From Gammaproteobacteria bacterium (GTDB lineage: Bacteria; Pseudomonadota; Gammaproteobacteria; UBA4575), in NCBI GenBank assembly GCA_965222615.1, contig CBDCUI010000007.1, positions 640,001 through 704,000 on the forward strand: DNA of 64,000 bases, given 5' to 3'. How positions within the stretch are numbered: position 1 is the stretch's first letter; each line of letters begins with the position of its first letter. Shown here one piece after another: positions 1 to 64,000 of this stretch. Under the pieces are notes generated by a model, which had not been told where the DNA came from, searched no databases, and saw only the letters and a list, made by a program, of their open reading frames with translations. The translations under genes were made by a program, and so were the position numbers.

Positions 1-429
1 CCTAGCCGCAAGACCGATTTTGTCATTATCGATGCTCCAGCGGGCTTGCATGGTGGGGCATTAAGCAAGATGATCAATAAGGCGCAGACGATCATTATTC
101 CGGTTTTACCGTCGCCTATAGATATGCGTGCAGCGGCTGATTTTATTGCCGAGATCAAAAAAAACTCATCTGTGCAACGCAAAAAAGCCAAACTTGCATT
201 AATTGCCAATCGATCACGTGACTTTACTAATATTTATTGGGAGCTGGATGACTTTTTAAGTAAGCAACGCATTCCATTTTTAACCATGCTACGCGATAGT
301 CAACATTACATACGTGGTGCTGAACGAGGCATGGGGATTTTCGAAATGGCACCTGCGGCTACCGATTTAGACCGTGAACAATGGCAGCCCATCGTAAAGT
401 GGGTGAAAAGTAAACGTAGCCAACCGTAA
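1..429 (+). CDS. ParA family ATPase (5' truncated by window edge)
   Basis: Frame open from base 1 (PSRKTDFVIIDAPAGLHG...). Walker-B-like IIDAP, IIIPVLPSPIDMRA and LRDSQHY..AERGMGIFE are typical of short ParA-like proteins. Confidence 0.85.
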   Translation, partial: PSRKTDFVIIDAPAGLHGGALSKMINKAQTIIIPVLPSPIDMRAAADFIAEIKKNSSVQRKKAKLALIANRSRDFTNIYWELDDFLSKQRIPFLTMLRDSQHYIRGAERGMGIFEMAPAATDLDREQWQPIVKWVKSKRSQP

Positions 430-489
430 GATTTATTCTCTGACAAAATACTTGTCGCACTTTTTGTGTAGTCATATCAGTGAGTATTT

Positions 490-1038
490 ATGGTGAATAA
501 AATTAATTGGGTTCGACTCAGTGCTGAAGCAATAGTTTTTTTTATACTTTGTATGTTGTCGTTTTTTATTAACAACAAGCTTTTTGCAAACCCAAATACG
601 GAGCCTATGGGTAAAGCGGATTATGTAATAGTAAAAAAGGCTGAACGAAAACTATATCTTTACCAAGGTCGCGAGGTTTTAAAGACATATAGAATTGTTT
701 TAGGCAAACAACCTGATGGACATAAAGAACGTTCAGGAGACTCACGCACCCCTGAAGGTGTGTATACATTAGATTGGCGCAATCCAAATAGTAAATTTTT
801 TCGCTCTATACATATTTCCTATCCGAATATCAGTGATCGCCGCGATGCACGTGAGCGAGGTAATTCACCAGGTGGTGCCATTATGATTCATGGGCAGCCT
901 AATAGCTGGGTTGAAAAGACCAGATTATTATTTCACGAAGATGATTGGACCGAAGGCTGCATCGCGGTGCAAAACCATGAAATGCTAGAGATATGGAATG
1001 CCGTTGAAGATGGCACACCGATAGAAATTATTCCGTAA
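490..1038 (+). CDS. L,D-transpeptidase (YkuD family)
   Basis: GDSRTPEG, IHISYPN, IMIHG and catalytic WTEGCIAV motifs; N-terminal hydrophobic anchor. Confidence 0.9.
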   Translation: MVNKINWVRLSAEAIVFFILCMLSFFINNKLFANPNTEPMGKADYVIVKKAERKLYLYQGREVLKTYRIVLGKQPDGHKERSGDSRTPEGVYTLDWRNPNSKFFRSIHISYPNISDRRDARERGNSPGGAIMIHGQPNSWVEKTRLLFHEDDWTEGCIAVQNHEMLEIWNAVEDGTPIEIIP

Positions 1039-1044
1039 AGCTAG

Positions 1045-1788
1045 TTACTTATTTGCAAACACCTTTTTGAGCAAATCGGTGGTACGTGCTACTGGGTCAG
1101 TTCTAATTTTAGCTTCTTCTACGGCTAAATAATGAAAAATTCCACCCATACCTTTTTCGACTACATAGCTACTTAGGTCTGCCTTAACGTCAGGCACTAA
1201 AGGAATTTTTTTATATTGTCCCATCGCTTGATCATAGCTTTTAATAGCGCCGGCTTCCGCTAAACTATCGTTGACAATAGGTGTAAAGGCTTTGACTAAA
1301 TCCGGAGTCATTTTGGATTGAAAATAACGCGTAGCGGCATCGTTAGCACCGCCAAGTATATCTCTTGCATCCTCTAGAGTCATAGCGGAAATGGCATTGA
1401 AGAAAAGCTCTTTGGCTTTAGGTGTGGCAATCTCCGCGGCACGATTTAATCTGGTTTCTAAATCATCAAGCATACTACTCATGCCAATCTTATCTAAAGT
1501 AGATTGCACTTTTTCTAAATTTTTTGGTAAAGGGATATGAATAGTTGGATCGGCATTAAACCCATCCTTAATACCGAGTTGATTAACTACTAAATCGGAA
1601 CCGATACGTAAGGCTTCTTTTAAACCTAAAACAATTTCACCATCGGTCAAATTACTTACTGTGTTAGAGGTCACCCCAGACTCGTTCAATAAATCTTTGG
1701 CTTTGTCCAACCATCCTGCATGTACAGAAGTTACCAAATAGAAGCCAGTTACTAAGAACAGAGTAACCATTAACAACTTGAATTTCAT
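1045..1788 (-). CDS. DUF4197 family exported protein
   Basis: Signal peptide; GLKEAL, IHIPLP, LNRAAE, AATRYF, EEAKIRTDP.ARTTDLLKKVF signature. Confidence 0.85.
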   Translation of the reverse strand: MKFKLLMVTLFLVTGFYLVTSVHAGWLDKAKDLLNESGVTSNTVSNLTDGEIVLGLKEALRIGSDLVVNQLGIKDGFNADPTIHIPLPKNLEKVQSTLDKIGMSSMLDDLETRLNRAAEIATPKAKELFFNAISAMTLEDARDILGGANDAATRYFQSKMTPDLVKAFTPIVNDSLAEAGAIKSYDQAMGQYKKIPLVPDVKADLSSYVVEKGMGGIFHYLAVEEAKIRTDPVARTTDLLKKVFANK

Positions 1789-1812
1789 GGTGATTCCCAG
1801 TTAATAATCTTA

Positions 1813-3195
1813 TTATTTTATATTCTGACTTTCGGCGACTCGGTTTGTTCCAAATAATTTTTCATTGTTTGCGTAAAAGTAAATGGCAAGCAGTATTGCC
1901 GGTATGCCAAGTAATCCCGCGTAAATAAAGAAGTGTATATAGCCATAGCTATCTACAATTTTGCCGGAAAATCCACCAATAAATTTAGCGGGCAATAACA
2001 TCAAAGAACTGAATAGCGCATATTGTGTTGCAGTATAAGCACGATTCGTCAGGCTAGATAAATAGGCGATAAAAGTTGAACCGGCAATCCCGCCACTTAA
2101 GTTATCTGCAGTAATCACTATGGCGAGTAACACTATTTCAGGTCCTTGGGTGGAAAGCCAAGCAAAGACTAAATTAGTCAACACAACCAATAGCGCAGAT
2201 ATAATTAACATGCGCATGATCCCATAACGCATTACCAATACCCCACCGAACAGAGCTCCGATAATGGTAACGATTATTCCAAAAGTTTTTGAAACCCAAC
2301 CAATTTGTGTATCGGTGAAGCCCATATCTACATAAAGTGGGCCCGCCATGATGCCCATGGTAATGTCGCTGATGCGAAATAAACCAATGAACAACAAAAT
2401 AATCAGTGCAATCGATCCATTGCGTGCAAAGAAATCGGTAAATGGGCATATCACTGCACCAATAAACCAAGCCATAATGGCTTGCAAGCGTTTTGGAAGG
2501 TGTGAAGAACCTTCAAGAAAATCTACTACACGTTGTTCTTGTGCCCAGGTTTGTTGCGTTATTTTTCGTTCCGGTTCGGAAATGAGTAAGGTTGTTAATA
2601 TGCCGATAAACATGGCGAGACCCATAAATAAGTACGCATCGTTCCATGATGTACTTCCGGCAATAATAGTTGCGCCACCACCAGCTAAAATAAGTCCAAG
2701 GCGATAACCGAGTTGATAAGTTCCCGCCATGGCACCTTGTAAGTCTATCGACACTGACTCAATGCGCCAGGCATCAATGCTGATATCTTGCGTTGCCGAG
2801 GCGAAGGCGACCAATAATGCGAATAAAACCAAGGAGTTTAATTGCGCGCTGGGATATTGATTTGCCATCAAAAATAAACCTGCAATGACACCAGTTTGTG
2901 CAAGTAGCATCCAACTGCGGCGATGTCCAAAATGATTAGTTAATAATGGAATAGGTAAACGGTCTACGAGCGGTGCCCATAAAAACTTTAATCCATACAG
3001 TAGCGCAACCCAGGAAACAAAGCCGATGGTACTACGATCAACCCCTTCTCTTCTTAACCATAAAGACAAGGTTCCAAATACCAATAGCAAGGGTAAGCCG
3101 GCAGAAAAACCCAGGAACAACATGGCAATGACTTTGGGTTTGAGGTAAACACCAAAGGATTGCCGCCAAGAAACTTTTTCAGCTTGTGAAGTCAA
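1813..3195 (-). CDS. ampG: AmpG family muropeptide MFS transporter
   Basis: LGFSAGLP, KFLWAPLVD, RRSW, SATQDISIDAWRIE, YTATQYAL motifs; many TM helices. Confidence 0.92.
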   Translation of the reverse strand: MTSQAEKVSWRQSFGVYLKPKVIAMLFLGFSAGLPLLLVFGTLSLWLRREGVDRSTIGFVSWVALLYGLKFLWAPLVDRLPIPLLTNHFGHRRSWMLLAQTGVIAGLFLMANQYPSAQLNSLVLFALLVAFASATQDISIDAWRIESVSIDLQGAMAGTYQLGYRLGLILAGGGATIIAGSTSWNDAYLFMGLAMFIGILTTLLISEPERKITQQTWAQEQRVVDFLEGSSHLPKRLQAIMAWFIGAVICPFTDFFARNGSIALIILLFIGLFRISDITMGIMAGPLYVDMGFTDTQIGWVSKTFGIIVTIIGALFGGVLVMRYGIMRMLIISALLVVLTNLVFAWLSTQGPEIVLLAIVITADNLSGGIAGSTFIAYLSSLTNRAYTATQYALFSSLMLLPAKFIGGFSGKIVDSYGYIHFFIYAGLLGIPAILLAIYFYANNEKLFGTNRVAESQNIK

Positions 3196-3968
3196 ATTGT
3201 TAATTGGTAGTCAATTGTCAAAGGTGCATGATCTGAAAAACGTTCTTCTTTGTAGATCGCCACACGTTTTGCTGTATTTCTAAGATTTGGAGTAGCGATG
3301 TGGTAATCAATACGCCAACCCACATTTTTGGCCCAAGCTTGACCACGGTTCGACCACCAGGTGTATTGATTTTCTTGTTGATTGATTTCACGAAACACAT
3401 CGATATAGCCTATGTCGTTAAACAGCGTATCCAGCCATGCGCGTTCTTCGGGCAAAAAACCAGAATTTTTTTGATTGCCTCGCCAGTTTTTTAAATCTAT
3501 ATTTTTATGCGCGATATTCCAGTCACCACAAATGAGATAATCTTTACGGCGGCGTTTTAAGTTTTTCAAATGTTGCATAAAACTATCCATGAAACGAAAC
3601 TTGGCCTGTTGGCGTTGATCGCTGGATGAGCCTGATGGGGCATAAAGGGATACTACTGCTAAATCATCGAACTGTAATTCAAGATAACGGCCCTCCTTGT
3701 CAAACTCGGCATCCCCGTATTGTTGAATAATTTTAACTGGCTTGTGTTTACTGAATACCGCTACACCGCTATAGCCTTTTTTTTCTGCGTCTACGTAATA
3801 ATGCTGATAGCCGGCAGGGAAAAACACTGGATCTTTTTCTAGTTGATGTATTTGAGCTTTGGTTTCTTGTACGCAAACCACATCCGCTTTTTGTTTAGCC
3901 AGCCAAGTAAAAAAGCCTTTGCGTGCAGCCGCACGTATGCCATTGACATTGATGGTAATGACTCGCAT
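3192..3968 (-). CDS. xth: Exodeoxyribonuclease III (Xth/ExoA family)
   Basis: NVNGIRA, QETK, GYSGVA, GDWNIAH, GWRIDY and SDHAP catalytic motifs; divergent from pyrE. Confidence 0.92.
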   Translation of the reverse strand: MRVITINVNGIRAAARKGFFTWLAKQKADVVCVQETKAQIHQLEKDPVFFPAGYQHYYVDAEKKGYSGVAVFSKHKPVKIIQQYGDAEFDKEGRYLELQFDDLAVVSLYAPSGSSSDQRQQAKFRFMDSFMQHLKNLKRRRKDYLICGDWNIAHKNIDLKNWRGNQKNSGFLPEERAWLDTLFNDIGYIDVFREINQQENQYTWWSNRGQAWAKNVGWRIDYHIATPNLRNTAKRVAIYKEERFSDHAPLTIDYQLTI

Positions 3969-4059
3969 AGATTTCTAATTAGTTCATTGAGATATACTTT
4001 TTAGTACACTAGCGAGTGCAGCAGCATTTATCAAAGATATTGGAAACATTTGTATTCAC

Positions 4060-4704
4060 ATGAAAAATAGCTCGAAGTTTATACAATTTGCCATTGAGCT
4101 TGGAGTATTGCAGTTTGGTGAGTTCACGCTTAAATCAGGGCGTATTAGCCCGTATTTTTTTAATGCAGGCTTGTTTAGTAGTGGTCATGCGCTAGAAGTA
4201 TTAAGTAATTTTTATGCGCAGGCAATTGTAGATGCAAAAATAGAATTTGATATGTTGTTTGGACCAGCCTACAAGGGTATTCCACTGGTTGCAGCTACTG
4301 CGATGACTTTGGCAAGAGAATATAATATCGATATGCCCTATGCCTTTAATCGTAAAGAAGCTAAGCAATATGGAGATGGCGGCAGTACGGTCGGCGCACC
4401 ATTAGCTGGCCGAGTACTGATTATTGATGATGTCATCACTGCCGGTACGGCCATCCATGAGGCGGTAACGATTATTCGTAATGCAGAGGCCGAACCGGTA
4501 GGGGTGACGATAGCTTTTGATCGTCAAGAAAGAGGTAGCACTAGTACTAGCTCTGCGGTAAGCAGTGTCGAGCAAAAGTACGCTATTCAAGTCATCTCGG
4601 TAGCCAAAGCAGATGAGCTAATTCAGTATGCGGAATCCAAGCAGTTATATGAACAGGAGTTAAAAAATTTAAAGGCGTATCTAGCTGAGTATAAAGCTCT
4701 ATAA
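4060..4704 (+). CDS. pyrE: Orotate phosphoribosyltransferase
   Basis: [44 protein letters not shown]. Confidence 0.97.
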
Positions 4705-4870
4705 TATTGATTATAAAAAGATTATTGTTATGAATGGCCTTAGGACCTAACCATTTGCAGTAATCAGTATATGACGAGCGCACTTAGTTTGGCGATTAAA
4801 ATATCCCAGTGTGCTCAAAGTTATTAATAATTGGTAGTAAAATTATTTGTTGAGAATTTGGTATCGAAAT

Positions 4871-7748
<2,878 letters not shown>

Positions 7749-7765
7749 ATCTGTTTAAGAAAAAG

Positions 7766-8239
7766 TTAAACCGTACCGGTGTGGCCAAAGCCACCAGCAC
7801 CACGGTCTGTTGCGGTAAATTCTTTTACAATTTCAAATTCAGTTTGAATAATCGGAACCAGTACTAATTGTGCGATACGATCACCCACGTTTACTTGATA
7901 TTCCTTATTACTACGATTCCAAAGTGATACCATCAACGGTCCTTGGTAATCAGAATCAATTAGACCAACCAAATTACCTAACACGATGCCATGTTTATGG
8001 CCTAAACCAGAACGCGGCAAAATAGTGGCAGCTAAACCAGAGTCTTGAATATAGATGGAAATCCCTGTAGGGATTAATACGGTTTCACCAGGGGCGATTT
8101 GTAACGGTTCTTCTACACAGGCGCGCAAATCCATTCCTGCTGAACCTGCTGTTGCATAGGTAGGGAGAGGAATTTCTTTGCCAATTCGGCTATCTAGGAT
8201 TTTGACTTCTGTCTTTGATATTTTTAAGGATTGTGACAT
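7766..8239 (-). CDS. dut: dUTP diphosphatase
   Basis: [33 protein letters not shown]. Start uncertain (8239 or 8263); overlaps the coaBC 3' end. Confidence 0.96.
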
Positions 8240-9449
8240 TGCTTCTTTTTTGTGTGCTGGCATAACGCTCAGCGACTAGAGTTATTAATTTGCGTGCGAT
8301 TTTAGTTTTTTTATCACGCTCAAGCGAGCAATGTCCACCTGACCAATAAACTTCAAGCGCATTTTCTTCACTGTCAAACCCAACAAGCGGGTCGGCTACA
8401 TTGTTGCCAGCGATCATGTCGAGTCGTTTGTTGTTTAATTTTTGTAAGGCGTACTTCTCCAGCTCTCGTGTTTCGGCAGCAAAACCGACTACATAAGGCT
8501 TATTTTTACGTTTGGTTACTTCGGCAACGATATCAGGATTTCGTACTAAAGTAAGCGATAAGTCGCTATGTAGTTTCTTGATTTTCTCTGTTTGTTTGGC
8601 TACTGGGCGATAGTCGGCAACTGCTGCACAACTGATAAAGATCTGTTGTTCTTCAATATGTTGCTCTACAGCACTTAACATTTCCAATGCAGTGGTGACA
8701 CTAATAGATTGGACATCCTCCGGTGTTTGCAAAGTAACCGGTCCAGCAATCAACTGTACCTTGGCGCCTGCATCACGTGCGGCCTCGGCTAGCGCAAAAC
8801 CCATACGACCCGAGCTGCGATTGCTTATATAGCGTACCGGATCGATCGACTCACGTGTTGGTCCCGCAGTGATCAATACGTTTAATCCGGTTAATTCTCC
8901 AGTGCTGAATAAATTAGATAAAGAAAGTAATAATTGTCCGGGTTCAAACATGCGGCCTTCACCGACATCTCCACAAGCTTGTTTTCCCGTACCCGGCCCA
9001 AATATCATCACGCCACGTTTTTCTAAGGTCTCACAGTTATCTTGAGTTGCCGTATTTGTCCACATTGCTTGATTCATAGCCGGCGCGATTGCGATAGGTG
9101 CTGTTGTGGCTAAACAAACCGTGCTGAGTAAATCATCTGCGCGACCGTGGGCAAGTTTCGCTATGGTATTGGCACTGGCAGGGGCTATTAACACCGCATC
9201 TGCCCAGCGGCCCAATGCGATATGATCCATCCCATTGTTAGCTTGGGTAGCAGAAAATTCATCACTTGCTACGGGGTTTCCTGATAATGCTTGAAAGGTA
9301 AGCGGAGTAATAAATTCATGTGCAGAACGTGTCATGACGACACGTACGCGACTGCCGGCCTTAGTTAGCTCTCGTACTAACTCGGCACTTTTATAAGCAG
9401 CGATACCACCGGTAATTCCTAGTAATATATTTTTGTTGGCTAATGACAT
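8190..9449 (-). CDS. coaBC: Bifunctional PPC decarboxylase/PPC synthetase
   Basis: [53 protein letters not shown]. Confidence 0.97.
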
Positions 9450-9580
9450 GGGCTCAAGTCTAGCAAATTCCAGTCTGCTAGTGGTTAAATTTCAACCACA
9501 TTTTACCAACCATAATATAGCCTTTGGTCCTAAGTACGTTAGACTATTTCAAGCCAATACATAAACCTCGGTAAAAATAA

Positions 9581-10252
9581 ATGGCGATATCAGACTGGCC
9601 TGCATCAGAGCGACCGCGGGACCGACTACTTCAAAGTGGAGCCAGCTCTTTGTCTGATGCAGAGCTGCTGGCAATCTTTTTACGCACTGGTGTTAAAGGC
9701 AAATCGGCAGTTGATTTGGCACGTGAATTATTGAATGAATTTGGTGGTTTACGCCAATTGCTATGTGCAGATGTGAGTTCATTTTGTCAGGCTAAGGGCC
9801 TAGGGCAAGCAAAATATGTGCAACTACAAGCTTGTCTAGAGATGTCACGTAGGTTTTTACAGGAATCTTTAGACCGCGAAGGTCCTCTCACCAATCCTGA
9901 TGATGCTAAGCAATTTTTGTTGTTACAGATGCGAGATTACAGCAAAGAAGTTTTTGCTTGCTTATATCTGGATACAAAAAACCGTGTTATCCAATTTGAA
10001 CAGCTATTTACCGGTACGTTATATAGTGCAGAAGTTCACCCGCGTGAAGTGGTAAAGCGTGCACTTGAAAAAAATGCGCATGCAATTATTTTTGCACATA
10101 ATCACCCTTCTGGTGATGCAAACCCTAGTCAAGTCGATATCGACTTAACCAAAACTTTAACTGAAGCTCTGCAATTAATCGACGTAAAGGTTTTAGATCA
10201 TTTAATTGTTGGAGATACTGTACAGTCGCTGGCAGAACTTGGCTACCTATAA
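9581..10252 (+). CDS. radC: RadC-like JAB/MPN domain protein
   Basis: ERPR..L...[12 protein letters not shown]; HNHPSGD.NPSQVD; LDH; divergent from coaBC. Confidence 0.95.
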
Positions 10253-10321
10253 GCTACTCAAAATGCATCTAGTTCACTGATATTTCGTTGTGAGCTAGCT
10301 ACTGCTTTTGAATAGCCCATA
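10248..10321. repeat. Short palindromic MITE-like element (family A)
   Basis: Imperfect terminal inverted repeats GCTACTCAAAA/TTTTGAATAGC and an inner stem CTAGTTCAC/GTGAGCTAG. The left end recurs at about 15051-15089. Confidence 0.55.
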
Positions 10322-10372
10322 GATATCAAGTAGTGAAGTGATCAGTATTTATTGTTTAAGTAAAAATAATAC

Positions 10373-10783
10373 TTATTTTTTTAGGCTATCGCGAATTTCG
10401 CGTAGTAATACGATATCTTCTGGTGGTTTAGCAGGGGCCTCTTCTTCTTTTCTTTTCATGCTATTGATTGCTTTGATAATTAAAAAAATCACAAAGGCGA
10501 TGATTAAGAAATTTATAAATGCTTGTATGAATGCGCCATAGCCAAACACTGGTGCCCCAGCTTCTTTGGCTGCAGCTAATGTCGAATAGTCACCTTCACC
10601 CAGATTTATAAATAGGTTGCTAAAGTCAATTCCGCCAGTAAATAAACCTATGATGGGCATTAACAAGTCATCAACCATAGAGCCTACAACTGCCGATACT
10701 GCAGCACCAATAATGATACCCGTAGCCATGTCCATCATGTTTCCTTTAAGGGCAAATTCTTTAAATTCACTGATCATACTCAT
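10373..10783 (-). CDS. mscL: Large-conductance mechanosensitive channel
   Basis: [22 protein letters not shown]; YGAFI...INFLIIAF; LLREIRDSL. Confidence 0.96.
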
Positions 10784-10860
10784 TACTTATTGTCCTCCTC
10801 TATCAAGTAGTTATTAATGTTCATTAAAACCTTATGCAAGTAAGTGATATCAGATTGCCA

Positions 10861-12012
10861 CTACTTACAATATTTATTCATTGTTTGATTCAGTGCAGCG
10901 ACTAAGCGCTCTACATGGGCCTCATTGTGAGTTGCTGAAAAACTAATGCGCAAACGCGCGGTACCTTCCTTTACTGTTGGAGGACGTATTGCCGAAACCA
11001 AAATTCCTTTAGCAAGCAAAGCTTCACTTACCTTAATGGCAAGTTCGGCTGTACCAATAATAATGGGCTGTATGGGCGTAGATGAAGCACTTAAAGCAAT
11101 ACTAGATTGCTCACACAGTTCTCTAAAGTGTTTGACTAATGTTACTAATTTCTCTCGACGCCAAGACTCATTATATATAAGTTGTAAGCTTACACGCGTG
11201 GCCTCGGCCAAAGATGGCGGAAGTGCTGTGGTGTAGATATAAGTTCGAGCACGTTGGATCAACCATTCAACAGTATCTTGATTTGCTGCCACAAAGGCAC
11301 CGAAGGTACCAAACGCTTTACCTAAAGTCCCAATTAAAATGGTCTCCGGTTTCAATAAGCCTTCCGTACAGCCTTTACCTTTATCGCCCAGTACACCAAT
11401 ACCGTGGGCATCATCTATCACAAGCGTTGCATCGTACTGCTTTGAGACGGATTGTAATTTATTTACCGGGGCTACGGTGCCATCCATACTAAATACACCA
11501 TCGCTTAAAATTAACTTTGGCTTATTTTTTGCAGCCAATATTTTTTTATCGAGTTCATCGATATGCAAATGTTTGTAGCGAAACACACGTGCTCGTGAAA
11601 GAACCCCAGCATCTATCAAAGATGCATGGTTTAAGCGGTCTTGAAAGATAACAGTATTTCGGTCAGCAAGTGCGTTTACCACACCAAGATTAGCCATGTA
11701 CCCAGTTGAAAAAAGCAATGTCTTTTCACAGCCAATAAAATCTGCTAACTCTTCTTCTAATAAGTAATGACTATGATGATGACCGGTAATCAAGTGAGAT
11801 GCACCGGAACCAACACCATAGTTATTTGCACCCTTGATTAGTGCTGCAATTATTTTTGGGTGATTGGCTAGTCCAAGGTAGTCGTTACTACAAAAAGATA
11901 AAACTTTTTGTCCGTTTATTATTGGTTCGATGTGTTGCGCTTCAGAATTAATATTACGCAAACGAAACAAATGTTCCTTTCGCAATTTATCTAGCTTGAA
12001 TGCTAGATCCAT
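10861..12012 (-). CDS. bioF: 8-amino-7-oxononanoate synthase
   Basis: FCSNDYLGLA, GSGASHL, NHASLIDA, DDAHG, GTLGKAFG, AIRPPTV. Confidence 0.96.
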   Translation of the reverse strand: MDLAFKLDKLRKEHLFRLRNINSEAQHIEPIINGQKVLSFCSNDYLGLANHPKIIAALIKGANNYGVGSGASHLITGHHHSHYLLEEELADFIGCEKTLLFSTGYMANLGVVNALADRNTVIFQDRLNHASLIDAGVLSRARVFRYKHLHIDELDKKILAAKNKPKLILSDGVFSMDGTVAPVNKLQSVSKQYDATLVIDDAHGIGVLGDKGKGCTEGLLKPETILIGTLGKAFGTFGAFVAANQDTVEWLIQRARTYIYTTALPPSLAEATRVSLQLIYNESWRREKLVTLVKHFRELCEQSSIALSASSTPIQPIIIGTAELAIKVSEALLAKGILVSAIRPPTVKEGTARLRISFSATHNEAHVERLVAALNQTMNKYCK

Positions 12013-12034
12013 AATTGAAATAGATAGTTAAGAA

Positions 12035-13018
12035 TTAATTAACGCGAACAGATTGCTCTGTTGCAAGCTGGTCTGCTTGAATACCAAGCTTATTAAACAA
12101 ATTTTTGTCTTTATTCATGGCAGGATTTTTGGTTGTTAGTAAGGTCTCTCCATAGAAAATAGAATTTGCTCCTGCAAAAAAGCATAAGGCTTGAGTTTGA
12201 TCATTCATCGCTTCACGCCCTGCCGATAAACGCACATAGGATGCAGGCATCATTATTCTTGCCACGGCAATAGTGCGGATAAACTCAAATGGATCAAGTT
12301 CATTCAACCCATATAATGGTGTACCCTTGATTTGCACCAACATATTAATCGGTACCGACTCAGGATGTTTAGGTAAACACGCAAGCTGTTGTAATAAACC
12401 GGCTCGGTCGTTACGTGATTCACCCATACCGAGTATCCCACCACAACAGACATTAATACCTGCCTCACGTACATACTCTAAAGTTTCAAGTCGGTCTTCA
12501 TAAGTACGTGTGGTAATTACACTGCCGTAGAATTCTGGCGAAGTGTCAAGATTGTGGTTGTAGTAATCTAGTCCAGCTTGTTTGAGTCGTTGCGCTTGAG
12601 GTTGGGTAAGCATACCTAGGGTAACACAGGTTTCTAGACCAATCTGTTTAACTGCCTCGACCATATCAATTACGTGTTGTAGATTTTTATCGCTAGGATT
12701 ACGCCAGGCCGCGCCCATACAAAATCTGGATGCACCATTGGCCTTGGCAGCTAAGGCACTTGCTTTAACTTCAGTAAGTGATAATAAACGCTCAGGCTCA
12801 ATATCGGTGTCATAATGACCGCTTTGAGGGCAGTAGGCGCAATCTTCAGAACAAGACCCGGTTTTAATAGATAATAATGTGCTTATTTGCACTTTGTTGG
12901 GGTCATGGTGTGTTCGAAATACCGAATGCGCTTGAAACAAAAGATCGTTAAATGGCAAATTATAAAGCTGTTGTACTTCTTGTAGTTGCCAATCATGCCG
13001 AAGCGGTACTTTTTGCAT
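12035..13018 (-). CDS. bioB: Biotin synthase
   Basis: Radical [33 protein letters not shown]. Confidence 0.98.
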
Positions 13019-13057
13019 AGTATTGAAATAAGAAAAAGTTTATAAGCAGGAAATGCA

Positions 13058-13085
13058 AGTCTAGTCCTTTGTAGGGTACTGTCAA
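13058..13085 (-). promoter_or_regulatory. Sigma70-type promoter of bioB
   Basis: Minus strand TTGACA-N16-TAGACT about 40 nt upstream of the bioB start. Confidence 0.6.
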
Positions 13086-13088
13086 CTT

Positions 13089-13832
13089 ATGCGCGCAACG
13101 ATCCATACAATATTAGGAAAAGCAGGTTCTATTTTGTATCCTCACATTTGTCTTAATTGTGGGGCTGCCGGTGAAGATGGTATCGATTTTTGTTCTCGCT
13201 GTTATCAAAATTTGCCATGGATAGAATTTGCGTGTAAGCGTTGCGCATTACCATTAGCCACTGAAAGTGCATCGATTTGCGGTGCATGCAGTAATCGCAA
13301 AATTTATTTTGATCAGGCGTTTGTACCTTTGTTATTTGACGAATTTGTGCGTGATGCAATTCATCAGTTTAAATTTAACCATAAGTTAAACTATGGCAAG
13401 TTATTAGCCACCCTTCTGCTCCGACAAATTTTGCTACATCAATTAACGCTGCCAGATGTATTGATTCCAGTACCGTTACATCGAAATAGAATTCGCAACA
13501 GGGGGTTTAATCAAGCATTGGAAATTGCTCGAATACTGAATAAGCAAATTGGTAGCACGATTAATAAAAAAAATATTCGTCGCGTAAGGTCTACACATGC
13601 ACAAATGGACTTACCTGCAGCAAAACGGCAGGCAAATGTAAAAAATGCATTTCAATTGCTTACAACAGATTCTAGCCTTAAAGGGAAACACGTTGTGATT
13701 ATTGATGATGTAATGACAACAGGAAGTACAGTAAATGAAGTTGCAAAGTGTTTAAAGAAAGCACAAGCAAGGCAGATAGACGTATGGTGCATTGCACGGG
13801 TGAGCACAGGGAAGACACTTGCGTGTGGGTAG
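13089..13832 (+). CDS. comF: ComF/GntX family protein (double zinc ribbon + PRTase)
   Basis: Four CxxC pairs, PVPLH..R...RGFNQA, IIDDVMTTGST; divergent from bioB. Confidence 0.92.
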   Translation: MRATIHTILGKAGSILYPHICLNCGAAGEDGIDFCSRCYQNLPWIEFACKRCALPLATESASICGACSNRKIYFDQAFVPLLFDEFVRDAIHQFKFNHKLNYGKLLATLLLRQILLHQLTLPDVLIPVPLHRNRIRNRGFNQALEIARILNKQIGSTINKKNIRRVRSTHAQMDLPAAKRQANVKNAFQLLTTDSSLKGKHVVIIDDVMTTGSTVNEVAKCLKKAQARQIDVWCIARVSTGKTLACG

Positions 13833-14175
13833 TACACGCAAATGAATCGTCGCGAAGCGACACCAATATATTTTTAAGTTGCATCAAGGATGATGCAACA
13901 GATTAAAGTCAGGGGAAATAGAAACAACAACGACACTGGACTGCCACGCAAGCTGTCGCTTGCTCGCAGTGACAGTTGTTCTTGTCTTTGCGAGCCAACT
14001 TTAGTTGGCGAAGCAATCTAGTAAGTACAGGGAAAACACTTGCGTGTGGGACACGTGCGCATGGGTATTATGCGCAAATGAATAGTGACGAAGTCACACA
14101 AACTGATTGAGAGTCGCAAATGAATCGTCGCGAAGCGACATCAATACTTTTTAAGTTGCATCAAGGATGATGCAA
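13806..14175. repeat. Composite structured direct repeat with an inserted REP-like doublet
   Basis: 24-nt block at 13806-13829 and 14027-14050; about 62-nt block at 13837-13898 and 14115-14175; partial variant at 14073-14099; inverted REP-like pair at 13935-14022. Confidence 0.85.
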
Positions 14176-14183
14176 TAGGCAAC

Positions 14184-14846
14184 TCAGAATTTTCTACCTA
14201 TACCAGCAAAAAATACCCACGGATCGATGTCAATATCGACATCGCGGTCCACACCACCAGTAGTTAATGTGGCATCGGCATCAATGTCTGCATACCAAAT
14301 TGCTGCATTTAAAAACCACTTGTCACCCATAGAGAAATCTGCTCCTGCTTGTGCAGCTAATCCCCATGAGTCGTCCACGTCTAAACGAGTACTTCCCCCT
14401 AGAGCGGCTTCAAGAGTTGATGAAACATCTTCATCGGGAAAATGAGTATAGTTTATCCCTATCCCGACATAGGGGTGTACACGAGCAGAGCCGGTAAAGT
14501 GGTACTGCAGAGATAAAGTTGGAGGGAAGACATCTACGTCAGCAATTTTACCTAGTGCACCGATCGCGTCTTTACCTTTCAAATCATGGTTAGATGGGGT
14601 CACCCCTAATAATTCAATGGCAAATTTTGAAGTAAGCATATAACCGATGGTGAATCCTAAAGTAACATCATTGTCTACACCAACTTCAGAATTTGGTATG
14701 CCATCTACATCATTACTACTATCGTTTGGCTCAATTAATGCTGGGCCAACTCTAGCAAACCAAGTTCCTTTATCATAAGCAAAACTAGAAGGTACAAAAA
14801 ACACTAGCAATAGAATTGCTAATACCGTATAGATCCTTATGCACAT
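14184..14846 (-). CDS. ompW: OmpW family outer membrane beta-barrel
   Basis: Signal peptide, PPTLSLQYHF, PYVGIGINYT, DSWGLAAQAG, IDPWV...G.G.KF with C-terminal Phe. Confidence 0.92.
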   Translation of the reverse strand: MCIRIYTVLAILLLVFFVPSSFAYDKGTWFARVGPALIEPNDSSNDVDGIPNSEVGVDNDVTLGFTIGYMLTSKFAIELLGVTPSNHDLKGKDAIGALGKIADVDVFPPTLSLQYHFTGSARVHPYVGIGINYTHFPDEDVSSTLEAALGGSTRLDVDDSWGLAAQAGADFSMGDKWFLNAAIWYADIDADATLTTGGVDRDVDIDIDPWVFFAGIGRKF

Positions 14847-14948
14847 GACTAGAAGTCCTTTAATAATATTTATTATTATGGTTTACATAAGCACAGTTAC
14901 ACCTGTGTTATGTCGATTGAAATAACTTCATCACCTTACTGTCTATTC

Positions 14949-15032
14949 AAGCTAACAAATTTACTTAAGCGCATTACTGATACAAATCAGATAAGAATAG
15001 TTTTATTTAAGTGGGTAACTGATGTAAATCAG
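14949..15032 (-). promoter_or_regulatory. FNR-family class II promoter of ompW with two CTGAT-N4-ATCAG boxes
   Basis: Palindromes CTGATACAAATCAG (14977-14990) and CTGATGTAAATCAG (15019-15032); extended -10 TGtTAGCTT on the minus strand (14957-14949). Confidence 0.65.
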
Positions 15033-15050
15033 ATTAAGAGTGGTTTTATC

Positions 15051-15089
15051 TAGAACCTATCTCAAAATGCATCTAACTCGCTGAATATT
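15051..15089. repeat. Truncated end of MITE-like family A
   Basis: CTCAAAATGCATCTAACTCGCTGAATATT resembles 10257 CTCAAAATGCATCTAGTTCACTGATATT. Confidence 0.5.
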
Positions 15090-15192
15090 TTTTAAAAACT
15101 TAAACCTTCATTTGAATTGTCAAGCAAAAGAAAGAAGTAATTACTATATTCAGCAAAATAAAAAATATTTTTTGTCTTATTAAAATAGATAA

Positions 15193-16095
15193 TTAATTGT
15201 GGTGGGCAATCCAATAGTGTAAAAAAATCCCTATAAAAATTACTAAACCAAAGTACTGATTATTTAAAAATGCGTATAAGCATCGATCTGCAAAACGATG
15301 TTTAATGAGAATTTGTTGAAAGATAAATAGGCCTGCCCCGACGGCAATTGCAGCATAATAAACCCAACTCATATTAGTATTAATACCGATCAGTATCAGA
15401 CAGACTAAGACTAAAAATTGCATAAACCCGATGGCTATTTTATCCATTGGACCCAGTAATATAGCGGTAGATTTAACTCCAATTTTCAAATCTTCTTCAC
15501 GGTCTGCCATGGCATAAATCGTGTCATATGCGGTGGTCCACAACACTGCAGTAGTAAAAAGTAACCATGCTATGGGTGGGGGGTAGGTGTTACTAGTTGC
15601 CGTAAATGCCATGGGAATAGACCAGGCAAAGGCGATTCCTAGGTGTACTTGTGGGAGAAAGTGCAAACGCTTCATAAATGGATAAGTCGCTGCAAGTAGT
15701 GCACCGGCAATCGCAAAATATACTGTTAGGCGATTTAAAAAAATGACTACCAATAAAAATGCCATCAATACAAGAACTGCAAATACGATTATGGCTTCAA
15801 TCGGTTGTATTGCTCCACTTGCAACGGGTCGCTGCTGTGTACGTGCAACAAATGGGTCAATATGGCGATCGGCATAATCATTGATGGCACAACCGGCAGA
15901 ACGCATTAATACAACCCCCAGCACGAAGACAATCAGTAACGAAAGCTGGGGAATTCCTTCTGCGGCAATAAATAAGGCCCATAAAGTTGGCCACAATAGT
16001 AGAAAGATACCTATGGGTTTGTCTAGACGTATTAAGCTTGCGTATAAAGCTAAGCGGCTTTCACTCGAAATAGATGATTTTGGTACTTGAATCAT
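15193..16095 (-). CDS. ubiA: 4-hydroxybenzoate octaprenyltransferase
   Basis: RLDKPIG.FLLLWP, MRSAGCAINDYADR..D, YDTIYAMADREEDLKIGVKSTA. Confidence 0.96.
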   Translation of the reverse strand: MIQVPKSSISSESRLALYASLIRLDKPIGIFLLLWPTLWALFIAAEGIPQLSLLIVFVLGVVLMRSAGCAINDYADRHIDPFVARTQQRPVASGAIQPIEAIIVFAVLVLMAFLLVVIFLNRLTVYFAIAGALLAATYPFMKRLHFLPQVHLGIAFAWSIPMAFTATSNTYPPPIAWLLFTTAVLWTTAYDTIYAMADREEDLKIGVKSTAILLGPMDKIAIGFMQFLVLVCLILIGINTNMSWVYYAAIAVGAGLFIFQQILIKHRFADRCLYAFLNNQYFGLVIFIGIFLHYWIAHHN

Positions 16096-16940
16096 GTTTT
16101 AGTTGATGGCCGAAAGTAGTTTAATGCCATCGTTGTATCTGGGCGTTTGCCACGCCATAGATAAAATGATTCTGCAGCTTGTTCTAATAACATACCAAAG
16201 CCGTCTACTACTTTTTCTGCACCACAGGCTTTACTCCACTGCATAAAAGCTGTGTCGTTATCGCTATATACAAGATCGTAGCAACACGTTTGAGGGGAAA
16301 TTATTTCAGAAGGTAATTGCAATTCACTACTGTGTAATGCTGCCGAGGTAGCATGGATGACCAAATCAAATGGTCGTGTCGGTATTTGGTCGATTGCACA
16401 TGGTTGAATTTTACCGATGCTCTTAAAGTTTTCTGCTAATAATTGCGCTTTGTGCAAGGTGCGATTCGCAATAATAAGTTCCGCAGGGTTTTCTTTTAAT
16501 AGTGGTTCAACGATACCTTGTGTTGCACCGCCAGCACCGATAATTAGAATGTCTTTGTTTAATAATTGTAGGTGTATTGTTTTTTTTAAATCACGTAATA
16601 AACCAATTCCGTCCGTATTAGCGCCAAGATACCTGCCGTTTTCTTGTAAGATAATAGTATTTACCGCACCTGCATGTTTGGCATACTCAGTATGTTCATC
16701 CACAAACTTAAATGCGTCGGTTTTAAAAGGCACGGTTACATTTAAACCCTTGCCACCGCTGTTAAAAAATTCAGTTGCTACTTCTGTAAAGCTGTTTTCT
16801 TCAGCGAATATTTTTTCATAATGAATATGCTCGCCGGTTTGATCTGCAAATAAGTGATGTATTTCAGGTGATTTACTATGCGTGATGGGATTGCCAATCA
16901 CTGCATAACGATCAGGTGTTTTATTAATTTTTTTTTGCAT
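16092..16940 (-). CDS. aroE: Shikimate dehydrogenase
   Basis: GNPITHSKSP, NVTVPFK, AVNT, NTDG.G, GAGGA, GMLLEQAA. Confidence 0.96.
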   Translation of the reverse strand: MQKKINKTPDRYAVIGNPITHSKSPEIHHLFADQTGEHIHYEKIFAEENSFTEVATEFFNSGGKGLNVTVPFKTDAFKFVDEHTEYAKHAGAVNTIILQENGRYLGANTDGIGLLRDLKKTIHLQLLNKDILIIGAGGATQGIVEPLLKENPAELIIANRTLHKAQLLAENFKSIGKIQPCAIDQIPTRPFDLVIHATSAALHSSELQLPSEIISPQTCCYDLVYSDNDTAFMQWSKACGAEKVVDGFGMLLEQAAESFYLWRGKRPDTTMALNYFRPSTKT

Positions 16941-17048
16941 CGAATTTTGTGCTTCATTGACACATGCGGTAGCTGCAGTATTAAATACGATGAGTATATG
17001 GGAGGTAAAAATATCTAAAGCTGAAAGTATGCAATATGTTTAATAAAG

Positions 17049-18053
<1,005 letters not shown>

Positions 18054-18178
18054 TTAATACGATTATTTTGTAACAGGTACTAGGTAACTAGCGATATTAT
18101 CAAAGCTGACGCATGAATAATGAGTGGATGACTAAGTTGACCAAGATTATGAGTTTAACGGTCAGAAAGCCATGCTAT

Positions 18179-19087
18179 TTACGTCAGCCAATCACGAACT
18201 GGTAGAAATTCCGTGTACAATTTCTCTTCTTCGCTGCCTGGTTCAGGTTGCCAGTTGTATTGCCAACGCACCTGGGGTGGTAATGACATCAATATAGACT
18301 CGGTGCGGCCACCTGATTGTAGGCCGAATAAAGTACCGCGATCATATACCAAATTGAACTCGACATAACGCCCACGGCGGTACAATTGAAAACCGCGTTC
18401 ACGTTCACTATAAGGTAAATCTTTGCGACGTTCGACAATGGGCAAGTAGGCCTCTAGAAAATGATCACCGACGCTTTTGATTAACTGAAAATCTTTTTCA
18501 AAGTCACCAGTGCAATAATCATCAAAAAATAAGCCACCGATACCGCGCGCTTCATTACGATGTTTTAAAAAGAAATACTCATCACACCACTGTTTAAATT
18601 TTGCATACAGGTTTTCATCAACAACATCACAGGCCTGTTTAGCAATTTGGTGCCAAAACACTGCATCTTCTTCAAAGCCGTAATAAGGAGTTAGATCAAA
18701 TCCACCCCCAAACCACCATGCTGCAGGTTCGTTTTCTTTTTCAGCGATGAAAAAGCGTACATTACAATGTGTGGTGGGCACATAAGGATTGGTTGGATGA
18801 AAGACTAACGATACCCCCATTGCTTGAAAGTTACGTCCCGCGAGTTCCGGACGTTGACTAGTTGCGGAAGGCGGAAGTTGCTCACCATAGACATGCGAAA
18901 GACCGATTCCTGCTTGCTCAAATATCCCTCCATTTTGAAGAATACGCGTTCTCCCGCCACCACCTTCAGGGCGTTGCCACATATCCGTTTGAAACTTTGC
19001 AATCTTATCGACAGTTTCTAATTGTTCGCAGATATGATCTTGCAAGCTATGCAAGTATTTTAGAATTTCATCAATATTTCGTGTCAT
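18179..19087 (-). CDS. hemF: Oxygen-dependent coproporphyrinogen III oxidase
   Basis: [50 protein letters not shown]. Confidence 0.98.
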
Positions 19088-19093
19088 ATCTCT

Positions 19094-19651
19094 TTACCGG
19101 TTGCTACGTAGCGTTTTTCCACTGACTAGATCACGCACTACACTAGGTGATCCAGTTCCTAGAGTGCCTATCATTACATAGTCTAAGTGTGGACCAAACC
19201 AATCTTTCAATTGTTGCTGATTTATAGCAGTTGAATAAGTAGAAAAATTGGCGCTAGTGGATACAATTGCCTCACAATGATCACATAATTTTTTTGCGAT
19301 TGGATGTTGAGCTATACGTATTGCAACTTTATCGTGTCTTCCCTTAATCCAAGCAGGCACGGATTTATTTGCAGGCACTAACCAGGTAGTTGGTGCTTCA
19401 TTGAGAGCAGCTTCGATGAGTGAGCATTGTTCTCGTGACAATGTTTGGGTAAAAGTCTTTAATCTGTCTAGATTGGCTACCAATAGGATTAGGCCGTTTT
19501 CGGGGCTACGCCTTTTTAGCCACAAAATACTTGCAACCGCTTTCTTATTAAAAGGGTCGCAGCCGAGACCTAAAATGGTTTCTGTTGAGTACGCGATTAC
19601 ACCGCCTCTTTTTATGATCGTGGCGGCTTGGGAAATATTATTAGCGAGCAA
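19094..19651 (-). CDS. tsaC: L-threonylcarbamoyladenylate synthase (YrdC/TsaC)
   Basis: GGVIAYSTET..GLGCDP, LKRR, STSAN; located between topA and hemF. Confidence 0.9.
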   Translation of the reverse strand: MLANNISQAATIIKRGGVIAYSTETILGLGCDPFNKKAVASILWLKRRSPENGLILLVANLDRLKTFTQTLSREQCSLIEAALNEAPTTWLVPANKSVPAWIKGRHDKVAIRIAQHPIAKKLCDHCEAIVSTSANFSTYSTAINQQQLKDWFGPHLDYVMIGTLGTGSPSVVRDLVSGKTLRSNR

Positions 19652-19689
19652 AACTATAGATTTATTTTAAAAAAACTTATTTTGTCGAG

Positions 19690-22110
19690 TCACTGATTTT
19701 TCTTAGTAGTTTTTTTCTTGGCTGCAGTTTTCTTTTTGCTGGCTTTTTTCTTCGTAGTGGATTTTTTCTTTGTCGTGGTTTTTTTCTTGGGTGATTTCTT
19801 TTTTGCGGCTTTTTTGCCGCGACGCCATGATTTTTTCTTGGGCGCTTCGGCAATCATTTTTTCACACTCTTCTAGTGTAAGTGCTGCAGGTTCTTGATCT
19901 TTGGGAATTTTTACATTTTTGTTGCCGTCTGTAACATAGGGCCCGTAACGGCCATTTAAGACTTGTATGTTTTGTTCTTCGAATACTTTAATTATTTTGT
20001 TTGCATCGGCAATTTTCTTTTCAGCAATAACTTCAAGTGCACGTTCTAAGCCTATCGTATAAGGGTCGTCATCCTTTATCGAGACATATTTACTGCCGTA
20101 TTTAACATAGGGGCCAAAGCGGCCAATACTGGCTTGTACCGGTTCACCTTCGGCGGTTTCTCCAAGTTTACGCGGCAGTTTAAATAGCTCCATGGCCTCA
20201 TCGAAGGTAATTTCCGCCATTTTTTGTCCCGGGCGTAGACCAGCAAACTTTGGTTTTTCTTCATCGTCACGAGTGCCAATTTGTACAAATGGACCATATC
20301 GACCCATACGTACACTGACCGGTTTGCCAGTTTTAGGATCAATGCCGAGTTCTCGCGCTTGTACGGCTTCTTCACGTGAGACGCTTTTTTCTTTATCTAT
20401 AACAAGGGTGTTAAATGGTTTCCAATAGGCATGTAAGACTGGTACTAATTCTTTTTCACCACGTGAGATTTCATCCAGCTCATCTTCAAGCTTAGCAGTG
20501 AAATCATAATCGACATATTGTGTAAAATGTTTAGTAAGAAAGTCGTTTACCAGCCGGCCCATCTCGGTTGGTGTAAAACGTCGATTTTCGAGTTCGGCAT
20601 ATTCGCGATTTTGCAAAGTCGAAATAATGCTTGCATAAGTTGAAGGTCGGCCAATTCCATATTCTTCGAGCATCTTGACTAGACTGGCTTCCGTAAATCT
20701 TGGTGGTGGTTCAGTAAAATGTTGTTCGGCACGAATTTCATGGAGTGCAACCTCCTCACCAATTTCTAAATTTGGCAACATGCGCTCATCAGATTCTTCT
20801 TTTTTATCATCTAATCCTTCTTGATAGACTTGTATAAAGCCTGGGTTTTTAATCGATGAACCCGTGGCGCGGAAAACATTACCTGGCCCACAGTCGAATT
20901 CTATCGCTACTAGATTTAGAGTCGCATGAATCATTTGACTGGCGACGGCACGTTTCCAAATTAAGCTATAAAGCTTGTATTGATCGGCTGAAAGAAATTT
21001 TTTAATTTCATCAGGAGCGCGTAAGAAAGAAGTAGGGCGAATAGCCTCATGTGCTTCCTGGGCATTTTTAGATTTTGTCTTAAAGACACGTACTTCTTCA
21101 GGTAAATTATCTTTCCCAAAGCGTTGCACGATATAGTCTCGTAATTCACTCAGCGCCTCTTGCGCCAACGCAACTGAATCTGTACGCATATAAGTGACCA
21201 GACCTACAGCCCCATCACCTAAGTCTATACCTTCATATAACTGCTGTGCCACACGCATGGTTTTTTGTGCAGAGAATCTTAATTTGCGCACAGCTTCTTG
21301 TTGTAGAGTAGAGGTAATAAAAGGAGCGGCAGGATTTCGTTTGCGTTCTTTTTTATCTACAGTTTTAACTGTGAGCTTGCCATTGGCGTTTTTCTCAAGC
21401 AATTGTTTGGCATCGACGGCATCTTTTTCGTTATTAATATCAAACTGCTCAAGTTTTTTGTCTCGATAAATACTGAGTTTTGATATGAATGCCTGTTTGT
21501 CTTTTTCACAGTCCGCTTCAATTGTCCAATATTCTTGTGGTACAAATTTCTCTATTTCTTCTTCACGCTCGCAAAGTAACCGTAACGCAGGACTTTGTAC
21601 CCTACCTGCAGATAGTCCACGTTTGATTTTTTTCCATAACAATGGCGATAGATTAAAACCCACCAAGTAATCCATGGCGCGTCGTGCTTGTTGTGCACTG
21701 ATTAAATCGTCTGACAATGTGCGGGGATTTTCTATGGCGTCACTGACTGCACGTTTAGTAATTTCATGAAACACTACGCGGAAGACATCCTTTTCATCTA
21801 GTAAACCGCGTTCTTTTAGAATTTCGTAAAGATGCCAAGAAATGGCTTCACCCTCACGATCAGGGTCGGTGGCGAGATATAGGGCCTGCGCTTTTTTTAA
21901 GGCTTTAGATATGGCAGCTACGTGTTTTTCGTTTTTTTCAATAATTTCATATTTCATTTCGAAGTCATTATCAGGGTCTACTGCGCCTTCTTTTGGAATT
22001 AGATCACGCACATGTCCATAAGATGCCAATACACCAAAATCTTTGCCAAGGTATTTTTCTATGGTTTTGGCTTTGGCAGGAGATTCAACAATGACTAAAT
22101 TTTTACTCAT
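19690..22110 (-). CDS. topA: DNA topoisomerase I
   Basis: LVIVESPAKAKTI, ATDPDREGE, SAGRVQS, TYMRTDS, AHEAIRPT, GIGRPSTY; GR(Y/F)GP C-terminal repeats and a Lys-rich tail. Confidence 0.98.
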   Translation of the reverse strand: MSKNLVIVESPAKAKTIEKYLGKDFGVLASYGHVRDLIPKEGAVDPDNDFEMKYEIIEKNEKHVAAISKALKKAQALYLATDPDREGEAISWHLYEILKERGLLDEKDVFRVVFHEITKRAVSDAIENPRTLSDDLISAQQARRAMDYLVGFNLSPLLWKKIKRGLSAGRVQSPALRLLCEREEEIEKFVPQEYWTIEADCEKDKQAFISKLSIYRDKKLEQFDINNEKDAVDAKQLLEKNANGKLTVKTVDKKERKRNPAAPFITSTLQQEAVRKLRFSAQKTMRVAQQLYEGIDLGDGAVGLVTYMRTDSVALAQEALSELRDYIVQRFGKDNLPEEVRVFKTKSKNAQEAHEAIRPTSFLRAPDEIKKFLSADQYKLYSLIWKRAVASQMIHATLNLVAIEFDCGPGNVFRATGSSIKNPGFIQVYQEGLDDKKEESDERMLPNLEIGEEVALHEIRAEQHFTEPPPRFTEASLVKMLEEYGIGRPSTYASIISTLQNREYAELENRRFTPTEMGRLVNDFLTKHFTQYVDYDFTAKLEDELDEISRGEKELVPVLHAYWKPFNTLVIDKEKSVSREEAVQARELGIDPKTGKPVSVRMGRYGPFVQIGTRDDEEKPKFAGLRPGQKMAEITFDEAMELFKLPRKLGETAEGEPVQASIGRFGPYVKYGSKYVSIKDDDPYTIGLERALEVIAEKKIADANKIIKVFEEQNIQVLNGRYGPYVTDGNKNVKIPKDQEPAALTLEECEKMIAEAPKKKSWRRGKKAAKKKSPKKKTTTKKKSTTKKKASKKKTAAKKKTTKKNQ

Positions 22111-22321
22111 TTGGTTAAAATTGTTTAAAACTATTAATTAATTTCAATCTAAATTCATCCTTGTACTTCGAAAGAATGATATTCGCGGCGAACTAATACG
22201 CGTTTATTACGCTTTTGTAAATGCTTAATGGTAATTTTTTTATGATAGCAAGTGACATAAGCTGCAAGCTGAAGCCTAGTCTAAGAGGTAGTACAATGCT
22301 GCTCGGCGTTTATATTTAAGT

Positions 22322-23437
22322 TCATTGAGTGCGTATATAGACCCCATTGCCATTATGCGTGACATGGCCATTCAGCTCTAAAATCAAAAGGATAGAAGAG
22401 ACCACCTCGACACTAAGCCCACTTTGATTGATCAAGTTGTCGATACTTATTGGCTCATAACCCATGCAGTCAAGTAATTTTTTATGTTCTGGATCCAAAT
22501 CATGATCACTAGATACACAAGGTTTCGTTAATGAATTTTCAATTTGGTTCAGATCTATATATTGTTTCAGCTCTTCTAAAATGTCATCAACCGTCTCGAC
22601 AAGTTTTGCGCCGCTACGGATAAGCTGATGACAGCCTTTGCTGTGCGGACTGTGTATGGATCCAGGAATTGCAAATATTTCTCGACCTTGTTCACCGGCA
22701 AGGCGAGCTGTAATTAAGGAACCACTTTGCGTGGACGCTTCCACCACCAAAACTCCTAAGCTTAAGCCACTAATAATTCGGTTGCGACGTGGGAAATGCC
22801 CAGGTTTAGGCATGCTGCCAATTTGAAATTCGGAAATGATAAGACCGCGCTGCGCAATTTGTTCGGCTAATTTTTTATGCTCAGCAGGATACACACGGTC
22901 AAGCCCACAAGCTGCTACTGCTATGGTTGTCCCAATCTGTGTTTGTAATGCTCCCTGATGCGCAGCACCATCGATACCACTTGCTAATCCACTGGTGATA
23001 ATTATTCCAGATTGGGCCAGTTTTTGTGCGAATTCTGCTGCGATTTGTTTGCCACTATTACTTGCATTGCGACTGCCGACTATTGCAAGTTGCGGTTCAG
23101 ATAACAACGCTAAGACATCAGCTTGACTTCCAATCACATATAACGCAATAGGCGGATCGGCAATTTGTTTTAGTAAGCTTGGATAGGCAGTGTCTTCGAT
23201 CGTTACTAAATAATGGTTATCCTGTTGCAACCATTTAAGGTCCTCAACAATTTCTGCTTCATTGGGCTCAAGGATCCCTTCAATAACTGAATTTACGATA
23301 CCAATAGCAGTTAACTCGCTACATTTAGCATTTAAAATCGCCTCTGCTGTACCAAAGTGCTGTAATAATTTACTAAATGTGATCGGGCCTAGCTGATCGA
23401 TATGAATGAGTGTTAACCACTCCTTATGTGAAGGCAT
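22322..23437 (-). CDS. dprA: DNA-processing protein DprA (Smf)
   Basis: AIVGSR, SGLASGID..AH, FPRRNRIISG, SGSLITA, PGSI.SP.S.GCH.LI. Confidence 0.96.
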   Translation of the reverse strand: MPSHKEWLTLIHIDQLGPITFSKLLQHFGTAEAILNAKCSELTAIGIVNSVIEGILEPNEAEIVEDLKWLQQDNHYLVTIEDTAYPSLLKQIADPPIALYVIGSQADVLALLSEPQLAIVGSRNASNSGKQIAAEFAQKLAQSGIIITSGLASGIDGAAHQGALQTQIGTTIAVAACGLDRVYPAEHKKLAEQIAQRGLIISEFQIGSMPKPGHFPRRNRIISGLSLGVLVVEASTQSGSLITARLAGEQGREIFAIPGSIHSPHSKGCHQLIRSGAKLVETVDDILEELKQYIDLNQIENSLTKPCVSSDHDLDPEHKKLLDCMGYEPISIDNLINQSGLSVEVVSSILLILELNGHVTHNGNGVYIRTQ

Positions 23438-23540
23438 GCGCTATGCTTATTATTTTTTTCCCATTGTAGCGACTATGGGATGAAAGCGGAAAACGGCAAA
23501 GGTTATTGTTTTAGACCTAGGGTCTTAAGATAAAGTTTAC

Positions 23541-24746
23541 TTAGGGGTTTACCACGGAATCTCCGACTTGAATTGGTCGAGAAGTATCCATAATCAAGGC
23601 ATAACTGACTTTTTCATAAGTACGAAATACCATGGCAACTCCTGCAGTCTCTTCGGGTAGTTGTACGTCCACTAGCGAACCGGGCTTTTCAAATGGATCT
23701 TGAATGACGCGGCCGGCTTGATTCACGGCCAATACATGACCTTTTTCAATGCCATTGCGATTGCCTAGGTTCAGGGTGATTACTTGAAAGGTGCCAACTT
23801 GAGTAATGGCATCAAACAGTGAAATCACATAGCCATAAACCTCGTTGCTGGGGGCATGCGGTACAAATTCGGTGTCAATATCACTGAAGTCGATTGGCAA
23901 TAAGCGATCACCACGCAATGCTTCACGTTTAGTTTCTGCCAGGTCAAAGGTGGCCGGATCATCTAAGCGTATGATTTCCCCGTCACCCACCATAATCGCT
24001 TCATAGCCAAGTAATTCCTCGGTTTTTGGATCATAGAGTGCATCTCCGGCGCGAAACACCGTATATTTATCTTGTGTGTTGGCATCGAGCCCACGTACAT
24101 AAACACGATCTCCACTACCAAAAGCTAAGCGTTCTTCTTGAGAGCCGACAATATAGGGCGCAGCTTCCAACACCTCTTCGCTTACCACTTGAGGCCGAAT
24201 AATAAACTGTTGGATGGCTTGAATCGGGATACCATAGGCACTGGCGTCGATGTCCTCACTGCGAATTTGCGGTGATAGTCGTTCCGCTCCGGCAATGCGT
24301 GGGCCACCGCCAACGGTGAGATAAGGCTTGCCACCGACGTAAAATAATGTAATGACATCTCCAGGGTAAATTAGATGAGGATTTTTAATTTGTGGGTTTA
24401 CATACCAAATCTCAGGCCAATACCAGGGTTCCACTAAAAAACGATTGGATAGGTCCCATAAGGTATCGCCAGGGACCACGGTATACTGTTCTGGCGCGGA
24501 AGCGCGAAATTCCACATTGTGTTGCTGAGGAGAAACTGGCAGATCTTCAAGTCTAGGTTCCATCGAATCGGGAAGTCCCTGGGTTTCGGTGGAACTTACT
24601 TCAACTGCAGGCTCACCAATCTCTACTCCACTATTGTCTTCATCGGATTCAGAGGAGGTCGTGGTGCATGCCGCGAGACTCGCAACAAAAACCATAATAA
24701 TCAATTGCTTAAGTAAGGTAAGATGAATTTTATAATTCCCCAGCAT
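23541..24746 (-). CDS. LysM peptidoglycan-binding lipoprotein (TsaP-like)
   Basis: Lipobox LAAC; YTVVPGDTLWDLS..FL..PW.WPEIW..NPQIKNPHLIYPGD; usual position between def and dprA. Confidence 0.88.
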   Translation of the reverse strand: MLGNYKIHLTLLKQLIIMVFVASLAACTTTSSESDEDNSGVEIGEPAVEVSSTETQGLPDSMEPRLEDLPVSPQQHNVEFRASAPEQYTVVPGDTLWDLSNRFLVEPWYWPEIWYVNPQIKNPHLIYPGDVITLFYVGGKPYLTVGGGPRIAGAERLSPQIRSEDIDASAYGIPIQAIQQFIIRPQVVSEEVLEAAPYIVGSQEERLAFGSGDRVYVRGLDANTQDKYTVFRAGDALYDPKTEELLGYEAIMVGDGEIIRLDDPATFDLAETKREALRGDRLLPIDFSDIDTEFVPHAPSNEVYGYVISLFDAITQVGTFQVITLNLGNRNGIEKGHVLAVNQAGRVIQDPFEKPGSLVDVQLPEETAGVAMVFRTYEKVSYALIMDTSRPIQVGDSVVNP

Positions 24747-24884
24747 AGGTCGCTTTATCCCTTGTCATAGATGATTTTTTGTTAAACTAGAGCGCATAGA
24801 AATCCCTGGTTACAAGCGGGTATTCTATAGTCGCGAGGTTAAAAGACAATACTTAAGTGAACTTATAATTTATTCTGTAACTCA

Positions 24885-25415
24885 ATGGCAATACTAGAAA
24901 TTTTACACTTTCCGGACCCGCGATTGCGAAAAAAGGCACAGCCAGTCGATAAGGTGGATGATCATGTCCGACAGACGGTGAATGATATGTTTGAGACCAT
25001 GTATGCAGCTCCTGGCATTGGGCTAGCCGCGACCCAGGTGAATATTCAACAACAAATTATCGTTATGGATGTCTCGGAAGAAAAAGATACACCATTGTGT
25101 TTGATTAACCCTGAGATTATCACTAAGGAGGGGGATGAAGAAATGCAGGAGGGATGCCTTTCGGTACCAGGAATATTTGAAAATGTTCAACGGGCTGAGA
25201 AAATTACTGTTCGAGCTTTAGATCAAAACGGAGATTCGGTTACTCATGAAGTAGACGGTTTACTAGCAGTTTGCATTCAACATGAAATGGATCATCTGCA
25301 AGGGAAATTATTTGTAGACTATCTATCTCCTCTCAAGCGTGAGCGTATCAAGAAAAAACTGCTTAAACAGCAAAAGTACGAACACCCTTCTCCTCAGCAA
25401 GCCAATGTGATCTAA
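24885..25415 (+). CDS. def: Peptide deformylase
   Basis: [20 protein letters not shown]. Confidence 0.98.
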
Positions 25416-25424
25416 CAATACGCA

Positions 25425-26417
25425 TTGTTGCGAGAGCATTTGGCGGTTACTGCCATGACAACAGGTCTCAATATAATATTTGCAGGTACACCGGAGTTTG
25501 CATCCATCTCTTTACGAGCTCTGTTGGCGAGTGAGCACCAAATCATCGCGGTATACACACAACCTGATCGCCCAGCCGGTCGTGGGCAAAATCTGCGTAT
25601 GAGTGCAGTAAAAGAAGTTGCGCTACAAGCAAATATACCGATCTACCAACCCACTACATTTAATGACGATGAATGCTCACGTATCCATGAACTTCAAGCC
25701 GATGTCATATTGGTGAGTGCCTACGGCTTGTTGTTACCTGCCTCGGTGTTAAACGCAACCAAACTGGGTTGTATTAATATCCATGCATCACTGCTTCCAA
25801 AATGGCGTGGTGCCGCACCGATTCAACGCGCAATTATTGCGGGCGATCGAGAAACCGGTATCACCATTATGCAAATGGTTGAAGAGCTGGATGCCGGGCC
25901 CGTGTTGTATCAAAAAAAATGCGCAATCGAACCTATGGATACCGGCGTAACACTGCATGACCGCTTAGCAAAGATCTCTGCAAATGAGATCGCAAATGTA
26001 TTACAACAGCTAAAAAATAAGCTGCTTACACCTGTTCAACAAAATGAGAGTCTGGTGACCTATGCAAAAAAACTGAGCAAACAAGAGGCCAATATTGACT
26101 GGCTGGAAAGTGCAGTGGAAATAGAGCGAAAGGTACGCGCTTTCAATTCATGGCCTGTGGCCTATTCGTACTTGAATGAATCACGAATAAGAATCTGGAA
26201 AGCTGTGGTAAGGAACAATGCTGAAAGTCAGCATAAGCCAGGTACTGTGCTCGAATCGAGTAATGCAGGAATTGCAGTCGCAACAGGTAAAGGCATACTG
26301 CTTATTACTGCGTTGCAGTTATCTGGAGGAAAAGTTATTAACGCAAAAGATTTTAACAATGCACATAACATTACACATCAATGTTTTTATCGTAATGATG
26401 AGGTCGTAGTGTCGTGA
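25425..26417 (+). CDS. fmt: Methionyl-tRNA formyltransferase
   Basis: FAGTPEF, TQPDRPAGRG, NIHASLLPKWRGAAPIQ. True start is probably ATG 25455. Confidence 0.97.
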   Translation: MLREHLAVTAMTTGLNIIFAGTPEFASISLRALLASEHQIIAVYTQPDRPAGRGQNLRMSAVKEVALQANIPIYQPTTFNDDECSRIHELQADVILVSAYGLLLPASVLNATKLGCINIHASLLPKWRGAAPIQRAIIAGDRETGITIMQMVEELDAGPVLYQKKCAIEPMDTGVTLHDRLAKISANEIANVLQQLKNKLLTPVQQNESLVTYAKKLSKQEANIDWLESAVEIERKVRAFNSWPVAYSYLNESRIRIWKAVVRNNAESQHKPGTVLESSNAGIAVATGKGILLITALQLSGGKVINAKDFNNAHNITHQCFYRNDEVVVS

Positions 26418-27010
26418 ATATAACCATGTGTAACACTACTGTGCGCTACATAGTCATTCAATCTGGTCTTTTTTTATCGACTATTCCTTTGCTAATTTTG
26501 TTATCAAGCCAAGTAGATGCAAAAAGTAATGATTTTCAAATAAATTATTTAAATATTACAGAGATTGAAGAAGAACTACGTTTGGATGCAGAGATTGAGT
26601 ATCAATTAAATGATGAAGTTATAGAGGCATTGGCAAATGGAATTTCGATATTGTTTCGAGTTGAAGTTCAAGTAAAGGCTTTACATAAATGGGGTTGGGA
26701 CAAAACTATATCTGAAATTGCACATACCTATGTACTTAATTATCATGCTTTGAGTAAACAATATATTTGGGAAAATCTAGATACGGGAGCAAATGACACG
26801 TTTCCCGATTTAGAATCGGCCCTGGCCCATCAGGGTAATATTTCTGCAATGTATATTGCAGAGATCGCAAAATTAAACAAACAGCAGAAACATTTTGTGC
26901 GTTTACGCTCACGAATGTTGACCGATAAATTACCATTACCATTGCGTATAAAAAGCTATTTTTCTCCTAAGTGGAGATTATCAAGCGGGTGGAATGTATG
27001 GCCATTGTAG
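26414..27010 (+). CDS. DUF4390 domain protein
   Basis: AL.NGI...F, YHALSKQY, LPLPLR...W.L.S.W; typical position upstream of ntrY. Confidence 0.8.
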   Translation: MNITMCNTTVRYIVIQSGLFLSTIPLLILLSSQVDAKSNDFQINYLNITEIEEELRLDAEIEYQLNDEVIEALANGISILFRVEVQVKALHKWGWDKTISEIAHTYVLNYHALSKQYIWENLDTGANDTFPDLESALAHQGNISAMYIAEIAKLNKQQKHFVRLRSRMLTDKLPLPLRIKSYFSPKWRLSSGWNVWPL

Positions 27011-29211
27011 AAAAACAAGTAGTCATTCGCATTTGGCCGATTGTGGTTTTGTTTATCTTGCTTATGGGCTCTTTGTATCTCATGGCAGATGCCACGCGAA
27101 GCGAGACCAGTTTTGCTGAACTGCACTACTGGCTGCTGCCGTTTAATATTTTATTGCTAGCCGTTTTTTTAATTCTAATTGTTTTCAATATTGCTCGGTT
27201 GGTTACACAGGTTATTAAACGCCAACCTGGTTCGAAGCTTACGCTACGTTTGCTGCTCATGTTTGTGTTGTTAGCGATTGTGCCGGTGGGGATTGTGTAT
27301 ACCTTTTCGATTTGGTTGTTACAAGAAGGTGTAGATAGTTGGTTTGATGCAGATGTGGAACAGGCATTGCAAGATTCGGTAGATCTAAGTCGTTCTTCGC
27401 TTGATTTACATATGCGTAAATTACGCCGACAAACAGAGCCCATGATTAATGAATTAGCAGATGCCACCTCATTAGATGCACCGTTGTTAATTAACGATTT
27501 GTTGAGTCGTAGTGGAGCAGCAGAAATAGTATTGTTTGATCGAAGCAGTCGTATTATTGCTTCTGGCGGCGAAGTCGGTGCTGCAGTATTACCACGTTTA
27601 CCTGGTGAAACGGTAATGCGCTTGGTAAGTCAGGGTGAAACCTATGTGGGCTTAGATCCAATTAAAGATTCTGGATTGCACATTCGATTAGTTTTTCCAA
27701 TGCGCTCCAATCGGCCCGGAACAGAAGAGCGCATGGTACAAGTTCTATATCCAATCTCAGATCGAATTAGTGATCTAGCCCTGAATGTGCAAGAAGGCTT
27801 TGGTAAATATAATCAGTTAGTTTATCTACGCACACCCTTGAAGCAAAATTTTAATGTAATTTTGACATTGGTGTTGTTACTCGGTGTGTTGTTTGCGGTG
27901 TGGGCCGCATTTTATTCTGCACGTAGATTGGTGGCGCCTATCAAAGATCTGGCACAAGGCACAAGGGCGGTTGCTGCTGGGCAGTACCACAAGAAATTAC
28001 CGGTTGAGCGACAAGATGATTTGGGCATGTTAGTCGCTTCGTTTAATCAAATGACAGAACGCTTATCACTAGCTCGTGATAAAGCAAAACTAAGTCAACG
28101 GCTTATTGATAGCCAGCGATTATATCTGCAGACGATTTTAGAAAATTTATCGTCAGGTGTGATTAGTTTAGATCAAAACCTCGTTATAAAAACCGCAAAT
28201 GCTACGGCCTCACAAATATTAGGAGAAGATATCAGTCAATTTGTTGGACTCGATATCGCACAATTAACCATGCAACATGAAAATTTGAAAAGTTTTTGTG
28301 ATCAAGTAATACCAATGATTCAAAGTAGTGAAAAGCAATGGCAAACAGAAATCAAATTATTTGATAGAGATCGTACTAAAACACTTATGTGTCGTGGTGT
28401 GACATTACCTGACGATTCTGAACAAAAAGGTGGTTATGCATTAGTTTTTGATGATGTTACGGAGCTTATTCGTGCACAGCGAGATTCTGCTTGGGGTGAA
28501 GTTGCACGGCGTTTGGCACATGAAATAAAAAATCCATTAACACCAATTCAATTATCGGCCGAACGCTTACGGGGCAAAATACTTCCTGATTTAAATGCAC
28601 AAGAAGCTGATATTTTAGACCGAGCCACTAGTACCATTGTGCAGCAAGTCGAGTCAATGAAGGCGATGGTGAATGATTTTGCCGATTATGCGCGTGCACC
28701 ACAGATTGAGATTACACCTTTGGATCTGAACAAGCTCATTGCAGAAGTGATAGAGCTGTACCAAAACAACATCTATAATGTTGCTGTAATCGCATCTTTG
28801 GACGAGACTCCACCCCTTATTAAAGGCGACAATGTACGCTTGCGACAGTTGTTACATAACCTCATTAAAAATGCCTTAGAAGCTATGCATGAAAAAAGCA
28901 ATGCCAAAGTACAATTGACAACGCGTTGTTTTGAAATTAGTGGCGTACCATTTGTTAGCCTTGTAGTAACCGATGATGGTCCAGGATTTCCAATTGATAT
29001 GCTAGAGCGAATTTTTGAACCCTATGTTACAACTAAATCAAAAGGCAATGGTTTAGGGCTTGCAATAGTGAAAAAGATAGTGGAGGAACATGGTGGTACG
29101 ATTATGGCTGAAAATGCTCCCGAACGTGGCGCAAGGATAAAAATTCGTTTACCTATTACCAACATTCAAATTACTAAGACACCGATACAGGTTCAAGGGG
29201 ATGCTGCATGA
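26998..29211 (+). CDS. ntrY: NtrY-like HAMP/PAS sensor histidine kinase
   Basis: TM helices, HAMP, PAS, AWGEVARRLAHEIKNPLTPIQLSAERL H-box, FEPYVTTK..G.GLGL. ATG 26998 preferred to GTG 26971. Confidence 0.9.
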   Translation: MAIVEKQVVIRIWPIVVLFILLMGSLYLMADATRSETSFAELHYWLLPFNILLLAVFLILIVFNIARLVTQVIKRQPGSKLTLRLLLMFVLLAIVPVGIVYTFSIWLLQEGVDSWFDADVEQALQDSVDLSRSSLDLHMRKLRRQTEPMINELADATSLDAPLLINDLLSRSGAAEIVLFDRSSRIIASGGEVGAAVLPRLPGETVMRLVSQGETYVGLDPIKDSGLHIRLVFPMRSNRPGTEERMVQVLYPISDRISDLALNVQEGFGKYNQLVYLRTPLKQNFNVILTLVLLLGVLFAVWAAFYSARRLVAPIKDLAQGTRAVAAGQYHKKLPVERQDDLGMLVASFNQMTERLSLARDKAKLSQRLIDSQRLYLQTILENLSSGVISLDQNLVIKTANATASQILGEDISQFVGLDIAQLTMQHENLKSFCDQVIPMIQSSEKQWQTEIKLFDRDRTKTLMCRGVTLPDDSEQKGGYALVFDDVTELIRAQRDSAWGEVARRLAHEIKNPLTPIQLSAERLRGKILPDLNAQEADILDRATSTIVQQVESMKAMVNDFADYARAPQIEITPLDLNKLIAEVIELYQNNIYNVAVIASLDETPPLIKGDNVRLRQLLHNLIKNALEAMHEKSNAKVQLTTRCFEISGVPFVSLVVTDDGPGFPIDMLERIFEPYVTTKSKGNGLGLAIVKKIVEEHGGTIMAENAPERGARIKIRLPITNIQITKTPIQVQGDAA

Positions 29212-30569
29212 GTCAACAAAATATTCTCGTGGTGGATGATGAGCCTGATATTCGCAATCTCGTTCAAGAGATCCTGATTGATGAAGGCTATCAAGTTAGA
29301 GTTGCAGAAAATACTGCAACTGCTAGACAGCATGCCAACACACTAGCTCCAGATTTAGTATTGCTGGATATTTGGATGCCAAATGAAGACGGCATTAGTT
29401 TGTTAAAAGAATGGCAAGGTAGTGGCAGTATTACTTGCCCAGTAGTCATGATGTCTGGACATGGTACTGTGGAAACAGCAGTCGAAGCGACACGTTTAGG
29501 TGCTTATGACTTTATTGAAAAGCCACTCACTACAGCAAAATTATTGGTAAGTGTAAAACGCGCATTAGATGCTGCAAATGCAAAGGATGATTCTAGCGCT
29601 GGTATTAATCAAATAATTGAAGAGCCGATTGGCTCCAGCATGCAAATAAAAGCGGTACGTGATCAAGCAAAAAAATTGGCACAGCACGATAATATTGTAT
29701 TGATAACTGGTGAACAAGGAGTGGGAAAAAAGACCTTCGCTAATTACGTGCATGCCCTTGGATCGAATAAAGATAAAAAGTTTATCGTTGTAAGTGAAGA
29801 CAACTTTAATGAAAAAGATGCAAGCAAAGAATTATTTGGTGCAGAAGAAGGTGATGTAATTACACCTGGAATTCTCGAATTATGTAAAGGAGGAACAATA
29901 TATATTGATGACGTTGCTAATATCAGTGATCAAGGTCAAAAATTATTATCGCGTATTATTAAACGAATGCAATTTAGTCGTATTGGAGGCAACACACAAC
30001 AAAAGCTTGAAGCACGTATAATTGTAGCTACACAACGCAATTTACAGGAAGAAGTTAAGGCAAATCGTTTTGATGACGAATTATTTTTTCGGCTCAACGT
30101 TGTACCAATTCGCATACCAGCACTTCGTGAGCATGTACAGGATGTGCCTGACTTACTACGTTACTACATTGATTTTTATTGCTCACAAGAAAATTACCCC
30201 TATCGTAGTTTTTCTATTGCAGCGCAAAATCGTTTGTTGCACTACAACTGGCCTGGGAATATTCGAGAATTAAGAAACTTAGTGCAGAGATTACTCATAT
30301 TAAGTACTTCTGATGAAATTTCGGCAGAGGAAATAGAGTTGGCACTAGATGAAAAAACTTCGGTGCAGCCATCTGAAACCTCATGGTATGAAAAGCTTTA
30401 TGAGCTGCCGTTGCGTGAAGCACGAGAATCATTTGAACGAAGTTATTTGTTGCGTCGACTGAAACAGGTAAATGGTAACGTCAGTAAATTGTCAGAAAAA
30501 GTGGGTATGGAACGTACACACTTGTATCGCAAACTCCGCGCCTTGGGCATTAATACCAAGGAATCTTAG
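29208..30569 (+). CDS. ntrX: NtrX-like response regulator (REC-AAA-Fis HTH)
   Basis: LLDIWMP, MMSGHGTVETAV, WPGNIRELRN, ERTHLYRKL; no GAFTGA motif. Confidence 0.88.
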   Translation: MSQQNILVVDDEPDIRNLVQEILIDEGYQVRVAENTATARQHANTLAPDLVLLDIWMPNEDGISLLKEWQGSGSITCPVVMMSGHGTVETAVEATRLGAYDFIEKPLTTAKLLVSVKRALDAANAKDDSSAGINQIIEEPIGSSMQIKAVRDQAKKLAQHDNIVLITGEQGVGKKTFANYVHALGSNKDKKFIVVSEDNFNEKDASKELFGAEEGDVITPGILELCKGGTIYIDDVANISDQGQKLLSRIIKRMQFSRIGGNTQQKLEARIIVATQRNLQEEVKANRFDDELFFRLNVVPIRIPALREHVQDVPDLLRYYIDFYCSQENYPYRSFSIAAQNRLLHYNWPGNIRELRNLVQRLLILSTSDEISAEEIELALDEKTSVQPSETSWYEKLYELPLREARESFERSYLLRRLKQVNGNVSKLSEKVGMERTHLYRKLRALGINTKES

Positions 30570-30786
30570 CCCGCACACTACTTCAAACCACCCGTTAATA
30601 CTTACTGTTGCTTGATAAAATGTACGTTTTAGTAAAGATCGACAATTTCATGATGGGTGGAATATTGATCAACAAGGGTGTAATTGTTGTGGCGATCGAA
30701 TAACACTTGCAATGGCCAAGTAATATCCCCTATGCTGCGCCGCCAGCAATTCACTAAGTAGATAATCGGCTGAGTGAGGAATATTC

Positions 30787-32160
30787 ATGAAAATCATAAT
30801 CTTAGGTGCTGGCCAAGTGGGTGGTTCACTGGCACTCAGCCTCGCCCATGAAGCCAATGATATTACCCTTGTGGATACTGACCCGGGAGTATTGAAAGAT
30901 ATTCAAGACCGAGCAGATTTGCGTACAGTGATAGGTGAAGCCTCACATCCTTCGGTGTTGCAGGGCGCAGGTGCCAAAGATGCCGATATGATTATTGCGC
31001 TTACCAATAGTGACGAGACCAATATGGTGGCTTGTCAAGTCGCCTACACCTTGTTTCATACCCCTACCAAGATTGCGCGGATACGAGCAGTTGAGTACCT
31101 CGCCTACAGTGACTTATTTGTTCAAGAGGCCTTGCCTGTAGATGTATTGATCAGTCCCGAACATTTAATTTCACAATATATACAACGCTTGATTGAACAT
31201 CCTGGTTCCCTACAAGTGCTAGATTTTGCTAACGGCAAAATTAAACTACTCGCAATTCGTGCAGATCGAGATGGTCCACTAATTGGTAAGCATTTACAAG
31301 GAGTGAGTGAGCTGATGCCTGAAACCGTAGCAAAAGTTGTAGCGATCTATCGCAATAATGACTCCATTGCGCTTGACGGTGAGACTGTTATTCAATTCGA
31401 AGATGAAGTGTTTTTCCTGGCATCTTCTGAAAATGCGGCGGCATTGACTACACAATTACGTGGAACAGACAAACCATACAAACGTATATTACTTGCGGGT
31501 GGAGGTAATATAGGATTTCATTTAGCTAAGTCATTGGAAAACAAATACCAAGTTAAAATTATTGAACGTAATCCAGAGCGTACTAAATTTTTATCTGAGT
31601 CGTTAGATAAGACCATTGTATTACAAGGTGATGCTGCTGATCAGGATATGTTGCTAGAAGAGAACATCGAAAACATGGATGTATTTTGCGCACTTACCAA
31701 TGATGATGAAGCAAATATTTTATCTGCGATGTTGGCCAAACGACTGGGCGCAAATAAAGTAATGTCGCTTATCAATCGACCGAGTTACGTAGATTTAGTA
31801 GAAAGTGGCAGCATTGATATTGCAATTTCTCCACAGCAAGTCACGTTAGGTACACTTCTAACTCATGTACGTAAAGGTGATATTGTTGCGGTACATTCTT
31901 TACGTAGAGGCGCTGCAGAAGCAATTGAAGCAGTTGCACATGGAGATAAAAAGACATCAAAAGTTGTGGGGCGTAGCATCGAACAAATTAATCTACCTAA
32001 TGGTGCGACCATCGGTGCAATTGCTCGTGGTGATGAGGTCATTATGGCTGAAGCCGATCTTACCATTGAGCCTGAAGATCACGTAATTATGTTCTTGGCC
32101 GACAAGTCCGGTGTTAGAGAAACAGAACGCTTATTTCAAGTGAGCGCCACATTCATTTAA
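30787..32160 (+). CDS. trkA: Trk potassium uptake NAD-binding subunit
   Basis: MKIIILGAGQVG, second GGGNIG RCK domain, HSLRRGAAEAIE. Confidence 0.97.
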   Translation: MKIIILGAGQVGGSLALSLAHEANDITLVDTDPGVLKDIQDRADLRTVIGEASHPSVLQGAGAKDADMIIALTNSDETNMVACQVAYTLFHTPTKIARIRAVEYLAYSDLFVQEALPVDVLISPEHLISQYIQRLIEHPGSLQVLDFANGKIKLLAIRADRDGPLIGKHLQGVSELMPETVAKVVAIYRNNDSIALDGETVIQFEDEVFFLASSENAAALTTQLRGTDKPYKRILLAGGGNIGFHLAKSLENKYQVKIIERNPERTKFLSESLDKTIVLQGDAADQDMLLEENIENMDVFCALTNDDEANILSAMLAKRLGANKVMSLINRPSYVDLVESGSIDIAISPQQVTLGTLLTHVRKGDIVAVHSLRRGAAEAIEAVAHGDKKTSKVVGRSIEQINLPNGATIGAIARGDEVIMAEADLTIEPEDHVIMFLADKSGVRETERLFQVSATFI

Positions 32161-32302
32161 GGGCACCTCTAAAAATGCACTTTTTTTATGATCGCTACGT
32201 CAGCATGGTGCTCAAATCTTCGTGTATTACTTACACACTCCGGTTTTGCGTACATTGCTTTCTTGTTCTCAAAAAAAAATTACTATTTTTAGAAATACCC
32301 TT
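32159..32302. mobile_element. Palindromic MITE-like element (family B)
   Basis: Ends AAGGGCACCTCTAAAAAT / ATTTTTAGAAATACCCTT; central GTGTATTACTTACAC-ACTCCGG core; abuts the trkA stop. Confidence 0.65.
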
Positions 32303-32370
32303 GCAGCCTAATAATTTGTATTTTGTTAAACACGTTTTAACTGTCTTCTAAAAAAACAAAAATATAACTT

Positions 32371-33822
32371 ATGCAGCGACAGGTTATACAACGCGTTTTA
32401 GGTATATTACTCGCTTGGTTTAGTGTCACGATGTTGCCACCGATATTAGTTGGCATATTATATAAAGACGAGGCAATCACACCTTTTATACTAGCTTTTA
32501 TAGTTACCCTAATTACGGGATTAATTACTTGGTATCCAGTGCGTCAGTATCGTGATGATTTGCGTTTGCGTGATGGTTTTTTAATCGTAGTGTTATTTTG
32601 GACCGTGCTCAGTGCCTTTGGCGCCTTGCCTTTATTATTTAGTCAATCTTTAACGATAGGCATAACCGATGCAGTATTTGAGTCCGTTTCGGGGCTAACC
32701 ACAACTGGTGCCACAGTCATCACCAACCTCGATGAGTTACCTAAATCCTTATTGTTTTACCGACAAATATTACAATGGTTAGGCGGCATGGGAATTATTG
32801 TATTAGCTGTTGCAATATTGCCTATGTTAGGTGTTGGAGGTATGCAGTTATATCGTGCTGAAACACCAGGCCCAGTGAAAGACAGCAAACTCACTCCACG
32901 TATTAAAGAAACGGCTAAAGCACTTTGGTATATCTACTTATCTTTGACGATTGCCTGTGCACTGGGTTATTGGATAGCCGGTATGGATGTCTTTGATGCA
33001 ATCTCGCATAGTTTTTCAACCGTGGCGATTGGTGGATTTTCCACACACAATGAAAGTATCGGATATTTTCGCAGTGCGCCAATCGAAACGGTGTCTATCA
33101 TCTTTATGTTATTGTCCGGACTTAATTTTGGTTTGCATTTTATTACCTGGAAATCGCAGAGTCTGCGCCACTATTTCCAAGATGCAGAATTTAAAACCTA
33201 CTTCTTTGTAATATTCTCAATTACATTCATAACCGCGGTTTTTTTGCGTGTTAATGAAGTGTATCTAAGCTGGGACGATGCCTTTGCTAAAGCAATTTTT
33301 CATGCGGTCTCCATTGGCACTACAACTGGTTTTACTACCTCGCATTATTACTTTTGGCCAAGTTTTTTGCCTTTACTATTGCTGTTAGCGAGTTTTATTG
33401 GCGGTTGTACCGGTTCTACCGGAGGTGGTATGAAGGTGATCCGCGTATTGCTATTGGTGAAACAAGGCCTACGGGAAATGTTACGTCTGATCCATCCAAA
33501 TGCAAAGATCGCGGTGAAAATTGGTTCTAAGGCAGTAGATAGTCGAGTTGTCGAAGCGGTATGGGGGTTTTTCTCGGCATATATAGGTGTATTTGTGGTC
33601 ATGCTATTGCTATTGATGGCCTCTGGCCTTGATCAAGTTACCGCATTTTCTGCAGTAACTGCGACACTGAATAATCTCGGCCCAGGTTTAGGCGAAGTGG
33701 GCGCTAATTACACAAGTATTAACAGTTTTAGCAAATGGGTATTGTGTTTAGGCATGTTGTTAGGCCGATTAGAAATTTTTACTTTGTTAGTGATTCTTAC
33801 TCCCGCCTTCTGGCGTCAGTAG
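32371..33822 (+). CDS. trkH: Trk potassium uptake membrane protein
   Basis: FESVSGLTTTGA, QWLGGMGI, GGFS, GGCTGSTGGG.K, NNLGPG, GRLEIF. Confidence 0.97.
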   Translation: MQRQVIQRVLGILLAWFSVTMLPPILVGILYKDEAITPFILAFIVTLITGLITWYPVRQYRDDLRLRDGFLIVVLFWTVLSAFGALPLLFSQSLTIGITDAVFESVSGLTTTGATVITNLDELPKSLLFYRQILQWLGGMGIIVLAVAILPMLGVGGMQLYRAETPGPVKDSKLTPRIKETAKALWYIYLSLTIACALGYWIAGMDVFDAISHSFSTVAIGGFSTHNESIGYFRSAPIETVSIIFMLLSGLNFGLHFITWKSQSLRHYFQDAEFKTYFFVIFSITFITAVFLRVNEVYLSWDDAFAKAIFHAVSIGTTTGFTTSHYYFWPSFLPLLLLLASFIGGCTGSTGGGMKVIRVLLLVKQGLREMLRLIHPNAKIAVKIGSKAVDSRVVEAVWGFFSAYIGVFVVMLLLLMASGLDQVTAFSAVTATLNNLGPGLGEVGANYTSINSFSKWVLCLGMLLGRLEIFTLLVILTPAFWRQ

Positions 33823-33825
33823 CTT

Positions 33826-33947
33826 GGGAGCCCCGATTTATTCCAATACTTCGTTAAAATATCTGTCAAAATGCGGGACGCGCAAACTGCAAGTACATTC
33901 CGCTTTTTCCACATATTTTGCCTCGTCTTGAAATAAATCAGTGCCCC
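33826..33947. mobile_element. Palindromic MITE-like element (family B)
   Basis: Long imperfect hairpin: GATTTATTCCAATAC/GTCTTGAAATAAATC, AAAATAT/ATATTTT, AAAATGCGG/CCGCTTTT; core GTACATTCCGC. Confidence 0.65.
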
Positions 33948-33964
33948 TTTAAATTTGTATCTAT

Positions 33965-34543
33965 ATGGATAAGAAGGCTAAACAGAAATGGAATCGAATT
34001 TATAGTGATCGTAACGAAACTTCGATAACACCCGCGTATGTATTGTCAGAATTTCAATACCTTTTGCCGAACTCGGGAACTGCACTGGATGTTGCCTGTG
34101 GTCTAGGTGGCAATGCTATTTTTTTAGCACAACAAGGCTTACAAACTCATGCATGGGATATTTCTGAACAAGCCATTAAAAAACTTTCACAATTTTGTAA
34201 ACAGAATGACATTGATCTTATCGCTTCAGTACGTGATGTGCAGGAATGTCCACCTGCTGTAAACTCTTTCGACGTGATCTGTGTAAGTTATTTTCTTGAA
34301 CGCGGAATTACTGAGAATATAATTACTGCACTGAAACCTAGTGGTTTATTGTTTTATCAAACATTTCTTGCTGAACGTGTAACTGAACATGGACCACGTA
34401 ATCCAGAATATCGTTTAGATCAGAATGAACTATTAAAAATGTTTACACCATTACATATTTTAGTTTATCAAGAGCTGGGGCGTGTTGGAGATATTAGGCA
34501 AGGCCAGCGTGATTGTGCATTGCTAGTTGCACAAAAACGCTGA
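33965..34543 (+). CDS. Class I SAM-dependent methyltransferase (TehB-like)
   Basis: ALDVACGLGGNA motif I, WDIS, FDVICVSYFLER, LKPSGLLFYQTF. Confidence 0.85.
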   Translation: MDKKAKQKWNRIYSDRNETSITPAYVLSEFQYLLPNSGTALDVACGLGGNAIFLAQQGLQTHAWDISEQAIKKLSQFCKQNDIDLIASVRDVQECPPAVNSFDVICVSYFLERGITENIITALKPSGLLFYQTFLAERVTEHGPRNPEYRLDQNELLKMFTPLHILVYQELGRVGDIRQGQRDCALLVAQKR

Positions 34544-34591
34544 TTAAATCTGATAAGTTTCAAAACACCAATCCTCTACTCAAAAAATTGA

Positions 34592-35548
34592 ATGGCACTA
34601 CTTGAACTTTATCCTGCGCTCGATCCATATCACGAGTTTCAGCTTAAAGTAAGCGATCTACATACTTTATGGATAGAAGAGTCCGGCAACTCAAACGGAA
34701 CACCCATTGTGTTTTTGCATGGTGGGCCTGGTGCTGCGTGTGAAAAGTTTCAGCGACGATTTTTCGATCCGCAACAGTATCGAATTATCTTGTTCGATCA
34801 ACGTGGTTGCGGTCGTTCTACGCCGCATGCAGAGCTACGCGAGAATACCACACAAAATTTGGTCGCCGATATTGAGCACATTAGAAACCATTTAAATATC
34901 GATCGATGGCTAGTGTTTGGCGGTTCTTGGGGTTCGACTTTGGCACTTGCTTATGCGCAGGCACATGCAAACCATGTGTTAGGTTTGATATTAAGAGGGA
35001 TATTTCTGTGTCGCAAACGCGATATTCAGTGGTTTTATCAAGAAGGCGCAAGTTATATTTACCCTGATCTGTGGCAGGACTATATTCAAGTCATACCTGA
35101 ACAAGAGCGTGATGATTTAGTTACCGCATTTTATAAACGTTTGACCTCAGCTGATAAAAACATTCAACTTGAGGCAGCACGTGCTTGGTCGATTTGGGAA
35201 GGACGTACTTCAAACTTAGTTACAAAATCTTCCGTACTCGATCATTTTGCAAGTGACAATATTGCTTTAAGTCTTGCACGTATTGAATGTCACTACTTTA
35301 TAAACGATTCGTTTTTAGAAAAAGATCAATTACTGCTGAATGCAAATAAACTTAAGGATATTCCTGGAGTAATTGTACATGGACGCTATGACGTAGTGTG
35401 TCCTATTGAACAGGCCTATGCTCTACATCAAGTATGGCCAAAAGCTGAATTTATAATTGCACCCCACTCAGGACATTCTGCTACCGAACCTGAGATTGTC
35501 GATGCACTAGTAAGAGCAACACAACAATTTATTTCAGCAAAAATATGA
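34592..35548 (+). CDS. pip: Proline iminopeptidase
   Basis: LHGGPG, DQRGCGRSTP, GGSWGSTL nucleophile elbow, GRYDVVCP, GHS. Confidence 0.96.
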   Translation: MALLELYPALDPYHEFQLKVSDLHTLWIEESGNSNGTPIVFLHGGPGAACEKFQRRFFDPQQYRIILFDQRGCGRSTPHAELRENTTQNLVADIEHIRNHLNIDRWLVFGGSWGSTLALAYAQAHANHVLGLILRGIFLCRKRDIQWFYQEGASYIYPDLWQDYIQVIPEQERDDLVTAFYKRLTSADKNIQLEAARAWSIWEGRTSNLVTKSSVLDHFASDNIALSLARIECHYFINDSFLEKDQLLLNANKLKDIPGVIVHGRYDVVCPIEQAYALHQVWPKAEFIIAPHSGHSATEPEIVDALVRATQQFISAKI

Positions 35549-35982
35549 TCGTACTTTTACAGCGTGTACTTACAGCCAGCGTCGTGGTCGATAACAAGAC
35601 GATCGCATCTATTGAACAAGGAGTTTTGCAATTTGTTGCAGTTCAAAAGCATGATGACGAAGATACCATTACACGCATGTGTGAACGTGTTTTAGGGTAT
35701 CGAATATTTGCCGACGATCAAGATAAGATGAATAAAAATGTCATGGATATAAAAGGGGATATTTTAGCGGTGCCACAGTTCACGCTTGCGGCAGATACCA
35801 ACAAAGGGATGCGGCCAAATTTTTCTCACGCAGCTCCACCAGATATTGGCCGCACATTATTCGACTATTTTTTGAGCACACTAAAGTCGAAGTATGCTAG
35901 AGTTAAAGCCGGTAAATTTGGAGCCAATATGCAGGTACAATTGACCAATGATGGTCCGGTTACCTTTTGGCTACAAAATTAA
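35545..35982 (+). CDS. dtd: D-aminoacyl-tRNA deacylase
   Basis: LQRV, RIF.D...KMN, PQFTL, FGANMQVQLTNDGPVT. Confidence 0.96.
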   Translation: MIVLLQRVLTASVVVDNKTIASIEQGVLQFVAVQKHDDEDTITRMCERVLGYRIFADDQDKMNKNVMDIKGDILAVPQFTLAADTNKGMRPNFSHAAPPDIGRTLFDYFLSTLKSKYARVKAGKFGANMQVQLTNDGPVTFWLQN

Positions 35983-36057
35983 CGAGTGAACGAAATAATA
36001 AATCAGAACTTCCTAAATTGATTTTTCAAGCCTCATAATATTTTTTTGTATATTACT

Positions 36058-36651
36058 GTGACATCACGAACTGCCAGTGTTGAGCGCAATACCAAAGAAA
36101 CACAAATAGCCATTCAATTGAATTTGGACGGCAACGGTCAAGCTACACTAAAAACGGGATTGCCTTTTTTTGATCACATGCTGGATCAAATAGCTCGTCA
36201 TGGAATGCTGGATATCAATATCGATGCTCAAGGCGATCTTGAAATCGATGCTCACCATACCGTTGAAGATATAGGCATAACATTAGGGCAAGCATTTACG
36301 CAGGCGCTTGGTGATAAAAAGGGGATACGGCGCTATGGGTATGCCTATGTTCCATTAGATGAGGCGCTTTCACGGGTGGTGATTGATTTTTCGGGTCGTC
36401 CCGGGCTTGAATTTCGTGTGCAATTTCCACGCGCACGTGTTGGTGAATTTGATGTGGATCTTACCCATGAATTCTTTCAAGGGTTTGTAAACCATGCCAA
36501 TGTTACTTTGCATATCGACAATTTATGTGGAACAAATTCTCATCATATCGCTGAAACCATATTCAAATCGTTCGGTCGAGCGGTTCGTATGGCTGTTGAA
36601 TCAGATGAACGTATGCAAGGAGTGGTTCCATCCACTAAAGGAAGCCTCTAG
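36058..36651 (+). CDS. hisB: Imidazoleglycerol-phosphate dehydratase (monofunctional)
   Basis: [41 protein letters not shown] 36058 is the likely start. Confidence 0.97.
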
Positions 36652-36756
36652 GATGTTGCCTAAGCATACAAATGATTGTCTAGATCAAGTAAAAATTTGT
36701 AGCATGGTTATGGAAATTGACAAGTTTTTTGTCCAAGTACAACGCACTAGGAATTT

Positions 36757-37419
36757 ATGGTGAGTAAAATTGCAGTAGTTGATTACGGTATGGGCAATCT
36801 ATATTCCGTCGCCAAAGCAGTTGAACACGTGACTACTGATGCCGATCGTGTAATCGTTACTTCAAGTCCAGCAGAAATTATCAGCAGTGATAAAGTGGTA
36901 TTTCCAGGTCAAGGTGCTGCACAGGATTGTATGTCTGCCATGCATAAGTATGATCTACAGTCGGCAATTATTACTGCTGCAGAACAAAAACCATTTTTAG
37001 GAATATGTATGGGCATGCAAGTTCTAATGCGGACTAGTGAAGAAAATGGTGGAACAGATTGCTTGGCATTTTATGAAGGTAATGTAAGTTACTTTGGTAA
37101 CCATTTTTCAATTGGCTCAGCCGAAGGTTGTTATAAAGTCCCACATATGGGTTGGAACTGTATTGAACAGCAACAGGCGCACCCATTATGGAAAGATATT
37201 TTAAATGTAAGTTATTTCTATTTTGTGCATAGTTATTTTGTACAATGCAATGATGAAAAACTCATTGTGGGGACTACTGATTATGGAATAAGCTTTACGT
37301 CTGTTATTGCGAAGGACAATGTGTTTGCAATGCAGTGTCACCCGGAGAAAAGTGCAAAACCAGGTTTACAGTTACTTCATAATTTTGTGCAATGGGATGG
37401 TAGCTATACCGTGAGTTAA
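36757..37419 (+). CDS. hisH: Imidazole glycerol phosphate synthase glutaminase subunit
   Basis: DYGMGNL, PGQG, GICMGMQ, VPHMGWN, YFVHSY, HPEKS. Confidence 0.97.
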   Translation: MVSKIAVVDYGMGNLYSVAKAVEHVTTDADRVIVTSSPAEIISSDKVVFPGQGAAQDCMSAMHKYDLQSAIITAAEQKPFLGICMGMQVLMRTSEENGGTDCLAFYEGNVSYFGNHFSIGSAEGCYKVPHMGWNCIEQQQAHPLWKDILNVSYFYFVHSYFVQCNDEKLIVGTTDYGISFTSVIAKDNVFAMQCHPEKSAKPGLQLLHNFVQWDGSYTVS

Positions 37420-37438
37420 GTTTTTAAATGTACATACC

Positions 37439-38176
37439 ATGTTAATTATTCCAGCAATAGACTTAAAAAATGGAAAATGTGTTCGTCTACGCCAAGGCGA
37501 TATGGAGGATGTAACAGTATTTTCTGAAGAACCAGTTGCGGTTGCAGAACAATGGGTGAAAGGGGGTGCAAGGCGATTGCACATTGTGGATTTGGATGGC
37601 GCTTCTTCAGGGGGTCCCCAAAATGCTGAAATAATCCACACCATTTGTTCGAATCATCCAGACCTCCCCATTCAAGTAGGCGGTGGGATACGCGATGAAG
37701 ACACGGTGCAAGCCTATCTTGATGTTGGGGTTCAATATGTAATTATTGGTACAAAAGCCGTCAGTGCCCCTCATTTTGTAAACGACCTGTGTTTGGAGTT
37801 TCCAGGCCATATTATTGTTGGACTGGATGCCAAAGAGGGAAAAGTTGCAATCGATGGTTGGTCCAAACTTTCACATCATGATGCTATTGATATGGCACAA
37901 CACTTTGAATCAGATGGAGTGGCTGCTATTGTGTTCACAGACATTAGTCGCGATGGCATGATGCGAGGATTGAATGTTGAAGCTACTGCAGAATTAGCCA
38001 ATGCCATTCATATTCCGGTTATTGCATCAGGCGGGGTTACCTCAGAGAAAGATATCAAAAAATTATGTGAGTGTGATGAGGAAGGTATTATTGGGGTCAT
38101 TGTAGGGCGTGCACTTTATGAAGGAACGATAGAGCTTCAGCATGCACAAAAACTTGCCGATTCCTATCAGCCATAA
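37439..38176 (+). CDS. hisA: ProFAR isomerase
   Basis: IIPAIDLKNGKCVRL.QG, QVGGGIR, TDISRDG, IASGGV, GRALY. Confidence 0.97.
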   Translation: MLIIPAIDLKNGKCVRLRQGDMEDVTVFSEEPVAVAEQWVKGGARRLHIVDLDGASSGGPQNAEIIHTICSNHPDLPIQVGGGIRDEDTVQAYLDVGVQYVIIGTKAVSAPHFVNDLCLEFPGHIIVGLDAKEGKVAIDGWSKLSHHDAIDMAQHFESDGVAAIVFTDISRDGMMRGLNVEATAELANAIHIPVIASGGVTSEKDIKKLCECDEEGIIGVIVGRALYEGTIELQHAQKLADSYQP

Positions 38177-38228
38177 TAATTCATAAATACTGTTTAGCAG
38201 TTTTCCTGTTTTTCCCACAATTAAATTA

Positions 38229-38363
38229 AAAGAAGTTCTGATTTATTAATGTAATGACTGATATTAGGCAAAAGATCTCGAGCAAGCGCAGTGTATGTAA
38301 AAGTATACATGAGCATTGTGAGAGATCTTTTAACAACATATCAGAATAAATCAGAGCTTCTTT
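38229..38363. mobile_element. Palindromic MITE-like element (family B)
   Basis: TIRs AAAGAAGTTCTGATTTATT / AATAAATCAGAGCTTCTTT; inner AAAAGATCTC/GAGATCTTTT; core GCGCAGTGTATGTAAAAGTATACATGAGCA. A solo end copy lies at 35997-36014. Confidence 0.75.
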
Positions 38364-38370
38364 ACTAATT

Positions 38371-39144
38371 ATGCCGCTTGCGAAACGCATCATCCCTTGC
38401 TTAGACGTCGATGCTGGTCGTGTAGTGAAGGGGGTTAAATTTGTAGATATCCGAGACGCCGGAGATCCAGTTGAAGTGGCTAGGCGTTATGATGCAGAAG
38501 GTGCAGATGAAATTACTTTTTTAGATATCACAGCCAGTTCTGACAATCGCGAAACGATTGTCCATGTCGTAGAAAAGGTTGCCGCGGAAGTTTTTATCCC
38601 ATTAACTGTTGGTGGAGGAATTCGTAAAACCGAGGATATTCGCAAACTGTTAAATGCGGGTGCGGATAAGGTTGGTATCAATACTGCAGCAGTGTTCGAT
38701 CCAGAATTTGTAAAACAAGCCAGTAAAAAAGTCGGTTCACAATGTATTGTTGTGGCCATCGATGCCAAGCAAGTCAGTCAAGAAGATCAAGCGCCAAAAT
38801 GGGAAATTTTCACTCATGGGGGACGTAAGCCCACCGGTATCGATGCCGTGCAATGGGCTCAGAAAATGGAAAGCTATGGTGCCGGTGAAATTCTACTAAC
38901 CAGCATGGATCGTGATGGCACTAAAATAGGCTTTGACTTGGAGCTTACTCGAATGGTTAGTGAAACCGTTGGTATTCCGGTTATAGCCTCTGGGGGAGTG
39001 GGGACATTGGCACATCTGGCCGAAGGCGTGACAATAGGTAAAGCCGAAGCCGTATTAGCTGCAAGCATATTCCATTTTGGTGAATATACGATTCAGGAAG
39101 CTAAACGGTATATGGCCGCCCAAGGCATCTTAGTAAGAAACTAG
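38371..39144 (+). CDS. hisF: Imidazole glycerol phosphate synthase cyclase subunit
   Basis: [37 protein letters not shown]. Confidence 0.98.
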
Positions 39145-39247
39145 TATAAGAAATTGTTTACTTAAATTGTGTGAAGTGCGATATATCACTTATATTACGT
39201 TGTAACTACCTTTTTGAATACTACAGCTAAGAGCTCGCCAATATATA

Positions 39248-39577
39248 ATGAATACAATTAATACATTACGAGAATTAACGGAGATACTTGAGCAACGGAA
39301 AAACTCGAGCCCTGAAGCGTCCTATGTGGCTAGTTTATATGCATCAGGTCTTGAGAAAATCCTTGCTAAGATAAACGAAGAAGCAAATGAAGCGATTGAC
39401 GCTGCAAAAGAGGACGATGAGCAACACTTAATTCAAGAGATTGCCGATTTGTGGTTTCATTGTATGGTGCTACTTGCATATAAAGAGACAAGTTATGAAG
39501 CGGTATTGGCGGAACTTAGAAATAGGTTTGGAACTTCGGGGCTTGTAGAAAAAGCGCAACGCAACAAGGTAAATTGA
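39248..39577 (+). CDS. hisE: Phosphoribosyl-ATP diphosphatase
   Basis: SYVASL...G..KI..KI.EEA.E, EIADLWFH, RFGTSGL.EK. Confidence 0.94.
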   Translation: MNTINTLRELTEILEQRKNSSPEASYVASLYASGLEKILAKINEEANEAIDAAKEDDEQHLIQEIADLWFHCMVLLAYKETSYEAVLAELRNRFGTSGLVEKAQRNKVN

Positions 39578-39614
39578 CATTATTAATTTTTAGATTTTTT
39601 ATTGGAGCAAAGCT

Positions 39615-39797
39615 ATGTCTATTGGACCGTTACAGCTACTTATTGTCTTACTAATTATTGTGTTGATTTTTGGTACTAAAAAATTACGCAATATGGGTAG
39701 TGACTTAGGTGGCGCGATTAAAAATTTCAAGAAATCCGTAAAAGACGAAAGTGAACCGGAAGATTCAGAAACTGAAGAAACTCCACCAAAAGAATAA
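39615..39797 (+). CDS. tatA: Tat translocase subunit TatA
   Basis: [33 protein letters not shown]. Confidence 0.95.
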
Positions 39798-39811
39798 ATC
39801 AGAGTTTCGAT

Positions 39812-40186
39812 ATGCCTGATTTAGGGTTTTGGGAGCTCACTATCATCATGATAGTTGCATTATTAGTTGTTGGGCCAGAACGTCTTCCAGTATTGGCGGG
39901 GCAGGTAGGTCGGTGGGTAGGCAAGGCGAAAAGAGTACTGCGAAGTATCCGTTCGGACATCGAGTCTGAAATTAAAGCCGCTGAATTGCAAGAGATTTTA
40001 AAAAAACAACAAAATGAAATAGGGGAACTCAAAGAAGTTTTGACTGATACACAAAAAAAATTAGAAAAAGAATTCTATGACGAAGACAATCGTGATTTTA
40101 TTAAAGCGGTAGAAGATCATGTTGAATCTACTAAACAACAAGAGCTTAGTTTAAACCCTGACGCAAAAAAGCATGAATCCGACTGA
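39812..40186 (+). CDS. tatB: Tat translocase subunit TatB
   Basis: [21 protein letters not shown]. Confidence 0.95.
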
Positions 40187-41036
40187 AGAAACTTCAGACG
40201 AAAATAATACCCAAGAAACTCTGCTCTCGCATTTATATGAAGTGCGCACCAGGCTACTCTGGATTGTAGGCAGCGTTTTTGTTGTTTTTTTAGGGCTATT
40301 CCCTTTTGCGAATAAACTATATGCTTATTTAGCTGGACCATTGATGGCACATCTACCGGAAGGTAGCTCGATGGTTGCCATTGATGTCGCCTCTCCTTTC
40401 TTGACACCGTTTAAACTTGTCTTTTTGATTAGCATTGTGTTGGCGATACCGATTATTCTTTACCATGTTTGGGCCTTTGTTGCCCCAGGCCTATACAAGA
40501 ATGAGCAACGTTTAGTTTTTCCCATACTCGTTTCTAGCTCGATTTTATTTTATATAGGCATGGCGTTTGCATATTTTATCGTGTTCCCGTTGATGTTTGG
40601 TTTTTTTACCCGAGTCGCGCCGCAAGGAGTAGCGGTGATGACCGATATCGGTCGCTATCTAGATTTTGTATTAAAGATCTTTATCGCTTTTGGTGTCGCC
40701 TTTGAGGTGCCCATCGTAACCTTAGTGTTGGTGAAGCTGGGTATTACTACGCCAAATGATCTGGCTTCTAAGCGGCCATATGTAATTGTTGCAGCATTTA
40801 TTGTTGGCATGTTATTGACTCCACCTGATGTAGTCTCGCAAATTTTATTAGCCATTCCTGTATGGATATTATTTGAGCTTGGCCTATTTCTTGCGCGCGT
40901 GACTATCAATAATGATGATGAAACGGATACGGAAGAAACAACTGAGCCTCGCTTTAGTCCACTTACCGATGAAGAACGTGAAGTAGAACTAAATGAATCC
41001 GAACTACTAAATGATTCTGAGGGTCCTACTGATTAA
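40173..41036 (+). CDS. tatC: Tat translocase subunit TatC
   Basis: [36 protein letters not shown]. Confidence 0.97.
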
Positions 41037-41081
41037 TCATAGCTTTCTTGTATCACTTTAAATTAATAATCGATTCGTTGT

Positions 41082-42635
41082 ATGGCGGCAAATAATAAAA
41101 TAACACTACGTAACAGAGCGATGCTAATTATTCTGGACGGTGTTGGTGTCAATCCAAGTAAAGCTAATAACGCTGTGCTGCAAGCTACTACACCAAAGCT
41201 TGATGAATATTTTTCTAAATATCCGCATACGGTATTAGAAGCATCCGGTGAAGCAGTTGGTTTACCACCAGGGCAAATGGGAAATTCAGAAGTCGGTCAT
41301 ATGACCATTGGTTGTGGGACAATCATTAAGCAAGATTTGATTCGAATCAATGATGCCATTGCTGATGGTAGTTTTTTTGAAATGTCTCCACTGCATCGTG
41401 CGCTGGAAAATGCCAAAAAGAAAGAAGGCTATATCCATATCATTGGTTTGTTATCTGATGGTGGTGTACATTCCCACATTAATCACACACTTGCGCTTTT
41501 AAAGTTGTGCAGAGATGTCCAAGTGCGCCCTGTTGTACATGTGATAACAGATGGTCGTGATACTCCACCAAAGAGTGCAAAAAAATATGTACAACAATTA
41601 AGTGATGCACTAGCAGAAGTTAACGGTTCTATTGCCACAATAATAGGACGTTATTTCGCTATGGATCGTGATCGCAGGTGGGAGCGAACGATTAAAGCCT
41701 GGGAAGCCTTAGTGCTGTTGAAGGGTGAGAAGTGCACCGATGCAATGGATGCAATTAATCAAGCCTATACAAGAGGGGAAACCGATGAATTCATTACACC
41801 TTCGGTGCTAGGTGGTGCTATGCCCATGACGGCTGAATCGGAAGTGGTCTTTTTTAACTTTCGCAATGACAGACCCAGACAATTAAGCAAAGCATTGGCC
41901 AAACTCGATTTTACAGCTTTTGATCGTGGTCCGGATTACGAGCCTGTCAAACTCACCAAGATGACAAAATACAGCAAGGATTATCTTGGGCCGGTTGTGT
42001 TTGCACCTCGGAAACCCGAAACCAATTTAGCAGAAGTAATTAGCAAAGCGGGTTTAAATCAGTTCCGTTGTGCAGAAACTGAAAAGTATCCACATGTTAC
42101 TTACTTTTTAAATGGTGGCCAGGAAGATGCCTATGAGGGTGAAGATCGCAAAATGGTACCTTCTCCAAAAGTTGCTACCTATGATTTGCAACCGGAAATG
42201 AGTGCAGAAGAAGTAGCTGATGAAGTCATTAAAGCGGTTAACAATAATGCCTATGCGTTAATTGTCACTAACTTTGCCAACGGAGACATGGTTGGACATA
42301 CTGCAAAGAGGCAAGCCATTATTCAAGCGCTTGAGGCCTTGGACACTCATGTAGGTCGTGTGCTCGAAGCGGCCATAGAAAACAATATTTCAGTGGTACT
42401 CACCTCGGATCATGGTAATTGTGATGAAATGGTAGACCCATTAAGCCACGAACCACACACACAACACACCACTTATCCTGTACCCTGTTTAGTGATCGAT
42501 AAAGATAACTACTGGAGCTTAGCCAATGGTCAAGGCTTAAGTTCTGTAGCACCAACGATTTTAGAATTGATGGAGATTGAAAAGCCCGGCGCAATGACAG
42601 GCGAATCATTATTGATACCTAGAAATGGATTTTGA
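41082..42635 (+). CDS. gpmI: 2,3-bisphosphoglycerate-independent phosphoglycerate mutase
   Basis: LIILDG, GQMGNSEVGH, SDGGVHSH, DGRDT, AETEKYPHVT, DMVGHT, SDHGN. Confidence 0.97.
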   Translation: MAANNKITLRNRAMLIILDGVGVNPSKANNAVLQATTPKLDEYFSKYPHTVLEASGEAVGLPPGQMGNSEVGHMTIGCGTIIKQDLIRINDAIADGSFFEMSPLHRALENAKKKEGYIHIIGLLSDGGVHSHINHTLALLKLCRDVQVRPVVHVITDGRDTPPKSAKKYVQQLSDALAEVNGSIATIIGRYFAMDRDRRWERTIKAWEALVLLKGEKCTDAMDAINQAYTRGETDEFITPSVLGGAMPMTAESEVVFFNFRNDRPRQLSKALAKLDFTAFDRGPDYEPVKLTKMTKYSKDYLGPVVFAPRKPETNLAEVISKAGLNQFRCAETEKYPHVTYFLNGGQEDAYEGEDRKMVPSPKVATYDLQPEMSAEEVADEVIKAVNNNAYALIVTNFANGDMVGHTAKRQAIIQALEALDTHVGRVLEAAIENNISVVLTSDHGNCDEMVDPLSHEPHTQHTTYPVPCLVIDKDNYWSLANGQGLSSVAPTILELMEIEKPGAMTGESLLIPRNGF

Positions 42636-42669
42636 TGTAGAAAGTATTTAATTACTGAATAAGCAAAAC

Positions 42670-43452
42670 TTAGTCAAACGGATTCCACCATTTCTTTTTT
42701 TTTGATTCTTCGGCTCTAGCTTCTTGCACTGGTTCTTCCGGAACCTCATCATCCAAAACACTTCCTCCTGGAACTGTTTCATCTTGAATTTCATTAGATA
42801 ATGTTCGGAATGCATTAGCTACAGCAGTAATGGAAAAATCACCTTTAACAGGAATATCCGTTGAGTCTTTAGATTCCTTCCATTCAAATTGCCTTTTTAA
42901 TCCTTCACGAAATTCTACTGGATAGTCGTCAAAACTACCTTTTAACTCAGGTTTTACATTGCCAATTAAGGTTACTGTACCCTGACCAAATATCGCAAAC
43001 TTTTTCCCAGCGGAATGTACTTTTAGATTTTCACGCGCGATTGTGAAATTTACTATGGGGCAATCTTTATAACGATAATCGATATCTCGACCGTTGCCAG
43101 TAATCAAGCATACTCTACGTGTAAATTTTATATTATCTTGAGTTACGTTAAGGTTGTATATATTAGTGCCTTTCTTTAAAGTCTTTATAGCTTCCCTCTG
43201 TTCTTGGTTAAAACCATCTTTAACTTCTGGGGATCCGCCATCTCTATAGATAACGACTTGCTGTTGATAAGGCTTATAATCTGGCGCACTTGTTTCGGAA
43301 GTAGAGGTTGCACACAGTTGGGTAATTTGTTCCTGTGTGAAGCCTTTTTCCAAATAGAATTCAATGTCGTCTTTTGAACATTTTGCAAATACAGACGCAG
43401 AAACTGAATATGTTGCGAGTGTTAAAATTGTAATAATTAACTTTGTATGCAT
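42670..43452 (-). CDS. Hypothetical exported protein
   Basis: Signal peptide (MHTKL...VFA) from ATG 43452; Cys pair in CSKDDIEFYLEKGFTQEQITQLC; ends KKKWWNPFD. Confidence 0.7.
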   Translation of the reverse strand: MHTKLIITILTLATYSVSASVFAKCSKDDIEFYLEKGFTQEQITQLCATSTSETSAPDYKPYQQQVVIYRDGGSPEVKDGFNQEQREAIKTLKKGTNIYNLNVTQDNIKFTRRVCLITGNGRDIDYRYKDCPIVNFTIARENLKVHSAGKKFAIFGQGTVTLIGNVKPELKGSFDDYPVEFREGLKRQFEWKESKDSTDIPVKGDFSITAVANAFRTLSNEIQDETVPGGSVLDDEVPEEPVQEARAEESKKKKWWNPFD

Positions 43453-43572
43453 GACGAAAATTAGGTAGTAATAAGCCGAACTATACACGAAACGAGTCTA
43501 ACTAAAGACATACATTTACTGTAAATAGTTCCGATTTTTATCTAACTTATTATTTAATCAAGAAAAAAAGAC

Positions 43573-43603
43573 AAAAAAATAGGCGTCCGAAGACGCCTAT
43601 TTT
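43573..43603 (-). terminator. Rho-independent terminator of the porin gene
   Basis: Minus strand AAAATAGGCGTC-TTCG-GACGCCTATTTTTTT: cUUCGg tetraloop and U tract. Confidence 0.9.
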
Positions 43604-43645
43604 CCAACACTAAAGTCCTTTTTAGCTTAAAAAGTCCTTTTCAAT

Positions 43646-45046
43646 TTAGAACCACTGAACGATACCAAAAGCAAACATTTCTAGATCACCACCAACCCCA
43701 ACACCAGCAGGACTGATGCCAAAGTCATAGTGAGCATTGTTGCCGTTAGATACTTCAGAATAGGTTACACGCAGCTCTGTTCCTGCAGGCATGGTGTAGA
43801 ACAAGCCGACGTTATAGGCATCGGCATCTGTACTGTTGTCTGTGCCAGCTGCATTTCCAAGACAAACACCACTCACTCCATTGAGATCACAATCTAGGTC
43901 GTCTGCATCCATGTATGAGAAGCGGAAGTCTAGAGGGCCAGGAAAGTTGTGCTTACCTGAGATCATCCAAGCATCACGCTCTACTTCTGTTGAGCCAGCA
44001 ACACCGGTTCCACCTAAGAACCCATCACCACTAGCACAATCATCATGCTCGTATTCGAGATCTTCGTACATACCAGAAATCCAGGTAGAGTGGCCGTTAC
44101 CCCAGTCATGGATGTAACGTCCTGCAAGACGCCATGAAGAATCGTCAGAATCTTCACAACCAAAGTCAACAGCTGCCCATTCATCATGCTCTTCATATGT
44201 AACTGCAAACCAAACACTAGAGCCACCGCCACCAACGCCGGTTTCATAAGCAATACCCAAAGACCAGATACGAGGATCTAATTCTGCGGTGCCAATTGCT
44301 GTGGTCACACGGACTTCATCATTACCATTGAAGTAGTTGAAGCCTGGGTCTTGTTGTGCGCTGGTTGTAGCAATGCGTGCTGTGAATCCACCCCAGTTAG
44401 GAGACATCCACTGTACAACACCATTTTGACGTCGGTTGAAAGCATTGTTTTCAGAACCAAATCCAGATCCGAAATTGGTGAGACCACCAAAGCCGCCACC
44501 GTTATCAAAGCCAAAACCACCATTAAAGAAACGGCCGGTTCCACCACCAACGTTACCCATGATTGAGGTGTGAGAATCCGCACCTGCATCATAGAAGGGG
44601 TCTACCCATTGCGCGACCATTTCGTTGTGTGGTAACAACCAGTTTGCAAACATGACTTCACCCCAAGGGCCGGCTAAACCGATTTTACTATTACGATTAC
44701 AGAAATCGTTAAAGCCAAAGAAGCCAGAACCGACAAAACGGTTATGGAAAGTGAACTGTTCACAACGGAAAGTTGCTTTAACAGCCTGCCCAGCTACGGA
44801 TACACCCGTATCAATATCTGCTGAGAAACCAAGATTGGCCGCGTTGTTACTGATACGAGTTAAATCTCTGTCTACGCCTGGACCATAGTGGTCTTCAACG
44901 TCGACAAATTCATATGACCAGTTTTGCCATCCGTAGATAGTCCAATTTGAATTTGCGTTACCGCCACCAACACCGCCTGCGAACGATGCCAGTGGCAAGG
45001 TCGCGAGTCCAAGTGCTAGCGCAGTTCCGATAAGTTTAGTTTTCAT
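43646..45046 (-). CDS. Gram-negative porin (Porin_4-like), Gly/Asp/Cys-rich
   Basis: Signal peptide, TIYG, NRNSKIGLAGPWGEV, VQWMSPNWGGF, C-terminal FGIVQWF; strong terminator and long leader. Confidence 0.85.
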   Translation of the reverse strand: MKTKLIGTALALGLATLPLASFAGGVGGGNANSNWTIYGWQNWSYEFVDVEDHYGPGVDRDLTRISNNAANLGFSADIDTGVSVAGQAVKATFRCEQFTFHNRFVGSGFFGFNDFCNRNSKIGLAGPWGEVMFANWLLPHNEMVAQWVDPFYDAGADSHTSIMGNVGGGTGRFFNGGFGFDNGGGFGGLTNFGSGFGSENNAFNRRQNGVVQWMSPNWGGFTARIATTSAQQDPGFNYFNGNDEVRVTTAIGTAELDPRIWSLGIAYETGVGGGGSSVWFAVTYEEHDEWAAVDFGCEDSDDSSWRLAGRYIHDWGNGHSTWISGMYEDLEYEHDDCASGDGFLGGTGVAGSTEVERDAWMISGKHNFPGPLDFRFSYMDADDLDCDLNGVSGVCLGNAAGTDNSTDADAYNVGLFYTMPAGTELRVTYSEVSNGNNAHYDFGISPAGVGVGGDLEMFAFGIVQWF

Positions 45047-45297
45047 GAAGATACTCCTCTTCGTTAACTATAAATTTCAACAAGAAAAATACTCGAGTAA
45101 TTTTCCTAACAAAGAATTCACATGCTGTAGTTGCGGCCTTAGTTATTGATTAAGGCGCTTCCCTCCCTCTGCATGTTGAATCTCGATCTGAGTGAAAAAA
45201 TCAGCGTCCCTGCTAATCTTCCATTTCAAGATAAATACAACAGAAGTTGTATTTGTACGACAGGTTGCCTGTTGAACCTCGGTAAGTCAAGCCATTT

Positions 45298-45452
45298 ATG
45301 TTGTATTTGCACAACAATTTGTACCTACAATTTATAGTGTATCTTATATATTACCGTTACAAGATATAGGCGGATTGGAATTGCAGGTGAATGGTTTTTA
45401 TCGTCGCTCAAACTTATCGTATCATCTTATAGATTGTTGCTAATTTGCAACA
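45298..45452. promoter_or_regulatory. Two TGTTG-N8-CAACA palindromes upstream of the porin
   Basis: TGTTGTATTTGCACAACA (near 45299) and TGTTGCTAATTTGCAACA (45435-45452). Confidence 0.55.
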
Positions 45453-45808
45453 AGCCTCTAAAACTAGATATAACTAGTTGATTTGTTTGAACTATTTTTT
45501 ATTAAATGGGTAAGCTAGCGGTTAAACAATGAAAATGTAGATTGATCGAGTCGTAGAGTGACACTTCGTCACAGTTACTGAATGAAAAACGAAACTAAAA
45601 CCAAGTTTATCGGCTGACTATATGATTCGATCTAAAATTTGCACGAGCTGTGAATGGGAAAGCATAAACTGGTGAGATTGATATGCAAACATTGATTTCA
45701 GCGGATGACGATCAATCTTTTAATTGCGTTATTTATACTTATTGTTGGGGCGGCAGTGTTAATCTCAAATTAAATTAAATAGCCAAATACACGATAAGTT
45801 AATATTAA

Positions 45809-46216
45809 CTAATGCTGTGTGGTAATTTTATCTAACGGCAAATAATTCATTTTTATTTCTTTTTGATATTCGCGATCCAAAATTAACTCAATCGTTACTT
45901 CGGTATTTTTCTCAGTTGCTTTAATTTGTTTAAGTTCTGGTAGAGCCGTTGCCATATAGGCACAACTTGCGGCTGCAAGCGTATCATTTTCATTTAATAA
46001 GGCCGTAGTGAGATTTGTTGCCACAAACTCAATTCGTTGTTCTAGCGTTGGATGGGCAAGGAATTGTCCTCTTAAAGTAATGCCTTGATCTAATTTTGTA
46101 TCCATTAACTGTAAGGACTTTTTTTGTGCAGGAGATAATCGTTTGTTTCGATTAAACTCAAGAACAGCTGAATTATTTAGTATCACTACGACTAGGTTAG
46201 ATGTGTTGTTATGCAC
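45809..46216 (-). CDS. Hypothetical cytoplasmic protein
   Basis: 135-aa ORF with globular composition, co-oriented with its neighbours; no recognised motif. Confidence 0.7.
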   Translation of the reverse strand: MHNNTSNLVVVILNNSAVLEFNRNKRLSPAQKKSLQLMDTKLDQGITLRGQFLAHPTLEQRIEFVATNLTTALLNENDTLAAASCAYMATALPELKQIKATEKNTEVTIELILDREYQKEIKMNYLPLDKITTQH

Positions 46217-46287
46217 GACTGAGTAAAAAGAACAACATTGATTTATACACTGCAGCTATTTTTATATTTATGCTGCAAGTGAGTGCT

Positions 46288-48651
46288 TTATGGATTCGAA
46301 CTCTGGGTAGTACGCAATGATTTTATCTCTTCTAACCTCTGCACAAGTTGCTTATCAGCAGGATCTATAGCGAGGGCCTTTTTATAAAATAGAGCAGCAC
46401 GATGGGGATTATTTTTCTTTAAGTCCTGTTCGGCCCAGCTTACATAACTTTTCTTAATGATAGAAATACCTTGTAGTGCTATATCATTATTAGGATCGGT
46501 TTGAAGTACCTGCTTATAAGTTTCAAATGCATTGTCATTTGGTGGGGAGGTTAAGTTTTTATTTTGTAACTGCTGTTTTGCTTTTATCAATAACGTACCA
46601 ACCAATAAATTATTGGCATCATTATCATCCATGCTCACGTCTGATTTGTTTGCATTAATGGTACTGGTCTCGGTTTCAGACAAAGTATTAGCTTGCACCA
46701 GTTGCGTATCTAGATTTCTAAGTACTTGTTGACTTACTTGGTCATCGGGGTCAACTTCAAGGGCCTTTTTAAAGAAATATATGGAACGATCAAGATCATC
46801 GTTGCGCATATAGTAATTTGCCCAGCTTACATATCTTTCGTGTATGTTTTTAATTCCCTGTTTTGCAGCCAAATAGTTAGGATACTTTGACAGTATAGAT
46901 TGATAAGTCTCTAAGGCATTTTCACCTGGTGGAGTAGTTAAGTTCTTGGCTTCAAATTGTTGTGACGCAAGCGCTAACAATTCAACAACTTCTGGATCAT
47001 CGTAGGGGCTGGTTATTTGTTGGCGGTCTTGTTGAACGGATGCATCAGTAGAATTTTGCGTGTTGTCAATTTTAGTAAGAGCTTTATCCTCATTTGAGGG
47101 CTCCATTACAGATTCTTCCGAAGCAGATTTTTCAGGAACAGTGATAACCGCAACTTCTTGATCGGTGACTGTTTCAATTTCCTTGCCAGGCAGCGGATCG
47201 ATCGTGGTTGGTAGCTCCTCGACAATAGCAGGTGGTTCGACTTGATCGGCGACTGTTTCAATTTCCTTGCCAGGCAGCGGATCGATCGTGGTTGGTAGCT
47301 CCTCGGCAATAGCAGGTGGTTCGACTTGATCGGCGACTGTTTCAATTTCCTTGTCAGGCAGCGGGTCGATCGTAGTTGGTAGCTCCTCGGCAATAATACG
47401 TGGTTCAGCCGTTTCCTCTATAGTTTCGTTCTCGATAATCGTACTGCGAGGGCTCTCGACATTACCGTAATCTTGTTCAATGTTTTCGTCGTCAATACCT
47501 AAGTCCTTATCTAAAATAAAAGGGCGAAGTTGAAAATAGATTAATGTAATTAATCCAATAACTAGCAAAGGAGCTATAGATTGCATTATAAAAGATGACT
47601 TTTTATCGATAGCCATCGAATTGGATGTGGAGACCCACTGTGTTGGCATGACTTCTTTTTCTAACTCAGCAATCTCGCTGTGAGAGTAGTCTAATGTTTC
47701 GTTGTCTTTACTAGCAGCAATTTTTGGGATAACCGCTGCAATAGATTCTAGATTATCGCTTTTTTTAGTTTGGGTAATAGGTGTACTGCTTTTTTGTTTT
47801 TCTTTTCTAAAGGAAATATTAGCAATAAGTCGGTTGATTTCTTTTTGTGTGGGATATGAATTTTCTAGCTGAGCGCCACTGTCTTTGGCAGATTGTTTTG
47901 CAAAAGCTACCGCTTGGTTTACGATGTCCGTTGTAATTGAACTAGTCTTAGTTTTATATGCAAGTGCTGAGCACCATTCCAGTAGTACATCCAGATGTTG
48001 CAAATTGCCAGAGACATGCTTAGCAAGTAAACTTAAAGCACTTCGATCGAATTGCAGTTCGTCATTTCTAGGTTTAATTCGATAATCTTTTTTTGTTGAA
48101 TAGATGCGTATATCAGTTTCGTTCAACTCATCCAATGAACAATGAATAAAGTCCTGTAAAGAGATATCTTCGATATTCTCAAGTTGGTTTTTTAATTTAG
48201 GCGAACCTCCCAATATTAAGCTTATCCCTGAATCGCTGTAGGCAAGTTGCTCATTAATAGTAAACAGATCTTGTAATATATTGGTGGGCAGACAATCTGC
48301 AGAATCTACAATTACTGTTAATTCTTCTCCCAATAAGGCTGACTCGTGAATGAAATCCTTAATCGAGTTGAAGTCATTTTCCTCTTCGCTGTTATCCTTT
48401 GAATAAGAACTAAGTAAATCTGGACCATTTAGAAAGATCATGCGCTCATTCACAGCTACCTTAGTACTAATCGTCCGTAACAAGGTTGTTTTGCCTTTTT
48501 TGGATTCGCCGGTTAGTAAGATAGTAATAGGACGATTTTGAATAGAAATAAGAATTTCGTTTTGAACACGCTTTACAACACTTGGTGGTGCAGATGTAAG
48601 ATCCACTTCATTTCTTAAAGTCGGTATTTTAGTGTGTGTAGCTGTGTTCAT
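46288..48651 (-). CDS. ExeA-like P-loop ATPase fused to a TM helix, acidic repeat linker and TPR-like modules
   Basis: Walker A LTGESKKGKTT, Walker-B-like VIVDSAD, one TM (IAPLLVIGLITLIYF), two C-terminal NLT.PP..NA.E.Y..(I/V)L...P.. TPR-like units. Confidence 0.7.
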   Translation of the reverse strand: MNTATHTKIPTLRNEVDLTSAPPSVVKRVQNEILISIQNRPITILLTGESKKGKTTLLRTISTKVAVNERMIFLNGPDLLSSYSKDNSEEENDFNSIKDFIHESALLGEELTVIVDSADCLPTNILQDLFTINEQLAYSDSGISLILGGSPKLKNQLENIEDISLQDFIHCSLDELNETDIRIYSTKKDYRIKPRNDELQFDRSALSLLAKHVSGNLQHLDVLLEWCSALAYKTKTSSITTDIVNQAVAFAKQSAKDSGAQLENSYPTQKEINRLIANISFRKEKQKSSTPITQTKKSDNLESIAAVIPKIAASKDNETLDYSHSEIAELEKEVMPTQWVSTSNSMAIDKKSSFIMQSIAPLLVIGLITLIYFQLRPFILDKDLGIDDENIEQDYGNVESPRSTIIENETIEETAEPRIIAEELPTTIDPLPDKEIETVADQVEPPAIAEELPTTIDPLPGKEIETVADQVEPPAIVEELPTTIDPLPGKEIETVTDQEVAVITVPEKSASEESVMEPSNEDKALTKIDNTQNSTDASVQQDRQQITSPYDDPEVVELLALASQQFEAKNLTTPPGENALETYQSILSKYPNYLAAKQGIKNIHERYVSWANYYMRNDDLDRSIYFFKKALEVDPDDQVSQQVLRNLDTQLVQANTLSETETSTINANKSDVSMDDNDANNLLVGTLLIKAKQQLQNKNLTSPPNDNAFETYKQVLQTDPNNDIALQGISIIKKSYVSWAEQDLKKNNPHRAALFYKKALAIDPADKQLVQRLEEIKSLRTTQSSNP
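47157..47394 (-). repeat. In-frame 84-bp tandem repeat (about 2.8 copies)
   Basis: CTTGATCGG unit starts at 47157, 47241 and 47325; encodes IAEELPTTIDPLP(D/G)KEIETVADQVEPPA. Confidence 0.95.
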
Positions 48652-48860
48652 TGTTTTTAAAGTAGTATAAAACAGTTACAAATTAATAAGTGTCTATAAT
48701 ATAAGAACAAGCGTGTTAACAAAGTGATATTTCGCCTTTTTTGATTGTTTTTTTACAAGTAAGTGCAAAAAAAGCTATTTCCCATAATTATTCTATGGGA
48801 AAATTTTTGAACTTAAGATTAAAAATTAATCTAGGTTATGAAGTAAAAGTTTTATACAAG

Positions 48861-49202
48861 CTAAAGCTTGGAGACGGTTATTTCTTTGGATGGATTTATA
48901 TAAAAATCTCTAATACAAGTTTTTCGTGTTTGTAAGAAAATTGTATCGTTAGTCACAAATTGATATGGGCCGTAAATTTTATCAATTAAACTCAGCACAA
49001 TTTTCTGTTCTTCATAATCGTTACCTTGATCAAGGTAGTGGCCAATTAATTCCACTTCTTTTAATCCAATGTCACGATTCATTGCAATTACGCGTGCGGC
49101 ATTGGCTTTCCAAGAACAAAAGCGAGTGATTTCAGGATGTCCTTCAGCGAAAGCTTGTGAACTAGCTAGAAGTGCTGCAGATATAACGAGGGTCCTTAAC
49201 AT
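48861..49202 (-). CDS. Small hypothetical secreted protein
   Basis: ATG 49202 with AGGGAG RBS; signal peptide MLRTLVISAALLASSQAFA; two Cys in the mature part. Confidence 0.7.
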   Translation of the reverse strand: MLRTLVISAALLASSQAFAEGHPEITRFCSWKANAARVIAMNRDIGLKEVELIGHYLDQGNDYEEQKIVLSLIDKIYGPYQFVTNDTIFLQTRKTCIRDFYINPSKEITVSKL

Positions 49203-49604
49203 CGTGTACTCCCTGTATTGGCTCGGTATATACTGATTTACTGCATAAATTAGACCAATCCTTGAATAAACCAACGCCTGTATAGACACAAATATTATTT
49301 GGTATGAAACTAAGTACAAACGGTGGGTGTTGCACATTTCTAAGCAGCATTATTTGCTTAATTTTGGACAAATAAGAGTACTTATGGTCAATTTTTGCAT
49401 GAAATATTACGTCTTCTACCATTAACAGATTCATCAATGGGATGGAGTTACCAGTAAATATTACGGTCACTTAGGTATTTGTTTTGGTTCTGCATCGGGC
49501 CATATGTGAATATAGTCATGCTAATCATGGCGATAAACGATACATCTGTTACTATCTGTGTATAGCAAACCAAAAGTTTTTTGTGTAACCATTAAGGAGA
49601 AAAC

Positions 49605-50894
49605 GTGAGTAATAATTCTGATTATGGGTTTGCAACACGTGCCATTCATGCAGGTGCTGCACCAGATCCAAGTACGGGAGCCCGTGCTACACCTATCCAC
49701 CAGTCTACTGCCTTTGTTTTTAACGATGCGGATCATGCTGCAGCGTTATTTGGTTTAGAGGAATTCGGATTTATTTATTCACGTCTTACCAACCCAACGG
49801 TGAGTGTTTTCCAGGATAGAATGGCAAATTTAGAAGGTGGTGTTGCAGCGGTTTGCACCGCCTCTGGTCATTCTGCGCAATTGCTTGCGCTATTTGCATT
49901 AATGAATAGTGGAGATGAGTTTGTCGCTTCTAATAAACTTTATGGTGGTTCAATTACTCAATTTGGGCATAGTTTCAAAAAGTTTGGCTGGAAAGTAAAT
50001 TTTGTTGATCCAGTTGATCCCGAAAATTTTCGCAAAGCGATTAATGAAAAAACTAAAGCAGTATTTATTGAAAGCTTAGCAAACCCGGGTGGCATCGTCT
50101 GTGATGTTGAAGCAATTGCTGCGATAGCACATGAAGCAGGTATTCCGTGCATAGTAGATAACACCTTACCTTCACCTGCACTGTGTCGGCCAATAGAATA
50201 TGGTGCTGATATTGTGGTGCATTCTACGACCAAGTTTATCTCTGGTCACGGTAATGCAATGGGGGGTGCGATCATAGATAGTGGTAACTTTGACTGGTCG
50301 CAAAATGATAAATTTCCAGGGTTGGTAGAAGAATGTGAGGCATATCATGGTCTAAGATTTCAACAGACCTTTGGTAATCTCGCTTATGCAGTTTTTTGCA
50401 TTGCCGTGGGGTTAAGAGACTTGGGTCCAAGCATGTCGCCGATGAATGCTTATCTTTCACTTACCGGTGCAGAGACTTTACCTCTGCGCATGCAAAGGCA
50501 CGCAGACAATGCCTTGGAAGTAGCAAAGTGGTTACAGAGTCATGAGAAAGTTTCATGGGTGTCCTATGCAGGTTTACCAGATAATGAATTTCATAGCTTG
50601 GCACAAAAGTATTGCCCAAGTGGGGCGGGTTCAGTGTTTACCTTTGGCGTAAAAGGTGGTTATGAAACTGGTTCAGGGGTAGTAAGTAACTGCAAACTGT
50701 TTTCACATCTAGCTAATATTGGTGATACGCGCTCACTTGTTATTCATCCGGCTTCCACCACACACAGACAACTCACTGAAGAACAACAAATTACCGCGGG
50801 TGCTGGGCCAGATGTAGTAAGATTATCAATAGGCTTAGAAGATGCCAAAGATATTATTGCCGATTTAGATCAAGCCTTAGCGGCAAGCAAATAA
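49605..50894 (+). CDS. metY: O-acetylhomoserine sulfhydrylase (MetY/Cys-Met metabolism PLP enzyme)
   Basis: YSRLTNPT, LYGG, VDNT, HSTTKFISGHG PLP lysine, HLANIGD, HPASTTH, RLSIGLE; AAGGAG RBS before the GTG. Confidence 0.92.
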   Translation: MSNNSDYGFATRAIHAGAAPDPSTGARATPIHQSTAFVFNDADHAAALFGLEEFGFIYSRLTNPTVSVFQDRMANLEGGVAAVCTASGHSAQLLALFALMNSGDEFVASNKLYGGSITQFGHSFKKFGWKVNFVDPVDPENFRKAINEKTKAVFIESLANPGGIVCDVEAIAAIAHEAGIPCIVDNTLPSPALCRPIEYGADIVVHSTTKFISGHGNAMGGAIIDSGNFDWSQNDKFPGLVEECEAYHGLRFQQTFGNLAYAVFCIAVGLRDLGPSMSPMNAYLSLTGAETLPLRMQRHADNALEVAKWLQSHEKVSWVSYAGLPDNEFHSLAQKYCPSGAGSVFTFGVKGGYETGSGVVSNCKLFSHLANIGDTRSLVIHPASTTHRQLTEEQQITAGAGPDVVRLSIGLEDAKDIIADLDQALAASK

Positions 50895-50911
50895 ATCCTG
50901 TAGGCATAACC

Positions 50912-50943
50912 GCACAAGCTCGCACTTTTAGTGTGAACTTGTA
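50912..50943. terminator. Hairpin between convergent metY and DUF1501 genes
   Basis: ACAAGCTCGCACT-TTT-AGTGTGAACTTGT imperfect inverted repeat; no clear U tract. Confidence 0.45.
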
Positions 50944-50970
50944 CTGGTAAGTATTTGCGTCTAATCGCTA

Positions 50971-52260
50971 TTAGCTAAGATGCGGGAAACCTGTAGATCG
51001 GTTTTGATTGAGGAAACTAACGTTTTCTGCACCCAGTGCAAATTGATTCATTGCCAACTCGGTATTGGTAATCCCGGCCAGCTGACGGACCAAGCTATGT
51101 ACGTGTTTAGGTTCAAGTTCGACCCCATTAGCATCTTCTTGCAACGTACTTGGGTTGATCTTTAATGCATCTTGGGTGCCAGTCGTGCAACCCACTACAC
51201 GATTAGTCCAGCCAACATTCTTCTTCATTAAGACCGCACTGCCTACCGCCCAATGGTCTTTGCCATTGCCACCGTTATATTTAGGTGTGCGTGCAAAGTC
51301 GCTGGTTAATACCACTAATAGACGATTTGCGATACCGAGTTGTCCGGCACGTGTCCAAATGTAGTCGACGAGGTTAGTGAAATCCGTTAAGGCTACTGCC
51401 TGTCGGGCATCGTGATCTGAGTGCGTGTCAAAACCAAAAGATTGAACCGCAGCGGAACAACACACGCCTTCGCGCATCGCATGTAAAGCCACATCGGCAT
51501 GGGTAATCATGTAATTGGTTTTACCAGTTAGATCCTTGTTATCAAAAGAGGCGGGGAGATTGTTCCCAAAATTTTCTAATACACTAGTGTTCGCTTGACT
51601 GTTTCTGAGTTCGGCAATTTTTTCCTTGGTTTTAGGTAGGTGGTTTTGCTGTAGCAGGTCTTGTGCACGTTGTAATTGTGCCTGTCTGACTAAATCAAGT
51701 GCAGTTTGTGAAAAGTAATTACCATTTCCTCTTTTGTTCGGCAAAGATACGTCTTTAATTCTGTTGGCACTGGCACGGGTATATTTAACAATGCCGCCTG
51801 CTGTTTCGGTGACAGGTCCTTGACCAAGGTACGCCAAAGGTAAGTCTTGTCCAACTACGGCACTATAAAGTCCTTCGCTAGTGGGGAAACCGGTTGCCAA
51901 TTTACCCGTAACTTGATGTCTCCTGCCCGCAGGATGTGCATTGGTGTGGCCATGGACGCCATTAATGACCAGCATGTCTTGGTAATATTTATTAAAGAAT
52001 GCGGCGTTATTAGCAAAAGGCGCATATCGTAGATTTCCAGCAACACGCGAATTATCGTTATTAGCCCAATTATTTACATCGGTGCGTTGTTTTGGATCAC
52101 AAAAACTACTGGTATCCCAGGCCCCATTTGCATGTACATTCATCACCAATAGACCGCTATGCGGATAGGCCGCTCTGACGGTATTGATATTCAAACCAAA
52201 AGGCAATAGCGAACTTGCCCCGGCATAAGACATGAGTTTTAAGAAGTCACGACGTTCCAT
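50971..52260 (-). CDS. DUF1501 family Tat-exported protein
   Basis: Twin-arginine signal ERRDFLK; GAWD, FDTH, SDFARTP..N...GKDHW motifs characteristic of DUF1501. Confidence 0.85.
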   Translation of the reverse strand: MERRDFLKLMSYAGASSLLPFGLNINTVRAAYPHSGLLVMNVHANGAWDTSSFCDPKQRTDVNNWANNDNSRVAGNLRYAPFANNAAFFNKYYQDMLVINGVHGHTNAHPAGRRHQVTGKLATGFPTSEGLYSAVVGQDLPLAYLGQGPVTETAGGIVKYTRASANRIKDVSLPNKRGNGNYFSQTALDLVRQAQLQRAQDLLQQNHLPKTKEKIAELRNSQANTSVLENFGNNLPASFDNKDLTGKTNYMITHADVALHAMREGVCCSAAVQSFGFDTHSDHDARQAVALTDFTNLVDYIWTRAGQLGIANRLLVVLTSDFARTPKYNGGNGKDHWAVGSAVLMKKNVGWTNRVVGCTTGTQDALKINPSTLQEDANGVELEPKHVHSLVRQLAGITNTELAMNQFALGAENVSFLNQNRSTGFPHLS

Positions 52261-52279
52261 GATGTAAACTCCAGTTCAT

Positions 52280-55200
52280 TTATTCGTAAAGGAATTCATA
52301 CGTACCTATGAAATAGGTAAGCATGATCATCCAAGAGCGTTTCATAAAGTTGTTATCGGTAACAGAACTACAAGGTGCAGAAGTATTATCCGACTGTGCC
52401 GCATTGCGTACTTGTTGCAACAAGTTAAAAGTACGGTCTATCTCAGTATCATTAACTGATAGATTTTTACCTAGAAATCGCGCATGTAGATGCACCAAGT
52501 TTTGACGTATCGCAGCTTCTGCATTCGCAGGTGTGTCATTAGGTGAAACACTTGGGAAGAGTAAACGTTGACCTGCATTGCGATTAAAATCATCTCTTAC
52601 CACTTCACAGGAAAGTTCCGCTCCCATGCGGTCAATCATTGCAGCCATCAAGCTACTGATTTGTGTGTTACGAGTATTTTCCCTAGTTTCAATTCTGGCA
52701 TCAAAATTGCCATACATGAGGTAGTAATTGTTATCACCTATCAACCTGGTCCAGGTTTTGCCAAGCAGCGCCGTTAATTTACGGTCCAATTGCTCAGGAG
52801 TAAGTACGCGACTCGTACCTAAGTCAGCAAGCTCGGCACGGCCTGCATTGGCTAGATCCACTGAGCCCGAACGGAACCATGGGCTGAGAACTAGCTCAGC
52901 AAGTAAATGCTTAAGGTTGTGATTATTATTTCTAAATATTTGCCCGGCCTGATTAAATACCACGGTCTGCGCGTCGTATGCAGCCTGTTGTACGGGATCT
53001 GGCTCAACCGGTGCGGCAAGTGGTTTACGACCAAACAAACCTTGGTACCAGAATTTAGCCGTACCGGAATCAAAGCGGGTATCGGCGGTCATGCGTTCGC
53101 CTAACCAGCGCAAAGAGGTGTTATTTCTAGAAGTCGGTAAACCAGTGCCGGAAAATGGATAACCTGGAGCAACCATATCTCGATACCAGATGTCTCCACT
53201 TTGATAATACTTAACTCCATTTTCATCGCGAGCATTGCTGGCGTAGTAGTAACTAATGTTGGTAAAGGTCCCGCCAATGTTTCTTCGACGATAACTACCG
53301 CCACTGTTATACCAATTTTGAAATGCTCCGGCGATGGGGTCTACGGTGTTGTGGCACACTGTACAATTAGGGTTATTTAATGTCGGATTGAGCTCATTTT
53401 TTACTGAATCCACATCGATTGCACGTGTTGCCAAGGCCTCTAGATCTACCCCTAAGAAAAGGTCAGAAGTTACGCGCGCGCGCATGCGATTGCGGTTGGT
53501 ATCTGTAGATGGCCATTTGATTAAGAAACTGGGCTGGGTCAACAATCCTGCATGCGGATAGGCACCACTCATACGACCATTCATGTTTATACCTGTGCGT
53601 GCTCGAACAAATGTCTTTGCATCTGCACCATTTGGCATAGGATCTAAAAGAGTTGCTTGATACAAGTACGCACTTTCTGGATTGACCATAGTGTAATCTG
53701 CAGTAATGACTTCAGAATAAGGCCTGTCGTTACGTACGATATGCTTTACCAACTCCAGTGGTTCATATCTAAGGGCGTCTCTTAGAACATTGCGTCGTTG
53801 AGTATCCGCTTCAATTTCTGCCAAGCGTGGGTAGTCGTCGTCCCGCAAGTTACCGATAAAGTATGCCCCAGTGACTAACAACTTATCATTCACGGTCTCA
53901 CTTACGAACTTTTCAAATTCAGGCCCATTCATCATATTGATTAAAGCCTGTCTCATTTGCGCGCGATCACCTGCAGTATTTAATTCTGCTGAGGTAGGTA
54001 GACGTCCTGCAAGCATTATGGCGGCTTTACGCATCACGTCTTGGTCAGACATCGCATTTACGCCAGTGTAAAATGCCGAGTTATCTACTGGCTCAGTTTG
54101 ATCACCGTTTTCTTTAATAATGTCGCGGAACATATAAGCTGCAATATCCTTGCCGCATTGAACATCACATACACCTGGCACAGGCATTTGCGCAGTAAGA
54201 TAAGTAGCTAACGTAGCCTCATCTGCACAACGGTTTGCTTCACAGGGTTTAACGTTAATATCGCGTGGCGCAATTACTGCAACACCGTCTGCTCCATGAC
54301 AACCCGCACATGAAATTGCGTAATTCGAACCAGGAATGGCATTGTTATATAAGAACATGCCACGGTCTGGGTTCGGTGTGGTATCGATATTTACATTTAC
54401 GGAAACCGATTTACTTATATCGATGCCGTTAATGGCCTGACAATTTAACGTAAAGCTAGTAGATGCCTGTAGGTTATTAATGCTTACGCCATTAGCGTTA
54501 GATACCGCCTTGGTACCCGTCCATGCTGGGTTCGCGGGGTTCGCACTGGCAGTACAAGTACTTATATCTTTAGATTGCCAAGATAAGGTCGTCGCCATGC
54601 CCTGATCAATCGAAGTCGGTGATGCTGTAAAAGTTAAATCCGGCATAGCAGGGACAACTGTGACGGCAACGGTTGAGCTGGAAGAACCGCCTTTACCGGT
54701 ACAAGCCAGCGTGAAGCTCGTGTCTTGAATCAAGTTGGTAATGCTGACACCGTTTTGGTTATTCACTGCACGGTTACCAGACCATCCACCACTAGCTTGA
54801 CAACTATCTGCATCCGTAGAAGTCCAGGTTAAAACTGTATTACCGTTATATGGAATATTGGCCATTGGGTTTGCACTTAGGCTTACAGTAGGTGCATTAG
54901 GTTTTGCCGCTACAGTGACGGCAACAGACTTTACTTGTGAATTAATATTGCCGATAAAGCAGGTCAACATAAATGTGTTGGTGCCTGAATCAACCAGGTT
55001 GCTTAATGTTTTCGAACCCGAAGCCGTAACATCACCTTGCCACTGTCCTGCAGCCATTGCACCTGAGGCCACACATTTTTCAGCATTAGAAGTCCAAGAA
55101 AGTGCAGTCGAACCACCGTATTCCACTGAAGTTGGAGTAGCCGTGAATTGACTAATAACAGGCTGCACGTCGTCATCCATGTTAATTACTGTAACATCCG

Positions 55201-57112
55201 ATGCATTTAGCCCTTGGTATTCGTTGTCAGCACTCATTGCTGGATCGGTCACAATCATATAGCTAATCGGACCATCGACCAGGTCATCGTTTTGTCCGGT
55301 TATGGTGACAGATTGCGGAGTGTTCCAATTATCGACCGTGAAATTAACCGAGTTAGGATTAACCGTTCCCTCGCTTGTATCACTACTGCGTAAACCAATG
55401 GTGACATTTGCAGTAGGTTTTGCACCTAAAACAACCGTGAAACTTGCAGTTTGCCCAGCCTCGCTCGTGTTTAGGCCAGAGCTTGGGTTTACATTAATTG
55501 TTCTAGGAGTTGCTGGCACAACACTCACTTCTATAGATTTACTTACATCAACACCATTAATGCCTTTACAAGCCAAGGTAAAGGTGGTTGTAGCTTGTAG
55601 ATTAGAAATTTTTTCACCACCAGCATTTGAAACGGCTTTGGCACCCGTCCAAGCAGAATTTGCTGGGTTTGCGCTGGCAGAGCAAGAACTAATATCTTTA
55701 GATTGCCACGACAAGGTCGTTGCCATGCCCTGTTCCACTGAAGTCGGCGCAGCAGTAAAGGTCAATTCTGGTTTTGCGGATACCACGGTAACGGTAACCG
55801 TAGAAGAAGAACTACCACCTTTACCGCTACAAGTCAGCGTGAAGCTTGTATCTTTAATAAGTTGAGTGATGCGTACACCGTTTTGGTTATTTACTGCACG
55901 GTTACCCAACCATCCACCGCTGGCTTCACAGCTATCCGCATTCGTAGAAGTCCAGGTTAAAACGGTAGCGCCGTTATATTCAATATTAGCCATTGGATCG
56001 GCTTTTAGGCTCACGGTAGGTGCGTTGGGTTTCGCTGCTACCGTAACCGCTACTGATTTTACTTCCGAATTAATATTGCCGATTGAACAGCTCAGCATAA
56101 AGTTGTTTACGCCTGCACTGATGAGATTGTTAAGTACTTTTGAACCCGAAGCCGCGATGACGCCCTGCCATTGGCCATCCGCTGTAGATCCAGAGGCTAG
56201 ACATTTTTCTGCATTTGACATCCATGAAAGTGTCGCACTAGCACCATATTCAACAGCAGTTGGATTGGCGCTGAATTGATTGATAATCGGTTGCACGTCG
56301 TTATCGGTATTCACTACTGCAACATCTGATGCCTCTAAATTTTGATAACTTGCATCCTGGCTGACTGCCGCATCGGTGATGATCATATAGTTGATTGGAC
56401 CATCTATGACCGCGTCATCTTGACCAATTACCGTGACGGTTTGTGGGGTGTCCCAATTGTCGATGGTGAAATTAACCGCATTCGGACTGACCGTTCCCTC
56501 GGTCGTGTCACTACTGCGTAAACCAATGCTGACGTCTGCAGTCGGTTTTGAAGCTAAAACCACCGTGAAACTTGCAGTTTGACCAGCTTCACTAGTACTT
56601 AATCCTGAAGTTGGGTTTACATTGATAGCACCAGGTGTAGCTACATCATTGTCGGTATTCGTTGCACTTACATCGCTAGCATCCAACCCATTGTAATTAA
56701 TATCCATGCTTATGGCTGCGGCGGTAACAATGGTATAAGCAACATTGCCATCGATCGCGCCATCGTCTATTCCAGTAACCGTAACGGTTTGCGCTTGACT
56801 CCAATTGGTACTATCAAAACTTAAAGAAGTAGGTGACACCATGCCTTCACTGCTGTCACTACTGCTTAAGGTTATAGAAACTTCTTCACTTGGTTGTGTC
56901 ACCAGCACCACACTAAATGCAGCCATGTCTCCGTTTTCTGACGTGACCAGTCCAGTAGAAGGAGTTACTTGAATTTCCGGTGTACTAGGAATGGGATTAA
57001 CAACTTCATCATCGTCATTGCTGTCACCATCAAATAACGAGTCCCCACCGCATGCAGTTAAAAAAACTGTAGATAGTAATAAAAGACCAAACCAACGTAC
57101 CAAACAACTCAT
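52280..57112 (-). CDS. Giant lipoprotein: Calx-beta-like and Ig-like repeats + cytochrome c domain + DUF1588/DUF1592-like region
   Basis: Lipobox LTAC; repeated beta-sandwich domains; CAGCH (54296-54310) and CTVCH (53351-53365); ADYTMVN, HAGLLT, NR.RAR...FLG.D, C..CH..DP segments typical of DUF1588/1592-type proteins. Confidence 0.75.
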   Translation of the reverse strand: MSCLVRWFGLLLLSTVFLTACGGDSLFDGDSNDDDEVVNPIPSTPEIQVTPSTGLVTSENGDMAAFSVVLVTQPSEEVSITLSSSDSSEGMVSPTSLSFDSTNWSQAQTVTVTGIDDGAIDGNVAYTIVTAAAISMDINYNGLDASDVSATNTDNDVATPGAINVNPTSGLSTSEAGQTASFTVVLASKPTADVSIGLRSSDTTEGTVSPNAVNFTIDNWDTPQTVTVIGQDDAVIDGPINYMIITDAAVSQDASYQNLEASDVAVVNTDNDVQPIINQFSANPTAVEYGASATLSWMSNAEKCLASGSTADGQWQGVIAASGSKVLNNLISAGVNNFMLSCSIGNINSEVKSVAVTVAAKPNAPTVSLKADPMANIEYNGATVLTWTSTNADSCEASGGWLGNRAVNNQNGVRITQLIKDTSFTLTCSGKGGSSSSTVTVTVVSAKPELTFTAAPTSVEQGMATTLSWQSKDISSCSASANPANSAWTGAKAVSNAGGEKISNLQATTTFTLACKGINGVDVSKSIEVSVVPATPRTINVNPSSGLNTSEAGQTASFTVVLGAKPTANVTIGLRSSDTSEGTVNPNSVNFTVDNWNTPQSVTITGQNDDLVDGPISYMIVTDPAMSADNEYQGLNASDVTVINMDDDVQPVISQFTATPTSVEYGGSTALSWTSNAEKCVASGAMAAGQWQGDVTASGSKTLSNLVDSGTNTFMLTCFIGNINSQVKSVAVTVAAKPNAPTVSLSANPMANIPYNGNTVLTWTSTDADSCQASGGWSGNRAVNNQNGVSITNLIQDTSFTLACTGKGGSSSSTVAVTVVPAMPDLTFTASPTSIDQGMATTLSWQSKDISTCTASANPANPAWTGTKAVSNANGVSINNLQASTSFTLNCQAINGIDISKSVSVNVNIDTTPNPDRGMFLYNNAIPGSNYAISCAGCHGADGVAVIAPRDINVKPCEANRCADEATLATYLTAQMPVPGVCDVQCGKDIAAYMFRDIIKENGDQTEPVDNSAFYTGVNAMSDQDVMRKAAIMLAGRLPTSAELNTAGDRAQMRQALINMMNGPEFEKFVSETVNDKLLVTGAYFIGNLRDDDYPRLAEIEADTQRRNVLRDALRYEPLELVKHIVRNDRPYSEVITADYTMVNPESAYLYQATLLDPMPNGADAKTFVRARTGINMNGRMSGAYPHAGLLTQPSFLIKWPSTDTNRNRMRARVTSDLFLGVDLEALATRAIDVDSVKNELNPTLNNPNCTVCHNTVDPIAGAFQNWYNSGGSYRRRNIGGTFTNISYYYASNARDENGVKYYQSGDIWYRDMVAPGYPFSGTGLPTSRNNTSLRWLGERMTADTRFDSGTAKFWYQGLFGRKPLAAPVEPDPVQQAAYDAQTVVFNQAGQIFRNNNHNLKHLLAELVLSPWFRSGSVDLANAGRAELADLGTSRVLTPEQLDRKLTALLGKTWTRLIGDNNYYLMYGNFDARIETRENTRNTQISSLMAAMIDRMGAELSCEVVRDDFNRNAGQRLLFPSVSPNDTPANAEAAIRQNLVHLHARFLGKNLSVNDTEIDRTFNLLQQVRNAAQSDNTSAPCSSVTDNNFMKRSWMIMLTYFIGTYEFLYE
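54385..56626 (-). repeat. Intragenic tandem duplication, 1128-bp period (376 aa)
   Basis: INVNP.SGL.TSEAGQTASFTVVL begins at 56626 and 55498; the following four domains are collinear and highly similar. Confidence 0.92.
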
Positions 57113-57377
57113 AGGTCACAACTCCATTTGCACGTGAATGCTTGCTCAACTCCTTTAGAGCCTATTCACATTATTTATTCCATGAAAAATATTTTGCTAA
57201 GTACAAGCCAAATAGTTTTTTCTCACACAATATTGCTGTGATTAAACATGAGTTAAACCACAGCTTTTGAATCCAACATAACGAACTTTGAATTAATCAA
57301 ATAATTTGTGAGCCTGCTACAAGATAAAAGGTCTTATTGAATGGACAAAAGGTATAAATATTTTCAAATTTTTGTAA

Positions 57378-57795
57378 TGTGAAGGCTCGCACAAAATGAA
57401 ATATATTCAATGTAATTAGTGAGTTATAAGAAACTGTGTAAATCGACACAGTTGTATTTTTAAGTTTGAAAAATGTATGCGTAAAGAAATGATTGGACGA
57501 TTTTTACTGGAAAAGAACAAAGTGCTAAGAGCACTATTTAGCAACGATAATCAGTAGGCAATTCCTGATGAAAGGAACACTGAAACATGGTCGAACTAGT
57601 ATAGTTTGATTTGCGAGCCTAAACATTGAAATTAAATTCATATCACAACGAGCCTTTTAAATCCTAGGCACATAAGTAGATACATCTATTTGTTTAGTCA
57701 GAAATTTAAACCCATTCAGTGCGTTATTAGGCCAATTTTTTTTAATAATACAGAATAATTTGTTCATACCAAGCAAGTGTGTGCGGCAACTCACA
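57378..57795. promoter_or_regulatory. CRP-like boxes in the divergent promoter region
   Basis: TGTGA-AGGCTC-GCACA (57378-57393), TGTGT-AAATCG-ACACA (57435-57450), TGTGC-GGCAAC-TCACA (57780-57795). Confidence 0.55.
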
Positions 57796-57878
57796 CTAAA
57801 GAAATATAGATAAAACGAAGAGTGAGAAATTCGATCAAACAGGTTGGTAATTATTTATTAAATTTAAGAGGTAAAGGT

Positions 57879-58379
57879 ATGAAATCACGTCTACTTAGCA
57901 AACTGATACTAATAATGTTGGTGGTTTTACCATTTGGCGTTTCTGCAATTTCAGTAGGTGACACCGTTCCATCATTTAAAGCAAGGACAATCGATGGAAG
58001 TAAAACCGTGGCACTTGAAGATTATAGGGGCAAAGTTGTGCTAGTAGATTTTTGGGCTTCTTGGTGCCCTCCCTGCCTCAAGTCGTTACCTAAATATAAT
58101 CAGTTACGCAGAGAAATTGGTACAGCTGATTTTGAAATCGTGGCAATTAACGTTGATGAAAACACCGACGAGGCTAGGAAATTCTTACAAAAACATCCAG
58201 TAAGTTATCCTGTTGCTAAAGATCCGAAAGGTATTTTACCTGGTGTGTTTGGAGTTAAGGCCATGCCTACTTCGTATTTAATCGACAAAAACGGTGTTGT
58301 GAAATACGTACATGCTGCGTTTAAAGATGGCGATATCGAAAAAATTAAGCACGAAATTGAAAAGTTAATCGCTAACTAA
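57879..58379 (+). CDS. TlpA/ResA family thiol-disulfide oxidoreductase
   Basis: DFWASWCPPC active site, cis-Pro AMPTSYLID, N-terminal signal/anchor from ATG 57879. Confidence 0.92.
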   Translation: MKSRLLSKLILIMLVVLPFGVSAISVGDTVPSFKARTIDGSKTVALEDYRGKVVLVDFWASWCPPCLKSLPKYNQLRREIGTADFEIVAINVDENTDEARKFLQKHPVSYPVAKDPKGILPGVFGVKAMPTSYLIDKNGVVKYVHAAFKDGDIEKIKHEIEKLIAN

Positions 58380-58392
58380 ATCTGATCGCACA

Positions 58393-58608
58393 GTGAAAAA
58401 CATAAGTACTTTAATACTACTACTAAGTGTTTTTCTACTTAGTGCCTGCACATCGGTAAGCCCTTGGGAGCGTGGCATTCTTGCTAAGCCAGAAATGGCG
58501 TGGGAACCAGATGTATTACAGGGAAAGTTACAAGAACATGTCTACTTCAGCAAAGAAGGCTCTAATGGGGGATATGGCGCCGGAGGCGGTGGTTGCGGTT
58601 GTAATTAA
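58393..58608 (+). CDS. DUF4266 lipoprotein
   Basis: Lipobox LSAC, V.PWERG.LAKPEM, H.YFSKE, C-terminal GGGGCGCN. Confidence 0.9.
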   Translation: MKNISTLILLLSVFLLSACTSVSPWERGILAKPEMAWEPDVLQGKLQEHVYFSKEGSNGGYGAGGGGCGCN

Positions 58609-58651
58609 ACATACTTAGATCAAATTTAAAAAGAAGTTAGAGAACTTAAAA

Positions 58652-59863
58652 ATGGGAAAAAAACAAGGCGGCCCTAGCCCCACTTTGGCCGCATTAACTT
58701 CTGCCGCTATGGCGCTTCCGGGGATTAGTTCATCTGTGAAAGCAGGCGTCGTTGCCAATCAACCTAAGCTGTCGTTGCAATATACGCGTTATGATGAAGA
58801 CAGTATTCCAAGTGGAGATGCCGATGTCGTGGTGGGGGATCGTGATCGTTACGACATCGATGTTGCGCTAATAGAGTTTTTATATCCCATCAATGCACAG
58901 TGGCAGATCACCGGTGGGTTCGCCTATGATGATATGAGTGGTTCTTCACCTTGGTATGTAAGACCGACGGATACTGCAAATGCAACAGGAGATCCATTGG
59001 TTGTGATGAGTGGTGCGACTATCGATGATACGCGTTACGATTTCAGCCTCAAAGCGGACTACTTTGGCGAAAAATTTACCGTCTCACCAAGTGTCGGGTA
59101 TTCAACCGAAAAAGATTATGAAGCCATTAGTGGTGGTGTCGAGGTGGAATATGAATTTCCCAACAAGGCCACTTCCATACGTGGAGGAGTATCGGTTTCG
59201 TTTGATGAAATCGATCCTACCCAACTTACTGGGCAAACCAGAATCAGTAGCGACGATAAAGAAAATTACGCAATTTTTGGTGGCCTGACACAGGTCATCA
59301 ACAAATACACCGTCATACAGACGACATTGGGAGTATCAGTTTTTGATGGGTTTTTATCTGACCCGTATAAGCAGGTATGGGTAGCCGGTAGTGTATTACC
59401 GGATAGTCGACCGGGTGATCGGACGCAATATACCTGGGCAACTCGCTTACGCCGCTATTCAGAATTATTGGGTGCAGCACTGCATGTAGATTATCGTTTT
59501 TATTACGATGATTGGGATGTGCGATCGCATACCTTGGATCTAGGTATACATAAAGTTACCGACAGTGGTTGGGCCTTCGATTCTTCCATTCGTTACTACT
59601 CTCAGACACAGGCCGATTTCTATGAACCATTTTATCGACAAACGCGTGCCGATGGAGAATATTCCAGTGATTATCGATTATCGCCATACGGCTCAATTGC
59701 ATTTCGATTAGGCTTGTCTGAGACCATCGATAATTGGACTGTAAAAATTGCTGCCGAACGTTACGTCAGTGACAAATCTTACTCAGTGCAAAAAGTCGAT
59801 GTTGAAAATCCTGCCTTATTGGACTACACCTTATTTTCATTTGGTGTTGACTATAGCTTTTAA
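58652..59863 (+). CDS. DUF3570 outer-membrane beta-barrel protein
   Basis: Signal LAALTSAAMALPG, E.DY, G.LSDPYK, DSRP..R, YRFYYDDW.V.SHT, RYYSQ..ADFY, SSDYRLS; C-terminal DYSF; position after DUF4266. Confidence 0.88.
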   Translation: MGKKQGGPSPTLAALTSAAMALPGISSSVKAGVVANQPKLSLQYTRYDEDSIPSGDADVVVGDRDRYDIDVALIEFLYPINAQWQITGGFAYDDMSGSSPWYVRPTDTANATGDPLVVMSGATIDDTRYDFSLKADYFGEKFTVSPSVGYSTEKDYEAISGGVEVEYEFPNKATSIRGGVSVSFDEIDPTQLTGQTRISSDDKENYAIFGGLTQVINKYTVIQTTLGVSVFDGFLSDPYKQVWVAGSVLPDSRPGDRTQYTWATRLRRYSELLGAALHVDYRFYYDDWDVRSHTLDLGIHKVTDSGWAFDSSIRYYSQTQADFYEPFYRQTRADGEYSSDYRLSPYGSIAFRLGLSETIDNWTVKIAAERYVSDKSYSVQKVDVENPALLDYTLFSFGVDYSF

Positions 59864-59923
59864 CATCCTGTTCTGGATAAAAATTTAGTACACTAAGTTT
59901 TTCGTTTAAACGGGTTTTCTTGT

Positions 59924-60856
59924 TTGCAACTGTTTAGCTTTCCTTTTAAAGCAATGGGTTCGCCCTGTGAGCTAAAACTCTATGCCGGTCATAAAGACAC
60001 AGCAGACCAAATTGCGGCACAGACTATTGCCGAGATTGATCGCTTAGAAAAAAAATATTCTCGTTATCGCGATGATAGTGTCACCAGCGCCATTAACCAA
60101 AGTGCAGGTGATAAGGATGGTGTCGTCGTTGATAAAGAGACTGCACGCTTACTCGATTATGCACAAGTAGGGTATGAACAAAGTGATGGCTTATTTGATA
60201 TCACGTCGGGAATTTTGCGCAGGGTATGGAATTTTCGATCTAATGAACTTCCTATGCAAGCAGATATTGAATCGATTTTACCTCTAATCGGTTGGAATAA
60301 AATTAGCTGGGATTCGCCTCGAATTTGTTTACCACAACAAGGTATGGAATTAGATTTTGGCGGTTATGTAAAAGAATATGCTGCTGATGTTGCGGCTAAT
60401 ACCTGCCAACATGCTGGAATTACTAATGGCCTGGTCAATTTGGGTGGTGATATTTGTGTTATCGGCCCACATCCAAATGGCAACGCTTGGAAAGTAGGTG
60501 TGCGACATCCGCGCAAGCCGAATGAACCTATGTCTTTTGTATTTTTAACTAGTGGCGGCCTGGCTAGCAGTGGTGATTATGAACGCTATATGGTCGTCAA
60601 CGGTGTCCGTTATGCCCATATTCTAAATCCAAAAACCGGCTGGCCGGTTAAGAGTCTTGCCAGTACCAGTGTTTATGCACCGCAATGTGTGGTTGCCGGC
60701 ACTTCATCAACGATCGCCATGTTGAAGGGTGATATTGATGGTGTACAGTGGTTGGAAGAGCTAGGCTTACCTTACATCTGTATGAATCAGGACGAGGAAA
60801 TCTTTGGTACACTCAAACGAGTCGAAAATTTAAATGCCATTTCCAGTTTCACATGA
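59924..60856 (+). CDS. apbE: FAD:protein FMN transferase (ApbE)
   Basis: AMG, FDIT, LDFGGYVKEYAAD, VNLGGD, ASSGDYER, HILNPKTG.P. Confidence 0.93.
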   Translation: MQLFSFPFKAMGSPCELKLYAGHKDTADQIAAQTIAEIDRLEKKYSRYRDDSVTSAINQSAGDKDGVVVDKETARLLDYAQVGYEQSDGLFDITSGILRRVWNFRSNELPMQADIESILPLIGWNKISWDSPRICLPQQGMELDFGGYVKEYAADVAANTCQHAGITNGLVNLGGDICVIGPHPNGNAWKVGVRHPRKPNEPMSFVFLTSGGLASSGDYERYMVVNGVRYAHILNPKTGWPVKSLASTSVYAPQCVVAGTSSTIAMLKGDIDGVQWLEELGLPYICMNQDEEIFGTLKRVENLNAISSFT

Positions 60857-60903
60857 ACAAGCCAAGTCGAAACGTCTAGCCCATTACTAAGAAAATGCCT
60901 GTA

Positions 60904-60927
60904 AATTTGTGATTTGAATCACAATTT
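60904..60927. promoter_or_regulatory. Consensus CRP-family binding site
   Basis: AATT-TGTGA-TTTGAA-TCACA-ATTT, a 10/10 match to TGTGA-N6-TCACA with AT-rich flanks. Confidence 0.75.
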
Positions 60928-61014
60928 CGTGATAAATCGTTAAATAAATCATACAAATACAGTCAGTTATTGAAACAAATCTACCACTGGCGATAAAAAA
61001 AGGGTACTATTTCG

Positions 61015-61086
61015 TTGCCACATTGTTCCAACTCCAGTGGCAAACTATGAAAGCCTTGTGGAAGGATCCATGGGGCTTTCTTTATT
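61015..61086 (+). ncRNA. Candidate small regulatory RNA (about 70 nt)
   Basis: -10-like TACTAT at 61005-61010; hairpin TTGCCAC/GTGGCAA with a 15-nt anti-SD loop; 14-bp terminator stem with an AGGA loop followed by TTTATT. Confidence 0.5.
61049..61086 (+). terminator. Rho-independent terminator (plus strand)
   Basis: GAAAGCCTTGTGGA-AGGA-TCCATGGGGCTTTC-TTTATT; three G-U pairs form only on the plus strand. Confidence 0.75.
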
Positions 61087-61092
61087 ACGTTT

Positions 61093-62238
61093 TCATAAAT
61101 GTAAAAACTCCTCTATTTGATCCGCATTTTCTTCAGCATCTTTTTCACCTAGCTGAATCAGACGATCTAAATAGTCTGGTTGAAACATAAGTAGTGACAG
61201 TGAATCTGGACTTTTTGTATCCCGTGTACCAAAGCCGCGTGTAAAGTAACGAAACGGTTGCGGTAGACGAATTTCATATTGACTGGCAAGTTTTCCTAAA
61301 TCTTCACTGGGACGAAGTATCAATAGTTCTATTTTGTTTAATTCTTCACGTGCTTGTTCATCTAGTTCTTCATATAGCTCATTAATGCGATTCATGTTCG
61401 CGGCATCATGATCAAGCAAATCTAAAAATACCGAATCTAATAAAATGCCAATAACCTGTGCAAGAGGTGCATACTCGCTAATTACAGATTCGTCCGGTGT
61501 AACTTGTCCACCACGAAAGCGTGTTGAAATGGCTAAGATACGTTTCGCGCCTAAATGCATGGCAGGTGAAAGTGGTGCAATCGATCGTATACCTCCATCG
61601 CCGTGCCAACCGTCGTCAAGTTTTACCGCCGGAAAAACTAGTGGCAATGCAGCCGATGCCATTACGTGATCGACAGTTATCACTGCTGTTTCACTATGTC
61701 TTCTAGGTCTTTGCCAATGTTCATAGCCTTGACCTTGTACCCAAGTAATGGATTTACCCGTACCATAGTTTGTACTGGTGATACCTAACACACGTAAACG
61801 TCCGCGGTCGATATTTTCTTGAATACCAAGAATAGGTTCAGTTGCTGCAGATAGTAATTTTCTTACTAAAAATTGACGTAGTGGATCGCTATCTAAAAGG
61901 CTTCGCTTACGAGGACCAATATCACTACCACCTAAAATAAACCCAAATCCCCAACGAAAAAAGTTTGCTAAGAAATAACCACTGTCGGTACGAAAGACTT
62001 TGTCGGTAGTTAATTCTAGCCATAGCTCAGTAAGGTGTTCGACGGCTTCACAAAATGTACCTTGATATGCGGCAAGATGCGCGGCATTAACTGCTCCCGC
62101 AGAAACACCGGTAATAATGGGCGGTTGAAAACTGTCATATTTTTTACATATATAGCGTAATACTCCGACCTGATATGCTGCACGTGCACCACCACCAGTC
62201 ATGGCTAGTCCCAGATCATTGTTATTTGCATCTAGCAT
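61093..62238 (-). CDS. Patatin-like phospholipase
   Basis: GGGARAAYQVG, GVSAG nucleophile, ASAALP..FP, DGG. Confidence 0.92.
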   Translation of the reverse strand: MLDANNNDLGLAMTGGGARAAYQVGVLRYICKKYDSFQPPIITGVSAGAVNAAHLAAYQGTFCEAVEHLTELWLELTTDKVFRTDSGYFLANFFRWGFGFILGGSDIGPRKRSLLDSDPLRQFLVRKLLSAATEPILGIQENIDRGRLRVLGITSTNYGTGKSITWVQGQGYEHWQRPRRHSETAVITVDHVMASAALPLVFPAVKLDDGWHGDGGIRSIAPLSPAMHLGAKRILAISTRFRGGQVTPDESVISEYAPLAQVIGILLDSVFLDLLDHDAANMNRINELYEELDEQAREELNKIELLILRPSEDLGKLASQYEIRLPQPFRYFTRGFGTRDTKSPDSLSLLMFQPDYLDRLIQLGEKDAEENADQIEEFLHL

Positions 62239-62410
62239 CTTGTTTTAGTGGATTAGTAGGCCTATAAAGAAATCAACTGTAATGCGCATGGATATTCAAA
62301 TGTATATAGTATGAATCGTTAAACAGTCGACTCAAGAAAGTAAAAATTTATCGTTAGCCTATTTATAAGAGGAGCTTATTTTAAAACGCTTAGTCAGGTT
62401 TTCACAAACT

Positions 62411-64000
62411 ATGAATTTAGAATATATGAATGATATTGATCCCCAAGAAACACAAGAATGGTTGAATGCATTACATGCTATTTTAGAGCAAGATGGTGGT
62501 GAACGCGCACATTATATTATTGAACAGTTGATACATAGTGCGCGTATTGCAGGGGTTAATCTTCCTTATCGTAATACTACGGCATACGTAAATACCATTC
62601 CGGTAAATGAAGAAGAACGTTTGCCGGGTGATCCAAGAATGGAGCATCGGGTACGCTCGTTGGAGCGTTGGAATGCATTAGCCATGGTAATACGAGCAAA
62701 TAAAAAATATCCTGAACTCGGTGGGCACATTTCTACTTACGCATCTGCTGCTACTTTAATCAGTATTGGCTTTAACCATTTTTTCCGTCCTGCTTCGGCT
62801 GAATTTGCCGGGGACTTGGTTTATTTTCAAGGACACGCGGCACCAGGCGTATATGCACGTGCCTATTTAGAAGGACGTCTGAGCGAAGAGCAGCTACAGC
62901 ATTTTCGTCGCGAAGTTGAAGGTAAAGGCCTATCTTCTTACCCGCATCCATGGTTAATGCCCAACTTTTGGCAGTTTCCTACGGTATCGATGGGCCTTGC
63001 TCCGATTATGGGAATTTACCAAGCGCGATTTATGGAATATTTACATGATCGCGGCCTTATCGATAAGGCAAACCGCAAAGTATGGGTATTCACCGGTGAT
63101 GGAGAAATGGATGAACCCGAGGCTTTAGGTGCCATTTCTTTAGCGGCGCGAGAAGAGTTAGATAATTTAATCTTTGTCATTAACTGTAACTTGCAGCGTC
63201 TGGATGGACCCGTACGTGGCAACGGTAAAATTATTCAAGAACTCGAAGGCGTGTTTCGAGGAGCTGGGTGGAATGTCATCAAAGTGATCTGGGGTGGCAA
63301 TTGGGATCCACTGTTAGCAAGAGACAAAGATGGTATTTTGCGCAAACGTATGGAAGAGGCTTTAGACGGAGATTATCAAAACTATCGAGCTAAAGGCGGT
63401 GCCTATGTGCGCAAACACTTTTTTGGTAAATATCCAGAACTTGAAAAACTTATCGAGAATATTACCGATGATGACATCTGGCGTTTAAATCGGGGCGGCC
63501 ATGACCAACAAAAGATATATGCCGCTTATGCAGCTGCAGTAAAACATATTGGTCAACCTACGGTTATTTTAGCTAAGACAGTGAAAGGTTACGGTTTGGG
63601 TAAAAGTGGAGAGAGTTTGAACATTGCGCATCAGTTAAAAAAGCCGGCCAAAGAATCCTTAATTGCATTTCGAGATCGTTATCGAATTCCAATTGACGAC
63701 GATCAATTAGAAAACGCACCTTTTTATAAACCACCACAAGACAGCGCAGAAATGCGTTACTTGAAAGAATTACGTAGTAACTTAGCCGGTGATATCCCCA
63801 AGCGCAATAGCCCTGAAATTGATTTGCCTATTCCATCACTGGATATTTTTAAAGATTTACTAGTCGGTAGCGACGGTCGTGAATATTCTACAACGATGGC
63901 ATTTGTGAGAGTTTTACTTTCTCTTACTCGTGATAAGGAGTTGGCAAAATACATCGTGCCCATTGTTCCCGATGAAGCGCGCACCTTTGGCATGGAAGGG
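62411..64000 (+). CDS. aceE: Pyruvate dehydrogenase E1, homodimeric type (3' truncated; absent from the ORF track)
   Basis: Read from ATG 62411: MNLEYMNDIDPQETQEWL..., GGHISTYAS, YFQGHAAPG, LSSYPHP, QFPTVSMGL, GDGEMDEPE, NCNLQRLDGPVRGN, PDEARTFGMEG at the window end. Confidence 0.97.
   Translation, partial: MNLEYMNDIDPQETQEWLNALHAILEQDGGERAHYIIEQLIHSARIAGVNLPYRNTTAYVNTIPVNEEERLPGDPRMEHRVRSLERWNALAMVIRANKKYPELGGHISTYASAATLISIGFNHFFRPASAEFAGDLVYFQGHAAPGVYARAYLEGRLSEEQLQHFRREVEGKGLSSYPHPWLMPNFWQFPTVSMGLAPIMGIYQARFMEYLHDRGLIDKANRKVWVFTGDGEMDEPEALGAISLAAREELDNLIFVINCNLQRLDGPVRGNGKIIQELEGVFRGAGWNVIKVIWGGNWDPLLARDKDGILRKRMEEALDGDYQNYRAKGGAYVRKHFFGKYPELEKLIENITDDDIWRLNRGGHDQQKIYAAYAAAVKHIGQPTVILAKTVKGYGLGKSGESLNIAHQLKKPAKESLIAFRDRYRIPIDDDQLENAPFYKPPQDSAEMRYLKELRSNLAGDIPKRNSPEIDLPIPSLDIFKDLLVGSDGREYSTTMAFVRVLLSLTRDKELAKYIVPIVPDEARTFGMEG

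What the first reader, a model, noticed from the sequence alone, without database searches (positions are those of the whole stretch)
60904..61086. Unannotated sRNA candidate with a perfect CRP box, complementary to the RBS of both genes in the neighbouring heme-lipoprotein operon
Seen: the gap between convergent apbE and patatin genes needs no promoter. It nevertheless holds a perfect TGTGA-N6-TCACA, a TACTAT -10 (61005-61010), a hairpin with loop ATTGTTCCAACTCCA and a plus-strand terminator. The segment CAACTCCA (61029-61036) is the exact complement of TGGAGTTG at the RBS of the 1610-aa gene (57119-57126). CAACTCC also matches a second leader site (57147-57153). AACTCCAGT (61030-61038) is the exact 9-nt complement of the DUF1501 RBS (52267-52275). 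Known: many trans-acting sRNAs use CU-rich anti-SD seeds and are CRP-controlled or 3'UTR-derived. Inference: this sRNA coordinates the two halves of the locus. Caveats: anti-SD seeds match many genes by chance, and no clear -35 is visible.
Basis: partly seen in the sequence, partly recalled or inferred. Interest (0 to 1): 0.75.

Follow-up and report, generated by a model that had tools for sequence, protein, structure and literature searches.

The report
New small RNA targeting surface cytochromes
A 70-base regulatory RNA gene, conserved in one branch of uncultured Gammaproteobacteria, matches the translation start of surface cytochrome and pilus-adhesin genes elsewhere in the genome far better than those of its two neighbours, so it is probably a previously uncatalogued off-switch for cell-surface proteins.

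Summary
All quoted motifs are present. The RNA gene (about 61017-61085, + strand) occurs in 20 of 56 genomes of the family, with an invariant 15-nt loop; 18 readable promoters keep the -10 and the CRP box. No Rfam match. The proposed purpose is mostly wrong: the neighbouring operon is missing at this locus in 8 of 8 relatives, and its two sites rank 39th and 61st once accessibility is counted. The conserved partner lies elsewhere: the start of a 740-aa two-haem surface lipoprotein, a paralogue of the 1610-aa neighbour, pairs over 18 contiguous bases across SD and AUG in 19 of 19 readable genomes; homologues in 9 genomes without the RNA lack the site. A second cytochrome lipoprotein shows the same split, and a non-RBS leader site is kept in 13 of 20. 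Several targets share an AlgR-type promoter repeat. Verdict: real, new CyaR-like trans-acting sRNA family; expression, repression and regulator sign untested.

The parts
61017..61085 (+). Small RNA gene, about 70 nt: hairpin 1, short linker, terminator hairpin, U-rich tail
   Evidence: Invariance starts exactly at 61017, 7 nt after the -10; 20 of 56 family genomes; fold z -4.0. Ends inferred, no RNA data
61017..61041 (+). Hairpin 1 (5-bp stem); all 25 nt invariant
   Evidence: (5 of 5 pairs never vary, so no covariation evidence)
61021..61038 (+). Seed: anti-AUG (CAU), 8-nt spacer complement, anti-SD (CUCC), in register with GGAG-N8-AUG; loop proper 61022-61036
   Evidence: opening the loop costs about 0.7 kcal/mol
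61049..61086 (+). Intrinsic terminator, 14-bp stem, loop hexamer A(U/A)GGAU in 20 of 20; probably also used by the convergent patatin gene
   Evidence: 342 of 342 cells paired, 5 pairs vary on one side only (GU/GC, UG/UA, AU/GU, CG/UG), none on both sides
61003..61010 (+). Extended -10: G at -14 and TAnnAT at -12..-7
   Evidence: G-14, T-12, A-11, A-8, T-7 in 18 of 18 readable promoters while -10/-9 vary
60981..60992 (+). Invariant CTACCAC at -36..-30 (non-consensus -35 position); family consensus CCACTTATC at -33..-25 resembles an AlgR/LytTR half-site, degenerate in this genome
60950..60971 (+). Conserved protein-binding blocks at -67..-57 (CATAnnAATAC, factor unknown) and -54..-46 (consensus CCGTTTATT, possible upstream LytTR half-site, 21 bp from the second)
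60908..60923 (.). CRP box centred at -101.5
   Evidence: perfect in 16 of 18 and one mismatch in 2 of 18, spacer free; centre -100.5 to -102.5 in 17, -81.5 in one; genome encodes CRP above the NCBIfam cut-off
52280..57112 (-). 1610-aa lipoprotein, Ig-like repeats, two CxxCH, DUF1592/DUF1588; paralogue of the main conserved target; weak local target
57119..57126 (-). 8-nt seed match at the RBS of the 1610-aa gene (duplex -15.7; with accessibility -9.5)
57147..57153 (-). Second leader match of the 1610-aa gene (with accessibility -8.2)
57323..57353 (-). AlgR/LytTR-type direct repeat (21-bp period) upstream of the 1610-aa gene, top-scoring in the genome
57378..57393 (.). CRP-like box (one mismatch) upstream of the 1610-aa gene
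50971..52260 (-). DUF1501 gene
   Evidence: 3 of 56 family genomes
52267..52275 (-). 9-nt match at the DUF1501 RBS; needs the RNA stem to open (with accessibility -8.2); not conserved
57879..60856 (+). tlpA-DUF4266-DUF3570-apbE flavinylation cluster, upstream host locus
   Evidence: apbE upstream in 18 of 18 loci with sequence there; PMC8238504 passages
61093..62238 (-). Patatin gene, convergent downstream neighbour
   Evidence: downstream in 20 of 20 loci

Best explanation
61017-~61085 is an independently transcribed, trans-acting base-pairing sRNA. Its open 15-nt loop is a ready-made complement of GGAG-N8-AUG; it binds the ribosome-binding site and start codon of target mRNAs and blocks translation. 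The conserved core targets are surface c-type cytochrome lipoproteins (a 740-aa two-haem protein with an Ig-like stalk, 18 contiguous pairs; a 976-aa HZS-alpha/beta-propeller three-CxxCH lipoprotein, 8-12 pairs), plus a site near the 5' end of the leader of a small secreted protein; lineage-specific targets include PilY1 adhesins and other lipoproteins. The promoter is a sigma-70 type with a distal CRP site and probably the AlgZ(FimS)-AlgR response regulator, which also has repeats upstream of several targets, giving a feed-forward loop. Shown: conservation of gene, promoter and sites, and their co-distribution. Inferred: transcription, pairing in vivo, repression, Hfq use, the regulators and their sign (AlgR repression of the sRNA is my lead guess, about 0.35; activation 0.2; no AlgR control 0.45). 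The two neighbouring genes are at most weak, secondary targets.
For: Promoter anatomy conserved position by position in 18 of 18 readable homologues and RNA invariance starting at +1. One-sided stem changes fit the + strand (fold). The 14-mer complement GAGTTGGAACAATG occurs outside the RNA gene in 19 of 20 RNA-bearing and 0 of 36 other family genomes. Main target: positions -20..+2 identical in 18 of 19, one A>G that keeps a G-U pair; conservation 1.0 against 0.67 just upstream and 0.62-0.65 for metY, tlpA and DUF3570 starts; duplex -28.9 against -7.1 to -8.9 for homologues in 9 genomes lacking the RNA. Second target: GGAGTTGG in 16 of 18 and GGAGCTGG in 2 of 18 RNA-bearing genomes, 0 of 8 at the start in the others. 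Non-RBS leader site of g0480, duplex at or below -17 in 13 of 20. In this genome TTGG is the most over-represented of 256 four-base extensions of GGAG at predicted starts, 12 seen against 1.05 expected, p 1.5e-9, next best p 0.01 (four of the hits are two paralogue pairs). Mismatches at g0759 in G000 and G002 both keep G-U pairs. hfq, crp and a single LytTR regulator in an algZ-algR-hemC-hemD-like locus are present. 21-bp direct repeat: 20 intergenic pairs at period 21, 0-3 at each other period from 11 to 32; 3 of 24 repeat-bearing genes are among 31 seed-bearing genes, Fisher p 0.002 (one of the three supplied the training orthologues).
Against: No transcript evidence. No two-sided covariation between RNA and target or within the stems, because the seed never varies. 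The 20 RNA-bearing genomes are kin, so presence/absence contrasts are close to one evolutionary event. The shuffled-seed control was not significant: 11 of 60 shuffles gave as many starts at or below -19 kcal/mol as the real seed. Start-region invariance is not unique to these targets: the porin start is identical over 17 nt in 5 of 5 genomes without matching this RNA. G020, which lacks the RNA, has a -27.8 match at an unrelated start. Several strong sites are not conserved: g0759 2 of 7 syntenic orthologues, pilY1 g0592 3 of 4 scored, g0979 2 of 3, g1033 not kept in 2 checked; the g0480 site is lost or weak in 7 of 20. The homologues used as RNA-minus controls for the main target sit in another gene context and may be paralogues. 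The main target's start cannot be read in this genome (assembly gap). AlgR-type half-sites in the RNA promoter score poorly outside genus g7, including here. Gene starts come from my own simple caller.
Confidence: 0.78

Rival explanations
1. One reading: the RNA mainly coordinates the local locus by repressing the 1610-aa gene and DUF1501.
For: Both matches exist and lie in the top 1.3% of 3044 starts on raw duplex energy; the 1610-aa gene is a paralogue of the main target, its G049 homologue has a -25.3 site, and its promoter has CRP-like and AlgR-type sites.
Against: Operon absent at this locus in 8 of 8 relatives; DUF1501 in 3 of 56 genomes and its site not conserved; ranks 39 and 61 of 450 with accessibility, -9.5 and -8.2 against -17 to -19 for the main target.
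Confidence: 0.05
2. The RNA is real but acts otherwise at its best sites: it activates or stabilises leaders (g0480, the g2290 leader), or those leaders act as sponges, or it is a CsrA-binding RNA through the invariant A(U/A)GGAU terminator loop.
For: The g0480 site lies about 55 nt before the AUG and just after the predicted start of transcription; a similar site precedes a short upstream ORF 270 nt before g2290 in two genomes; the terminator loop is invariant in 20 of 20 and csrA is present.
Against: The strongest and most conserved site covers SD and AUG, where pairing blocks ribosome loading (established knowledge; PMC8383071 passages). One GGA loop is a poor sponge compared with CsrB/RsmZ-type RNAs (recalled). 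These modes can coexist with the best explanation.
Confidence: 0.08
3. The RNA is the processed 3' end of the tlpA-DUF4266-DUF3570-apbE mRNA; the upstream elements serve something else.
For: No + strand terminator is detected between the apbE stop and this one, and apbE is upstream in 18 of 18 readable loci, so read-through is likely.
Against: -10, -14 G, -36 block and CRP box keep fixed distances to 61017 in 18 promoters, and one deletion moves the CRP box by 20 bp, about two helical turns. There is no other gene start in the gap for them to serve.
Confidence: 0.05
4. No trans-acting RNA: GGAGTTGGA is a favoured start context or protein-binding site in this clade, and the element is a terminator plus a minus-strand RBS/AUG of a short ORF.
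For: The minus strand reads GGAG-N8-ATG followed by an open frame of 18 codons here; shuffled-seed control not significant; porin start equally invariant.
Against: The minus-strand frame is 3-18 codons and unconserved after two residues; promoter and G-U pattern point to the + strand; the site is kept in a leader where it is not the RBS; orthologous starts lack it where the RNA is missing.
Confidence: 0.04

Closest known systems
CyaR (RyeE) of enterobacteria
   Same: CRP-linked short sRNA whose seed covers the SD region of an outer-membrane protein mRNA (ompX); CRP- and Hfq-dependent (PMC11795201, passages).
   Different: No Rfam match. CRP box is at -101.5 with further conserved sites between it and the promoter; pairing runs 16-18 contiguous bases through the AUG; targets are cytochrome lipoproteins and PilY1; range is one clade of an uncultured order.
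C/CU-rich loop sRNAs (RsaE, LhrC, RNAIII hairpins, OxyS)
   Same: Unpaired C-rich loop recognises G-rich RBSs and represses translation (PMC8383071, passages).
   Different: No sequence family match; here the loop also complements spacer and start codon in register, which narrows specificity to GGAGTTGG starts.
MicL / OmrA-OmrB type envelope sRNAs
   Same: Repression of envelope or lipoprotein synthesis (search listings and abstract starts only).
   Different: MicL is sigma-E dependent and comes from within cutC (abstract start); this RNA has a sigma-70-type -10 and a CRP box.
AlgZ(FimS)-AlgR regulon of Pseudomonas aeruginosa
   Same: LytTR regulator with core site CCGTTCGTC that activates fimU-pilVWXY1Y2E (PMC4064291, PMC4787818, passages); here a similar motif, an algZ-algR-hemC-hemD-like locus, and pilus and surface genes among the repeat-bearing promoters.
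   Different: Here the sites are strict 21-bp direct repeats, as described for other LytTR regulators (PMC6193735, passages), upstream of cytochrome lipoprotein genes. The passages I saw link AlgR to RsmY/RsmZ, not to a base-pairing sRNA; I ran no dedicated search for that.
CRP-sRNA feed-forward loops of E. coli
   Same: CRP controls both an sRNA and many of its targets (bioRxiv 10.64898/2025.12.22.696124, abstract and outline); perfect or near-perfect CRP boxes precede several targets here.
   Different: Loop type is unknown here, and a second regulator appears to be involved.
ApbE-DUF3570-thioredoxin-DUF4266 flavinylation cluster
   Same: The host locus is an ordinary copy (PMC8238504 passages).
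   Different: None of its four genes is a predicted target (tlpA, DUF3570 and apbE rank beyond 1100 of 3044; DUF4266 not in the top 60); a second copy of the cluster contains the target g1944.

Membership tests
Any Rfam 15 family (incl. CyaR, Spot 42, FnrS, CsrB/RsmZ) | Covariance-model score above the gathering threshold | tested here: not met
   best E 1.8, far below thresholds; 0 hits in 5 homologous loci
Trans-acting base-pairing sRNA (functional class) | Own promoter and intrinsic terminator | tested here: met
   by conservation only:
Trans-acting base-pairing sRNA (functional class) | No conserved reading frame | tested here: met
   minus-strand frame 3-18 codons; the only + strand ATG within the RNA is not conserved
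Trans-acting base-pairing sRNA (functional class) | Conserved accessible seed with conserved complementary sites in unlinked mRNAs | tested here: met
Trans-acting base-pairing sRNA (functional class) | Compensatory two-sided covariation between seed and target | tested here: inconclusive
   seed invariant; only G-U-preserving target changes; no co-varied seed found in five genomes of genus g8
Trans-acting base-pairing sRNA (functional class) | Expressed as a discrete transcript and changes target expression | not testable with these tools
   no RNA holder listed
Hfq-dependent sRNA | Hfq binding or dependence | not testable with these tools
   hfq present; U-rich tail is short and interrupted
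CRP regulon | Conserved TGTGA-N6-TCACA and a true CRP in the genome | tested here: met
   binding and sign untested
AlgR/LytTR regulon (targets) | 9-10-bp direct repeats at 21-bp period upstream of the promoter, and a LytTR regulator | tested here: met
   the AlgR name rests on domain content and gene order, no named model passed its cut-off
AlgR/LytTR regulon (the sRNA promoter itself) | Two good half-sites at 21-bp period | tested here: inconclusive
   family consensus fits at -54 and -33, good scores in genus g7, poor in G000, G001, G006, G009, G014, G002
CsrB/RsmZ-type CsrA sponge | Multiple GGA motifs in loops | tested here: not met
   one loop GGA on the + strand; the feature itself is recalled

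The most novel reading that the evidence does not exclude
The RNA is the post-transcriptional arm of a CRP plus AlgZ-AlgR surface programme in an uncultured order: AlgR switches on stalked surface cytochromes, PilY1 adhesins and related lipoproteins while shutting the sRNA promoter, and when AlgR is off CRP drives the sRNA, which silences the same mRNAs through near-antisense-length (16-22 bp) duplexes and is itself tuned by leader sites and a CsrA loop. That would tie surface attachment to extracellular electron transfer through one RNA switch and show a trans sRNA recruiting new targets by convergence of their starts on one 17-nt sequence.
Probability: 0.25. Interest if true: 0.78.

Novelty: new variant of a known kind. 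Interest (0 to 1): 0.6.

Why it matters
It gives a new sRNA family with an unusually legible regulon in bacteria that have no cultured model in the data seen: seed, promoter, targets and a probable upstream two-component system can all be read from sequence. The targets single out a set of uncharacterised surface cytochrome lipoproteins and PilY1 adhesins as one co-regulated module. The split between family members with and without the RNA (same genes, same AlgR-type repeats, different starts) is a clean natural case of an RNA layer added onto an older transcriptional regulon, and it can be tested in E. coli reporters without culturing the organism.

Tried and rejected
Rfam: nothing. Consensus sigma-70 scan: no promoter found because the -35 is non-consensus. 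Wider homologues: none in 149 genomes outside the family; the order equals the family; exact 17-mer scan of the species collection gave 62 loci of which 17 are full homologues and the rest lack stem and terminator by inspection; 8 of 8 metagenome hits are full homologues. Three weak model hits in genera g8 and g3 (E 0.007-0.02) were not examined. First covariance model had mis-set pairs and was not used. RNA runs: no RNA holder listed. Laying DNA contigs on the broken copy of the main target showed that its frameshift is an assembly error but did not display the missing start. Search for a co-varied RNA in genus g8 complementary to its own target start: only coding or self hits; no such element behind apbE in 5 RNA-less genomes, and patatin was not found there with this query. 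Shuffled-seed count control not significant. First accessibility calculation chose duplexes greedily and was replaced. Single-sequence structure prediction of the main target uninformative, pLDDT 35; Atlas hits all below 0.8. FNR as the upstream regulator rejected on box sequence (TGTGA, not the recalled TTGAT). AraC-type reading of the 21-bp repeat dropped when the motif matched AlgR/LytTR sites. Literature: no paper held all of small RNA, CRP, c-type cytochrome, lipoprotein, base-pairing, Hfq; one unrelated review for sRNA plus extracellular electron transfer; one unrelated paper for the DUF1592/1588/1501 terms; none for the AraC terms. No supplements were read.

Full report
Observation. The gap lies between apbE (ends 60856) and a convergent patatin gene (ends 61093). 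The RNA segment 61017-61086 folds into a 5-bp hairpin with an open 15-nt loop and a 14-bp terminator; the + strand folds better than shuffles (z -4.0) and better than the - strand (z -2.5). Rfam gives nothing.

Is it a gene? A DNA search found the gap conserved in 8 of 40 relatives. A covariance model built from 9 copies finds strong hits in 20 of 56 genomes of the family, five genera, one copy each, none in 149 genomes from other families of the class. Record titles of the 17 true homologues among 62 exact-match loci name uncultured metagenome-assembled genomes, nearly all Gammaproteobacteria or 'Thiotrichales'. The first 26 nt are invariant in 20 of 20. In the 18 copies whose promoter is assembled, the pattern is that of a working promoter: T-12, A-11, A-8, T-7 and G-14 invariant with -10/-9 free; CTACCAC invariant at -36; further blocks at -67..-46; a CRP box with a free spacer centred at -100.5 to -102.5 in 17 and at -81.5 in one. 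Invariance of the RNA begins at 61017, 7 nt after the -10, which fixes the likely start. All 342 stem cells pair; five terminator pairs vary on one side only, in ways that favour the + strand, but no pair varies on both sides, so the shuffle control is uninformative. The genome has hfq, csrA and a CRP above its model cut-off. No RNA run was available, so expression is untested.

The neighbours. In 8 of 8 relatives metY is followed directly by tlpA: the 1610-aa/DUF1501 operon is not there (G002 keeps a 27-aa DUF1501 remnant). DUF1501 is found in 3 of 56 genomes. In G049, the one other RNA-bearing genome with the operon, the DUF1501 site is 6 pairs. Among 3044 starts from my own gene caller the two neighbours rank 8-11 and 27-37 on duplex energy, and 61 and 39 of 450 pre-selected starts with accessibility. 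They are better than most GGAG starts (8 and 24 of 544) but cannot explain an invariant seed.

The real partners. The loop with its flanks reads anti-AUG, eight spacer bases, anti-SD, in register. The 14-mer complement occurs outside the RNA gene in 19 of 20 RNA-bearing genomes and 0 of 36 others. Of the 22 such sites fetched from relatives, 18 are the start of one gene: a monocistronic lipoprotein of 733-759 aa behind slt, with a lipobox, a CxxCH-type motif at each end and Ig-like repeats, about 50% identical to the N-terminal part of the 1610-aa neighbour. The other four lie in two leaders, one coding region and one short upstream ORF. The start region -20..+2 is identical in 18 genomes and differs in G046 by one A>G that keeps a G-U pair; the duplex is 18 contiguous pairs, -28.9 kcal/mol. 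Conservation there is 1.0 against 0.67 just upstream and 0.62-0.65 for three control starts, although the porin start is also invariant in 5 of 5. Homologues in 9 genomes without the RNA have a different start, -7.1 to -8.9; they lie in another context and may be paralogues. In this genome the gene's 5' end falls in the gap between contigs C7 and C9, and its apparent frameshift is an assembly error. The G049 homologue of the 1610-aa gene has nearly the same start (-25.3), which suggests that the neighbour's 8-nt match is a weakened copy of the family site.

A second target, g1944 (C8:1078560, 976 aa, HZS-alpha and beta-propeller domains, three CxxCH, inside a second apbE/tlpA/DUF4266/DUF3570 cluster), has GGAGTTGG before its AUG in 16 of 18 RNA-bearing genomes and GGAGCTGG in 2, against 0 of 8 orthologues from genomes without the RNA. 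A third, g0480 (C7:420034, 121 aa, secreted), has the same 20-of-56 distribution as the RNA and carries the site about 55 nt before its AUG, not at its RBS, at or below -17 kcal/mol in 13 of 20; this argues against a mere preferred SD context. In this genome further top sites are pilY1 g0592 (17 contiguous pairs), g0759, g0033/g0034 and their paralogues, g1033, pilY1 g0979, a 40-aa membrane protein and a short ORF in the g2290 leader. These are only partly conserved (g0759 2 of 7; g0592 3 of 4 scored; g0979 2 of 3; g1033 not kept in 2). TTGG is the most enriched of 256 extensions of GGAG at starts (12 against 1.05, p 1.5e-9), but a cruder control, counting strong duplexes for shuffled seeds, was not significant (11 of 60). 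One RNA-less genome has a -27.8 match at an unrelated start.

Upstream control. Aligning g0480 promoters revealed a direct repeat with 21-bp period ending 31 nt before TATAAT. A matrix trained on 18 relatives only finds 20 intergenic pairs at period 21 in this genome and 0-3 at every other period from 11 to 32. The best is at window 57323-57353, upstream of the 1610-aa gene; others precede g1944, g1033, g0480, the 40-aa gene, g2290 and a prepilin; the main target has it in reverse in 14 of 15 relatives; g1944 orthologues have it in 11 of 18 RNA-bearing and 7 of 7 scored RNA-less genomes. The motif resembles the P. aeruginosa AlgR core CCGTTCGTC (PMC4064291 and PMC4787818, passages) and LytTR repeats spaced by 12 bp about 10 bp upstream of -35 (PMC6193735, passages); the genome's only LytTR protein lies in an algZ-algR-hemC-hemD-like locus. 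The 31-nt spacing to a good -10 holds for only some of the other hits. In the RNA promoter the family consensus gives half-sites at -54 and -33, the second overlapping the -35 position, which would be repressor geometry; scores are good in genus g7 and poor here, so this link is open. Perfect or one-mismatch CRP boxes precede g0033, g1152, g0480, the 1610-aa gene, the g0975-g0979 pilus operon and the 40-aa gene, against 1.6% of all starts with a box of at most one mismatch.

Mechanism. Most likely the RNA is made from its own CRP-linked promoter and its loop occludes SD and AUG of surface cytochrome lipoprotein, PilY1 and other envelope mRNAs, as C-rich loop sRNAs do (PMC8383071, passages) and as CyaR does on ompX (PMC11795201, passages). 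With CRP and probably AlgR acting on both RNA and targets it would form feed-forward loops like those described for CRP in E. coli (bioRxiv 10.64898/2025.12.22.696124, abstract). Conservation and co-distribution are shown; transcription, repression, Hfq use and regulator sign are inferred. The effect at leader sites could be activation or sponging.

Novelty. It belongs to no Rfam family. It works like CyaR, but differs in the length and register of pairing, in its targets and in promoter layout. My literature searches found no description of this RNA, but they cover only the open library, no supplements were read, and none was aimed at AlgR-controlled base-pairing RNAs. The scan's own notes hold nothing on it.

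Noticed in passing
window 57323-57353 and 20-odd sites genome-wide: An AlgR/LytTR-type direct-repeat regulon (21-bp period) covering surface cytochrome lipoproteins, pilus genes and unknown secreted proteins; also present in family members that lack the sRNA. A finding in its own right.
   Followed up: partly
window 45047-45063 (porin start region, gene 43646-45046): The 17 nt before the porin start are identical in 5 of 5 genomes and do not match this sRNA; possibly the site of another regulator. The porin has no Pfam hit.
   Followed up: no
G000:C9:1116662 (L235:1503): The apparent frameshift in the main target's orthologue is an assembly error: contigs of two runs carry one more base.
   Followed up: yes
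L121 (G046 promoter): A 20-bp deletion moves the CRP box from about -101.5 to -81.5, keeping helical phase.
   Followed up: no
window 61062-61067: Terminator loop hexamer A(U/A)GGAU is invariant in 20 of 20 copies, more than termination needs; resembles a CsrA site (recalled).
   Followed up: partly
G000:C9:345494 to 345146 (g2290 leader); L165: A seed site plus short upstream ORF (19 codons here, 8 in G006) at the very start of a 270-nt leader of a cytochrome-containing three-gene operon; the leader is itself conserved.
   Followed up: partly
G000:C9:620173 minus strand; L201: An uncalled 40-aa membrane protein gene with a perfect CRP box, an AlgR-type repeat and a seed-matching RBS; orthologue in G048 keeps the RBS.
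   Followed up: partly
G000:C7:713616-713843 and paralogues: A family of about 75-aa proteins with repeated DRR motifs and no Pfam or NCBIfam hit, 1-11 matches per genome in 28 of 56 genomes, several with CRP boxes.
   Followed up: partly
G000:C7:419669-420034 (g0480): Secreted 121-aa protein without Pfam hit whose distribution matches the sRNA exactly, 20 of 56.
   Followed up: partly
L033:6731-7033 (G002): A short DUF1501 remnant between metY and tlpA suggests the operon was once at this locus in another genus and was lost.
   Followed up: no
G000 contigs C2, C4, C6: These small contigs repeat regions of C8 and C9 at about 70-75% protein identity or more; duplicates or strain variants that inflate target counts.
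   Followed up: no
window 57780-57795: One-mismatch CRP-like box about 100 nt before tlpA, so the host operon may also be CRP-controlled.
   Followed up: no
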